Source: Kiritimatiellia bacterium (GTDB taxonomy: Bacteria; Verrucomicrobiota; Kiritimatiellia; CAIKKV01; CAITUY01). From it: 46,857 bases of DNA. The notes under the pieces are model-generated. The model had not been told where the DNA came from. It worked only from the letters and a program-made list of their open reading frames with translations, and did no database searches. The stretch is from contig JBIJCW010000001.1 of NCBI GenBank assembly GCA_044344495.1, positions 1 to 46,857 of the forward strand, given 5' to 3'. This document shows positions 1 to 46,857 of the stretch, in pieces (position 1 is the stretch's first letter; each line of letters opens with the position of its first letter). A program made the translations under genes and the position numbers.

Positions 1-309
1 ATTCACCCCCTCCCCCCACGCCTTCGCCTTCAGCCCCGATCCCTCTACTACCACCTCAAACTTCGAGAACAACATCCGCCGCGCCGACATCTCGGATAAC
101 ACCGCCCCCAGCCAATCCGCCAGAAGCATCTCCACATCCGGCGCCGAACAGCAAATCTCAACCGCACAGACGGGCCGTACCAACCCCGGATCCACGATCA
201 CCGCCATCATGGCCAACGCCGCCTGCTCAAACGCCTCCGCCGGCGTGCCGCCCCTGCCGCGCACTCCTATGTCCGCCTGATGCTCAAAATGCTCCCAGCC
301 CTTTTCCAT
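1..309 (-). CDS. Archease (N-terminal part; the C-terminus runs off the window edge)
   Basis: The reverse complement from the ATG at 309..307 reads MEKGWEHFEHQADIGVRGRGGTPAEAFEQAALAMMAVIVD.... This matches the archease N-terminal signature (F-E-H-x-A-D-x-G-x-x-x-x-G, then EAF..AA.A). The frame is open to position 1. The ORF is not in the supplied track because it is truncated. Confidence 0.75.
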   Translation of the reverse strand, partial: MEKGWEHFEHQADIGVRGRGGTPAEAFEQAALAMMAVIVDPGLVRPVCAVEICCSAPDVEMLLADWLGAVLSEMSARRMLFSKFEVVVEGSGLKAKAWGEGVN

Positions 310-410
310 AATCCCGCCCGCGATGCTCCCATCGTACCACGTCGTATTGACACACCAAGACGATTCTGAAATACTCGCACTTTCAAAATTCAACCAAACC
401 ACAACCTCCC

Positions 411-908
411 ATGCAACTGACCGAAGAACAAAAAACCGCTGTAACCCAATGGGTCAAATCCGGCGCAGGCCTCTCCGAAGTCCAGAAACACCTTTCCGAC
501 GATTTCGGCCTGAAATTGACCTACATGGACGTGCGCTTCCTCCTGATCGACCTGGGTCTTGACCTGATCCCGCCCAAGGAAGAACGCAAGGCACCCGCCC
601 CCCAACCCCCACCCCTGCCCACCCAGAACCCCCTGGACGAAGACGCCGACGAGCTGCCTCCTCTCCATCCGGAACCCAACCTGGGCGCCGGCAACGTCAG
701 CGTGGAAATCGACCGCCTTATCCGGCCCGGTTCTATCGTCAGCGGCTCCGTGGTCTTCTCCGATGGCGCCAAGGCCAACTGGGCCATCGACCAGATGGGC
801 CGCCTCGCCCTGATGCCGGTCATCAAGGACTACCGGCCGAGTCCGGCCGATATCCAGGCCTTCCAAAAAACCATTCAGACCCAATTGCAGAAAATGGGGT
901 ACGGGTAA
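411..908 (+). CDS. Hypothetical protein (165 aa) with a Pro-rich linker between two small domains
   Basis: ORF from the track. Composition and codon bias resemble neighbouring genes, and a central PAPQPPPLP low-complexity linker is present. I recognise no family. Confidence 0.55.
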   Translation: MQLTEEQKTAVTQWVKSGAGLSEVQKHLSDDFGLKLTYMDVRFLLIDLGLDLIPPKEERKAPAPQPPPLPTQNPLDEDADELPPLHPEPNLGAGNVSVEIDRLIRPGSIVSGSVVFSDGAKANWAIDQMGRLALMPVIKDYRPSPADIQAFQKTIQTQLQKMGYG

Positions 909-994
909 TAGCCCCGCTCCTCCTTCCTTCGTGCCCCTTGTGGCCTTCGTGGTAACCCCTTCGCCCTAAACATCAGTCCAAACGGAGATTTGTC

Positions 995-2095
995 ATGTCA
1001 TTTGAAAGCGGCAGCGCCACGTTCCGGATGTTCTACCTTCCTCAACCCTTCCCCAAGGACTACATCGCCCGGTTTGCCCACCGAGCGGCGCCTCCCATCT
1101 CAACCCTCGGTAACACCCCCATCCACGGCTGGGTGACCGGACGGCATCTGCTCGACAACAAGATCACCAAGGAAACCGCACTCCATGCCGGCTACTTGCG
1201 CTTGGCCTTGATGACTGCGGAACGGAAAATTCCTGAATCCCTCCTGCGCGCCGAATGCCGCATGGAGGAACTGGTCCGCATGCAGGCCGAAAACCGCGCC
1301 GAGATCGACCGCCGCACCCGCAGCGAAATCCGCAAGGAAATCACCGAGCGCCTTCTCCCCACCATGCCCCCCCAACTCAAGGGCATGGCCATCGTCCACT
1401 TGCCCGAAAGCGACTTCCTCTACGCCGAAGCCGTCTCCGACAAGCAAATGGATGCACTGGAAGCCAACTTCCGCGAAGCCATGGGCTTCGGCCTGATCCC
1501 CGTCTCCCCCATCCATGCCGCCGCCCAGCGCCTGAAACGCGACATCCGCGACCTGGAACCCTCCAGTTTCTCGCCCGACTGCGAGGACGACACCGTGGAA
1601 AACAACCCCGGCCAGGACTTCCTGACCTGGCTCTGGTTTTATTCCGAGTGCCGCGGCGGCATCATGACCCTCAAGGACGGCAACACCTACGCCCTGATGA
1701 TCGAGGGGCCCCTGACCTTTGTTCTCGAGGGGCAGGGCGCCCACGAAACCGTCCTGCGGCGCGGTACGCCGGAACTCAGCGTCGAGGCCAAGATAGCACT
1801 GCTGGGCGGCAAAAAACTCCGCCGCGCCCGGTTGTTGCTCGCCAGGGGCCAGGAAACCTGGCACGTCACCCTCGATGCCGACCAGTTCTCCTTCCGCAGC
1901 CTGAAACTGCCCGAAGGCGAAAAACTTGAACCGATCAGCCGCTTCCAGGAACGCCTGACGTCCATCAATACCTTCACCAGTTCGTTCCTGGAAATCTATG
2001 ACCGGTTCCTGGCGGAACGCCTGGATGCCGCCACCTGGAAGAAGACCCGCGCCGAAATCCACCGCTGGGTCAGCGAACGCGCCGCCCGGAAATAG
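995..2095 (+). CDS. RdgC-like recombination-associated protein
   Basis: The ATG is preceded by GGAG. The pattern ..GWV.., AERKIPESLL....EI(R/K)KE....LLP, ...FGLIPVSP parallels E. coli RdgC (ARKEEKILP...KDEVLHSLLPRAF...LPVVPL). The length (366 aa) is somewhat longer than RdgC. Confidence 0.6.
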   Translation: MSFESGSATFRMFYLPQPFPKDYIARFAHRAAPPISTLGNTPIHGWVTGRHLLDNKITKETALHAGYLRLALMTAERKIPESLLRAECRMEELVRMQAENRAEIDRRTRSEIRKEITERLLPTMPPQLKGMAIVHLPESDFLYAEAVSDKQMDALEANFREAMGFGLIPVSPIHAAAQRLKRDIRDLEPSSFSPDCEDDTVENNPGQDFLTWLWFYSECRGGIMTLKDGNTYALMIEGPLTFVLEGQGAHETVLRRGTPELSVEAKIALLGGKKLRRARLLLARGQETWHVTLDADQFSFRSLKLPEGEKLEPISRFQERLTSINTFTSSFLEIYDRFLAERLDAATWKKTRAEIHRWVSERAARK

Positions 2096-2103
2096 TGCGA
2101 GAA

Positions 2104-2220
2104 GCACTATGCGCCGCGTTATATTCCCCGTGGGAGAGGCGCTATGCCGCGTTATACTCCCCGTGGGAGGGGCGCTATGCCGCGTTATATTCCCCGTGGG
2201 AGGGGCGCTATGCGCCGCGA
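2104..2220. repeat. Tandem repeat, ~33-bp unit, 3.5 copies (GCGCTATGCCGCGTTATATTCCCCGTGGGAGGG)
   Basis: Read directly. The copies are at 2104-2138 (35 nt, 2-nt insertion), 2139-2171 and 2172-2204, with a partial copy at 2205-2220. The repeat sits in the convergent gap between the RdgC-like gene and the AI-2E transporter. Confidence 0.9.
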
Positions 2221-2274
2221 CAATCTATCCTCAACGCCCACTGATCCCCCATCGCGGCACGTAACATCCTTCCC

Positions 2275-3396
2275 TCACAATTCACCATTCACATCCCCCG
2301 CTTCCCCCTCCACCTCATCCTTGCTCTTGGAATGCTTGCTGATCGAGGTGAATTCCCGCGCCAGCGAATACCCCACCGCCAGCAGCACCGGCCCCAGAAA
2401 TAGTCCGATAAAACCGAACGTCATCATCCCGCCAATCACACCCAGCAGCACAACCACAAACGGCAACTTCGACCCCCGGCTGATCAAATACGGCCGGATA
2501 ACGTTATCAATGCCGCTGATGGCAAAGAAACCCCACCCCGCCAGAAAAACACCCCACCCCACCCTGTCCACGCCAAAAAGCCACAACGTGGCCGGCACCC
2601 ACACGCACGGAGGCCCGCCGGGAATCAACGCCATCAGAAACGTCAACAACCCCCAGAGAAACGGGGAAGGCACTCCGGCCAGCCAGAATCCAAAGGCCGC
2701 CATAATCGCCTGCGCCAGCGCCGTGCCGATGATACCGTACACAACACTGCGCACCGTACTGCCCGCCACCTCGATCAGCCGTAACGACACATCCCCGGCA
2801 ATCCGATGCGCTCCCGCCGCCAACCGGTCCGCCACTCGCTCCCCATCCCGATAGAACACAAACACAATCACCACGCTCAACGTCAGTTGCAGAATGCCTT
2901 TCCCAAAATCAAGACTATGCGCCAATAACCATTTCCCCGCATTCATTCCGGCCGTTCGCATCGCCTCCGAGACCCACCCGGCGTTTTGCACAAACTGCGG
3001 CCAGGCCTTCTCCGCCGCAACCCCCACCCAAGGCAACTCACTGACCCAATCGGGCGGACTCACCGGAAACCCGCCCTGCAGGAACTTGAACAATCCCTCA
3101 AGACGGGAAACATTCTCTGCCAGCGTTACCCCCGCCACCACAAAGGGCAAAACCATGACCAGGGCAATCAGCGTCGTCATCACCAGGGCGGCATAGGTTC
3201 GCCGCCCACCCATCCAGCCGTCCAGCCGAAGCAATACCGGCCACGTCGTGTACGTCAGCACCGCCGCCCATAAAATAGCGGACACAAACGGCCGCAACAC
3301 CGCCAGGCATCCCACCGACAACAACGCCACGGCAACAACCGCCGCCACCGTTTCAATTCTGCTTGTCATCTTAAGCATGCCCTTCTCCTCTGCCAT
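2275..3396 (-). CDS. AI-2E family transporter (PerM/UPF0118)
   Basis: A multi-TM protein with the typical C-terminal half of the family: ...ALIPGGPP..., GIDNVIRPYLISRG.KLP, ...GGMMTFGFIGLFLGPVLLAV. Confidence 0.85.
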   Translation of the reverse strand: MAEEKGMLKMTSRIETVAAVVAVALLSVGCLAVLRPFVSAILWAAVLTYTTWPVLLRLDGWMGGRRTYAALVMTTLIALVMVLPFVVAGVTLAENVSRLEGLFKFLQGGFPVSPPDWVSELPWVGVAAEKAWPQFVQNAGWVSEAMRTAGMNAGKWLLAHSLDFGKGILQLTLSVVIVFVFYRDGERVADRLAAGAHRIAGDVSLRLIEVAGSTVRSVVYGIIGTALAQAIMAAFGFWLAGVPSPFLWGLLTFLMALIPGGPPCVWVPATLWLFGVDRVGWGVFLAGWGFFAISGIDNVIRPYLISRGSKLPFVVVLLGVIGGMMTFGFIGLFLGPVLLAVGYSLAREFTSISKHSKSKDEVEGEAGDVNGEL

Positions 3397-3563
3397 ATGC
3401 CCCCAAGCTTAGTGCCCGCCTAAAATACCGTCAACAAAATGTAATGACACCCTTGCACCAGGCGCATCTCCGGGTTTTGGCGACATGACATCAGCCACCC
3501 ACCGGGCTTGCCCCGGTGCAGGCAAACGTTGAACGCCCGTGACGGACCTGCCCATCATCCCAA

Positions 3564-3602
3564 CTTTCTTCACCCGCAGCACAAAACCGCGGGTGAAGAA
3601 AG
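3564..3602. repeat. Perfect 14-bp inverted repeat (hairpin) with an 11-nt loop
   Basis: CTTTCTTCACCCGC (3564-3577) pairs with GCGGGTGAAGAAAG (3589-3602). It lies in the divergent intergenic region about 90 nt upstream of the FmdB-like gene. No T-run follows on either strand. Confidence 0.85.
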
Positions 3603-3691
3603 CTGAGGGCACCAAAGCCACGGATGCTTTGCCTCTTTTCCTCTCACCCTCCTGGTGCTATCCTGCCGGTGACAGTCGAGGAAAACGAACC

Positions 3692-4201
3692 ATGCCAATC
3701 TACGAATTCTATTGCCGGAAATGCAACACCCTCTACAACTTCCTTTCGCGAAAACTCCAGCCGGATAAGCGCCCCAAGTGTCCCCACTGCAAGACCATTA
3801 CCCTGGAGAAACAACTCTCCCTCTTCGCCCATACCGGACGAGCCAAGGAGGACTCCTCCGCCACCACCGAACCCGACCTCCCCATGGACGAATCCAAAAT
3901 GGAAAGGGCCATGGATGCCCTCGCCCGTGAAGCCGATAGCCTCAGCGAAGAGGATCCGCGCCAGGCTGCCGACCTCATGCGGAAATTCTCCAAAATGACC
4001 GGCATGGAACTCGGATCCGGCATGCAGGAAGCCCTCAACCGCCTCGAGGCTGGCGAAAACCCCGACCAGATCGAAGCCGAACTCGGCGACCGCCTGGAAA
4101 AGGAAGATCCCTTTATCCTTCCCGAAAAGGAAAAGAAGGGCAAAACCAAGGGACAAATCCGCCCCGCCCCGCGTCGCGACAAAACCCTCCACGAAATGTA
4201 A
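3692..4201 (+). CDS. FmdB-family zinc-ribbon protein (CxxC...CxxC)
   Basis: MPIYEFYCRKCNTLYNFL....CPHCK is the canonical FmdB/CxxC_CxxC_SSSS N-terminus. The ATG at 3692 is preceded by GAGGA, so the longer track ORF (from 3539) is probably an upstream extension. Confidence 0.8.
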   Translation: MPIYEFYCRKCNTLYNFLSRKLQPDKRPKCPHCKTITLEKQLSLFAHTGRAKEDSSATTEPDLPMDESKMERAMDALAREADSLSEEDPRQAADLMRKFSKMTGMELGSGMQEALNRLEAGENPDQIEAELGDRLEKEDPFILPEKEKKGKTKGQIRPAPRRDKTLHEM

Positions 4202-4239
4202 ATCATTGTAGCACCGATCTGTGATCGGACTCATACACC

Positions 4240-5310
4240 ATGACACCCCCAGCCTCCCGAAAAACCACTGTCCCGCGCACCAACAACATCAATGTCGTGG
4301 CGCTCGATCCATTGGTGACGCCCCGCACCCTTTCGAAAAGCCTCCCCGCCTCGCCCGCCGCCTTGCGGACCGTCGTCAGGACCCGTCAGGCCATCGGCCG
4401 CATCCTCGCCGGAAAAGACCCGCGCCTCCTCGTCGTCGTCGGCCCCTGCTCCATCCACGATCCCTCCGCCGCCCTCGACTACGCCACCCGCCTGCGCGCA
4501 CTCGCCCGCGAATTGCAGGATGATCTCCTGATCCTCATGCGCACCTATTTTGAAAAGCCGCGGACCACCACCGGCTGGAAGGGCCTCATCTACGATCCGC
4601 ACATGAACGGATCTTCCGATATCGCCCTCGGCTTGAAAACCGCCCGCGAACTGCTTCTTGAAATCAACGACATGGGGCTCCCCGCCGGCACCGAAATGCT
4701 CGACCCCATCGTGCCCCAGTACATCGCCGATCTCATTTCGTGGGTCGCCATCGGCGCCCGTACCACCGAGTCCCAGACCCACCGCCAGATGGCCAGCGGC
4801 CTCTCCATGCCCGTGGGCTTCAAAAACCGCACCGACGGCAATGTGCAGGTCGCCGTCGACGCCATGATCGCCGCCCGCAACCCCCACAGCTTCCTCGGCA
4901 TTGATGACGATGGCCGCATCGCCACCGTCCGTACCGCCGGGAACCCGCTCGGTCACCTGATCCTGCGCGGCGCCCGCAGCGGCCCCAACTACGACGCCGC
5001 CAGTATCGCCGCCGCCTGCCAACGCATGACCGATGGCGGCCTGCAATCCGCCATCATGGTGGATTGCAGTCACGGTAACGCCGGAAAACGCCACGAGATG
5101 GAGGAAACCGTCTGGACCGCGGTCCTGCGCCAACGGCGCCGCGGCAACAAGGCCATCATGGGCATGCTCGTGGAAAGCAATCTGGAAGCAGGCAACCAAC
5201 CCCTGTCCGCCGACCTGACCCGCCTGCGTTACGGCGTCTCCGTCACCGACGCCTGCGTGGATTGGCCCACCACCGAACGCATGCTGCGCGCCGCCGCCCG
5301 CCAAAGATGA
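4240..5310 (+). CDS. aroG: 3-deoxy-7-phosphoheptulonate (DAHP) synthase, class I (AroF/G/H type)
   Basis: The motifs LLVVVGPCSIHD, RTYFEKPRTTTGWKGLI.DP, ATE.LDP..PQY..DL.SW.AIGARTTESQ.HR...SGLS.PVGFKN and MVDCSHGN are all class I-alpha DAHPS hallmarks. The isozyme cannot be assigned. Confidence 0.92.
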   Translation: MTPPASRKTTVPRTNNINVVALDPLVTPRTLSKSLPASPAALRTVVRTRQAIGRILAGKDPRLLVVVGPCSIHDPSAALDYATRLRALARELQDDLLILMRTYFEKPRTTTGWKGLIYDPHMNGSSDIALGLKTARELLLEINDMGLPAGTEMLDPIVPQYIADLISWVAIGARTTESQTHRQMASGLSMPVGFKNRTDGNVQVAVDAMIAARNPHSFLGIDDDGRIATVRTAGNPLGHLILRGARSGPNYDAASIAAACQRMTDGGLQSAIMVDCSHGNAGKRHEMEETVWTAVLRQRRRGNKAIMGMLVESNLEAGNQPLSADLTRLRYGVSVTDACVDWPTTERMLRAAARQR

Positions 5311-5367
5311 TCGCCCACGTCAGCTGTAACGCCTGATTTCATTCCGGCATATCAAATCGAGGAACTT

Positions 5368-5487
5368 ATGGGACAAGCCAACAAGAACGTCAGACATTGC
5401 CCCGTGTTGAACAACGCCATAGCCGCTCTCAAGGAAGCGCCGGAGATCGTGGACCAAGCCCGGAGACTGCTGGGAGGGAATCCATGA
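5368..5487 (+). CDS. Possible small ORF (39 aa), translationally coupled to the next ORF
   Basis: The ATG at 5368 is preceded by GAGGA. The product reads MGQANKNVRHCPVLNNAIAALKEAPEIVDQARRLLGGNP. The stop overlaps the next start as ATGA (5484-5487). The ORF is below the track's length cutoff and I recognise no family. Confidence 0.25.
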   Translation: MGQANKNVRHCPVLNNAIAALKEAPEIVDQARRLLGGNP

Positions 5488-5720
5488 ACCACCCCACGCG
5501 TGAACAAGAACGCCTCATCGTCAAACAATGGGTCGCGGCGGGTCCGGCGCTCAAGCGGCAACGCGACGAGGAACTCCGCTCACGGCCTTATGATTGGATG
5601 GCGGTTGACGCCCTACTTGACATGGGCGCCCGGTTCGGACGTCCCCGCTTCGCCGAAGGCCTGGTGGAAATGCAACGCCTCTTCCGCCGCACGGCATCCG
5701 GCACGTCCTCTGACGCCTGA
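5484..5720 (+). CDS. Hypothetical protein (78 aa)
   Basis: The ATG at 5484 is preceded by GGGAGGG, and the frame matches the track ORF 5397..5720. I recognise no family. Confidence 0.4.
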   Translation: MNHPTREQERLIVKQWVAAGPALKRQRDEELRSRPYDWMAVDALLDMGARFGRPRFAEGLVEMQRLFRRTASGTSSDA

Positions 5721-6298
5721 GGTCTTTACACAGCCCTATTCTTCAGTCCAAGCACCCTGGTTCATCAATTAGCACTCTTGCGGCCACTGACTGTTGACGG
5801 CCTTCCAGTCCCGTCGGGAAAAGTGATTTTATTGACAAGCAAGTCATCATTTGAGTGTTTCCCACCCTCCATTCGCTACTGCCTTATACGGTGCCCCGCA
5901 CTTGCGGTCCACAGAATAGGCGACACAGAATAGACGATGAATCCTAGGACGGTGAATCCCGCTGCGGGGGTTGACGCCTCGTATTTCGCAACGAAGCCGT
6001 TTTGGTGCGCAGCGGATGGACGACGCTCTCAACCTGCGGGCATCAGGCAACTGGGCAGGGGAAATCTTTTCGCCTGTCGCATCGAAACCGGAGAACGCCG
6101 ACTCGACGTGATCGAATTCCACTGGGTCTGCCAAGCCCTCGGACAAGATACCCCAACCATCTATCGACACCTCATCCGCTCACTCTGCTCGCCAACCGAT
6201 CCATCCACAACCGCCCCCCTTCCCAAGGCGGCCGAATCCGGCGTGACCCGCACTTGCGGGATTGAGAATAAGAGTGGTCGCTGTAACTGCAGAATACC

Positions 6299-6685
6299 TT
6301 ACACCAGCATGATGCCAGGACTGTAGGAGGCAACAACCTTGTCCCTCGTAATCAGGCGCATGGGTTCGTTCAACGCCTGCGCCACGAGAAGGCGATCGAA
6401 GGGATCGGCATGGATGGCCGGCAGTGTCTCAACCCAGACCGCATGGGCGGCAGAAATGCTGAGTTCCTCATAACCGGCCTCACGAAAGAACTTCACGGAC
6501 TCCTCTGCCGAGACAGGCATATCCACTCGTCTCAAGCTTCGCTTGATGGCAATTTCCCAAATGGTCGCCACACTGAAGAACACTTCGTTATGCGGGTCCA
6601 GGAGCAGTTCCCGCACACAGGTCGGCAGGCGGGGATCATCGGTAACCGCCCAAAGAAGAATATGAGTGTCAAGAAGCAGGCGCAT
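6299..6685 (-). CDS. vapC: Type II toxin VapC (PIN-domain ribonuclease)
   Basis: The sequence reads MRLLLDTHILLW...SVATIWEIAIK...HADPFDRLLVAQA. PIN acidic residues are in the canonical positions. The start was chosen at the conserved M-x-LLD. Confidence 0.85.
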   Translation of the reverse strand: MRLLLDTHILLWAVTDDPRLPTCVRELLLDPHNEVFFSVATIWEIAIKRSLRRVDMPVSAEESVKFFREAGYEELSISAAHAVWVETLPAIHADPFDRLLVAQALNEPMRLITRDKVVASYSPGIMLV

Positions 6686-6935
6686 AGGACGTCTTTCCCT
6701 CAGCGGCAAAAAGCCTGGAAATCTCCGGATTGGCGGCGTCAAGGTCGTCCGGCACCGTAAATCGCCCCTTGGCTACCCCAATACGCCGCGCCACCTCCAT
6801 GGGACGGACAGCCTCCATCCTGACAACAGGTTTCCCATGCCGGGAGATAACAATCTCTGACTCCTGGCCACTCAATAATTCCCCTACAAGTCGAGATAAA
6901 TGGGTCTTTGCATCAAATAGACTCACCGTGTGCAT
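6669..6935 (-). CDS. Phd/YefM-type antitoxin partnered with VapC
   Basis: The sequence MHTVSLFDAKTHLSRLV......IVISRHGKPV is typical of the family. The ATG at 6935 lies 5 nt after AGAGG. The 3' end overlaps the vapC start by 17 nt. Confidence 0.8.
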   Translation of the reverse strand: MHTVSLFDAKTHLSRLVGELLSGQESEIVISRHGKPVVRMEAVRPMEVARRIGVAKGRFTVPDDLDAANPEISRLFAAEGKTSYAPAS

Positions 6936-7105
6936 GATCACCTCTTGTTTGATCTGGTTAAACTAGGCTGTTTTTACTGCAAATGCAAGCAAATGGATTT
7001 GGCCATGAAAATCGACAGGGAACACTTCACCCTCCCCCCATAACAGAGGAATCATGGGCGCGCACCGTAACCCCCACTACACGCAGGTGAACGGTGCCAC
7101 CACCC

Positions 7106-7134
7106 TTGACATCACATGATAAATCCGTCACAAT
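7106..7134 (+). promoter_or_regulatory. Candidate sigma70-type promoter for the Phd-RelE operon
   Basis: TTGACA (7106-7111), a 17-nt spacer, then CACAAT (7129-7134). The spacer contains a direct TCACA...TCACA repeat that could be an operator. This is pattern-based only. Confidence 0.3.
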
Positions 7135-7168
7135 GGTGCTGAATCAAGTACTCAAAGAGGTGCCGAAT

Positions 7169-7423
7169 ATGACAATGATAGCAGTACAGGAAATCAAACG
7201 ACGCGGAATCTGCGCCGTGGACAAAGCCTTGGAAAACGGCCCGGTACATCTGATCAAAAGCAATCACCCGGCCTACGTCATCATGTCCGAACAAGACTAC
7301 CAGGAAATGTTAACTGATTTGGCGGAGGCACGCCTGGCGGCGTCCGAGGATGACTTGGCCTCGGGTCGCATTCGGCGCGGCAGTTCCGCCACATTGATGG
7401 CGGAATTACGTTCCGCCACTTGA
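7169..7423 (+). CDS. Phd/YefM-like antitoxin
   Basis: The sequence reads MTMIAVQEIKRRG...GPVHLIKSNHPAYVIMSEQDYQEM. AGAGG lies 8 nt upstream of the ATG at 7169. The gene sits immediately upstream of a RelE-family toxin. Confidence 0.75.
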   Translation: MTMIAVQEIKRRGICAVDKALENGPVHLIKSNHPAYVIMSEQDYQEMLTDLAEARLAASEDDLASGRIRRGSSATLMAELRSAT

Positions 7424-7435
7424 TGGAGACCGAAT

Positions 7436-7726
7436 TTGAGTACCCCTGATTTCACCCTGGTCTGGACGGACAGTTTTTCAAGAACAGCCCGCAAATTCCT
7501 GCGGCGCCACCCGGAACTCGTCGGCCTTTTTGAAGACATCTTGAAGCAACTTGAGGACAACCCCCATGCCACCCGACTGCGGATGCACCCATTGAAAGGC
7601 CGCCATAAGGACAAGCACGCCGTCAGCCTAACCTACGCTTACCGCATCGTCCTCATCCTCACCCTGACTGACCGCGAAATCACCCTTCTCGACATTGGTT
7701 CACACGACGAAGTTTACAGGGACTGA
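7436..7726 (+). CDS. relE: RelE/ParE-superfamily toxin (RelE/StbE-like mRNA interferase)
   Basis: The sequence contains ...F..L..NP......HPLKG......AVSLTYAYRIV........I.LLDIGSHDEVYR, the classic C-terminal signature. The start is TTG, preceded by GGAGA. Confidence 0.8.
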   Translation: MSTPDFTLVWTDSFSRTARKFLRRHPELVGLFEDILKQLEDNPHATRLRMHPLKGRHKDKHAVSLTYAYRIVLILTLTDREITLLDIGSHDEVYRD

Positions 7727-7752
7727 TGGTGCACCCTCACCATTCACTAATG

Positions 7753-9183
7753 CTACCTCTTGCGCGCCGCTTTCGCCTTGTAACTCCACTTCGCCAGCCG
7801 GACCGGCATCAGTAACATGCCCTGGAGATTCGAGTACATCGCGCTCGCCATGTACCGGAACGCCTCCCGCGTCGAAAAGGCGCCCGGCTCCTTAATTCGC
7901 GTAATCGCCAACACCCCCACAACCCGCAACAACGACGCCGTGAGGAAAAGCACCCCATGGTAAGTCACCGGAAGTCCAAACCAGTCCCCATGCCAGCTCT
8001 TCAAGTGATGGGCCAGAATCCCCCCGGATACACCACTTAGTAATCCAGCCCCCGCCACCACCACGCTGTTGATGGCCACATACGCCGTGTTCTTCGCCGT
8101 ATCAGCCTTCCGCTCCACCAACCCGAGCAAAATATTGTAGGACGCCAACTCAAGCCCCGGCCAGGCAAACGCCGCCAGCAATACCCCCGTATATCCCGGA
8201 AACAAATGACCCTCGCCAACAAAAATCCAAATCACCGATCCATGCACCATCCCCGCCCCGGCCAGGACCGCCACCGGCTTGCGCCCCAATCGGTCAATCA
8301 TGCGCCCCCAGAACGGCATGCTGACCAACGCCACCAACTGCGGAAAGGCGATCAACAGCAGATTCGCCATGAGATTGGAGATCTTCACGACATCAAACAC
8401 ATACAGCCACACGAACTGCCCCGTAAATCCCACCGAAAAGGTCAGCATCGCCGTGAACAACAGGTACCAGCGGAATGACCGGTTGGCCAACGGCTCCCGC
8501 AGCAGGTTCCGAATGCCAAAATCCCGGTTGCACCCCTGAACCTGCCGGTCCGGCACCGGCACAAAATACAGGATATCAATGATGCCCGGTATCGCCGCCA
8601 CCGCCAATAGCACACTCAACATCCGACTCAACGCCAACCCGCTGACCCGCTCCGCCTGATCCAGGAGCAACCCGGCCAGTATCGTCAACACCAGACTCAC
8701 CACCCCGCCTGCCTGGACGCGGCGGGACAGGTAACGCGCCCTGATCCGGGACGGCACCAGATCCAGCAGCCACGAGTGCCAGCAGGGCATAATCGTCTGA
8801 TTCAGCGTCGCAGAGAGCGCCATCAGCAGAATCAAAGCCACCGGCCCCTTGCCCGCCGGCACCAGCCATGGTATCGCCGCAATGACCAGCCAGAGCCCGC
8901 GGTGTACAAGATTCCCGGCAAGAAAAAGAAACTTCCTGTGCCCGTACCGTTCAAGCATGAAGCTTCCCGGCAACTGTCCCAGCGCCGCTACGAACGGAAT
9001 CGCCGCCATGAGCCCAAAGCCGAATTCGTCCACCCCCAGCTCACGCGCAAACCGGGTTAACACCGCCCCGGTGGTGATGGACATCCACGCCGCCCCGAAT
9101 AACCACGCCACCAGCACCCGGCGCATCACCGAGCGGGTGTCATCGGGACCAACCGGCCTGATCGTCTCTTGTTGTTCACTCAT
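7753..9183 (-). CDS. MFS transporter
   Basis: About 12 predicted TM helices. An MFS loop motif follows TM2 (G.LPGSFMLERYGHRK), with a repeat of the motif in the second half (WGRMIDRLGRKP). The start was placed at the ATG at 9183 (MSEQQET...). Confidence 0.8.
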   Translation of the reverse strand: MSEQQETIRPVGPDDTRSVMRRVLVAWLFGAAWMSITTGAVLTRFARELGVDEFGFGLMAAIPFVAALGQLPGSFMLERYGHRKFLFLAGNLVHRGLWLVIAAIPWLVPAGKGPVALILLMALSATLNQTIMPCWHSWLLDLVPSRIRARYLSRRVQAGGVVSLVLTILAGLLLDQAERVSGLALSRMLSVLLAVAAIPGIIDILYFVPVPDRQVQGCNRDFGIRNLLREPLANRSFRWYLLFTAMLTFSVGFTGQFVWLYVFDVVKISNLMANLLLIAFPQLVALVSMPFWGRMIDRLGRKPVAVLAGAGMVHGSVIWIFVGEGHLFPGYTGVLLAAFAWPGLELASYNILLGLVERKADTAKNTAYVAINSVVVAGAGLLSGVSGGILAHHLKSWHGDWFGLPVTYHGVLFLTASLLRVVGVLAITRIKEPGAFSTREAFRYMASAMYSNLQGMLLMPVRLAKWSYKAKAARKR

Positions 9184-9308
9184 GGATTGGCGGGAAAGCA
9201 TAAGGGGCAGGAACGCGGATATCACGTCGAAAAAAAACCTTGAGCCCATCACTGCCCAGGCATAGCATACCGCCGTTGTTTCAAATCCCTAGAAGGGGGT
9301 GAATTGCC

Positions 9309-9578
9309 ATGACGACGATGCGGACAATCAAGTTGAAAAAGATAACATCAGCGGAGACCCTCCCGGATCCCGCCACCGCTCCCCTTGCCGCGACTGCGTC
9401 CGCCCCACCCCCGGGACTTGAACCTTCATCCGCCACGCCCAAGGCCTCAGGCAGGTCCTATTTGATCTACGCACTCCTGGCCATCGCCGCAACCCTCTTC
9501 TGCATTGCCATCATCGGCATGCAGTACACCGAGTGGTCATTCTACAAGGCCGACCCTTCCCTCTGGCCCGTGAAGTAA
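9309..9578 (+). CDS. Small membrane protein (89 aa, one C-terminal TM helix), hypothetical
   Basis: AAGGGGG lies upstream of the ATG. A Pro/Ala-rich N-terminus is followed by the hydrophobic span YLIYALLAIAATLFCIAIIGM. Confidence 0.5.
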   Translation: MTTMRTIKLKKITSAETLPDPATAPLAATASAPPPGLEPSSATPKASGRSYLIYALLAIAATLFCIAIIGMQYTEWSFYKADPSLWPVK

Positions 9579-9585
9579 ATTCAAC

Positions 9586-10740
9586 TCACGGCAGGAACTT
9601 CGCCTTCTTGATCTTATCCGGCAGATAACTGTCGAGTACGTAGTTCAATCCGTGCTTGGCAAACGCCTGCTGCTCCACACGAACCCCCATCTTGAGCATC
9701 TGGTTCAGCGCGTCCTGCCATTCCTTGTGATGCCGGATGAACGGATCGTTCTTGAGCGCATCCTTGGCCCGCTTGATGTCCACATCCTCCAGCGGGTGGG
9801 TCGCATCCATCAACTTGTAGTCAATGATGTCCTGCGGCGTCACCCCCAGGTAATGCGCCTGCGGAACACAGAAAAACCGGTTGATGTGCGCCGCCTGGCC
9901 CGACCCCACCTTCAACGTCCGGTAAATGTTGCAGTAACCGTAGGGATCGCCGTCGGTAAACACCAGCACCGGCAACTTCCGGTCATCCGCCAACCGCCGG
10001 ATGAACCGCCGGCACGCCCGCGTCGGAACACCGCTCATGGACACCAGTACACATTTCGCCTTCTCATAGTACCGGTGATGCACCAGACGCTGGAACAGGG
10101 ATGAGGTCTCGATGACCAGGATAAACTTGGCGTCCGACTCGAACGCCAGATGCTCCACGCGCGCCGGAATACTCCAGGCGCCGGTCCCCAACTTCCCGCA
10201 ATTGATCTTGATGACCTCGCCCGTTGACGGATTCTGGTCCATCACGATCAGGGGCCCCGCCACGTCACCCCCACGCTCCTCGGGAATGTACCCGATCTGC
10301 TCGCGATTGACCCCCAGCATGGCCTCCATGTCGTCCAGCAACGTATCGCTCTCCGGCTGCTCGTCAAACCGGCACTCACCCCAACTCTTGCTGTTGTAGT
10401 AGATCTCGCGCTTTCCAGCGATGTCGTTCTTGTCCAACAGGTCCTTCTTGGTCGTGGCCAGCAACCGCATCGACTGCGCAAAGGTCTTCACCGTGTTGTA
10501 ACTGAGTGTCCGGGTGGCTACCTTGCCACGAATCTCGAAGTAACCGGTCTTGGGGTCATACTTGACGTTCGTCAGCGACCGGATCGGAAACCGTAGCGAG
10601 GGCTTCTTGAGTTTCTTGACGATATCCTCATAGACGCCGCGACTGACATCCACAATCCTCCGGGACACACCCGCCCGGGACGTCAACAACGCCGCCTCAC
10701 CACTCCCGCCCTTACTCTCGCCTGTCTTTTTCTTCGCCAT
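9586..10740 (-). CDS. top6A: DNA topoisomerase VI subunit A (Spo11/Top6A family)
   Basis: The catalytic-Tyr context is GKREIYYNSKSW. The Toprim region is ILVIETSSLF...VLVFTDGDPYGY. The overall length matches. The start was placed at MAKKK (ATG 10740); see the finding on a possible 38-aa upstream extension. Confidence 0.9.
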   Translation of the reverse strand: MAKKKTGESKGGSGEAALLTSRAGVSRRIVDVSRGVYEDIVKKLKKPSLRFPIRSLTNVKYDPKTGYFEIRGKVATRTLSYNTVKTFAQSMRLLATTKKDLLDKNDIAGKREIYYNSKSWGECRFDEQPESDTLLDDMEAMLGVNREQIGYIPEERGGDVAGPLIVMDQNPSTGEVIKINCGKLGTGAWSIPARVEHLAFESDAKFILVIETSSLFQRLVHHRYYEKAKCVLVSMSGVPTRACRRFIRRLADDRKLPVLVFTDGDPYGYCNIYRTLKVGSGQAAHINRFFCVPQAHYLGVTPQDIIDYKLMDATHPLEDVDIKRAKDALKNDPFIRHHKEWQDALNQMLKMGVRVEQQAFAKHGLNYVLDSYLPDKIKKAKFLP

Positions 10741-10744
10741 AATT

Positions 10745-10841
10745 GTAGTCCGTAGTCCGTAGTCCGTAGTCCGTAGTCTGTAGTCCGTAGTCCGTAGTCC
10801 GTAGTCCGTAGTCTGTAGTCTGTACTCCGTAGCCGTAGTCC
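10745..10841. repeat. Heptanucleotide tandem repeat, 14 units (GTAGTCC on the + strand, GGACTAC in gene orientation)
   Basis: Read directly: ten perfect units, three GTAGTCT, one GTACTCC and one 6-nt GTAGCC. The tract fills the top6B-top6A spacer. Confidence 0.95.
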
Positions 10842-10850
10842 GCGCCCCCC

Positions 10851-12542
10851 TCATACCTCCAGATGCGTCCGCTCCAGCATCGTCTTCAACCGCTCCACCA
10901 CGCGGCCTTCGTCACGGTCGCTCAAATCCAGCACATCCTTCAACCCCAGCGCCAGATGCGGAATGTATTTCTCGATGTAGGAACGCTTGCGCTCCGCCTC
11001 GGCCTCGCGGTGCCGCCGGCTCAAATGCACCGACAACCGCCGCCCGCACTCCTGCACACAAAAACCAATCTCCTTGATGATCTCCGGGTAGTGCGCAATC
11101 GCCTCCTTGCTCTCACTGGTGAACGGCACCCAGACGCTGGCTATATGCACCATGATCACCATCGGCCCCAACGGCACACCACCCCGGGGTTGCGTCAACC
11201 CGTAGTTCTTCCAGTTAACCCCGGAAATCGCCTTGGTAATCGCACACGCCCCGCCCAGGTAAAGCAACGGCACCCGGTTGGCAAACCGCATCACACGGGC
11301 CGGCTCATCCGCCCCGACATCCGCGTTCCCGCCCGGCTTGGCATAGGCAATGCCCACCTCAACCTGGAACGGATTGCCGCGGTAGACCGTCGGATCGCGC
11401 GTCACCGCCGTGCAAAACTCAGCCTCCATCTCCTTGGCCAACCCCGCCACAATCAATTCCTCGCCAATCGGCGACAGACAGTCCGTCGGCGGCCGCATCA
11501 ACTTGGTTTCATTGACCGCCTTGTAGAGCGTCTCCACCTCCCGGTTGGCAATCCGCCGCGGATTGGCCTTGGGATCCAACCCGGCCCTTGTGCATATATC
11601 CAAGGCCGTCTGACTGCTGACACGGGAGAAATCCTCCGAAAGGGATCCGCGTAACGTGCGGGATTCCGTGTCCCGCAACATCTGCATCAACATCCCGAGT
11701 TCCACCCCGTGCGGATGCGGCTTGATCTCCACCGGCGGCGTCGGCAACTTCCCGGCCAGGCGCGCCCATGAAATCCACTGCCCTTCCACCAGCGGAGTCG
11801 TCGCCTGACCCTCATTGTCAACCTCCTTGTTCAACAGATTGACACGGTAATGCAACTGCAGATGCGGATTGGCGATCAGACACTGCCGCAGATACTCATC
11901 CACCGACAGCCGGCCGCGTACATAGTGCGCCTCCATCTCAATCGCGACCGACGTACCGTGCTTGCAAACCACCGGTTCCGCCGCCACGCCCTCCACCCCG
12001 ATCCCCGGAAACGACGGCTGCCATTCAATTTCCACGTCCTTTAGAATTGTCGGCGCGTTCTTCCGGGTGTCAATCTGCACCTCAATGTAATGCGCCATCT
12101 TGCCGCGGGGAATCCTGGAGAGAATACGTGTCGCCGTGCCGGTCGTCAGTTGCCCGTACATCCCGGCCGCACTGATCCCGATCCCCTGCTGGCCGCGCGA
12201 CATCCGTAACCGGTGAAACTTGGACCCATACAGCAACTTGGCGAAAATCCGCGGCACCTGCGCTCGCACCACGCCGGGACCATTGTCCGTAATCGACACG
12301 CGGAACCGTTTCTCACCCGTCTGCGTGATTTCCACGCTGAGCTCGGGCAGCAACCCCGCCTCCTCACAGGCATCCAACGAATTGTCCACAGCCTCCTTGA
12401 CCGTGGTCAGAAGCGCCTTGCGCGGATTGTCAAACCCCAGCAAATGACGGTTCTTGAGAAAGAATTCCGAAACGGAGATCTCACGCTGCTGACGCGACAT
12501 GGTTTCGGCATTGGCAGTGGCAGTGGTGGTGGTTCGGGCCAT
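10851..12542 (-). CDS. top6B: DNA topoisomerase VI subunit B (GHKL ATPase)
   Basis: The sequence reads SVSEFFLKNRHLLGFDNP.KAL.TTVKEAVDNSLDACEEAG (Bergerat-fold N box), then DNGPG and GQQGIG. The transducer-length C-terminus is present. The start was chosen at the ATG at 12542 (GGGGAG upstream). Confidence 0.9.
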   Translation of the reverse strand: MARTTTTATANAETMSRQQREISVSEFFLKNRHLLGFDNPRKALLTTVKEAVDNSLDACEEAGLLPELSVEITQTGEKRFRVSITDNGPGVVRAQVPRIFAKLLYGSKFHRLRMSRGQQGIGISAAGMYGQLTTGTATRILSRIPRGKMAHYIEVQIDTRKNAPTILKDVEIEWQPSFPGIGVEGVAAEPVVCKHGTSVAIEMEAHYVRGRLSVDEYLRQCLIANPHLQLHYRVNLLNKEVDNEGQATTPLVEGQWISWARLAGKLPTPPVEIKPHPHGVELGMLMQMLRDTESRTLRGSLSEDFSRVSSQTALDICTRAGLDPKANPRRIANREVETLYKAVNETKLMRPPTDCLSPIGEELIVAGLAKEMEAEFCTAVTRDPTVYRGNPFQVEVGIAYAKPGGNADVGADEPARVMRFANRVPLLYLGGACAITKAISGVNWKNYGLTQPRGGVPLGPMVIMVHIASVWVPFTSESKEAIAHYPEIIKEIGFCVQECGRRLSVHLSRRHREAEAERKRSYIEKYIPHLALGLKDVLDLSDRDEGRVVERLKTMLERTHLEV

Positions 12543-12624
12543 ACTTCGACAACTCCCCATACTGATTTAGGTGGCACTCGCCGTTCCGGCGAATGCATTC
12601 GCATTTGCCAAGGGTCTGGAATGA

Positions 12625-13428
12625 TCACTGTGCATGACTTAATTCACGACTGCGCCGGGCAGCCGCCTGGATGGTTCGGACAAGAACGTCCGCCACCCCG
12701 TCATTCTCAAGAACCTCGCGCCCCGCCGCGGTCGTCCCCTTGGCGGACGTGACCGCCGCAGCCAGATCCGCCGGCGAAAGCCCCTGTTCCAGAAGCAGAC
12801 GGGCCGTCCCCTCCATGGTCTGGGCCGCTAGCATCAAGGCGGACTCCCGTGACAACCCTTCCCGGACCGCCCCGTTAACGAGACCATCCAGCAAATAGGC
12901 AAAGAAAGCGGGCCCCGAGCCACTCAACGCCGTGACGGCATCAAATTGATCTTCCGGCAATTCCAGCGCCCGACCGCAACACTCCAGCATCACCCTGACC
13001 TGCGCCGCGTCCGCCTCCGTCGCCCGCGCTCCACGGGTAAAGACATTCATCCCTGCCCCCGCTAGACAGGCAATGTTGGGCATCACCCGCACCACCCGTC
13101 CACGGGGCAACAGGGCTTCCATGCCCGCAATCCGCTTGCCCGCCGCAATGGAAATCACGAGGCGATCCGGCGTCACCACCGCTGCAATCTCCGCCAGAAC
13201 CGCATCCAGTTGCTGCGGTTTGACGGCCAGAAAACACACGTCGGCTTCCCTGACCACATCGATATTGGAGGCGCCCCCACGGATACCCAGCCGCCGACCA
13301 AGATCGGACAACCGGGCGGCATTCACATCGCTCGCCACCACCGACGTCGGCTCCACATACCGCCGCTCAATCAAACCGACCATCATGGCTTCCGCCATCT
13401 TCCCGGCTCCGACAAATCCGATAATCAT
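12625..13428 (-). CDS. proC: Pyrroline-5-carboxylate reductase
   Basis: The motifs are MIIGFVGAGKMAEAM, AVKPQ, RVMPN, ALSGSGPAF and SAKGTT. Confidence 0.92.
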   Translation of the reverse strand: MIIGFVGAGKMAEAMMVGLIERRYVEPTSVVASDVNAARLSDLGRRLGIRGGASNIDVVREADVCFLAVKPQQLDAVLAEIAAVVTPDRLVISIAAGKRIAGMEALLPRGRVVRVMPNIACLAGAGMNVFTRGARATEADAAQVRVMLECCGRALELPEDQFDAVTALSGSGPAFFAYLLDGLVNGAVREGLSRESALMLAAQTMEGTARLLLEQGLSPADLAAAVTSAKGTTAAGREVLENDGVADVLVRTIQAAARRSRELSHAQ

Positions 13429-13445
13429 CGCAAAAACCCCTTATC

Positions 13446-14483
13446 TCAGCGTAACGATTGGAGGCCATCCCGGATCTCATCCACCAGCCGGTGAAAGGGA
13501 GCCGTCAACACATCCCCCCGCGGCACGAAACCAAAACTGGCCAGCACCAGCAAAACCACGTACAGCGATAACACAACAATCAGGAAGCCGCGCACCCCGA
13601 ATCCGTCTCCGTCTTGACGGTGATGCGGCAGCGTCATGCCGTTTTCGCCTTCCTCCATCCGCGACGGCGGAATCTGACTGTTCAAAACCCCCGACTGGTA
13701 GGCCTTGAGAATCTCCAGAACACCAACAAGACTGCGTTCCGAGGCGATATGGCCACCCGTTTTGTGGACGGTCTCAAGCACTTCCGGCGCCGCGTTGATC
13801 GGGCAGGCCGTCCACCGCGCCACCCCGGGATCCATCATGCTGATGTCATTGTGCCCATCACCAACCACCAGGACCTTCTCCGCCGGAAACCCAAGATGCC
13901 TCGCCATTTCGGACACCGCCAGACCCTTCGTAAAAGGAATGGCGTGAACATCCACTTCGACCGGATATTCAAACACCTGCAGATACCGGGTTGCCTTGGC
14001 CACTTCCTTGACAATCGCCGCCCCGAATCGCGCCGCGCTCTCATCCTCAAACTGGAAGGTAATCCGGCGCCGGTTCCGGTACATAACCCGTGCAAATGGA
14101 TTCTTTTTCAACATGGCCCTGGCCATGCGCGGAATCGCACGCCGCACCATCCACTCGTGGCGCCACTGGAGCCAGCGCACCCTTACATTCCACCCCCAAT
14201 GCGGCAGATACCCGAACCGGTTGCGCTCATAGATGTAGGCATGCCGGGCAATCACATAGTCGGCCTCAATGCCCAGCATCGTCATCGACCGGAAGGCCTT
14301 CTTGAAACTTCCCAAACTGCGTCCGGTGCAGATCACCCACTTGACACCATACGCGTTCAAGGTGTCCATCTGGCGCCGGAACTCCTGATATTGATCAAGA
14401 CCCGCCCGATGCCCCAGCAGGGTCCCGTCCATGTCGGACACAAACACCCCAAGGCCCTTAAGGATGTTTCCGGACTCGTTCAT
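13446..14483 (-). CDS. HAD-IIB (Cof-type) hydrolase with a C-terminal transmembrane tail
   Basis: The motifs are FVSDMDGTLL (motif I), CTGRS (motif II) and VVGDGHNDISM (motif IV). Near the C-terminus there is the hydrophobic segment FLIVVLSLYVVLLVLASFGF. Confidence 0.8.
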   Translation of the reverse strand: MNESGNILKGLGVFVSDMDGTLLGHRAGLDQYQEFRRQMDTLNAYGVKWVICTGRSLGSFKKAFRSMTMLGIEADYVIARHAYIYERNRFGYLPHWGWNVRVRWLQWRHEWMVRRAIPRMARAMLKKNPFARVMYRNRRRITFQFEDESAARFGAAIVKEVAKATRYLQVFEYPVEVDVHAIPFTKGLAVSEMARHLGFPAEKVLVVGDGHNDISMMDPGVARWTACPINAAPEVLETVHKTGGHIASERSLVGVLEILKAYQSGVLNSQIPPSRMEEGENGMTLPHHRQDGDGFGVRGFLIVVLSLYVVLLVLASFGFVPRGDVLTAPFHRLVDEIRDGLQSLR

Positions 14484-14520
14484 TCTGTCGTAGCCCCTGT
14501 CCCCATCGGCGCACCCTCCG

Positions 14521-14558
14521 AAAAAAAGGCGTTCCCACCGTATGACAGCGGGAACGCC
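14521..14558 (-). terminator. Rho-independent terminator downstream of the acyl-CoA dehydrogenase gene
   Basis: On the minus strand, GGCGTTCCC, a 13-nt loop and GGGAACGCC (9-bp stem) are followed directly by TTTTTTT. Confidence 0.7.
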
Positions 14559-14579
14559 CGTTCGAACGCTGCCCGCCGC

Positions 14580-15740
14580 CTACTTTTTCGCCGCCGCCGA
14601 TTCCTTGATCAGGTTCAACCCGATCACTTCGCGCTGAATCTGGTTGGTCCCCTCGTAGATCTGGGTGATCTTGGCGTCGCGCATCATCTTCTCAACCGGA
14701 TACTCCTTCATATACCCGTACCCGCCGAGAATCTGCACCGCATCCGTCGTCACCTTCATCGCCACATCCGAGGCAAACAACTTGCTCATGGCGGAAATCT
14801 TGCTGACTTCCTTGCCGCCGCCATCAATGTACCGGGCCGCCGCATACACCAGCGCGCGCGCGGCTTCCACCTGCGTCGCCATGTCGGCCAGCATGAATTG
14901 CACCCCCTGGAATGAGCAGATCGGCTTGCCGAACTGACGGCGCTGACGGCTGTATTCAACCGCCTCGTCCAACGCGCCGGCCGCAATACCTAAGGCCTGG
15001 GCGGCCACGCCGGGCCGTGAACTGTCGAGCGTCTTCATCGCCACGATGAACCCCATTCCTTCCTTGGCCAACAAATTGGCCTTGGGAATGCGGCAGTCCT
15101 GGAACACCAATTCGCGGGTCGCCGAAGCGCGGATACCCATCTTGTTCTCCTTCTTGCCAAAGGTGAACCCGGGCGTACCCTTCTCCACAATGAACGCGGA
15201 CGCACCACGTGGCCCCTTCGCCTTGTTGGTGATGGCCACCACGGTGTAGATCTCCGCTTCGCCGCCGTTGGTGATCCACTGCTTGGTGCCGTTAAGCACA
15301 TAATGATCGCCATCCAGCACCGCTGTCGTCCGGATCCCGCCGGCATCGCTGCCCGCATTGGCTTCCGTCAACCCGAACGCCGCCAACGACTTCCCGGTGG
15401 CAATGCGAGGCAGAAACTTCTGTTTCTGCTCATCGGTGCCGAACAGGATGATCGGAAAGGTCCCCAGAGCCGTGGCCGCCACCGCCAGGGCTATGCCACT
15501 GCAAACCTTCGACAATTCCTCGACGCCAACGGCCAAATCCATGATCCCACCGCCCAGACCGCCGTACTTCTCCTCAATGTACAGACCGCAGAGATCCGCA
15601 TCCGCGAATACTTTGATCATCTCATGGGGAAACTCATTTGATTCGTCGTAATGCTCCCGGATGGGTTTGATTTTCTCCTGTGCCACCTTCCGGCAAAGAT
15701 CCCGAATCATTACTTGCGTCTCGGTCAGTCCGTAATCCAT
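14580..15740 (-). CDS. Acyl-CoA dehydrogenase (short-chain/butyryl-CoA dehydrogenase-like)
   Basis: The gene is near-collinear with clostridial Bcd-type sequences: GLTE.NAGSD, WITNGG, GIRAS.T.EL.F.D, AAQALGIA, FQ..QF.LADM and RDAKITQIYEGT.QIQ. The ATG at 15740 is preceded by GGGAGAG. Confidence 0.9.
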   Translation of the reverse strand: MDYGLTETQVMIRDLCRKVAQEKIKPIREHYDESNEFPHEMIKVFADADLCGLYIEEKYGGLGGGIMDLAVGVEELSKVCSGIALAVAATALGTFPIILFGTDEQKQKFLPRIATGKSLAAFGLTEANAGSDAGGIRTTAVLDGDHYVLNGTKQWITNGGEAEIYTVVAITNKAKGPRGASAFIVEKGTPGFTFGKKENKMGIRASATRELVFQDCRIPKANLLAKEGMGFIVAMKTLDSSRPGVAAQALGIAAGALDEAVEYSRQRRQFGKPICSFQGVQFMLADMATQVEAARALVYAAARYIDGGGKEVSKISAMSKLFASDVAMKVTTDAVQILGGYGYMKEYPVEKMMRDAKITQIYEGTNQIQREVIGLNLIKESAAAKK

Positions 15741-15798
15741 GTTGTTCTCTCCCAAGCAGTTAGGTCAATTTCACGGCCCTCAACAGCCGAAGACCGGA

Positions 15799-15828
15799 AC
15801 TATATGATACCGAGAGGCCTAAAATCAA
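15799..15828 (-). promoter_or_regulatory. Candidate sigma70-type promoter for the acyl-CoA dehydrogenase gene
   Basis: On the minus strand: TTGATT (15828-15823), an 18-nt spacer, then TATAGT (15804-15799), about 55 nt upstream of the ATG. This is pattern-based only. Confidence 0.25.
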
Positions 15829-15932
15829 GTAAGGATTGATGGGATGGCACATCTCCGAACTACGGTACGCCCCGGACAGAGTTCAATGGGGAAGACGTGC
15901 GCACCCTTCGGATTGATCGCGCCCGCGCCTTG

Positions 15933-16664
15933 TCAGGTCCGTGTCTCCTGCCGCGCCTTCCACATTGTCTGGCGCGCAATCCCCATCAGAATCCGCACAT
16001 CATCCTCTGTCAACGGCGCCCGGCAGAAAATCCGCCGCAACCCCAGCATCATGTGGTCGGCCTTCTCCTCATCCATGAATCCTATCGCCAATAGCATCTC
16101 ACGCCACATCGTGAACATGTGCTCGCGCGTCCGCGCCGGACATTCCGGCGTCTTCTCGCCCACCGGCTCAAACACGCCCGCCGCCACAAATAATTCATAG
16201 AAACAAATCATCGCCGCCTGGGCCAGGTTCAGCGAAGGGTACTCCTCGGACGAAGGGATCTGGATCATGTTCGTGCAAATCGCAATCTCCTCGTTGGTCA
16301 ACCCCCAGTTCTCCCGCCCAAATACCAAGGCCACCTTATTCGCGGCCGCCGACTCCAGAATCCGCGGCGCCCACTCCCGCGGCGTCCTGGCATGTTGCCG
16401 GTACAACCCCAGCCTGGCCGTCGTCCCCATCACCAGCCCACAGTCTCCCACCGCCTCCTCCAGCGTGGACACCTCTTTGCGCCTTTCGAGAATGCCGTCC
16501 GCCGCCACCGCCATCATCCGCGCCTCGGCATAGTTCAGCGTCGCCGCTGGCGCCACCAGCGTCAGACTCGACAATCCCGTGTTGGCCATCGCCCGACAGA
16601 TGGACCCCACATTACCCCCATACAGCGGCCCAACCAACACCACTTTGATATTGCCTAACGACAT
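15933..16664 (-). CDS. SpoU/TrmH-family RNA 2'-O-methyltransferase (TrmJ-like)
   Basis: The sequence reads IKVVLVGP.YGGN.GS.CRAMAN.GL..L.LV.P, ALVFGRE..GL.NEE, then IP....YPSLNLAQA. The ATG at 16664 is preceded by GGAGGG. Confidence 0.8.
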   Translation of the reverse strand: MSLGNIKVVLVGPLYGGNVGSICRAMANTGLSSLTLVAPAATLNYAEARMMAVAADGILERRKEVSTLEEAVGDCGLVMGTTARLGLYRQHARTPREWAPRILESAAANKVALVFGRENWGLTNEEIAICTNMIQIPSSEEYPSLNLAQAAMICFYELFVAAGVFEPVGEKTPECPARTREHMFTMWREMLLAIGFMDEEKADHMMLGLRRIFCRAPLTEDDVRILMGIARQTMWKARQETRT

Positions 16665-16835
16665 CAGCCCTCCACCCCCCTTGGGTTGACTTTCTTCAAG
16701 AAAATGATACTCATAACGGCTTTTACCAAGGATTGCAAACCGAACGGTAAACATTGGGACTGGGAATGGCCAAGCACAATGGTTGTAGGCCGGGGCTATA
16801 CCCCGGCGTCAGATATAGGTTAAGGAGATAGCATC

Positions 16836-17315
16836 ATGGACGAACTTCTCAAACTATTGCGCCATAACGCATTGGAATCCCCCAGGAATCTCGCGCGCAT
16901 GTTGAACATCCCTGAAGCCCAGGTCAGGGCCAAAATCACCAACTACGAGAAAACCGGCGTAATCCGCGGCTATCAGGCCATCGTCAACACCGATCAACTT
17001 AAGACCGATATCGTCCGCGCGGTCATCGAAATCAAGGTGACACCCGAACGGGAAGGCGGATTCAACCGGGTCGCCGAACGTATCAGCAAGTTCAGCGAGG
17101 TGGAATCACTCCACCTCATGTCCGGCACCTACGACCTCATGGCCGTCGTGGTCGGCAAGGATCTCAGGGAAGTGGCGTTCTTCGTCAGCGATAAACTGGC
17201 CACCATCAATGGCATCATTTCCACCGCCACCCATTTCATGTTGAAAACCTACAAGAGCCACGGCGTCCTGATGGAAGGGGAGAAAGTTGATGAGCGTCTC
17301 AAAGTCTCGCCATAA
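16836..17315 (+). CDS. Lrp/AsnC-family transcriptional regulator
   Basis: An N-terminal HTH (LLKLLRHNALESPRNLARMLNIPEAQVRAKI...EKTGVIRGY) is followed by a RAM/AsnC_trans_reg domain. Confidence 0.85.
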   Translation: MDELLKLLRHNALESPRNLARMLNIPEAQVRAKITNYEKTGVIRGYQAIVNTDQLKTDIVRAVIEIKVTPEREGGFNRVAERISKFSEVESLHLMSGTYDLMAVVVGKDLREVAFFVSDKLATINGIISTATHFMLKTYKSHGVLMEGEKVDERLKVSP

Positions 17316-18504
17316 AACCGCTGCCGTCGGGCAACCTGTCCCGAGCTTCGTCGCCAGTTACCTGCGGGATATCCCCCGTTCGGGCATTCGTGATTTTTTC
17401 GACATCGTCAGTTCCCGCAAGGACGTGATCAGCCTCGGCATCGGTGAACCCGATTTCGTGACCCCGTGGCATATCCGCGAGCAGGCCATTTTCGCGCTCG
17501 ACCGCGGCGCCACCACCTACACCTCCAACCGCGGCCTGCTTGAACTGCGCCGCGCCATCGCCGGCTATCTGAGCCCTGCGTTCGGCGTCGACTATAATCC
17601 CGAAACCGAGATCCTGATCACCGTCGGCGTCAGCGAAGCCCTCGACCTTGCCATCCGCGCCGTCGTGGAACCGGGCGACGAAGTCCTCTACCACGAGCCC
17701 TGCTTTGTCTCCTATGCCCCCGAAATCCGGTTCGCCCATGGCATCCCCGTCCCGGTGAACACCCGGAAGGAAAATGATTTCCGCCTGACCCGCGCCATGC
17801 TGGAGGAGAAAGTCTCCCCGAAAACCAAGGCGCTGATCATCAACTTCCCAACCAACCCCACCGGCGCCACTCTCACCCGGGCCGACGTCGAGGACATCGC
17901 CGCCTTCGCCAAGGCCCACAACATCCTCGTCATCACCGATGAGATCTACTCCGAACTGACCTATGGAAGCGAACGCCTCAGCATCGCCGCCATCCCGGGC
18001 ATGAAGGAGCGCACCATTTTCCTGCACGGCTTCTCCAAGGGATGGGCCATGACCGGATTCCGCCTCGGCTACGCCTGCGCCCCGGAGGAACTGAGCGAAG
18101 CCATGATGAAAATCCACCAGTACATCATGATGTGCGCCCCCATTCTCAGCCAGAAGGCCGCCATCGAGGCGCTTTCATCCGGAGTCGACACCGAGGAAAT
18201 GCGCTCCGCCTACGAAAAACGCCGGAATTTCATCTGTGCCGCCCTGAACGACATGGGGCTCCCCTGTCATGTCCCCAAGGGCGCTTTCTATGTCTTCCCC
18301 TATGTCGGCCACCTCGGCATGACATCCAAGGATTTCGCCCTCCGGCTGCTTGATGAAGAAAACGTGGCTTGTGTCCCCGGAAGTGCCTTCGGCTCCTGCG
18401 GTGAGGGATTCCTCCGCTGCGCCTACGCCACCGATATCGAAGCCATCAAGGAAGCCACCCTGCGGATGGCAAGGTTTGTCGAACGCCTCCGCAAACGCAA
18501 ATAG
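17290..18504 (+). CDS. Class I/II pyridoxal-phosphate-dependent aminotransferase (aspartate/aromatic type)
   Basis: The motifs are IRDF, ISLGIGEPDF.TP, YT.N.GL.ELR.AI, NPTGA and SFSK..AMTG.R.GY (the PLP lysine). The gene overlaps the 3' end of the Lrp gene by 26 nt. Confidence 0.85.
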   Translation: MSVSKSRHKTAAVGQPVPSFVASYLRDIPRSGIRDFFDIVSSRKDVISLGIGEPDFVTPWHIREQAIFALDRGATTYTSNRGLLELRRAIAGYLSPAFGVDYNPETEILITVGVSEALDLAIRAVVEPGDEVLYHEPCFVSYAPEIRFAHGIPVPVNTRKENDFRLTRAMLEEKVSPKTKALIINFPTNPTGATLTRADVEDIAAFAKAHNILVITDEIYSELTYGSERLSIAAIPGMKERTIFLHGFSKGWAMTGFRLGYACAPEELSEAMMKIHQYIMMCAPILSQKAAIEALSSGVDTEEMRSAYEKRRNFICAALNDMGLPCHVPKGAFYVFPYVGHLGMTSKDFALRLLDEENVACVPGSAFGSCGEGFLRCAYATDIEAIKEATLRMARFVERLRKRK

Positions 18505-18509
18505 GCGGG

Positions 18510-19346
18510 TTACGGAATCGTCTTCTTGGTCAGTTTGACCAACGTCTTCCATAACTTCTCGGGCGTTTCCTCCGCAACCAGCGCCTTGCGCGCCTCCGCG
18601 TCGGAAAATGTCTCGGCCAACCCTGCCAGCAACTTGAGATAGAAGGCACTGGCTGCCGTGGGAATAACCATGAAGAAAACAATGCGCGTCATTGTCTTGT
18701 CATGCCCGTCAAACTTGATCCCTTTGCCGCTGATACCCAAACCCAGCGTCAACCCCCCGCCCTCAACCCCCCGCACGTGCGGGAACGCCAGACCATGATC
18801 CACCGCCGTGCTGACAATCGCCTCCCGCTTCAATGCCGCCTCCACCAGTTTGGCGGCATCATCCACGTACCCCTGTTCCTGCATCTTCGCGGCCATTTCC
18901 AGAATGGCCTCTTCACGGGTCCCGGCTTCCAACTTGGGAATCATCAGGCTCGGGGCCGAAAACCGTGCGATCCCCACCTTGCGCGGATCCCCCCGCCGCG
19001 GCGCCGCTCCCACATGACGGGGCAGCCCTTCCTGAAAGTAGAGAATGCGCGTGCAAATCGGACACACCTGGAGATAATCGGAAACCTTGACCGACTGGAC
19101 CAGACTGGTCGGAATCCTCATCCCGCATCCCGTGCAGGTTCCATTGGCCATCGGCACCGTCATGATCGCGTCACGCTTCTGCATGCGCGTCACCAGCCCT
19201 TGGACATCCATCGGCAACTGTTCTGTCAGACTCTTGATCGACGCTTCCAACTCATCCAGCCGGTGACCATGCCGGTGCGCCTTTTGCTCCATGCGAATGA
19301 GGCTTAATTCCTGCAACTGAATCAAGTGGTTAATCTTCGGATGCAT
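18510..19346 (-). CDS. Fusion protein: N-terminal coiled coil plus C4 zinc ribbon (zf-RING_7/DUF164-like), C-terminal PTS EIIA type-2 (PtsN-like) domain
   Basis: The N-terminus has CTGCGMRIP....V......LQVCPICTRILY, as in DUF164 C-termini. The C-terminus has the EIIA-2 pattern ...EEAI.EMA..M...GYV.D......A...RE...STA...GLAFPHVRG.....L.LG.S..GI.F......T.IVF....P. Confidence 0.7.
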   Translation of the reverse strand: MHPKINHLIQLQELSLIRMEQKAHRHGHRLDELEASIKSLTEQLPMDVQGLVTRMQKRDAIMTVPMANGTCTGCGMRIPTSLVQSVKVSDYLQVCPICTRILYFQEGLPRHVGAAPRRGDPRKVGIARFSAPSLMIPKLEAGTREEAILEMAAKMQEQGYVDDAAKLVEAALKREAIVSTAVDHGLAFPHVRGVEGGGLTLGLGISGKGIKFDGHDKTMTRIVFFMVIPTAASAFYLKLLAGLAETFSDAEARKALVAEETPEKLWKTLVKLTKKTIP

Positions 19347-19424
19347 AACCTGATATCCTTTCGAAAATAGTCACCACCGGTCATCCAGCAGCGCCGCCCC
19401 GTTCAACAACGGCCCCGAAAAAAG

Positions 19425-19501
19425 TGGCGTACCTGGCTGGAGTTGAACCAGCAACCTTCTGATCCGTAGTCAGATGCTCTGTCCAATTGAGCTACAGGTA
19501 C
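19425..19501 (-). tRNA. tRNA-Arg (anticodon ACG), CCA encoded
   Basis: The cloverleaf was folded by hand. Acceptor GTACCTG/CAGGTAC, D stem GCTC/GAGC, anticodon stem TCTGA/TCAGA with loop CTACGGA, T arm GCTGG-TTCAACT-CCAGC, discriminator G, then CCA. Total length is 77 nt. Confidence 0.9.
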
Positions 19502-19600
19502 GCATTGAAATCAACGGGCAGAGAACTATACGGTGCCGGACTAGTTTTTGCAACACCCATCCGAGAATTTTTTGCTAGGATTTACGCAAAGGAGATCGCC

Positions 19601-20623
19601 ATGCCGGAAATCACAGACGATATTGAAGCCATTCGCAGGAATTTCGGGGCTAACTTGCTGATCCTGGGCCATCAGTACCAAAGCCCCTCCGTCCTTCGCC
19701 ATGCCGACGTAATCGGCGACTCGCTGGAATTGGCCCGCAAAGCCGCCGCCAGCACCGCCGAACGCATTGTGTTTTGCGGTGTCCATTTCATGGCGGAATC
19801 CGCCGACATCCTCACCGGCCCCCGCCAGTCTGTCTTTATGCCGGAAACCGCAGCCGGTTGCCCCATGGCCGATATGGCCGACTCCTATACCGTCGATAAG
19901 GCCTGGTCATTCCTCCAACAGCACGGGGGCGGATGGCTTCCTGTCGTCTACGTCAACAGCACCGCCCGCGTCAAGGCCTTCTGCGGCCGTAACGGTGGCA
20001 GCGCCTGCACCTCCAGTAACGCCCCCAAGGTCTTTCAATGGGCATTGGACCAGCAGAGGAAAATCTTCTTCCTGCCCGACATCCACCTCGGCGCCAACAG
20101 CGCACACGACCTCGGCATCCCGGACGAACAGGTCGTCATCTATGATTACCGCCAGCCCAACGGCGGCCTGACCCCCGCCGATCTCGAACGCGCCCGCGTC
20201 ATCGTCTGGGGCGGATTCTGTCCCATTCATGTCAATTTCACCGTCGCCGACGTCCAGACCATCCGCACCAACCTGCCCGCCGCCAGGATTATCGTCCACC
20301 CGGAATCCCCCAAGGAAGTGGTGCGCCTCGCCGACGCCCACGGTTCCACCGCCCAGATCATCAACTACGTCCGTAACGCCCCCGACGGATCCACCATCGT
20401 CATCGGCACGGAATCCCAACTCGTCAAACGCCTTGCCCTCGAACACAAGGATCGCCTGACCATTATGATGCTGCGCGGTTCGTTCTGCCCGAACATGGCC
20501 AAGACCAATGAGCAGAACCTCCTGCGGGTGCTCCGTGAATGGCCGGACCGGAACCGGATCACCGTACCCCCCGCCCTGGCCGCCGAAGCCCGCCTCTGCC
20601 TGGAACGAATGCTCGCACTGTGA
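19601..20623 (+). CDS. nadA: Quinolinate synthase
   Basis: The motifs are ILGH.YQ, GDSL.LA, VHFM.ES, CPMA, YVNS and HPE.P, with Cys ligands present. The ATG at 19601 is preceded by AAGGAG. Confidence 0.85.
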   Translation: MPEITDDIEAIRRNFGANLLILGHQYQSPSVLRHADVIGDSLELARKAAASTAERIVFCGVHFMAESADILTGPRQSVFMPETAAGCPMADMADSYTVDKAWSFLQQHGGGWLPVVYVNSTARVKAFCGRNGGSACTSSNAPKVFQWALDQQRKIFFLPDIHLGANSAHDLGIPDEQVVIYDYRQPNGGLTPADLERARVIVWGGFCPIHVNFTVADVQTIRTNLPAARIIVHPESPKEVVRLADAHGSTAQIINYVRNAPDGSTIVIGTESQLVKRLALEHKDRLTIMMLRGSFCPNMAKTNEQNLLRVLREWPDRNRITVPPALAAEARLCLERMLAL

Positions 20624-22662
20624 ACTTCAAACTCCATTCCCCCTACCAACCCACCGGCGATCAACCGCAGGCCATCGCAGCCCTCTGCCGCGGCCTGGCC
20701 ACCCCCACACCCGATAACCGGTTCCAGATCCTGGAAGGCGTCACCGGCTCTGGCAAAACCTTCACCATCGCCAACGTCATCGCCCGCCACGGCAAACCCG
20801 CCCTGATCGTCTCCCACAACAAAACCCTCGCCGCCCAATTGTACTCGGAACTGAAAATATTCTTCCCCGACAACGCCGTGGAGTACTTCGTCAGTTATTA
20901 CGACTACTACCAGCCCGAGGCCTATATCCCGCAGACGGACACCTATATCGAGAAGGACGCCTCCATCAACAAGGAGATCGAACGCCTCCGCCTTTCCGCC
21001 ACCAATTCGCTCCTCTCCCGCGACGACGTCATCATCGTGGCCTCCGTCTCCTGCATCTACGGCCTCGGATCCCCCGAGGACTACCGTACCATGGTCGTGG
21101 CCATCAATCCCGGCGACACCGTCGACCGCGACGAATTGCTGCATAAACTGGTGACCATCCAGTACACCCGCAACGACTACTCGCCGGAACCCGGCACCTT
21201 CCGCGTCCGCGGCGATACCGTCGACGTCTTTCCCTCCTACGCCACCCAGGGGGTGCGTCTGGAGTTCTTCGGCGACCAACTCGACCAGGCCCTGACCTTC
21301 GACGTCGTCAGCGGCCGCACCGAAAGCCGGCTCGACCGCGTCATCATCTCGCCCGCCACGCACTTCGTCATGCCCTATGAGAAAATCGAGGGCGCCATCA
21401 CCGCCATCATCGCCGAGATGGAGGAGCGCGTCCGCTGGTTCGAAACCAACGGCAAACTCCTGGAAGCCCAGCGCATCAAAATGCGAACCATGTACGATAT
21501 GGAGATGCTTAAGGAAATCGGCTACTGCTCCGGCATCGAAAACTACGCGCGCCACCTGGGCGGACGCCCCCCCGGCGCCCAGCCGGCTACCCTCCTTAGC
21601 TACTTCCCCGGAGAATTCCTGACCGTCATCGATGAGTCCCATGTCACCATCCCCCAACTCCGCGCCATGTATAACGGCGACCAGGCCCGTAAATCGGTCC
21701 TCGTCGAGCACGGCTTCCGCCTCCCCTCCGCCCGTGACAACCGTCCCCTGAATTTCGACGAATTCATGAACACCGTCGGCCGCGTGATCTTCACTTCCGC
21801 CACCCCGGGCCCCTATGAGCGCCAAATCGCCCCGCCACCCATCCCCCAACTCATCCGCCCCACCGGCATCGTGGATCCACCCGTCCATGTCCGCCCACTG
21901 AAAAACCAGGTGGACGATGTCATGGAGGAAATCCGCGCCCATGCCGAACGCGGAGAGCGGGTCCTGGTCACCACCCTCACCAAACGCACCGCCGAGGATC
22001 TCGCGGACTACCTCAAGTCACTCGGCCTCAAGGCACGCTACCTGCATGCCGACATCGACGCCATCCAGCGCGTGGAAATCCTCCGGAGCCTCCGCAAGGC
22101 CGACTTCGACTGCCTGATCGGCATCAACCTCCTCCGCGAAGGACTCGACCTCCCCGAAGTCTCCCTCGTGGCCGTGCTCGACGCCGATAAGGAGGGATTC
22201 CTCCGCTCGGAGACCTCGCTCATCCAGACCGCCGGCCGCGCCGCCCGACACCTGGACGGCAAGGTCATCCTCTATGCCGACCAGATGACCGACTCCATGC
22301 GCCGCATGATCGATGTCACCCGTCAACGCCGGACCAAACAACTGGAGTACAACAAGCAACACCACATCACCCCGAAGGGTATCCAGAAGAGCATCCAGGA
22401 AAGCCTGGTCGCCGAAGTCAAGGGTCACGAGATCGAGGACCGCGTCGCCCGCGAAGGCGGCGCCGACTACGATGTCCACGCCACCTTGCGGGAAATGGAG
22501 ACCGAGATGGTGGAGGCCGCTGACTCGCTGGAATTCGAACGCGCCGCCCTCCTCCGCGACCAGATCAAGGAACTCCGCCTGGCCTCCGGCATCAAGGGTG
22601 ACGAACCCCCTGCCTCCACCACCCCCGGAAAAACCAGGAAAACGAAAAAGTTCCGGTATTAA
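20620..22662 (+). CDS. uvrB: Excinuclease ABC subunit B
   Basis: The sequence reads FKLHSPYQPTGDQPQAI..L, GVTGSGKTFT, YYDYYQPEAY, DESHVT, LLREGLD.PEV and the C-terminal UVR motif LEFE.AA.LRDQI. The GTG start at 20620 overlaps the nadA stop as GTGA. Confidence 0.95.
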   Translation: MNFKLHSPYQPTGDQPQAIAALCRGLATPTPDNRFQILEGVTGSGKTFTIANVIARHGKPALIVSHNKTLAAQLYSELKIFFPDNAVEYFVSYYDYYQPEAYIPQTDTYIEKDASINKEIERLRLSATNSLLSRDDVIIVASVSCIYGLGSPEDYRTMVVAINPGDTVDRDELLHKLVTIQYTRNDYSPEPGTFRVRGDTVDVFPSYATQGVRLEFFGDQLDQALTFDVVSGRTESRLDRVIISPATHFVMPYEKIEGAITAIIAEMEERVRWFETNGKLLEAQRIKMRTMYDMEMLKEIGYCSGIENYARHLGGRPPGAQPATLLSYFPGEFLTVIDESHVTIPQLRAMYNGDQARKSVLVEHGFRLPSARDNRPLNFDEFMNTVGRVIFTSATPGPYERQIAPPPIPQLIRPTGIVDPPVHVRPLKNQVDDVMEEIRAHAERGERVLVTTLTKRTAEDLADYLKSLGLKARYLHADIDAIQRVEILRSLRKADFDCLIGINLLREGLDLPEVSLVAVLDADKEGFLRSETSLIQTAGRAARHLDGKVILYADQMTDSMRRMIDVTRQRRTKQLEYNKQHHITPKGIQKSIQESLVAEVKGHEIEDRVAREGGADYDVHATLREMETEMVEAADSLEFERAALLRDQIKELRLASGIKGDEPPASTTPGKTRKTKKFRY

Positions 22663-22712
22663 TCCAACCTCACAGTTTCCTGTACTCGCCAGCGCGGCAA
22701 CGCTTCGCTAGG

Positions 22713-23735
22713 ATGAACGACATGTCCATTCAAGCCAATCCCCAGGAACCCGACTTCACCCACCTGACACCCGACGCCGTCATCAATGCCGTCGAAGAGG
22801 CCCTGGGCCTGCGCTGCTCCAATCTCTGCCGCCCCCTCAATAGTTACATCAACCGCGTCTACGAGGTGGGCCTCGACGCCGGCGGCCCTCTCATCGCCAA
22901 GTTCTACCGACCCGGCCGATGGACCCGCGACGCCCTGCAGGATGAACTCGACTTCCTCCAGGAACTGCACGCCGCCGAAGTGCCCGTCGTCCCTCCCCTC
23001 CCCGCCCCGGACGGTTCCCTGCTCCATCAGTGGGGCGGCACCTGGTTTGCCGTCTTCCCCAAGAAGGGCGGCCGCCCGTTGGATGAACCCACCCCGGAGG
23101 ACTGGCGCCAACTCGGCCGCCTCATCGCCCGCATGCACACCGTCGGCGCCACCCACCTCCCCCGCGCCCGCCTCCACCTGCACCCGCGGACATCCACCCT
23201 GGCCCACCTCGACTATATCCTCCGCTCCGGCACCCTCCCCGACCGCCTGAAGCGCTCCTACGAGGAAACCGTCCTGAACCTGATCAACCAGATCGCCCCG
23301 CTGTTCAACGACATCCCCACCCTCCGCCTGCACGCCGACTGCCACCGGGGCAACATCCTCTTCCGCCCCGGCGAGGGCTATCACCTGCTGGATTTCGACG
23401 ACATGGCCGTCGGCCCCGCCGTCCAGGACCTGTGGCTGATGCTGCCGGACCGCCTCCCCAACGCCCGCCCGGAATTGGATCTGCTCCTCGACGGCTACGA
23501 AACCTTCATGGAATTCCCCTACCCTTCCCTCGCCCTGATCGAACCCCTGCGCGCCATGCGCTTCATCCACTTTACCGCCTGGTGTGCACGCCAGAAGGCC
23601 GACGGCGGGTTCGCCCGCCTTTCCCCGGACTGGGGCAGCCAGGAATTCTGGCGACAGGAAATCGCCGCCCTGGACCGGCAACTCCACGAAATCGCCACTC
23701 CCTCAACCCACACCGAATCGTCCGGATTGGATTGA
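22713..23735 (+). CDS. Stress-response kinase A-like Ser/Thr kinase (SrkA/YihE, APH fold)
   Basis: The sequence reads LNSYINRVYEV, KFYRPGRW, E..F..EL, the catalytic loop HADCHRGNIL, and DFDD. An alternative start is the ATG at 22722. Confidence 0.8.
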   Translation: MNDMSIQANPQEPDFTHLTPDAVINAVEEALGLRCSNLCRPLNSYINRVYEVGLDAGGPLIAKFYRPGRWTRDALQDELDFLQELHAAEVPVVPPLPAPDGSLLHQWGGTWFAVFPKKGGRPLDEPTPEDWRQLGRLIARMHTVGATHLPRARLHLHPRTSTLAHLDYILRSGTLPDRLKRSYEETVLNLINQIAPLFNDIPTLRLHADCHRGNILFRPGEGYHLLDFDDMAVGPAVQDLWLMLPDRLPNARPELDLLLDGYETFMEFPYPSLALIEPLRAMRFIHFTAWCARQKADGGFARLSPDWGSQEFWRQEIAALDRQLHEIATPSTHTESSGLD

Positions 23736-23767
23736 CAACCCCGTACGGCATGGTTTGATACGCGGCA

Positions 23768-26173
23768 ATGGCAACACCAACAAGGCATACCCACCTTCCG
23801 TACCTGCTGGTCGCGGCGGCATTGATGGCCGTCGCGGCTGCCGTTTTCCCCTGGGACGGTGCCGTCGCCTCCGCCGTCCGCACCTTCTCCCATCGCGTGG
23901 GCGCCCGCTATTTTACCCAGGAAATCCTCGACTTCATCCGCCCCTTCGGCAAGGGCGAGGTCGCCCTGCTGATCGCACTGGCCGTAGGCGTGTGCGGCCG
24001 CCGCCAGCGCGCCGGACAGATGATCCTGGCCCTGCTCCTGGTCAGCATCCTCATCTGGCCGATCAAACTGACCGTCGGTCGCGAGCGCCCGAACCGCTCC
24101 AACACCGAGTCCTTTCCCAGTGGCGATACCGCCACCATCGCCGCGCTTTGCATTCCGTGGGCTGCCGCCTCCCCCTGGGGCGCCCTCCTTGGCGCCGCCG
24201 CCACCGGCAGCGTTGCCGCCGGCCGGATCTATGACGGAAAACACTTCCCCTCCGATGTCCTCACCGGCGCCGCCTGCGGCATTCTCGCCGGCGGAATCGC
24301 CATCGCCCTGCTCCGCCGCCGCCCCCTGCGCCTGCGCCGCCAATGGTTCCTGCTCGCCATCCCCGCCGTCCTCGCCGTTGACCTCATCAAACTCCCCTGG
24401 TCCAGGGCACTCCCCTATGCCCTCGACTACCTGTCCATCTGGGGCCCCCTCTTCCTCTTCCTTTGCTTCGCACGCCTGTGGCCTGCCTGGAATCGGCTCC
24501 AGCAGCACCGGCACCGCTCCCTGCGTCATCCAGCCATCCTGGCATCAATCGTGGCACTCCTCCTCTGGGTTTACTTTCCCCTGACCGTCTCCTCGACCCT
24601 CTGGGATCGCGATGAGCCGCGCTTCTCCCGCGCCACAGTGGAAATGGTGCAATCCGGCAACTATCTCTACCCCACCTTCAACGGCCAACTTCGTCCGGAT
24701 AAACCCATCCTGATCTACTGGCTCATGTCCGGGCCCGTGCGCCTGTTCGGCCCCTCGGAGTTTTCCTGCCGCCTGGTCGCCCCCCTCGCCACGGCCGCCA
24801 CCGGCCTGATGACCGCCTGGGCCGCCACACTGCTCGCCGGACCCGGCGCGGGCCTCCTGGCCTTCACATTCCTGGCCCTCTCACCCCTGATGACCGTCAG
24901 CGGAACCGCGGCCACCACCGATGCCCTGTTGCTCATGTGCATCACCGCCGCCATCTGCTCCTTCCTGCTCTCCTGGCGCCGTGGCTTCCATCCCGTACAC
25001 GCCCTCCTCATGACCCTGGCACTCGCCGCCGCCCTGCTGACCAAAGGCCCGGTCGGCCTGGTCGTTCCGCTACTGGTCATTCCCGTCACCCTCCTTGTGC
25101 TGGGCCGCGGCGCCTTGCGTCCACTCCCCTATCTGGGCTGGCTGCTGGGCTCCGTGCTCGTCGCCTCCGCCCTGTTCCTGGCCTGGGGTATCCCCGCCAA
25201 CCAAGCCACAAACGGCGAGTATCTCGCCAAAGGTATCGGCCATCACGTCGTCGCCCGCTCCCTGAACCCGCTGGAAAGCCATGGCGGCAAGTCTTTCCTG
25301 TTCTTCTTCTCCTACCTGCCGGTCATCGTGTTCGCCTTCTTCCCCTGGACCCTATACCTCCCGATGGCCTTCACGAAAACGCTTTCACCCGCCGAGGCTT
25401 CAACCACCATCCCGGCCCGCCGCCTCATTCTCTGCTGGGCGCTGCCGGTCATCCTCCTGATGAGTGCCGTGGCCACCAAGTTGCCGCATTACATCCTCCC
25501 CGCCTTCCCCGCCCTCGCCATCGCCGCCGCCATCGGCGTCCTGCGCTTCCGCCAGGCCGGCCCGCCACGTCGCCCCACCGGTCCCGCCGCCTTGACCGGC
25601 CTTATCCTGTTTGTCTTCGTGGGCACCGCCCTGGGTATGGCACTAACCGTGGCCCCGTGGTTCCTCCCCGTCTTCGGGCTCCGCGTCCCCGCCACCGGAC
25701 TGGGACTCCTCTTCCTCGCCATCACCCTGGCCGGCGCCCATTACTTCCGCAAGGGCCGCCATAACGACACCGTGGCCGTCCTGATCACAGGCATGGTTTT
25801 AGTCCTGCTCTCCGCCGCCCTTTTCCTTCTTCCCGCCATCGAATCATTCAAACTCTCCCCCCGCCTGGCCGATTGTATTGAAACCCTGACCCCTCCCTCC
25901 GTTCCGGTGGCCACTTGCGGCTACGGCGAACCCAGCCTGAACTTCTACCTGAACCGGGGCCCCATCGAATCCCTGGACGACAGTCAACTGGCCCACTGGG
26001 CGGCCCGGCGCAACCCCGGTCTCCTGGTCATCACCCGCCCAAAACTCAAAAAATACCACCATCTCTTCGAGCGGAATCACCTGCACGAAGTGGAACGCCT
26101 GCGCGGATTCAACTATTCCCAGGGAAAATGGGTGACCGTCTTTCTGGTCACACGGGAGCAACGGCATGACTGA
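23768..26173 (+). CDS. Fusion protein: N-terminal PAP2 lipid phosphatase domain plus C-terminal GT-C glycosyltransferase (GT39/ArnT-like, PMT_2)
   Basis: The PAP2 motifs are KLTVGRERP (C1), PSGD (C2, His replaced by Asp) and GRIYDGKHFPSD (C3). From about residue 270 the ArnT/PMT-type start appears: LWDRDEPRFSRATVEMVQSGNYLYPTFNG.LRPDKPILIYWLM. Many TM helices follow. Confidence 0.8.
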   Translation: MATPTRHTHLPYLLVAAALMAVAAAVFPWDGAVASAVRTFSHRVGARYFTQEILDFIRPFGKGEVALLIALAVGVCGRRQRAGQMILALLLVSILIWPIKLTVGRERPNRSNTESFPSGDTATIAALCIPWAAASPWGALLGAAATGSVAAGRIYDGKHFPSDVLTGAACGILAGGIAIALLRRRPLRLRRQWFLLAIPAVLAVDLIKLPWSRALPYALDYLSIWGPLFLFLCFARLWPAWNRLQQHRHRSLRHPAILASIVALLLWVYFPLTVSSTLWDRDEPRFSRATVEMVQSGNYLYPTFNGQLRPDKPILIYWLMSGPVRLFGPSEFSCRLVAPLATAATGLMTAWAATLLAGPGAGLLAFTFLALSPLMTVSGTAATTDALLLMCITAAICSFLLSWRRGFHPVHALLMTLALAAALLTKGPVGLVVPLLVIPVTLLVLGRGALRPLPYLGWLLGSVLVASALFLAWGIPANQATNGEYLAKGIGHHVVARSLNPLESHGGKSFLFFFSYLPVIVFAFFPWTLYLPMAFTKTLSPAEASTTIPARRLILCWALPVILLMSAVATKLPHYILPAFPALAIAAAIGVLRFRQAGPPRRPTGPAALTGLILFVFVGTALGMALTVAPWFLPVFGLRVPATGLGLLFLAITLAGAHYFRKGRHNDTVAVLITGMVLVLLSAALFLLPAIESFKLSPRLADCIETLTPPSVPVATCGYGEPSLNFYLNRGPIESLDDSQLAHWAARRNPGLLVITRPKLKKYHHLFERNHLHEVERLRGFNYSQGKWVTVFLVTREQRHD

Positions 26174-26930
26174 AAAGCCCATTGATGAAAAACAGGCGAC
26201 CGTCCCCGAGGATCCATTTCTGGAGGAACAACCGCCCGTTGAACTGGAAATCGAGGCGGCAAAATCCGCTGGCGCCTCGGAACGCAAGTTCCTGATCATG
26301 GCGCTCGTGGTGGCCGCCTGTGTCGCCATCGTCCACTTCTTCGACCTCAAGCATTACGTGACCAATGTACAGGACTGGAAGGGCCAACTCGACCGCCTGG
26401 GTTATTTCGCATCGGCCGCATTCGGCTTGGCTTGCACAATCCTCATTGCCATGGGGGTCCCCCGCCTCCCGTTCTGCATGGTGGCTGGCATGCTCTTCGG
26501 GTTCTGGGAGGGATTCTTCATCGGACAGGCGTCCGCCCTTCTGGGTTCGTACGCCACTTTCGTCTTTGCGCGCTGGGGCGGACGCGAATGGGTGGTCCGC
26601 CGTATCGAAAACCGACGGCATCTGCGCGAACTCCTGCGCCACCCCTCCATCTTCACCGTCTTCCTCACCCGCCAACTCCCGATCGCCGGGGTCGTCCCCA
26701 ACCTGATTCTGGGCGTCACCCCTGTCCGTCATCGCGTCTTTCTGTGGGGCTCGTTCCTGGGGTATCTGCCGAGTTCCGCCATGGTGGCCCTGATCGGCAG
26801 TAGTCTCGGCAAACAGTCGCTGGGCCAGGCCATGTGGCACGTAACCCTCGCCATGCTCAGCCTCGGCGCCTTCTCATCCATCGTCTGGTATTTGCGCAAG
26901 AAACTGACCGACGCCAGGAATCGCAAATAA
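26166..26930 (+). CDS. TVP38/TMEM64 (DedA-related) family membrane protein
   Basis: The family pattern is F...GF..G..I...SALLGSY..F.FARWGGREWV........LTRQLPI...V.N...GVTP.....F. The gene overlaps the preceding gene by 8 nt. Confidence 0.75.
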   Translation: MTEKPIDEKQATVPEDPFLEEQPPVELEIEAAKSAGASERKFLIMALVVAACVAIVHFFDLKHYVTNVQDWKGQLDRLGYFASAAFGLACTILIAMGVPRLPFCMVAGMLFGFWEGFFIGQASALLGSYATFVFARWGGREWVVRRIENRRHLRELLRHPSIFTVFLTRQLPIAGVVPNLILGVTPVRHRVFLWGSFLGYLPSSAMVALIGSSLGKQSLGQAMWHVTLAMLSLGAFSSIVWYLRKKLTDARNRK

Positions 26931-26937
26931 GATTCCG

Positions 26938-26959
26938 CCGGTTGGCGCCCGCCAACCGG
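26938..26959. terminator. GC-rich hairpin in a convergent intergenic gap (possible bidirectional terminator)
   Basis: CCGGTTGGCG-CC-CGCCAACCGG is a 10-nt inverted repeat. No U-tract lies on either side, so a terminator role is uncertain. Confidence 0.35.
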
Positions 26960-26994
26960 ACTTGGAAGTATGGCGGCTTGACGCGCCAGTGCCC

Positions 26995-28110
26995 CTACTT
27001 CAGCCGCGACGTCAGGACCCCGCCCACCACCAGGAACACAAGGTTCGGCAGCCAGCCCGCCAACCATGGCCAGAGGATCTCGCGCTTCCCGAGAATCATC
27101 CCCGCATTGACGATAAAATAGAACCCGAACAGCGCCACCAGCCCGAAGGCCACGCTCCGCAACGCTGGACGCCGCACCCCGCCCGCCGTGGCCGGCAGAC
27201 TCAGCAGGATCAGCACCATGCACGACCACGGCATCGCTATCCGCGAATAAATATCCACCTCGCGACGCGCCCGCGCCGGCCCGCTCAGGTTCGGCCGCGC
27301 CCGCAAAAACCGGATCATGTCCCACGACGACAGAAAGTCGGTCTTCTGGATCTCATTGAGCAGGTCGTCCGGCGTCTCCGTCAAGGACGGCATCTCCACC
27401 GGGGTCTCGGAGGGTGGCGACATCGGTCCCGCTGGCTCGCCAACCTCGTTATACGGCCGACTCTGCATCTCGTAGAACCACCAGGCCCCGTCCAGCCATT
27501 CCGCCCGTTTGGCCGTGATTTCCGTCATCAGGACCCCATTCTCGCGCTCCTGCATCACCTTCACCCCTTTGAACCGCTCCGGATCCCGCTGATCAAACCG
27601 ATCCACCAGCCACTGCCGATGCGCCCCCCCGGCATGGTAAAGGTAGTTGTAGACGACACTGCTTGACGCATCCCCACCCTTCAGCACCCGGCTCCCGTAA
27701 TCCGCCACCCAGCGCGTGGCCAGCGGCCCAAGCGTTTCCTGCGACACCGCCCCCAACAGACTCGCACAGAACCCCACCGTCATCAGCGGGGTCATCAGGC
27801 GCCGCACACTCACGCCACTCGCGCACATCGCCGTCAGTTCGTTATGCCGCGCAAACATCGTCAGCGTGTAAAGCGCCGCCAACAGCAGGGCAATGGGCAG
27901 GATCACCACAATGAAGGGCACAAACCCGTTCACCGCAAACAGGTAATAACCGTAGTAGATAAAGATGTCCCCGATGGGAACCTTGGCTTCCACAAAACTG
28001 GGAAACCGGTCGAACAGGTCAAGAACCACATAAAGCATGCAGAAGGAGCCCAGGATATACCCCAGTGGCGACAGGTACTCTTTCAACATGTAGCGGTCGA
28101 TGATCTTCAT
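26995..28110 (-). CDS. LptF/LptG-family LPS export permease
   Basis: The N-terminus MKIIDRYMLKEYL.P is characteristic of YjgP/YjgQ. The topology is 3 TM helices, a periplasmic domain, then 3 TM helices. Confidence 0.85.
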   Translation of the reverse strand: MKIIDRYMLKEYLSPLGYILGSFCMLYVVLDLFDRFPSFVEAKVPIGDIFIYYGYYLFAVNGFVPFIVVILPIALLLAALYTLTMFARHNELTAMCASGVSVRRLMTPLMTVGFCASLLGAVSQETLGPLATRWVADYGSRVLKGGDASSSVVYNYLYHAGGAHRQWLVDRFDQRDPERFKGVKVMQERENGVLMTEITAKRAEWLDGAWWFYEMQSRPYNEVGEPAGPMSPPSETPVEMPSLTETPDDLLNEIQKTDFLSSWDMIRFLRARPNLSGPARARREVDIYSRIAMPWSCMVLILLSLPATAGGVRRPALRSVAFGLVALFGFYFIVNAGMILGKREILWPWLAGWLPNLVFLVVGGVLTSRLK

Positions 28111-28171
28111 ATGCCGTCACGACTCCAGTAAAACCCAACCTTATAACCAACGACGTTCCAGATCAACCCTA

Positions 28172-28191
28172 TGTTCATTTGTGTTCATTTG
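28172..28191. repeat. Perfect tandem 10-bp direct repeat (TGTTCATTTG x2)
   Basis: Read directly. It lies in the divergent region between lptF/G and ptsP. The palindrome GAATC-TT-GATTC follows at 28201-28212. Confidence 0.9.
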
Positions 28192-28390
28192 CCACTTGTC
28201 GAATCTTGATTCTCGCCACCGCACAGCCTCACAACCATTGCCAAACGGGTAATGCCGTTGAGGGGCTGGCGGCACAAGCAAGACCGGGGCTCCATAACCC
28301 GGTGATGCGCCCTTTATCACCTCCTTCGCGCAACTCCGTCATTGACAACCAGCCCCGCTTCGCGAAACTGTGGGACGACAAGGGACGTTT

Positions 28391-30667
28391 ATGCACAAGG
28401 ACACCGTCGAACTCGTTTGCAATGTGGGAGAACTGGTTTCGCTCTTCGAGAGCAAGTCCGGTGTCGAGGGCTTTCTTCAGAAAGTCGTCAACCTCGTCGC
28501 CTACCACATGAAGGCCGCCGTCTGCTCGGTATTCATGTTTGACGAAGATACCCAGGAACTCGTCCTCACCGCCAATCAGGGACTGAACCCCGACTTCATC
28601 GGCCACTTCCGCCTTAAACTCGGCGACGGCCTCGTGGGGCACACCCTCAAAACCCTCCGTCCTGTCCGTGAAGCCCGCGCCTACCAGAACCCCCAGTTCA
28701 AGCCAATCCATGGCATCGGCGAGGAAAACTACCAGGCCTTCCTGGCCGTGCCCATCACCCTCGGAAACCGCCGGGTCGGTGTCCTCGCCGTCCAGGACCC
28801 CCAACCGGACTACTTCGACGATAACGACGTCAAGGCGCTCCGCGCCATCGCCGCCCAACTCGCCGGCACCATCGAGGGCGCCCGCCTGCTCATGGGCATC
28901 GAGAAGCCCGGCGACGCTCGCCCCCGGAAAACGGCGGAACCCGACCGCCCGGACCTCGGTTGCCGCCGATTCATCCGCGGCATCTCCGCCTCCGAAGGCA
29001 TCGCCATGGGCCGGGCTCTGGATATCACCGCTGCCGCCCAGGACTGGCTCGCGACCGCCGTCACCCCTAACTCCCTCACCGAGGACGATTTCCTCAGGGC
29101 CCTGAAAAAAACCGAGGAACAACTGGCCGATATCCAGCGCCAGATCGGCGAACATATGTCCGATGTGGCTACCCTGATCTTCGACGCCCATGTCCTGATC
29201 CTGAAGGATGACGGCTTCTCCGGCGATATGCTGGGCCGGATCCAGCAGGGACAGTCCCCCGACCAGGCCGTCCGCGAGGTGGTCCGGAAATATGTCGAAC
29301 TCTTCTCCAAAAGCTCGCACCCCGCCATGCGGGAAAAAGTGCACGATGTCCAGGACCTCGGCCTTCGCCTGCTTTCCAACCTCCTGGCGACGCCGGACGA
29401 TACCGTCGACTATACCGGCCGCGTGGTCCTGGCGAGCGAAATGCGCCCCTCCGACCTGTTGCGACTCTCCGCACAGAAAGCCGAGGGCCTGATCCTCGTC
29501 GGCGGCGGAGCCACCGCGCACATCTCCGTACTGGCGCGGTCCCTGCATATCCCCCTCGTCGTGGTCTACGAACCCATCGTCCTGCGCCCGCATGATCAGG
29601 GCGATACCATCCTCATCCTGGACGCCGAACAGGGAAGCATCCTGGTGGATCCGGCCCCCGATGTCATTGAACGTTACCGGACCCTGATCGATGTCGACCG
29701 CCGCAACCTGAGCACCGCCGTCAATGTGCTCCCGCAAACGCTGACGCACGACGGTGTCCACGTCCAGTTGATGGCTAACATCAACCTGCTCAGCGAAGTG
29801 GCCGTGGCCCAGCGCTTCAAGGCGGAGGGCATCGGCCTCTATCGCAGCGAGTTCCCCTTCATCGTCCGGAATTACGTCCCCTCGGAGGAGGAACAGTTCC
29901 GGATCTATTCACGCCTTCTGGACTCCATGCCCGACACCGAGGTCATTCTCCGGACATTGGATGTGGGCGGCGACAAAATCCTCTCCTATTACCCCACCTC
30001 GGGCGAAGCCAACCCCTTCCTCGGCCTCCGGGCCATCCGGTTCTCCCTGCGTAACAAGGACATCTTCAGCCAGCAGTTGCGCGCCATGCTCCGGGCCGGC
30101 GCCAACCGGTCCCTGAGTATTATGTTCCCCCTGGTCTCCTCCCTGGATGATTTCCGACAGGCACGCCAGGTCGTCGAGTCCTGCGCCCAGGCCCTGCGCT
30201 CCGAAGGCGTGGAGCACAACCCCTGGCCCCATCTGGGCGTCATGATCGAAATCCCCTCGGCCGTCGAACTGGCTGCGGACCTGGCCCGCGAAGCGGACTT
30301 CATGTGTATCGGCACCAATGACCTGATCCAGTACACCCTCGCTGTGGACCGCACGAACGAGAAGATCGCCGACTACTACGTGCCGCACCATCCCGCCGTG
30401 CTCCGCGCCATCAATCGCGTGGCCATCGCCGCTATCGCCGCCGGAAAACCACTGTCGGTCTGCGGCGACATGGCGGGCGACGAAACCCTCGTCCCCTTCC
30501 TGATCGGCGTCGGCATCCGGAAGTTGAGCATGGAAGCGCGCCGGATCCCCAAGATCCAACAGATCATTTCGTCGTTAACCGCCGAAGCCTCGCACCGGCT
30601 CTCCGAGGATCTCCTCAAGTTCGGCAGCGTGAAGGATGTGGAAGTCCGCCTCGGCCTGCGCTCCTGA
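28391..30667 (+). CDS. ptsP: Phosphoenolpyruvate-protein phosphotransferase with N-terminal GAF domain (EI-Ntr)
   Basis: An N-terminal GAF domain (..VCSVFMFDEDTQELVLTANQGL.., LAVPI) is followed by EI motifs: GGGATAHISVLARSL.IP (phospho-His), GIGL.R.EF, RTLD.GGDK and the C-terminal GTNDL.QYTLAVDR...CGDMAG. The ATG is at 28391. Confidence 0.9.
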   Translation: MHKDTVELVCNVGELVSLFESKSGVEGFLQKVVNLVAYHMKAAVCSVFMFDEDTQELVLTANQGLNPDFIGHFRLKLGDGLVGHTLKTLRPVREARAYQNPQFKPIHGIGEENYQAFLAVPITLGNRRVGVLAVQDPQPDYFDDNDVKALRAIAAQLAGTIEGARLLMGIEKPGDARPRKTAEPDRPDLGCRRFIRGISASEGIAMGRALDITAAAQDWLATAVTPNSLTEDDFLRALKKTEEQLADIQRQIGEHMSDVATLIFDAHVLILKDDGFSGDMLGRIQQGQSPDQAVREVVRKYVELFSKSSHPAMREKVHDVQDLGLRLLSNLLATPDDTVDYTGRVVLASEMRPSDLLRLSAQKAEGLILVGGGATAHISVLARSLHIPLVVVYEPIVLRPHDQGDTILILDAEQGSILVDPAPDVIERYRTLIDVDRRNLSTAVNVLPQTLTHDGVHVQLMANINLLSEVAVAQRFKAEGIGLYRSEFPFIVRNYVPSEEEQFRIYSRLLDSMPDTEVILRTLDVGGDKILSYYPTSGEANPFLGLRAIRFSLRNKDIFSQQLRAMLRAGANRSLSIMFPLVSSLDDFRQARQVVESCAQALRSEGVEHNPWPHLGVMIEIPSAVELAADLAREADFMCIGTNDLIQYTLAVDRTNEKIADYYVPHHPAVLRAINRVAIAAIAAGKPLSVCGDMAGDETLVPFLIGVGIRKLSMEARRIPKIQQIISSLTAEASHRLSEDLLKFGSVKDVEVRLGLRS

Positions 30668-30721
30668 GCCCCCTTGGCGGATGGAACTCCCGCGACGCCA
30701 TGCGTACGATAAACACTCCTG

Positions 30722-31285
30722 TCAGCGCCGATACACCGGCAGCGATTCGACAGGCATCTCGGCCAGGGGTTTCAATAGCGCGTCCCGCGCCGAAACCAAC
30801 GGGTCCACCACCGGCCAGGGAATGTTCAGCGCCGGATCATTCCAGAAAATGCCGCGCTCCTCGGACGGCGTGTAAACATTACTGCACTTGTAGCAAAAAT
30901 CCGCCGTCTCACTCAACACACTGAACCCGTGGGCAAACCCGGCGGGAATGAACATCTGGTAGTGGTTGTGCTCCGACAGATAGGCCGTCACGATGCGCCC
31001 AAAGGTCGGCGACCCCCGTCGGACATCCACCGCCACATCAAAGATCTCACCCCTGATCACCCATACCAACTTGTCCTGCGGCTTGCCCAACTGATAGTGC
31101 AACCCGCGCACCGTCCCGCGCACCGACCGCGACCAATTGTCCTGCACAAAGTCCACCGTAATCCCAAGCGCCTCGTAACGCGAACGGCAATACGTCTCCT
31201 GGAAAAAACCGCGGGAGTCCCCGAACACATCGGGCGTCAACACCTTGACCTCCGGCACCGCCTGGGGATGACAACACAAGGCCAT
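30722..31285 (-). CDS. rfbC: dTDP-4-dehydrorhamnose 3,5-epimerase
   Basis: The motifs are F.D.RGFF.E, RGLHYQ, KLV.V..G.IFDVAVD.R..SPTFG and IP.GFAHGF. The ATG at 31285 lies 7 nt after GGAGG. Confidence 0.9.
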   Translation of the reverse strand: MALCCHPQAVPEVKVLTPDVFGDSRGFFQETYCRSRYEALGITVDFVQDNWSRSVRGTVRGLHYQLGKPQDKLVWVIRGEIFDVAVDVRRGSPTFGRIVTAYLSEHNHYQMFIPAGFAHGFSVLSETADFCYKCSNVYTPSEERGIFWNDPALNIPWPVVDPLVSARDALLKPLAEMPVESLPVYRR

Positions 31286-31287
31286 GA

Positions 31288-32157
31288 TCACCCCTCCTCC
31301 GCGCGCCGTAACAAATACTGCCCGTAATCGTTCTTGGCCATCGCCATCCCCAATGCCTTGAGTTGGTCGCGTGAAATGAATCCCTCTTCGAAGGCGATTT
31401 CCTCAACGCAGGCGATCCGGAATCCCTGGCGTGCCTGGATCGTCTGGACAAAACTGGACGCCTGGAACATGGCGTCATGGGTCCCGGTATCCAGCCACGC
31501 AAACCCCCGTCCCAGGCAGTGCACCCGCAATTCACCCCGTTTCAGGTAGGCCAGGTTCACATCGGTGATTTCCAGTTCCCCGCGCGGCGATGGCTTGAGC
31601 GCCGCCGCCACCTCCACCACCCGGTTGTCATAGAAATACAACCCCGGCACCGCATATTTGGATTTCGGCCGCTCCGGCTTCTCCTCGAGCGACAACGCCC
31701 GCCCCTGCTCGTCGAATTCAATCACCCCGTAGCGCTCGGGATCGGTGACCGGATAGGCGAAGATCAACGCCCCCTGCTTCAATGCACTGGCCTCCCGGAG
31801 CACCGCCGTGAAACGCATCCCGTGGAAAATATTGTCCCCCAGCACCAGCGCCACGGAATCCTTGCCAATGAAATCACGTCCTATGATGAACGCCTGGGCC
31901 AACCCCTCCGGGCGCGGCTGCTCGGCATACTGCAACCTCAACCCCAGTTGCGACCCATCGCCGAACAGTTCCCGGAACATCGGCAGATCATGCGGAGTAC
32001 TGATGATCAGGATTTCCCTGATCCCCGCCAGCATGAGGACCGACAACGGGTAATACACCATCGGCTTGTCATAGACCGGCAATAACTGTTTGCTGACCGT
32101 GCGCGTCAATGGATACAAACGCGTCCCCGAACCCCCTGCCAGAATAATACCCTTCAT
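31288..32157 (-). CDS. rfbA: Glucose-1-phosphate thymidylyltransferase
   Basis: The sequence reads [17 protein letters not shown]...[26 protein letters not shown], then LGDNIF.G and YGV.EFD. The ATG at 32157 is preceded by AGGAGG. Confidence 0.92.
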
Positions 32158-32474
32158 TTCAGCCCTCCTGAGTAACAAGGGGATATTGTCCGAAAAGCCG
32201 CCCTCGTGTCGAGCGACTAGTTTGCCGCCAAAACTGCGGGAGATATCCCCAAAAGACAACGAACGACGATAAAGACCACAAACCACCTGACAAGGGGGAT
32301 GGCCTACCCTAAATGAATGTGCGAAACGTTCTGGACACTACCTCCAAAAACTAATCGCGGAACGAAATACCAGTGGTTTTTTCGACAAGGGAAATATCTG
32401 CAAAACGCCTGCCTGTTGACCATCCGCGATTTGGAGGCGGCGAAAGCGCCAGCGCAATGAGTTCACGCTTAAAT

Positions 32475-33848
32475 TCAGCGACGTTCACGTCCTCGCGAAA
32501 ACAGGGTGATTTTCGACGGAATCAAATGTTGAGCCGTGACCCTATCGCGGCCTTCTTCCCCTGCTGCCGCAATGGCAGCAAATGATATCAGGAGAAATGA
32601 GGGGAAGTACTCGTAGTGCCACGGAATGGGGGCTGTCAGCGCCACAGCCATTCCTGCAAATCCAAGAAAGAGCAAGATGTCTGTTTCGGTCTGCAATCGT
32701 CTCCATGCAAGAACAAGGGGGCCGGCGATTGCCAAAATGGTCGAGGCTTGTAGCAACCATTCGAGATGCGTTTCCCTGAGCATGAAAGTTAAGCCTATTG
32801 TTTTGGCGCTAAAACTGCCGTATCCCCTTGTGAAGTCCCATTTGCCCAGCCATGAATAATGCCGTACCGGGGCCACAATAAAATCATAGGGATCAAGCAT
32901 CAGGAATGGCCCGCAGATCAACAGATAAGTGCAAATGGTAACAATCGTAAATGTTGCGGCAGTTCGCATACTGCACGTTGTCCTCAGCCAATAGATGGCC
33001 ATGAGCGGAGCATACACCACGGCTGTCTGCCTACTGGCGAGAACGATCCCGAGGAAAACGGCTGACAAAAAAGGTCGCTTTAGCAGTATTGAACCAGCCA
33101 GCAGGGACACCCAGAACCATTGTGGCGGTGTATGCGCAATGCCGGCGAAAGAAATGTGTTCACTCGAGAACAGGAATAAACTCAGTCCCGCCATGGCCGC
33201 CAACAGCATCGCCTGATTTTTCGAGGACGGTGTTTTCAATGATCGAATGATAAATACTCCAAAGATCGATGCAATGCCAACGACACAACTGATGTGAATC
33301 CATCGCAAGTCAATCCCCAAACCATAGGGAATCATGTAGGGCATCCATAATCCCGGCCAGAAGGTCAGGGGTAATTTCCAGGGCATCAGATACATCTTGT
33401 CGTAAGGATTCGCGCAGGAAGCCAGCGTGCCGCAAGCGCTACTGATCAAGGGCAGCATATCGGCAATGTTGGCTTTGATCGGGGTCCTTGCAATATGTGC
33501 CCACCGGAGAAGGCACCCAACTGTTGTCATTACCAGGACGATGATACAGGATGTTATCACCCTCGCGGACCCGTTGACCCTGAATAGCGGAGAAAGCAGG
33601 ATCTTTGTCCATGTATCAATACGATTGAAAAACCTGTTTCGTGCAGGCTTCCAGACAACGAGCAAGAGCGAGACCATCAAGTAGATGATCGCCAGCGCAG
33701 CAAATCCGTGAGTTCTGACATGAAAGCATCCCGCGATGCGGAATCGAGCATCCATGAGTATATATAACAGGCCTAACAGAAGTAATATGCACACCCATCT
33801 ACCTGATGTCACATCACTCGGATCAGTGGTTTTTTTATCAAACTTCAT
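32475..33848 (-). CDS. Polytopic membrane protein, candidate GT-C-fold glycosyltransferase (DUF2029/GT87-like) or polymerase
   Basis: There are more than 10 hydrophobic spans. An early loop has Asp plus G..PY (ADMLPLISSACGTLASCANPYD), as in GT-C enzymes. G+C and third-position G/C are visibly lower than in the neighbours. It sits directly upstream of rfbA. The family assignment is tentative. Confidence 0.55.
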   Translation of the reverse strand: MKFDKKTTDPSDVTSGRWVCILLLLGLLYILMDARFRIAGCFHVRTHGFAALAIIYLMVSLLLVVWKPARNRFFNRIDTWTKILLSPLFRVNGSARVITSCIIVLVMTTVGCLLRWAHIARTPIKANIADMLPLISSACGTLASCANPYDKMYLMPWKLPLTFWPGLWMPYMIPYGLGIDLRWIHISCVVGIASIFGVFIIRSLKTPSSKNQAMLLAAMAGLSLFLFSSEHISFAGIAHTPPQWFWVSLLAGSILLKRPFLSAVFLGIVLASRQTAVVYAPLMAIYWLRTTCSMRTAATFTIVTICTYLLICGPFLMLDPYDFIVAPVRHYSWLGKWDFTRGYGSFSAKTIGLTFMLRETHLEWLLQASTILAIAGPLVLAWRRLQTETDILLFLGFAGMAVALTAPIPWHYEYFPSFLLISFAAIAAAGEEGRDRVTAQHLIPSKITLFSRGRERR

Positions 33849-34065
33849 GAATGACCGTCACCTCGCAGGGCGGTGCCTTTGATTTCCGCCTTGGCACCAC
33901 GGGGCAGAACCGTCAACAAAGCGTAAGAGGCCTGTCTCAACATCCTAACTTCTCCATTTTCACCAGCATTGATTGAATCGCCGTCACTTTCCTTGCCCGC
34001 TGTTCCGTCCGCTTCGCGCTGATGGACACTGCCGCATGGTCCATTACGCCCGTCGGCTGGTCACT

Positions 34066-35307
34066 TCACGCCCACCCGGAACCAGTTTCCTGATCCTCTC
34101 CCGAAACGCTGCCCGCCGCCAGCACCTTCACATCCACCGGATCCTCCGGCCTCAACCCGCCCACCTCGCATAACACCCGCCGGGCGCCCGCCCCGTCATA
34201 CCGTTCATGGAACGCCGCATCCCCCGGATCCGCCATCCCTCGCTCGTCCAACGCCCGGAACGCCAAAGCCGCCCGGAATGCCCGGGAAATCGCACCAAAC
34301 GGCAGATCATGCCTCGCTGCCAACAACATCGCCCCCACCAACCGGTCGTCCCGGTGTAACTTACGCTGCAGATCGCGACCCACCCGGAACACCGTGTCAC
34401 CCAGCGCCCGGTTCCGGAACCGCCCCAACAAATCGTCGATGTGAGCCTCCAGTTCCGCCATCGGCAGATCGCCACCATACTCAGCATGGAGCGCCACCGC
34501 CGCCTGCTCCATCGCCGCCCTCACCGCCGCCGCCACCCCTTCATCCTCCAGCACTTCCCAAAGCGCTGCCCGCTCCGGATGCGCCGCAAACCCGAAATAC
34601 GCCGCCGCCGCATGCCCCAGGTTGTGAATGAACAACTTCCGGTCCACATACGCCCGGATATTCGCCACCGCCTTGATCCCCTTCACCGCCGGCACCCCGT
34701 TCCGGAACCCCTTCGCATCCAGGATCAGCGTGTTGTACGCCTCCCCGAAGACCCACAGCGGATCCCGCGCGAGGTCCTCCTGCTTCATGATCGGCACCAT
34801 CTTGCCAATGCTGGACTCCACAAACCCCACCCGCTCCTCCAACGGATATCCCTCCGGCAACCGCCGCGCCAACTCCGCGCGCGCGAACTCCGCCACGTTG
34901 CGGATGTTCTCGGCAAAAATGATGTCCAGCGGCCGCGTATTCCCCGCCGCCTCCCGCGCCGTCAATCCCGCCGCCAGCACCGGTAGCACATGCGGCAACG
35001 CCCCTTTGCCAACCGACGTGCACACCAACGTGGCCTGCTCGAGCTCCCGCACCACCGCCGCCACCTCCCGCCCATTGACCGCACGCACCGGCGCCACCGT
35101 CAAAATCTCATCCTCCCGACCGGTCTGCTTGACCACCACCCGGTACTTCCCCTCCCGGTTCAACCCCTCCACCAGCGCCGCCGCCACATCCACAAACACC
35201 ACCTCATAGCCGCCCCGCGAAAACACCTGCCCAATGAATGACCGCCCGATGTTTCCCGCCCCGAATTGCACCAGTTTTGACTTCTCACCCGCCTGCATAC
35301 CACCCAT
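34066..35307 (-). CDS. mtlD: Mannitol-1-phosphate 5-dehydrogenase family protein
   Basis: The sequence follows E. coli MtlD throughout: FGAGNIGR.FIG, I.AENI.N, VGFV.S.I..MVP, VDRKLF..N.GHA..AY.G and RVGRD..RKL...DRL. The start is ATG 35307 or 35298. Confidence 0.8.
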   Translation of the reverse strand: MGGMQAGEKSKLVQFGAGNIGRSFIGQVFSRGGYEVVFVDVAAALVEGLNREGKYRVVVKQTGREDEILTVAPVRAVNGREVAAVVRELEQATLVCTSVGKGALPHVLPVLAAGLTAREAAGNTRPLDIIFAENIRNVAEFARAELARRLPEGYPLEERVGFVESSIGKMVPIMKQEDLARDPLWVFGEAYNTLILDAKGFRNGVPAVKGIKAVANIRAYVDRKLFIHNLGHAAAAYFGFAAHPERAALWEVLEDEGVAAAVRAAMEQAAVALHAEYGGDLPMAELEAHIDDLLGRFRNRALGDTVFRVGRDLQRKLHRDDRLVGAMLLAARHDLPFGAISRAFRAALAFRALDERGMADPGDAAFHERYDGAGARRVLCEVGGLRPEDPVDVKVLAAGSVSGEDQETGSGWA

Positions 35308-35396
35308 CCTTGTCCGCTTGGTTTCGTTAGCGCCAGCCAAAGTGCCTTGATTGAATAAAACTGTCAACCCGTGTGTGAACCTTCCAAGGGCACCGA

Positions 35397-35815
35397 GCGC
35401 ATGTCACTTCCGCAGGGGTTTTGTTGAATGGTCCAAAACGAGACGAGGATTGCAGATTTACCACGGAGACACAGAGGCACCGAGCCTACTTCGCCAAGGC
35501 TACGAAGGCCGGGAAAGAAAATACAAATGTGGCGTTTATTTCGTTCACGCTGGTACACGTGACCAAAATAAACGCCACGGTTTCTTGAAGGAATACGTTG
35601 AGGGGGATGAGTTGTCGATTCTTCCTCGTCTTTCTCATGGTATGGCTCTAAGAAACCGTCGCGGGATTTTTGGCTCGGGTACTCCCGAACGAAAATGCCG
35701 CGACATTTTCTTCTGGGTTCTTCTCTTCTCTGTGCCTCTGTGCCTCTGTGGTAAATCTTTCCCGATCTGCAGTGGGCTTGTGAATGTGCCCTACGGAACT
35801 GACATGCACCCGCCC
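35397..35815. repeat. Large imperfect palindromic element (~420 bp) with matching arms and a 13-bp central hairpin
   Basis: The outer arms are GCATGTCACTTCCGCAGGG (about 35399-35417) and the reverse complement of 35795-35813 (GCATGTCAGTTCCGTAGGG). The inner arms are GATTTACCACGGAGACACAGAGGCAC (35455-35480) and the reverse complement of 35729-35754 (GATTTACCACAGAGGCACAGAGGCAC, 24/26). The central hairpin is GTGGCGTTTATTT (35529-35541) paired with AAATAAACGCCAC (35566-35578). Confidence 0.7.
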
Positions 35816-35870
35816 CAAGGGCGCACGACAAAATTCTTCTATGAATTTGAACCCTACTACGGATAGGACG

Positions 35871-36066
35871 GGAAAGAGAAGAATTTGAACAGAAGTCGCG
35901 AAGCTCGCGAAGGGCACAGGCGGCGTTTACGCCGCCTGTGGCGGGTTCAGGTTAAAAATCAACATCGTCCATTAGTATAAGGAACCAGCATGTTATTCCG
36001 CGAAGCGTAACCATACCCCCCCCCTTCGCGGGCTTTGCGACTTCTGTTCAAATTCTCTTCTTTTCC
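35871..36066. repeat. MITE-like palindromic element (~196 bp) with ~43-nt terminal inverted repeats and an internal 11-bp hairpin
   Basis: The left arm, 35871-35913, is GGAAAGAGAAGAATTTGAACAGAAGTCGCGAAGCTCGCGAAGG. The reverse complement of the right arm, 36023-36066, is GGAAAAGAAGAGAATTTGAACAGAAGTCGCAAAGCCCGCGAAGG. The inner hairpin is CACAGGCGGCG-TTTA-CGCCGCCTGTG (35915-35940), and the core is AT-rich. Confidence 0.8.
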
Positions 36067-36203
36067 TGATGAAAATATATGTGTCTGTATATGCCCGCCG
36101 GCATGAAATATTGGGGTTTTGACAAACTTTCAGAATATTGTCATGCGCCCGTCACTGGCCAATAGCGTTGACTCCGGCCTGTGTTCGGGTATCCTTTTCC
36201 GCC

Positions 36204-37481
36204 ATGAACATTCTTGTTGTGGGCGGAGGGGGCCGTGAACATACCCTCGTGTGGAAACTGGTGAATGACAGTCGACGGCCGAAGGTGTTTTGCGCGCCCG
36301 GCAATGCCGGCACGGCGGAACTCGCCACGAATCTGGATATCGGCGCCGAGGATATTCCGGCGCTCCTGGACTGGGCACGGGCGCACCGGCCCGACCTGAC
36401 GGTGGTGGGCCCCGAAGCCCCCTTGTGCGCGGGATTGGTGGATCTCCTGGAAAAGGAGGGATTGAAGGCCTTTGGTCCCTCACGGGCCGCAGCCCAGATC
36501 GAGGGCAGCAAGGTATTCGCCAAGGACATCATGGTGGCCGCCGGGGTGCCGACGGCGAAGGCGAGCTTCTTTACCGATGCGGCGCAGGCGCTGGACTTCG
36601 TGCGTTCCATCGGCGCGCCGCTGGTGATCAAGGCCGAGGGGTTGGCGGCGGGCAAAGGGGTGACGGTCTGCACAACCCTGGAGGAGGCTGAACGTGCGGT
36701 ACGGGAATCCCTTGTGGATGGCGCCTTCGGCGAGGCTGGCCAGCGCATCCTCGTGGAAGAATTCCTGGAGGGCGAGGAGGCATCCATCCTGGCGCTGACC
36801 GACGGGAAGCGGGTGGTGTTGCTGGCCACGGCCCAGGACCACAAACGGGTCTTTGATAACGATCAGGGGCCCAATACAGGCGGCATGGGCGCCTATTCGC
36901 CGGCACCGGTGGTTACGGCGGAGATGTTCCCCGCCATCGAGCGCGACGTGTTCGGACCGACGTTGGCGGAGCTTGAACTGCGTGGCATCCACTACAAGGG
37001 AGTGCTGTATGCGGGACTGATGATGACCAAGAAGGGGCCCAAGGTTCTGGAGTTCAACTGCCGCTTTGGCGATCCCGAGACGCAGGTGATTATTCCGCGC
37101 CTTGCCGGCGACCTGATTCCCGCGCTGGAGGCGTGCATCGACGGGACCCTGCGTCCGGATCTGGTGACCTGGCGTCCGGAAGCCTGCGTGTGTGTGGTGA
37201 TGGCGGCGGGTGGATACCCGGGGACCTACCGGAAGGGCGATGAAATCCGGGGGCTCAAGGAGGCGGCGAAGGTCAAGCAGGCGGTGGTATTCCATGCGGG
37301 GACGGCGTTGAGCAACGGGCGCGTGGTGACGGCCGGCGGGCGGGTGCTGGGGGTGACGGCGCTGGGCAGTGGATTGAAGGAAGCGGTGGACAACGCCTAT
37401 GAGGCGGTGACCCGGATCGATTTTGACGGGGCCATCTACCGCACGGACATCGCGGCGAAGGCGTTTGGGAGGAAACAGTAA
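36204..37481 (+). CDS. purD: Phosphoribosylamine-glycine ligase
   Basis: The sequence reads MNILVVGGGGREH.L.WKL, PGN.G, VVGPE.PL, SK.FAK..M, VIKA.GLAAGKGV, GPNTGGMGAYSP and FN.RFGDPE. Confidence 0.95.
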   Translation: MNILVVGGGGREHTLVWKLVNDSRRPKVFCAPGNAGTAELATNLDIGAEDIPALLDWARAHRPDLTVVGPEAPLCAGLVDLLEKEGLKAFGPSRAAAQIEGSKVFAKDIMVAAGVPTAKASFFTDAAQALDFVRSIGAPLVIKAEGLAAGKGVTVCTTLEEAERAVRESLVDGAFGEAGQRILVEEFLEGEEASILALTDGKRVVLLATAQDHKRVFDNDQGPNTGGMGAYSPAPVVTAEMFPAIERDVFGPTLAELELRGIHYKGVLYAGLMMTKKGPKVLEFNCRFGDPETQVIIPRLAGDLIPALEACIDGTLRPDLVTWRPEACVCVVMAAGGYPGTYRKGDEIRGLKEAAKVKQAVVFHAGTALSNGRVVTAGGRVLGVTALGSGLKEAVDNAYEAVTRIDFDGAIYRTDIAAKAFGRKQ

Positions 37482-37574
37482 GGGGATTAACCCTCTTGCT
37501 TTGTGTCCGTCGTGAACTTCGTGGTTAAGTCTTGTTTGTTCGAGTGGCGGAAAGCGAAGGAGAGAAAGGGACTC

Positions 37575-38090
37575 ATGAGTACAGCAGAAGTGGCGTTGGT
37601 GATGGGGAGTGATTCGGATTGGCCGCTCTTGGAGGACGCCGTTGGTGTTCTGGCCAAGTTTGAGGTGGAGAGTGAAGTGCGCGTCATGTCGGCGCACCGG
37701 ACGCCGGATCTGGCGGCGACGTTTGCCAAGCAGGCGGCGGGGCGCGGGCTCAAGGTGATCATTGCCGCGGCGGGCGGGGCGGCGCATCTGGCGGGCGTCA
37801 TTGCGGCGCATACGACGTTGCCGGTCATTGGGATTCCGGTGCCGAGCAATCTCATGGGCGGCATGGATTCGTTGTTGTCCACGGTACAGATGCCGGCGGG
37901 GATTCCCGTGGCGACGGTGGCGGTGGGCAAGAGTGGGGCCACGAATGCGGCGCTATTGGCCATCCAGATTCTGGCGCTGGGGAACCCGGCGCTGACGCGC
38001 AAGTTGGTTCTACACAAGAAGACACTTGGCGACAAGGTGAAGACCGGTAACGCGCGGATCCAGATTGAAGCGGCGAAGAAGAAAGCGTGA
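37575..38090 (+). CDS. purE: 5-(carboxyamino)imidazole ribonucleotide mutase (class I PurE)
   Basis: The motifs are VALVMGS.SDW, SAHRTP, IIA.AGGAAHL.GV.AA.T..PVIG.PV and S..QMP.G.PVATVA.G. The ATG at 37575 follows AAGGAGAG. Confidence 0.92.
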   Translation: MSTAEVALVMGSDSDWPLLEDAVGVLAKFEVESEVRVMSAHRTPDLAATFAKQAAGRGLKVIIAAAGGAAHLAGVIAAHTTLPVIGIPVPSNLMGGMDSLLSTVQMPAGIPVATVAVGKSGATNAALLAIQILALGNPALTRKLVLHKKTLGDKVKTGNARIQIEAAKKKA

Positions 38091-38129
38091 GGGTCAGGGG
38101 GGCTACGGATTAATAATGGGGGCAGGGTG

Positions 38130-38164
38130 GAATCCAGAATCCAGAATCCAGAATCCAGAATGGA
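38130..38164. repeat. Heptanucleotide tandem repeat (GAATCCA x4 plus degenerate GAATGGA) abutting a start codon
   Basis: Read directly. The units are at 38130, 38137, 38144 and 38151. The fifth, degenerate unit contains the ATG at 38160. Confidence 0.9.
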
Positions 38165-39158
38165 GAGCGAAGCGTTCCGGGCCGCTGGGCGTGTGAAGCG
38201 GGCGGGGGGGCTCGCTCTCGCGCTGTCCCTGCTGGTGGTTGCGCCGTATGCCGGGGCGGCCTTGAGTGTCGGGGAGATGATGCAGTTTCTGGAGGATCGC
38301 GGTCTGCCGGGCGCGTCGACCCTGGCGGCGGAAGGGGCGATTACGGGGTTGATCCGGTCGATCGATTCGGAAGCCAGGATCTGCACTCCGGAGGAAGCGG
38401 CGTCCATCCGTGCCCAGTGGACGGGGGTGGACCAGAGCGGGGGTACCAACGGAGGGGGGGCCGGTTCGGTGGACACGTTTGAAGCCTGGCCTGAAGGGCT
38501 GGCCTATTTAAAAATCAGGGGGCTTTACCGCGGTGGCGGCGTGGAGATCATGGGGCACTTGCGGACATTGTCGGAGGGGTCGGGGGTGATCATGGACCTC
38601 CGGGGGACGGATGGGGCCGACTTGGATGCCGTGGTGGCATTGGCGAGTCCGTTCTATTGTGCCGGGGATGTGCTTTTCCGTGTGGAGAACCGGGCGGGGG
38701 TGCCGCTGGAAACCCATGTGGCGGGCGAGGTGGCTTCGTTGAAGACGCCGTTGATGGTGCTGATTGATCATGACACGCGCTGTGCGGCGGAAACCCTGGT
38801 GGCGTTATGGAATGGCAAGCCGGGCGTCATGTTGATTGGCGAGTCCACGCGGGGGGATACCGGGGTGCGTGACCTGCTGCCCTTGCCGGACGGGCGCTTC
38901 CTGTATATGGCCACGAAAAAGCTGGTCCCGGTGGCGACGGCGTATGGGGCGAAAGGGGTGCGGCCTGATGTGGTGGTGGATGCGAGGGTTGGAGGCGTGA
39001 CGCCACTGGTGCCTGTGCCCGGCCACGGCCGCCCGCTCAGTGCGAAGTCGGTGGAAGACCGGGACTTGATGATGCGGGTGGATTCCGATCCGGCCCTGAG
39101 GCGGGGAACGGACATCCTGCTGGCGTTACGGGCGATGAACGACCATGGCAGGCATTGA
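38160..39158 (+). CDS. Secreted S41 (C-terminal processing peptidase)-like protein with apparently substituted catalytic dyad
   Basis: A signal-peptide-like N-terminus is present (GGLALALSLLVVAPYAGAA). The S41 core pattern is AYLKIR......., DLRGTDGADLD, LMVLIDHDTRCAAETLV, LIGESTRGDTGV and LPDGR. Cys and Asp stand where the Ser/Lys dyad would be, in my by-eye alignment to Tsp SASASE/TFGKG. Confidence 0.6.
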   Translation: MESEAFRAAGRVKRAGGLALALSLLVVAPYAGAALSVGEMMQFLEDRGLPGASTLAAEGAITGLIRSIDSEARICTPEEAASIRAQWTGVDQSGGTNGGGAGSVDTFEAWPEGLAYLKIRGLYRGGGVEIMGHLRTLSEGSGVIMDLRGTDGADLDAVVALASPFYCAGDVLFRVENRAGVPLETHVAGEVASLKTPLMVLIDHDTRCAAETLVALWNGKPGVMLIGESTRGDTGVRDLLPLPDGRFLYMATKKLVPVATAYGAKGVRPDVVVDARVGGVTPLVPVPGHGRPLSAKSVEDRDLMMRVDSDPALRRGTDILLALRAMNDHGRH

Positions 39159-40206
39159 TCCCATCATCATTTCCGTGGATGCCAGGCGGCCCGACCCCGC
39201 GGCGATCCGGCGTGCCGTTAAGGTGTTGCGTGCCGGGGGGCTTGTGATTGTTCCCACGGAGACGGTGTACGGGCTGGCTGCGGATCCAGGAGTGGAGGGG
39301 GCGGAGGATCGCATTTATGAGGCCAAAGGGCGGGATCGGGGAAAACCCATTCCCCTGCTGGCGACCAGTCTGGAGGCGGTGGTGCGGTGGGGCGGGATCT
39401 TTTCGCGTCATGCGCGGCGGCTGGCGCGGCGGTACTGGCCGGGGCCCCTGACCCTGGTGCTGCCCTGTGGTGATCGGACGGAGGGATTCAGGGTGCCGGA
39501 CCATGCCGTGACGCAGGCGTTGCTCAAGGCGGCGGGGGGTGTGTTGCGGGTGACCAGCGCCAATGTGAGCGGGGATCCGGCGGCGAAGAATGCGCAGGAG
39601 GCGCTGGCGGCTTTGGGCGACCGGGTGGGATTGGTGTTGGACGCGGGGCCGGCGGCGATGGGCCGGGAGAGTACGGTGGTGGATGCCGTCGGCGAGGTTG
39701 TGCGTGTCCTGCGAGAGGGTGCGCTTCCGGCGGATCGGATTCTGGCCAAGCCCCTGGCCCTGTTTGTCTGTACGGGCAATATCTGCCGGAGTCCGATGGC
39801 GGAGCATCTCCTGCGCCGGTGGCTGGGGCCGGACAGTCCCTGGGAGGTGGGATCCGCCGGAGTGTCGACTGTGGATGGGTTGGCGGCCAGTGAGGAGGCG
39901 GTGGTGGCGATGGAGGATGCGGGGCTGGATGCGTCGGGGCACAGGAGCCGGCGCCTGACCCTGGCGCTGGTTGACGCCGCCGACCTGGTTGTGGTAATGA
40001 CCGACGCGCACCGCCGCATCGTCCTCGGCCAGTTTCCTGGAGCCCGCCACAAGGTGGTTCTGTTGAATGCGTTCAACAGTGTCCGGCGGAACGAGGATGT
40101 GGAGGATCCCATCGGGATGTCGATTGATGTCTACCGGCAGACGCGGGATGAGATGAATGCGGCCATGCCGGATCTGGTGTTGCATTTGCATGAATTGCTT
40201 CAATAA
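39145..40206 (+). CDS. Fusion protein: L-threonylcarbamoyladenylate synthase (TsaC/YwlC, YrdC domain) plus low-molecular-weight phosphatase (YwlE/LMW-PTP type)
   Basis: The N-terminus has PTETVYGLAAD, KGR...KP.PLL, WPGPLTLVL, TSAN.SG and STVVD. The C-terminus has LFVCTGNICRSPMAE (CX5R P-loop) and a DPIG Asp loop. The gene overlaps the preceding gene by 14 nt. Confidence 0.85.
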   Translation: MAGIDPIIISVDARRPDPAAIRRAVKVLRAGGLVIVPTETVYGLAADPGVEGAEDRIYEAKGRDRGKPIPLLATSLEAVVRWGGIFSRHARRLARRYWPGPLTLVLPCGDRTEGFRVPDHAVTQALLKAAGGVLRVTSANVSGDPAAKNAQEALAALGDRVGLVLDAGPAAMGRESTVVDAVGEVVRVLREGALPADRILAKPLALFVCTGNICRSPMAEHLLRRWLGPDSPWEVGSAGVSTVDGLAASEEAVVAMEDAGLDASGHRSRRLTLALVDAADLVVVMTDAHRRIVLGQFPGARHKVVLLNAFNSVRRNEDVEDPIGMSIDVYRQTRDEMNAAMPDLVLHLHELLQ

Positions 40207-40221
40207 CACGCAAGGAAGAAC

Positions 40222-41907
40222 ATGATGAAAATAGCGATTGGCGCGGACCATGGCGGTTTTGAGTTGAAAGCCTACTTGACCGGATGGCTCCGGGAGCGCG
40301 GGATCACGGTAGAGGATGTGGGTTGTTACAGCAACGAGGCGGCGGACTATCCCGACTATGCCCGACTGGTGGCGGTGATGGTGTCCGAAGGGTTGGTGGA
40401 CCAGGGTATCCTGATCTGCCGGACGGGGCTGGGGATGAGCATGGCGGCCAACAAGTTCCCGCGGGTGCGCGCGGCGTTGTGTCTGACGCCGGACATGGGG
40501 CGGGTGGCCCGGGTTCATAACAACGCCAATGTGTTGGTGCTTGGGAGCGATAACAGCACCCACGACAAGGTCGAGGGCATTGTCAAGGCGTGGTGCGATG
40601 CCCGGTTTGAGGGTGAAGAGCGGCACCAGCGGCGCGTGGACAAGATTGGCGCCATGGGGGGGGCGGCGGTGGAGATGGCGTCGGTCGGCCTGACGGATCC
40701 TGAGATTTATGAGGCGCTCAAGGGCGAGGAGGATCGCGAACAGAAGACGCTGGATCTGATCGCCTCCGAGAACTACGCCAGCCGGGCGGTACGCGAGGCG
40801 CAGGGCTCGCTGATGACCAACAAGTATGCGGAAGGTTATCCGGGCAAGCGGTACTACAACGGGTGCGAGTTTGTCGATGTGGCCGAGCGTCTGGCGATTG
40901 AGCGGGCCAAGGCCCTGTTCGGGGCCGAGCATGCGAATGTCCAGCCGCATTGCGGGAGTTCGGCCAACATGGCGGTTTACTTTGCGGTGTTGCAGCCGGG
41001 CGACACGATTCTGGCCATGAGTCTGGCGCATGGCGGGCACCTGACGCACGGGCACAAGGTCAACTTTTCAGGGCGTCTTTTCAACATCGTCTCCTACGGG
41101 GTCAACAAGACGACGGAGGTGATTGATTACGACGAGGTGGCGGGGCTGGCGAAACAGCACAAGCCAAAGTTGATTGTTGCCGGCGCCAGTGCCTATCCGC
41201 GGGTGCTCGAGTTTGCGCGGTTGCGCCAGATTGCCGACAGTGTCGGCGCCCTGTTGATGGTGGATATGGCCCACATTGCCGGCCTGATTGCCGCCGGGGT
41301 GCATCCCAACCCTGTTCCCTACAGCGACTTTGTGACGACCACCACGCACAAGACGTTGCGCGGCCCGCGCAGCGGCATGATCCTGTGCCGGGCGGCCCAC
41401 GCCCAGGAAATCGACAAAACGGTATTCCCGGGGTTGCAGGGCGGCCCGCTGATGCATACGATTGCCGCCAAGGCCGTGTGTTTCAAGGAAGCCGCGTCGC
41501 CGGACTTCAAGGCCTACCAGCGGCAGGTGGTGGCCAATGCAAGGCTTCTGGCGGAGTATCTTTCCAAGCACGGGATGCGGATGGTGTCGGGCGGCACGGA
41601 CAACCACCTGATGCTGGTGGATCTGACGGGTATTGGCAGTACCGGCAAGGATGCGGCGGTGGCCTTGGAGAAGGCGGGAATCGTGGTCAACAAGAACGCG
41701 ATCCCGTTTGATACCAAGCCGCCGGCGGTGACCTCCGGCATTCGCATCGGGACCCCGGCGTTGACCACGCGGGGTCTCAAGGATGCCGAGATGACGCTGT
41801 TGGGGCAGTGGATTGTGGACGCGGTCAAGCATCAGGGGGATGAGAAACGGCTGGAGAAGATCCGGGGCGAGGTCCAGGCGCTGGCCCTGCGTTTCCCGAT
41901 ACCGTGA
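40222..41907 (+). CDS. glyA: Fusion protein: ribose-5-phosphate isomerase B (RpiB/LacAB) plus serine hydroxymethyltransferase
   Basis: Residues 1 to about 145 read [15 protein letters not shown]....G.........DYPD......V....D.GIL.C.TG.GMS.AANK..GVRAA, then NNANVL..G and RH.RR. From about residue 160 the sequence reads [40 protein letters not shown] and [13 protein letters not shown]. It is a single uninterrupted ORF in the track. Confidence 0.9.
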
Positions 41908-41935
41908 TGGCGAGGCGAGGCGGAGGAAGGTGGCG

Positions 41936-42466
41936 ATGATTCTTCGTGATCTAACCAAAGGCGAGATGGCAGTGGTGGAGCAGTTGGGCCACCCGCATCA
42001 GGTAACCCGCGGTGAATGGATCGTGAGGGAGGGTGATGTGGGCCAGTCCTTCTTCCTGGTGATCAGCGGGCGCGTGGAAGTGCGTAAGAGCCTTGGCGCG
42101 GACAAGTACAAGAAACTGGTTGAGTTGGGGCCCCTGGATATTTTCGGCGAGGTGTGTTTCCTCGGGGTGGAGACCCGGTCGGCGGGGGTGATGGCGCTGG
42201 ATCCGACATTGGTGATGGAATTCGGGCGGGCGGAGTTTGAGAAGTTGATTGAGGTGCATCCGGCGATCGGGTTGAAACTCTACCGGGGGATCGCGTGCGA
42301 GTTGGCCCAACGCCTGGCCCGGGTGGACAGCGAACTCAAGGATGCGCTGGTGTGGGCGCTGGGGGACACGCGGACCTCGATGGATCCCGGGGTCATTTCG
42401 GCGCGCAAACTGAACTTGGCACCGTTGCCCGCCAGCGGAGGCAATGCCAGGATCGTCTTCGAGTAA
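41936..42466 (+). CDS. Cyclic nucleotide-binding domain protein
   Basis: The CAP/cNMP fold pattern is G..I.REGD.G.SFFLV.SG.V.V.K, with ....FGE...L......A.V.A. No obvious output domain is present. The ATG at 41936 follows GGAGGA. Confidence 0.75.
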   Translation: MILRDLTKGEMAVVEQLGHPHQVTRGEWIVREGDVGQSFFLVISGRVEVRKSLGADKYKKLVELGPLDIFGEVCFLGVETRSAGVMALDPTLVMEFGRAEFEKLIEVHPAIGLKLYRGIACELAQRLARVDSELKDALVWALGDTRTSMDPGVISARKLNLAPLPASGGNARIVFE

Positions 42467-42468
42467 AG

Positions 42469-43122
42469 ATGAACCCGCGCGACATCCCCTTCGTTCACCG
42501 GCGTCTGAAGGCGCATTTCGAATCCACGCTGAGTCCGGTGGCGGCCTTCATGGTGGCGCGCACGAATGATCCCTACCGTGTCCTGGTGGCCACGATCCTC
42601 AGTTCGCGGACCAAGGACCAGACGACGGAGGTTGTGTCGCGGCGTCTGTTTGAGGTGGCACCGACGGCGGCGGCGCTTCGTGGCATACCCGTTGCCCGCC
42701 TGGAAGTCCTGTTACGCCCCGTCGGTTTTTTCCGGACCAAGGCGCGCCTGCTGAAGCAACTTCCGGATGTCCTGGATGAACGCTTCGGCGGTCGCATTCC
42801 GGAGACGGTGGAGGAACTGGTGTGTCTGCCGGGGGTGGGGCGCAAGACGGCCAACCTGGTGGTGTCGGAGGCGTTTGACCGGCCGGGCATTTGTGTGGAT
42901 GTGCATGTGCACCGGATCTGCAACCGGCTGGGATTGATCAAGACCGGGACGCCCGAAGCGACGGAAATGACGTTGCGGCGCCTGTTGCCTCTCCGCTACT
43001 GGAAGACGTGGAACCGTTACCTGGTGGCGTTCGGGCAAACCTTGTGTACGCCGCGGAATCCCAAGTGCGCGGGTTGCCCGGTGCAGACGCGGTGCGATAC
43101 GGGTTTGGGGATGGTTCGGTAA
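42469..43122 (+). CDS. nth: Endonuclease III (HhH-GPD DNA glycosylase with a 4Fe-4S cluster)
   Basis: The sequence has PY.VLVATILS.RTKD, the HhH motif LPGVGRKTANLV, VDVHV.R..NRLG, and the C-terminal C-x6-C-x2-C-x5-C (CTPRNPKCAGCPVQTRC). Confidence 0.9.
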   Translation: MNPRDIPFVHRRLKAHFESTLSPVAAFMVARTNDPYRVLVATILSSRTKDQTTEVVSRRLFEVAPTAAALRGIPVARLEVLLRPVGFFRTKARLLKQLPDVLDERFGGRIPETVEELVCLPGVGRKTANLVVSEAFDRPGICVDVHVHRICNRLGLIKTGTPEATEMTLRRLLPLRYWKTWNRYLVAFGQTLCTPRNPKCAGCPVQTRCDTGLGMVR

Positions 43123-43150
43123 ACAATCGGTGATTCATGGAGGGGCGGTT

Positions 43151-43567
43151 ATGATGAAGACCATTGGCGGCAAGTTGGCGATGTTGGCGGCGGTGTCGGG
43201 TCTGGCGATGTGTTTTGCCTGCGCGAAGCAGGAGCCGGTGAGTCATTTCGTCATTCTGCCGCGGAGCGGGCAGGCTGAAATCGCCGCGGCGGATATTGAA
43301 AAACTGCGGGTAACGCTGGATGCGGTTGGCGAGCATTACAAGATGACGAAGAAGCAGGCCGGGCAAGTGGGCATCATCCGTTACTACGCCCCCAACGACG
43401 ACTACGAGATCGGGTTTTACGCCAAGCGCGAGGCATCCTGCCTGAAGGTGTATGCGATTCCGATGACGCCGTCGGTTACGGGGTCGAAGAACTTTTTGGC
43501 CTTCCGGCAGAACCTGGCGAATGTACTGTCGGGGGCGTTTCCTGGCCGGGTCTCCGTGGTGAAGTAG
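43151..43567 (+). CDS. Small exported protein or putative lipoprotein, hypothetical
   Basis: GGAGGGG lies upstream of the ATG at 43151. A signal-like N-terminus (MMKTIGGKLAMLAAVSGLAMCFAC) contains Cys candidates for lipidation. I recognise no family. Confidence 0.5.
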   Translation: MMKTIGGKLAMLAAVSGLAMCFACAKQEPVSHFVILPRSGQAEIAAADIEKLRVTLDAVGEHYKMTKKQAGQVGIIRYYAPNDDYEIGFYAKREASCLKVYAIPMTPSVTGSKNFLAFRQNLANVLSGAFPGRVSVVK

Positions 43568-44989
43568 TCAGGGTTGGCGGGGCCAGTCTGCGAACACGTA
43601 GAGGATCATCTTGCGTTCCAGGAGGGGTGCGACGAAACGCCGCAAGACGCCATAGGGAAGCCCCGGCGTGGTAAAGACGAACACGACGGCGGGAGCCTCG
43701 TGCTTGAGCAGGAGGGCGGGTAGCACGTCCGGACCCGGGGCGGCATGGCGGGTTTCCTTGTAGGTGGACGGGCTGCCGTCGTCACTCCATTCTTCCTCGA
43801 CATGGACCAGTTCCCCGGTGACGCCCGTCCCGGAGTCCGTCAGGTAAAGTTCCCAGGGTTGCGTGGGGCGTTTGGCGCGATCACGATGTTTTTCATCCGG
43901 CAGGAACGTCTTGTAGTAGGGGTGGCCGGAAGGCGGCGGTTCAACGCGGAGGAGGGCGCGACTTTCCAATGACGAGACAAACAGGGCCAGGCGGCGGATG
44001 GTGGCGAGGGGAAGGAGGTCATCGGGTTCAATGGTGGCGTAGAGGTCATTGCCGGCGGCGGCCAGGCGTGTCAGGGAGGAGGCGAGCGGATCCAGGCCGG
44101 TGCCCTGTTCAACCGAGGAGCCCATGGAGATTGTCCATGGCATGGCGGTTTCGGGCAGGGGCATGTTGGTGGATGAGCCGAGGCGCAGGGTGAGGTCGGT
44201 GACGCGACGGTGTCCATCCTTGTGTCTGGGTTCGAGGGTTACGGTGGTGAAGGTGGTGGCAGGGAGACGGAGATCGGGATTCGGGACGAGGAAGGTGTAG
44301 ACTTCGCTTTGCGCGACACGGCGCGGCACATCCAGGACGGTGAATCTTTCGTTGTAGAGGGAGGCGATGCAGTTGGGGGTGTAGACGTCGGCGGCATAGA
44401 CGCGGCCGGTTCCGGCGGCGGGGTCCCATTCGGACCCGGTGAAGAGGAAGCCCTCGTCGGGAATGGTTTTCCCGGTGCGGGTGTCGATGATGAGTTGGGC
44501 GACTGACACTGTGCGGGTGATGTTGGAAGAGCCGATGAGGTCGTCGTAGGTGAAGGTCATGGTGACGGGTTCCCCCCTTGGCCAGAACCGCATGGCGTCG
44601 GGGCTGACGGTTTTTCCGGGCGGCAGGCCGATGAATTCCAAGGCGGCATGGATATCGCTGGGGGCGGCGAAGGATATCGCCAGTGCTTCATAGTCCTTGC
44701 CGCTGGTGGTGGCGATCAAAGGGAATTCCACGGGATCGCCGGGGTTAAGGCGGATGGTTTCGGCGGAGATCTGGACGGTGCGGGCGGTGCGATCGGCGAT
44801 CAGGCCGGGGCGGAGCATTTTGGATGGATCGTGGCCAAAGGCGGCGCGGTATTGGGTGTCCTGCGTGGCGGCGCGGGTTCTGTTTTGGGAGTGGGCGGTG
44901 TCCTTGGCAGGAGCGACTGCGTTGGTTGCGCCAGCGGAGGCCAGTGTGGTGGACAGGGTGGCGAGGAGCAGGGATAGGAATAGCTTCAT
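43568..44989 (-). CDS. Secreted protein with an N-terminal YdjY-like domain, function unknown
   Basis: The signal peptide is MKLFLSLLLATLSTTLASAGA. The segment ...DRTARTVQISAE......DPVEFPLI.TTSGKDYEAL.IS.A.PSDIHAALEFIGLPPGK resembles, from memory, the YdjY-domain pattern seen in PVC bacteria. The start ATG overlaps the ppk1 stop as ATGA. Confidence 0.6.
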   Translation of the reverse strand: MKLFLSLLLATLSTTLASAGATNAVAPAKDTAHSQNRTRAATQDTQYRAAFGHDPSKMLRPGLIADRTARTVQISAETIRLNPGDPVEFPLIATTSGKDYEALAISFAAPSDIHAALEFIGLPPGKTVSPDAMRFWPRGEPVTMTFTYDDLIGSSNITRTVSVAQLIIDTRTGKTIPDEGFLFTGSEWDPAAGTGRVYAADVYTPNCIASLYNERFTVLDVPRRVAQSEVYTFLVPNPDLRLPATTFTTVTLEPRHKDGHRRVTDLTLRLGSSTNMPLPETAMPWTISMGSSVEQGTGLDPLASSLTRLAAAGNDLYATIEPDDLLPLATIRRLALFVSSLESRALLRVEPPPSGHPYYKTFLPDEKHRDRAKRPTQPWELYLTDSGTGVTGELVHVEEEWSDDGSPSTYKETRHAAPGPDVLPALLLKHEAPAVVFVFTTPGLPYGVLRRFVAPLLERKMILYVFADWPRQP

Positions 44990-46857
44990 GGGCGGGTTTC
45001 CGGGCGATGGGGTTGAAAGACGGTAACGGGCCGACCTGGAGATTGGGCCAGGCGGCGGAAGAGGTTATACAGTGTTTCCTGACTGCGCAGGGGTGTCTCG
45101 CCGGGTTTGGCGGTGCTGCGGACATAACGTCCGTCCGGTTGCAGGAGGCGACCCTTGACGGTATCCGCGAGGCAGGTTTCCAGGATGGAGACGAGGCGGG
45201 TTCGGGCGGGTTCGCTTTCCACGGGGACCAGCAGTTCGATACGCCGGTCAAGGTTGCGGGGCATCCAATCGGCGCTGGAGATGAAGATTCGCGGTTCGCC
45301 GCCGTGGTGGAAGTACATGATGCGGCTATGTTCAAGGAAGCGATCGACGATACTGACGACGGAGATGGTTTCGCTGAGGCCGGGGACGCCGGGGCGCAGG
45401 GCGCAGGTGCCGCGGACGTTGAGTCGGATGGTGACGCCTGCTTGGGAGGCGGCATAGAGGGCTTCGATCAGGGGCGGATCGACGAGGGAGTTCAGCTTGG
45501 CCATGATACGGGCTTCCTGTCCCTGGGCGGCGCGGGCGGTCTCGCCGGCGATGAGGTCAAGGAGGCGGTCGCGGAGGCCGATGGGGGCGGCTTCGACGGC
45601 GTGGTACTTGGCGGGTTGGGCGTAACCGGTGATGGTATTGAAGAAGAGGGAGGCATCGGCGGCCAGGGTTTCGTTGCTGGTCATGTAACTGACGTCGGTG
45701 TACAGGCGGGCGGTGACCTCGTTGTAGTTGCCGGTTCCGAAATGGAGGTAGCGGCGGATGCCGCCAGCTTCGCGGCGGATGATCATGCAGAGTTTGGCGT
45801 GCGTCTTGAGTCCCTTGATGCCGTAGATGACCTGGGCGCCAGCCTGCTCGAGTTCGCCGGCCCAGTTGATGTTGCGGGCCTCGTCGAAGCGGGCCTTGAG
45901 TTCCACGATGACGGTGACCTGTTTGCCGTGTTCGGCGGCGCGGACCAGGGAGGCGACGATGGGGCTGTCGGGGCTGGTCCGGTAGAGGATTTGTTTGATG
46001 GCCAGGACATCCGGGTCATCGGCGGCCTGATCGATGAGGCGTTCCACGGGTTCGAAGGATTCAAAGGGGTGGCAGAGGAGGATATCCTGACGGGTGAGAA
46101 TGGAGAACATGGATTCGGTGGCGGGGGCTTGCCGTGAGGGGATGGGGTCCCAGGCAGGGGCGAGGAGGGAAGGGGCGCCCAGGGAGAGGCCTAATTTGAA
46201 GAAGGCGGAAAGGGCGAGGGGTTCACGGATGTCGTGGGTGCCGTCCGGAGAGAGATGCAGGGCGCGCTGGAGGAAGCGGCGGGCCTCCTGCGAGGCGGCG
46301 GCGCTGATTTCGAGGCGTACGCAGTGGCTTTCGCGCCGCTCGGTAAGGACCTTACGCATTTTGTCCAGCAAGTCTCCGGCGAGGTCCTCGCGGATGGCGA
46401 GATCGGCGTTGCGGGTCAAGCGGAACGGGACGGCCTCCAGGATGAGTTCACCGGGGAAGAAGACATCCAGATGCATGCGGACGGCGTCTTCGGTCATCAT
46501 ATAGGCGATGCCCTTGTCCGATTGAAGGCTGATGATGCGGTTGAGGTTACGGGGCAGGGGGATGATGGCGTAGCGGGTGGTCTTGCCGGGCGCGGAGGCG
46601 CGGAGGCGGAGGAGGAGGCACAGGGCGAGACCGGGGAGGGGGGGGAAGGGTGCCGGGGCGGAGGCCGCGAGGGGAGTCAGGAGCGGGAAGATTTCATGGT
46701 AGAAGATGGTTTCGACATGCCGGATCTGTTCGGGGCTGAGTTGTTCGGGGGCGAGGCGCCGGGCGCCATGGGTGGCGAGGGCGGCTTCGATGGCGAGCAG
46801 GCAATCATGCTGGTCGGAGGTCAAGCGCCGGACCTGTTCCGAGATCAGGGAAAGCTG
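44986..46857 (-). CDS. ppk: Polyphosphate kinase 1 (N-terminus beyond the window edge)
   Basis: The motifs are LYRTS.DSPI, A...GK.V.V.VELKARFDE..NI.WA..LE.AG..V.YG, LK.H.K, H.GTGNYN, DRFLEH.RI..F and SADWM.RNL.RR.E. The frame stays open to position 46857. Confidence 0.92.
   Translation of the reverse strand, partial: QLSLISEQVRRLTSDQHDCLLAIEAALATHGARRLAPEQLSPEQIRHVETIFYHEIFPLLTPLAASAPAPFPPLPGLALCLLLRLRASAPGKTTRYAIIPLPRNLNRIISLQSDKGIAYMMTEDAVRMHLDVFFPGELILEAVPFRLTRNADLAIREDLAGDLLDKMRKVLTERRESHCVRLEISAAASQEARRFLQRALHLSPDGTHDIREPLALSAFFKLGLSLGAPSLLAPAWDPIPSRQAPATESMFSILTRQDILLCHPFESFEPVERLIDQAADDPDVLAIKQILYRTSPDSPIVASLVRAAEHGKQVTVIVELKARFDEARNINWAGELEQAGAQVIYGIKGLKTHAKLCMIIRREAGGIRRYLHFGTGNYNEVTARLYTDVSYMTSNETLAADASLFFNTITGYAQPAKYHAVEAAPIGLRDRLLDLIAGETARAAQGQEARIMAKLNSLVDPPLIEALYAASQAGVTIRLNVRGTCALRPGVPGLSETISVVSIVDRFLEHSRIMYFHHGGEPRIFISSADWMPRNLDRRIELLVPVESEPARTRLVSILETCLADTVKGRLLQPDGRYVRSTAKPGETPLRSQETLYNLFRRLAQSPGRPVTVFQPHRPETRP

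Follow-up and report, generated by a model that had tools for sequence, protein, structure and literature searches.

The top6B-top6A junction

The window is the whole stretch of DNA analyzed here, 46,857 nt from a Kiritimatiellia bacterium. Its minus strand carries the genes for the two subunits of a topoisomerase VI, which are separated by a spacer that holds a heptanucleotide repeat. In gene orientation, the junction is organized as follows.

10851..12560, minus strand: top6B (subunit B), with stop codon TGA at 10853-10851; Pfam matches to Topo-VIb_trans (2.6e-59) and HATPase_c
10852..10854, minus strand: ATG overlapping the top6B stop codon (ATGA), a candidate coupled start seen in the sequence and compared in relatives
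10842..10850, minus strand: G-rich GGGGGGCGC, which connects the top6B stop codon to the first repeat unit and is kept in all same-species alleles
10745..10841, minus strand: heptanucleotide tandem array, a non-coding intercistronic leader of top6A, delimited by sequence, TRF, unit parsing and the alleles of relatives
10741..10744, minus strand: AATT linker from the last unit to the top6A ATG (ACTT in the relative L001)
9586..10740, minus strand: top6A (Top6A/Spo11-type subunit A, 384 amino acids), start ATG 10740 (MAKKK), assigned by Pfam, annotations and relatives

The longest open reading frame of top6B encodes 569 amino acids, and gene callers prefer a start at 12542 that yields 563 amino acids. 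Top6A has Pfam matches to TOP6A-Spo11_Toprim (1.3e-56), Topo_VI_alpha and TP6A_N, and the NCBI and JGI annotations both give a 384-amino-acid product of identical sequence. At least 16 related loci have a top6A gene that opens with ATG-GCN-AAR-AAR (MAKK), and their gaps between the two genes are mostly 2-29 nt. No Shine-Dalgarno (SD) motif is present within 20 nt upstream of ATG 10740, and the original prediction was correct on this point.

The 110-nt spacer from the top6B TGA to ATG 10740 consists of GGGGGGCGC, 14 repeat units, and AATT. The units conform to (G/A)GACTAC and are arranged head to tail over 97 nt (10841 to 10745 on the minus strand) in the order GGACTAC, GGCTAC, GGAGTAC, AGACTAC twice, GGACTAC four times, AGACTAC, and GGACTAC four times. 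Thirteen are 7 nt long, including the single GGAGTAC variant, and GGCTAC is the one 6-nt unit. TRF reports a period of 7 with 14.1 copies, 91% matches, and a score of 161, and a two-unit pattern with at most one mismatch is found nine times in the window versus 0.01 times expected from 100 dinucleotide-preserving shuffles. Thus, the long heptamer repeat that had been claimed for this gap is genuine. It lies on the coding strand, ends 4 nt before ATG 10740, and falls outside of coding sequence, between the top6B stop codon and a top6A start that is conserved across the clade. An assembly artefact was rejected as the origin of the tract itself, given that it recurs, flanks included, in at least eight contigs from at least seven samples.

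Length alleles in close relatives

A comparison of copy number across related strains had been proposed as a check, and it reveals a tract that differs sharply between near-identical strains. Close relatives differ in 7-nt steps and carry 4, 14, at least 20, or 29 units, as counted in metagenomes assembled from short reads, a procedure that can shorten or lengthen tandem repeats. The 29-unit allele (L081/L203) is accompanied by Top6A and Top6B proteins identical to those of the 14-unit window allele; the 5′ units of L081 match those of the window one for one and are followed by 15 more. Four units are present in L001 (98% amino acid identity), and at least 20 in L082, where the tract is cut by the contig end. 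Exact-protein look-ups with Top6B and the nearest Top6A homologs yielded only two complete same-species alleles, along with five short-read contigs from different samples that end inside the tract, as is expected for a long or heterogeneous repeat. Such breaks, like the differences from sample to sample, are no more than suggestive of a repeat number that varies within a population.

Other relatives carry different sequences at the same junction. The spacer of L214 (98% identical) is 102 nt long, has no GGACTAC array, and places the SD-like GAGGAGGG before MAKKK. An (ATGGTTA)n array abuts the ATG in L209, and four further loci (L065, L071, L073 and L074) have other heptamers there. One contig, L204, was left out as an allele. 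Its top6B gene and 9-10 units are joined to unrelated sequence bearing a convergent 308-amino-acid open reading frame with no match in the window, and it is probably a chimeric assembly formed through another (GGACTAC)n array.

Structure and initiation signals in the spacer

The RNA around the tract is predicted to be unusually open. The region from 10690 to 10900 folds at −31.9 kcal/mol, compared with −46.0 ± 3.6 kcal/mol in shuffles (z = +3.92), and its fold is weaker than that of all 200 shuffles. The tract alone reaches −8.5 versus −22.3 ± 3.4 kcal/mol in shuffles, and is predicted to be essentially unpaired. When only the initiation region from −60 to +30 is folded, the energies are −4.4 kcal/mol for the window and −1.7 kcal/mol for L081, compared with −10 to −18 kcal/mol for array-free relatives, and the four-unit L001 is intermediate at −10.6 kcal/mol. 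No G-quadruplex is predicted for the tract, given that ViennaRNA with its G-quadruplex option returns the same weak structure, and no hairpin of the kind known from hmw genes is predicted between the tract and the G-rich GGGGGGCGC. A scan of positions 10400-13000 revealed no sigma-70-like promoter or intrinsic terminator in the gap, and an Rfam search of 10500-11100 at a permissive threshold gave only a chance-level match (E = 0.73).

In the closest array-free relatives, the MAKK ATG itself is placed 2-29 nt after the top6B stop codon, mostly with an SD-like GAGG, GGAG or GAGGAAG in the gap. Four array-free loci (L007, L008, L010 and L011) have the near-overlapping junction TGAcgATG. Across the wider clade, gap sizes vary between 2 nt and more than 1 kb, and the content of the gaps is very different.

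The explanation we favor, and consider probable, is that the tract is a hypermutable, non-coding and structure-free intercistronic leader made of simple sequence repeats (SSRs), which may tune but not toggle the synthesis of Top6A. In this lineage, the array would have replaced the short junction, usually equipped with an SD-like motif, that is seen in the closest array-free relatives. If top6B and top6A are cotranscribed, the tract would sit in the untranslated intercistronic part of their transcript, where it would grow and shrink in 7-nt steps, presumably through replication slippage, and Top6A would be made from the conserved ATG 10740. Because this codon stands behind a long and nearly structure-free leader that lacks an SD motif, ribosomes probably initiate there de novo, on open RNA and independently of an SD motif, and not by coupling to the end of top6B translation. 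A change in copy number alters both the spacing of the two cistrons and how long the open leader is, and therefore could shift Top6A synthesis, and with it the Top6A:Top6B ratio, in a graded fashion.

Heptamer arrays at other loci

Arrays of this kind are not peculiar to the top6 genes. In 692 kb of lineage sequence (the window plus 82 related loci, and not a whole genome), period 7 is the most common among arrays of at least four copies, with 14 of 39, three of these 14 being the top6 locus itself (window, L081 and L082). Further period-7 arrays in this set were scored as period 14 or 21. The window has a second array, of GAATCCA units, which overlaps ATG 38160 of an S41 peptidase gene on the coding strand and is likewise without an SD motif. 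In a metagenome scan, (RGACTAC) arrays of at least four units were found in at least 120 unrelated contigs, and no top6 locus is among the (RGACTAC)4 matches listed there. The tract, which the original prediction had put forward as a candidate switch for a topoisomerase subunit, is thus one of a lineage-wide and cross-phylum set of intergenic heptamer arrays that also occur upstream of unrelated genes.

The positions of these arrays bear on an alternative in which the repeat is a functional RNA platform that replaces the SD motif. Ribosomes would use it as a standby site, or it would offer multivalent binding to a protein specific for single-stranded RNA (ribosomal protein S1, a cold-shock-domain protein and CsrA are examples), with an ACGGA motif in each unit, and copy number would set the translation efficiency of the downstream cistron. 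Among the matches listed, an ATG opening a long reading frame lies within 12 nt downstream of 14 of 72 forward arrays but of only 2 of 74 reverse arrays (Fisher p = 0.0012), a comparison made with crude gene calls based on open reading frames and covering single arrays on contigs of at least 50% GC. Both window arrays abut starts on the coding strand without an SD motif, the predicted structure is exceptionally low, and array-free relatives retain the SD-like motifs that array-bearing alleles lack. Moreover, S1, Csp and Csr proteins have been proposed to act likewise on TAACTGA arrays (PMC4679880). However, many (GGACTAC)n arrays among the matches listed lie away from starts or occur behind stop codons as inverted pairs, which keep the order (GTAGTCC)n..(GGACTAC)n, and the bias itself depends on the crude gene calls. 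In addition, the GAATCCA array has no GGA motif, which makes a single sequence-specific binder unlikely. We consider a dedicated platform unlikely.

The tract could also be selectively neutral, a by-product of the tendency of this lineage to generate heptamers that has no effect on expression and is tolerated because the spacing between top6B and top6A is unconstrained. This would agree with the broad range of gap sizes and contents in the wider clade, with the presence of 4, 14 or 29 units or of a different 102-nt spacer in near-identical strains, and with the abundance of period-7 arrays in these genomes. A polymerase-slippage bias has indeed been proposed as the cause of the heptamer excess in bacteria (PMC4692102). 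Yet the tight, SD-like junctions of the closest array-free relatives argue that the junction matters for Top6A synthesis, and the forward, start-proximal bias among the matches listed would be unexpected for neutral debris. We consider neutrality very unlikely.

Reading frame through the array

The original prediction drew attention to an ATG at 10854-10852 that overlaps the top6B stop codon as ATGA, precedes ATG 10740 by 114 nt (38 codons) in the same frame, and has GGAGG (10860-10856) 1 nt upstream. These features are indeed present, but the use of this ATG as a functional start is not supported. The open reading frame that it begins is 422 amino acids long and starts with MRGARTTATEYRLQTTDYGLRTTDYRLRTTDYGLRTTIMAKKK. 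No cyclic phase of GGACTAC or AGACTAC includes a stop trinucleotide, so the tract can be read through in each of the three frames at any copy number; therefore, only the one-in-three frame match of the upstream ATG is informative. The GGAGG is part of the terminal Leu-Glu-Val codons of top6B, whose last Val codon has its synonymous third base at 10854 and shows a GTA/GTG polymorphism. This base is G, giving GTGA, in six of eight independent contigs (L081/L203, L204, L205, L206, L208 and L001), and the window and L207 alone have A. GTG, the more common allele, can still initiate.

The overlapping GTG of L001 lies 50 nt from the top6A ATG and is out of frame, and no other ATG, GTG or TTG precedes MAKKK in the top6A frame, which leaves MAKKK as the sole in-frame start. 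Despite this, the top6A gene of L001 is intact and 98% identical. In L081, GTGA is 219 nt from the top6A ATG and in frame. This allele and the 114-nt allele of the window, whose proteins are identical, are separated by a length difference of exactly 15 units (105 nt). That both are in frame (1 in 3 each, about 1 in 9 together) is weak evidence that the frame might matter. Some translation of the tract is possible, given that termination-reinitiation at an overlapping ATGA or GTGA needs no SD motif. The 422-amino-acid extended product is not on record in an exact-sequence look-up, and no gene caller reports it.

The least credible reading, which we hold to be very improbable, is that ribosomes reinitiate at the overlapping ATG or GTG and read through the tract to add an RTTDYGL-type N-terminal extension, such that a change in unit number acts as an on/off or coupling switch: the two in-frame distances, the strong copy-number polymorphism, and the TGAcgATG junctions, which suggest ancestral coupling, all speak for it, but the open frame follows from a stop-free unit and is no evidence of coding, L001 manages out of frame, L214 manages without a GGACTAC array, and arrays of the same kind precede unrelated genes. 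The ATGA overlap is not supported as an on/off element: the overlapping codon is GTG in most contigs and out of frame in L001, and the clade-wide MAKK start is downstream of the tract rather than upstream of it, where a change in unit number would shift the frame. On the reading that we favor, the tract cannot switch top6A on and off by frame, and as a case for a topoisomerase phase switch the finding does not hold.

Implications of a proposed variable leader

The locus offers a clean natural allelic series at one junction, comprising no array, 4, 14 and 29 units, as well as other heptamers in sister lineages. The top6 products must assemble 2:2, and an effect of repeat length on translation would therefore be directly measurable as a subunit ratio. 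The excess of intergenic heptamers in bacteria has been known since 2007. A far broader proposal, which we regard as distinctly unlikely, is that forward heptamer arrays are general, cross-phylum and structure-free leader modules that act post-transcriptionally, replace the SD motif as standby sites or as S1-, Csp- or CsrA-like platforms, and tune translation of the next cistron through a copy number driven by slippage. If it were true, the stoichiometry of A and B in an obligate A2B2 topoisomerase would depend at this locus on natural alleles of 0, 4, 14 and 29 units. Expression in free-living environmental bacteria would thereby be diversified in a way that is both heritable and reversible.

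The heptamer-repeat phenomenon is hereby extended to uncultured PVC-group (Kiritimatiellia-like) bacteria, in which, to our knowledge, such repeats had not been described. There is also a practical warning for annotation, in that a stop-free repeat unit yields long, spurious in-frame N-terminal extensions.

Comparison with known systems

Classical intragenic contingency loci include the tetranucleotide repeats of Haemophilus influenzae LPS genes and the pentanucleotide repeats of Neisseria opa genes. The top6 tract resembles them in being a slippage-prone SSR with a unit length not divisible by three. In those loci, however, the repeat is in frame downstream from the only start, such that the frame decides between on and off, whereas the conserved top6A start is downstream from the repeat.

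The (ATCTTTC)n repeats of hmw1A and hmw2A in H. influenzae are likewise heptanucleotide SSRs located upstream of a start codon. They are transcribed as part of the 5′ UTR and change in number by slippage, and expression is inversely proportional to repeat number, an effect that is graded and not a frame switch (PMC12721329; PMC8262952). The hmw repeats act via a long 5′-UTR hairpin with a G-rich partner that is cleaved by RNase III, whereas the top6 tract is unpaired in predictions and its surroundings are unusually unstructured. Furthermore, the product of hmw is a surface adhesin that is subject to selection by the host, whereas the top6 tract occupies an intercistronic gap of an operon for a housekeeping-type enzyme.

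TAACTGA repeats of marine Beggiatoaceae, Cyanobacteria and Bacteroidetes share with the top6 tract the placement of forward heptamers a few nucleotides from start codons that mostly lack a ribosome binding site (RBS) (PMC4679880). They abut RBS-less starts, and strains differ by 7-nt indels (MacGregor 2015, PMC4679880). Up to 43 copies occur, the downstream genes are functionally unrelated, and a post-transcriptional role has been suggested; in contrast to the top6 tract, most sets have 2-6 copies, and both the phyla and the unit sequence differ (PMC4679880). The array that ends 4 nt before the SD-less ATG 10740 fits this arrangement. The TAACTGA unit contains stop trinucleotides (TAA and TGA), whereas GGACTAC has none and thus produces misleading open frames.

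The products of pecE and pecF function as a heterodimer. A 26-unit GGGGATT array lies between these two cistrons of one operon, a position comparable to that of the top6 tract, and some heptamers of Xanthomonas and Nostoc also resemble those described here in forming inverted pairs (PMC4692102). Mrazek et al. 2007 were the first to describe an excess of heptamers, according to Rehm et al. 2015 (PMC4692102). In the intergenic regions of bacteria, SSRs with 7-nt units are over-represented relative to other periods, and their length varies between close relatives (PMC4692102). The GGGAATC arrays of Xanthomonas and the GGGGAYT arrays of Nostoc/Anabaena are, like the top6 tract, long, near-perfect intergenic 7-nt arrays that vary extensively between close relatives, in sequence as well as in length (PMC4692102). 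Those units are G-rich and have been studied as G-quadruplex formers, whereas GGACTAC has runs of GG only and no G-quadruplex is predicted. Nothing supports a reading-frame switch at the top6 junction, and the tract joins the intergenic heptamer repeats already known from bacteria as a further example.

Length variation of the heptamer tract

The genes and sites at the top6B-top6A junction in the window are as follows.

10851-12560, minus strand: Top6B open reading frame (Topo-VIb_trans, 2.6e-59; HATPase_c)
10853-10851, minus strand: top6B stop codon, TGA
10841 to 10745, minus strand: heptamer array of 14 units, 97 nt
3' end at 9586, start codon ATG 10740, minus strand: Top6A open reading frame (TOP6A-Spo11_Toprim, 1.3e-56; Topo_VI_alpha; TP6A_N)

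The 110 nt between the top6B stop codon and ATG 10740 consist of GGGGGGCGC, 14 repeat units and AATT. The units occur in the order GGACTAC, GGCTAC, GGAGTAC, AGACTAC (twice), GGACTAC (four times), AGACTAC and GGACTAC (four times). TRF scores the tract at 161, with a period of 7 and 14.1 copies, and a two-unit probe allowing at most one mismatch finds nine matches, compared with 0.01 expected from shuffles. The sequence bears out the original observation of a heptamer tract in this gap with an in-frame ATG overlapping the top6B stop codon: ATG 10854-10852 forms an ATGA overlap and lies 114 nt from ATG 10740, in the same frame. The most testable prediction made from it, that tract length is polymorphic, also held, with 14 units in the window and 29 or 4 in relatives. 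Same-species contigs were found by exact-protein look-ups with the Top6A and Top6B of the window.

Alleles of the top6B-top6A spacer (L-numbers designate other contigs or loci compared with the window)
Window: spacer 110 nt, 14 units; overlapping ATGA, 114 nt, in frame
L081/L203 (JGI 3300044987): identical Top6A and Top6B; spacer 215 nt, 29 units; GTGA, 219 nt, in frame
L082: identical Top6A; contig begins within the tract, at least 20 units; 3' part as in L081
L205, L206, L207, L208: identical Top6B; contigs end within the tract; GTGA, except L207, ATGA
L001 (Verrucomicrobiota MAG): 98% amino acid identity; spacer 46 nt, 4 units; GTGA, 50 nt, out of frame

The 14 units of the window match the first 14 of L081 one for one, and L081 has 15 more after them. 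Because L207 has the two SNPs of the window (GTATGA and the GGAGTAC unit), the window haplotype is independently confirmed. The ATG or GTG at the overlap is a synonymous change in the last Val codon of top6B.

One further contig, L204, carries at 2519-3507 an identical top6B and 9-10 repeat units, followed by unrelated sequence in place of top6A. The unrelated part holds a convergent 308-aa open reading frame that ends within the array. This contig is probably a chimeric assembly formed via a second (GGACTAC)n array of the same community or genome; the alternative reading of its junction is a rearrangement.

The upstream start codon

It had been proposed that the ATGA-coupled start reads through the tract into Top6A, so that gain or loss of a unit would break the frame. 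The open reading frame from ATG 10854 is indeed 422 aa long and includes a 38-aa extension of Top6A, but its openness has a trivial origin. Neither GGACTAC nor AGACTAC contains a stop or start trinucleotide (the complementary GTAGTCC has TAG). Since 7 is not a multiple of 3, 21 nt of any frame suffice to cover every one of the unit's seven cyclic trinucleotides, and the tract is therefore open in all three frames of the gene orientation at any copy number. The sole informative point is that the upstream ATG shares the frame of top6A, for which the prior is 1 in 3. Both complete same-species alleles are in frame, which for two alleles, with copy numbers from short-read assemblies, would occur by chance about 1 time in 9.

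The GGAGG at 10860-10856 ends 1 nt before ATG 10854, is too close to it to serve as an SD, and is part of the Leu-Glu-Val codons ending top6B. An exact-sequence look-up found no record of the 422-aa form; the 384-aa product is the annotation of both NCBI and JGI. Its M-A-K-K N-terminus is kept in at least 16 of 80 PVC-group MAG loci. In L001, whose overlapping GTG is out of frame, the stretch before MAKKK has no other ATG, GTG or TTG in frame with top6A. A frame-dependent coupled start is thus not supported as the mechanism: L001 contradicts it, as do the conservation of the downstream start and the trivial way in which the open frame arises.

Predicted structure and the junction in relatives

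The gap contains no predicted sigma-70-like promoter or intrinsic terminator and matches no Rfam family, and no G-quadruplex is predicted in the tract. For the tract with its flanks (211 nt) the predicted folding energy is -31.9 kcal/mol; dinucleotide shuffles give -46.0 +/- 3.6 (z = +3.92), and 200 of 200 fold at least as well. For the tract by itself the predicted values are -8.5 versus -22.3 +/- 3.4. From -60 to +30 of the top6A start, the fold is -4.4 kcal/mol in the window and -1.7 in L081, the four-unit L001 takes an intermediate value, -10.6, and relatives free of arrays have -10 to -18. The closest of these have B-A gaps (top6B stop to top6A start) of 2-29 nt, mostly with an SD-like GAGG, GGAG or GAGGAAG. 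These predicted energies suggest that long arrays swap a structured, usually SD-like junction for a long, open, SD-less leader.

The Top6A of L214 is 98% identical, and yet its 102-nt spacer (264-365) lacks a GGACTAC array, holds degenerate GGCTGTA/CCGTTAG-like short repeats resembling those of locus L012, and has GAGGAGGG before the ATG. Turnover at this junction therefore affects its sequence and not just the number of repeat copies. In L209 (96%), (ATGGTTA)-type heptamers adjoin the top6A ATG, and L210 and L213 (94%) have TGAggaagccATG at the junction. More distant relatives carry other heptamers in the same gap, at times as inverted pairs (L065, L074).

Inverted arrays span the whole gap in L065 (3772-3966), L074 (3903-3974) and L071; one arm begins 3-9 nt past the top6B stop, with 5-19 nt between the end of the other arm and the top6A start. 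A hairpin of these arrays would join the stop and start codons across 100-240 nt. Other loci have palindromes upstream of top6A, either TTTTACGTAGAACGTAAAA-like in two or three copies each (L039, L050, L061, L032) or TTTTCCAYNNNRTGGAAAA-like in one to three copies each (L044, L054, L055, L056, L066). These resemble the operators of a dimeric regulator, which suggests separate top6A regulation in those more distant lineages.

Heptamer arrays as a class

Arrays of at least four copies were counted in 692 kb comprising the window and 82 related loci. The commonest period is 7 (14 of 39 arrays, three of them the top6 locus itself in the window, L081 and L082), and further period-7 arrays were scored as period 14 or 21. 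A second array in the window, a perfect (GAATCCA)4.6 at 38130-38161 (plus strand, coding strand), lies between purE (37503-38090; AIRC, 8.9e-59) and an S41 peptidase gene, whose ATG 38160 it overlaps. Its start-abutting, SD-less layout is the same as that of the top6A tract. GTG 38127 upstream of this array yields a spurious in-frame extension through it. Elsewhere in the window, a 33-nt unit, GCCGCGTTATATTCCCCGTGGGAGGGGCGCTAT, occurs in 3.1 tandem copies (95% identity) at 2113-2213, an apparent intergenic region.

A metagenome scan with (RGACTAC)4 matched at least 120 contigs of 31-70% GC, with no top6 locus among those listed. Among single arrays on listed contigs of at least 50% GC, 14 of 72 forward versus 2 of 74 reverse arrays are followed within 12 nt by the ATG of a long open reading frame (Fisher p = 0.0012); a looser criterion gives 31/73 versus 16/75 (p = 0.008). 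Among the matches listed, all 21 inverted pairs have (GTAGTCC)n first and (GGACTAC)n second, with a loop between them (binomial p about 1e-6).

Such pairs, found in L086, L091, L100, L106, L107, L114, L124, L128, L129, L133, L138, L148, L149, L151, L154 and others, often lie directly past stop codons, between convergent open reading frames. Some have a related inner palindrome, GTT..GGAGG...CCGA.AAC, that lengthens the hairpin. They could represent a family of elements resembling REPs, MITEs or terminators. Heptamer repeats are evidently very abundant in some genomes; for example L153, a metagenome contig of 66% GC, has composite arrays at 7780-8060, 11819-11930 and 13218-13330, with GAGTGCG, GGACCAC/GGACTAC (21 copies), CACTCCG (10) and GAAATCT (4) side by side.

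Comparison with known repeat systems

In the best-supported reading, the tract belongs to a known repeat class and forms a non-coding intercistronic leader, free of structure and prone to slippage, which may tune the synthesis of Top6A. In the 5'-UTR of H. influenzae hmw1A, expression is inverse to the length of (ATCTTTC)n via a hairpin cleaved by RNase III (PMC12721329); the top6 tract differs in having no predicted hairpin.

Many bacterial genomes over-represent heptameric SSRs, as summarised by Rehm et al. (PMC4692102). GGGAATC and GGGGAYT arrays are intergenic, form inverted pairs and vary extensively in length among close relatives, and a 26-unit array lies between pecE and pecF (PMC4692102). 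A hypothesis relayed by these authors is that 7 nt matches the length of DNA that the polymerase holds at its active site. TAACTGA arrays lie directly upstream of start codons without an RBS, and strains differ by 7-nt indels; S1, Csp or Csr proteins were proposed as binders (MacGregor, PMC4679880). With the arrays of both reports, the top6 tract agrees on every feature tested.
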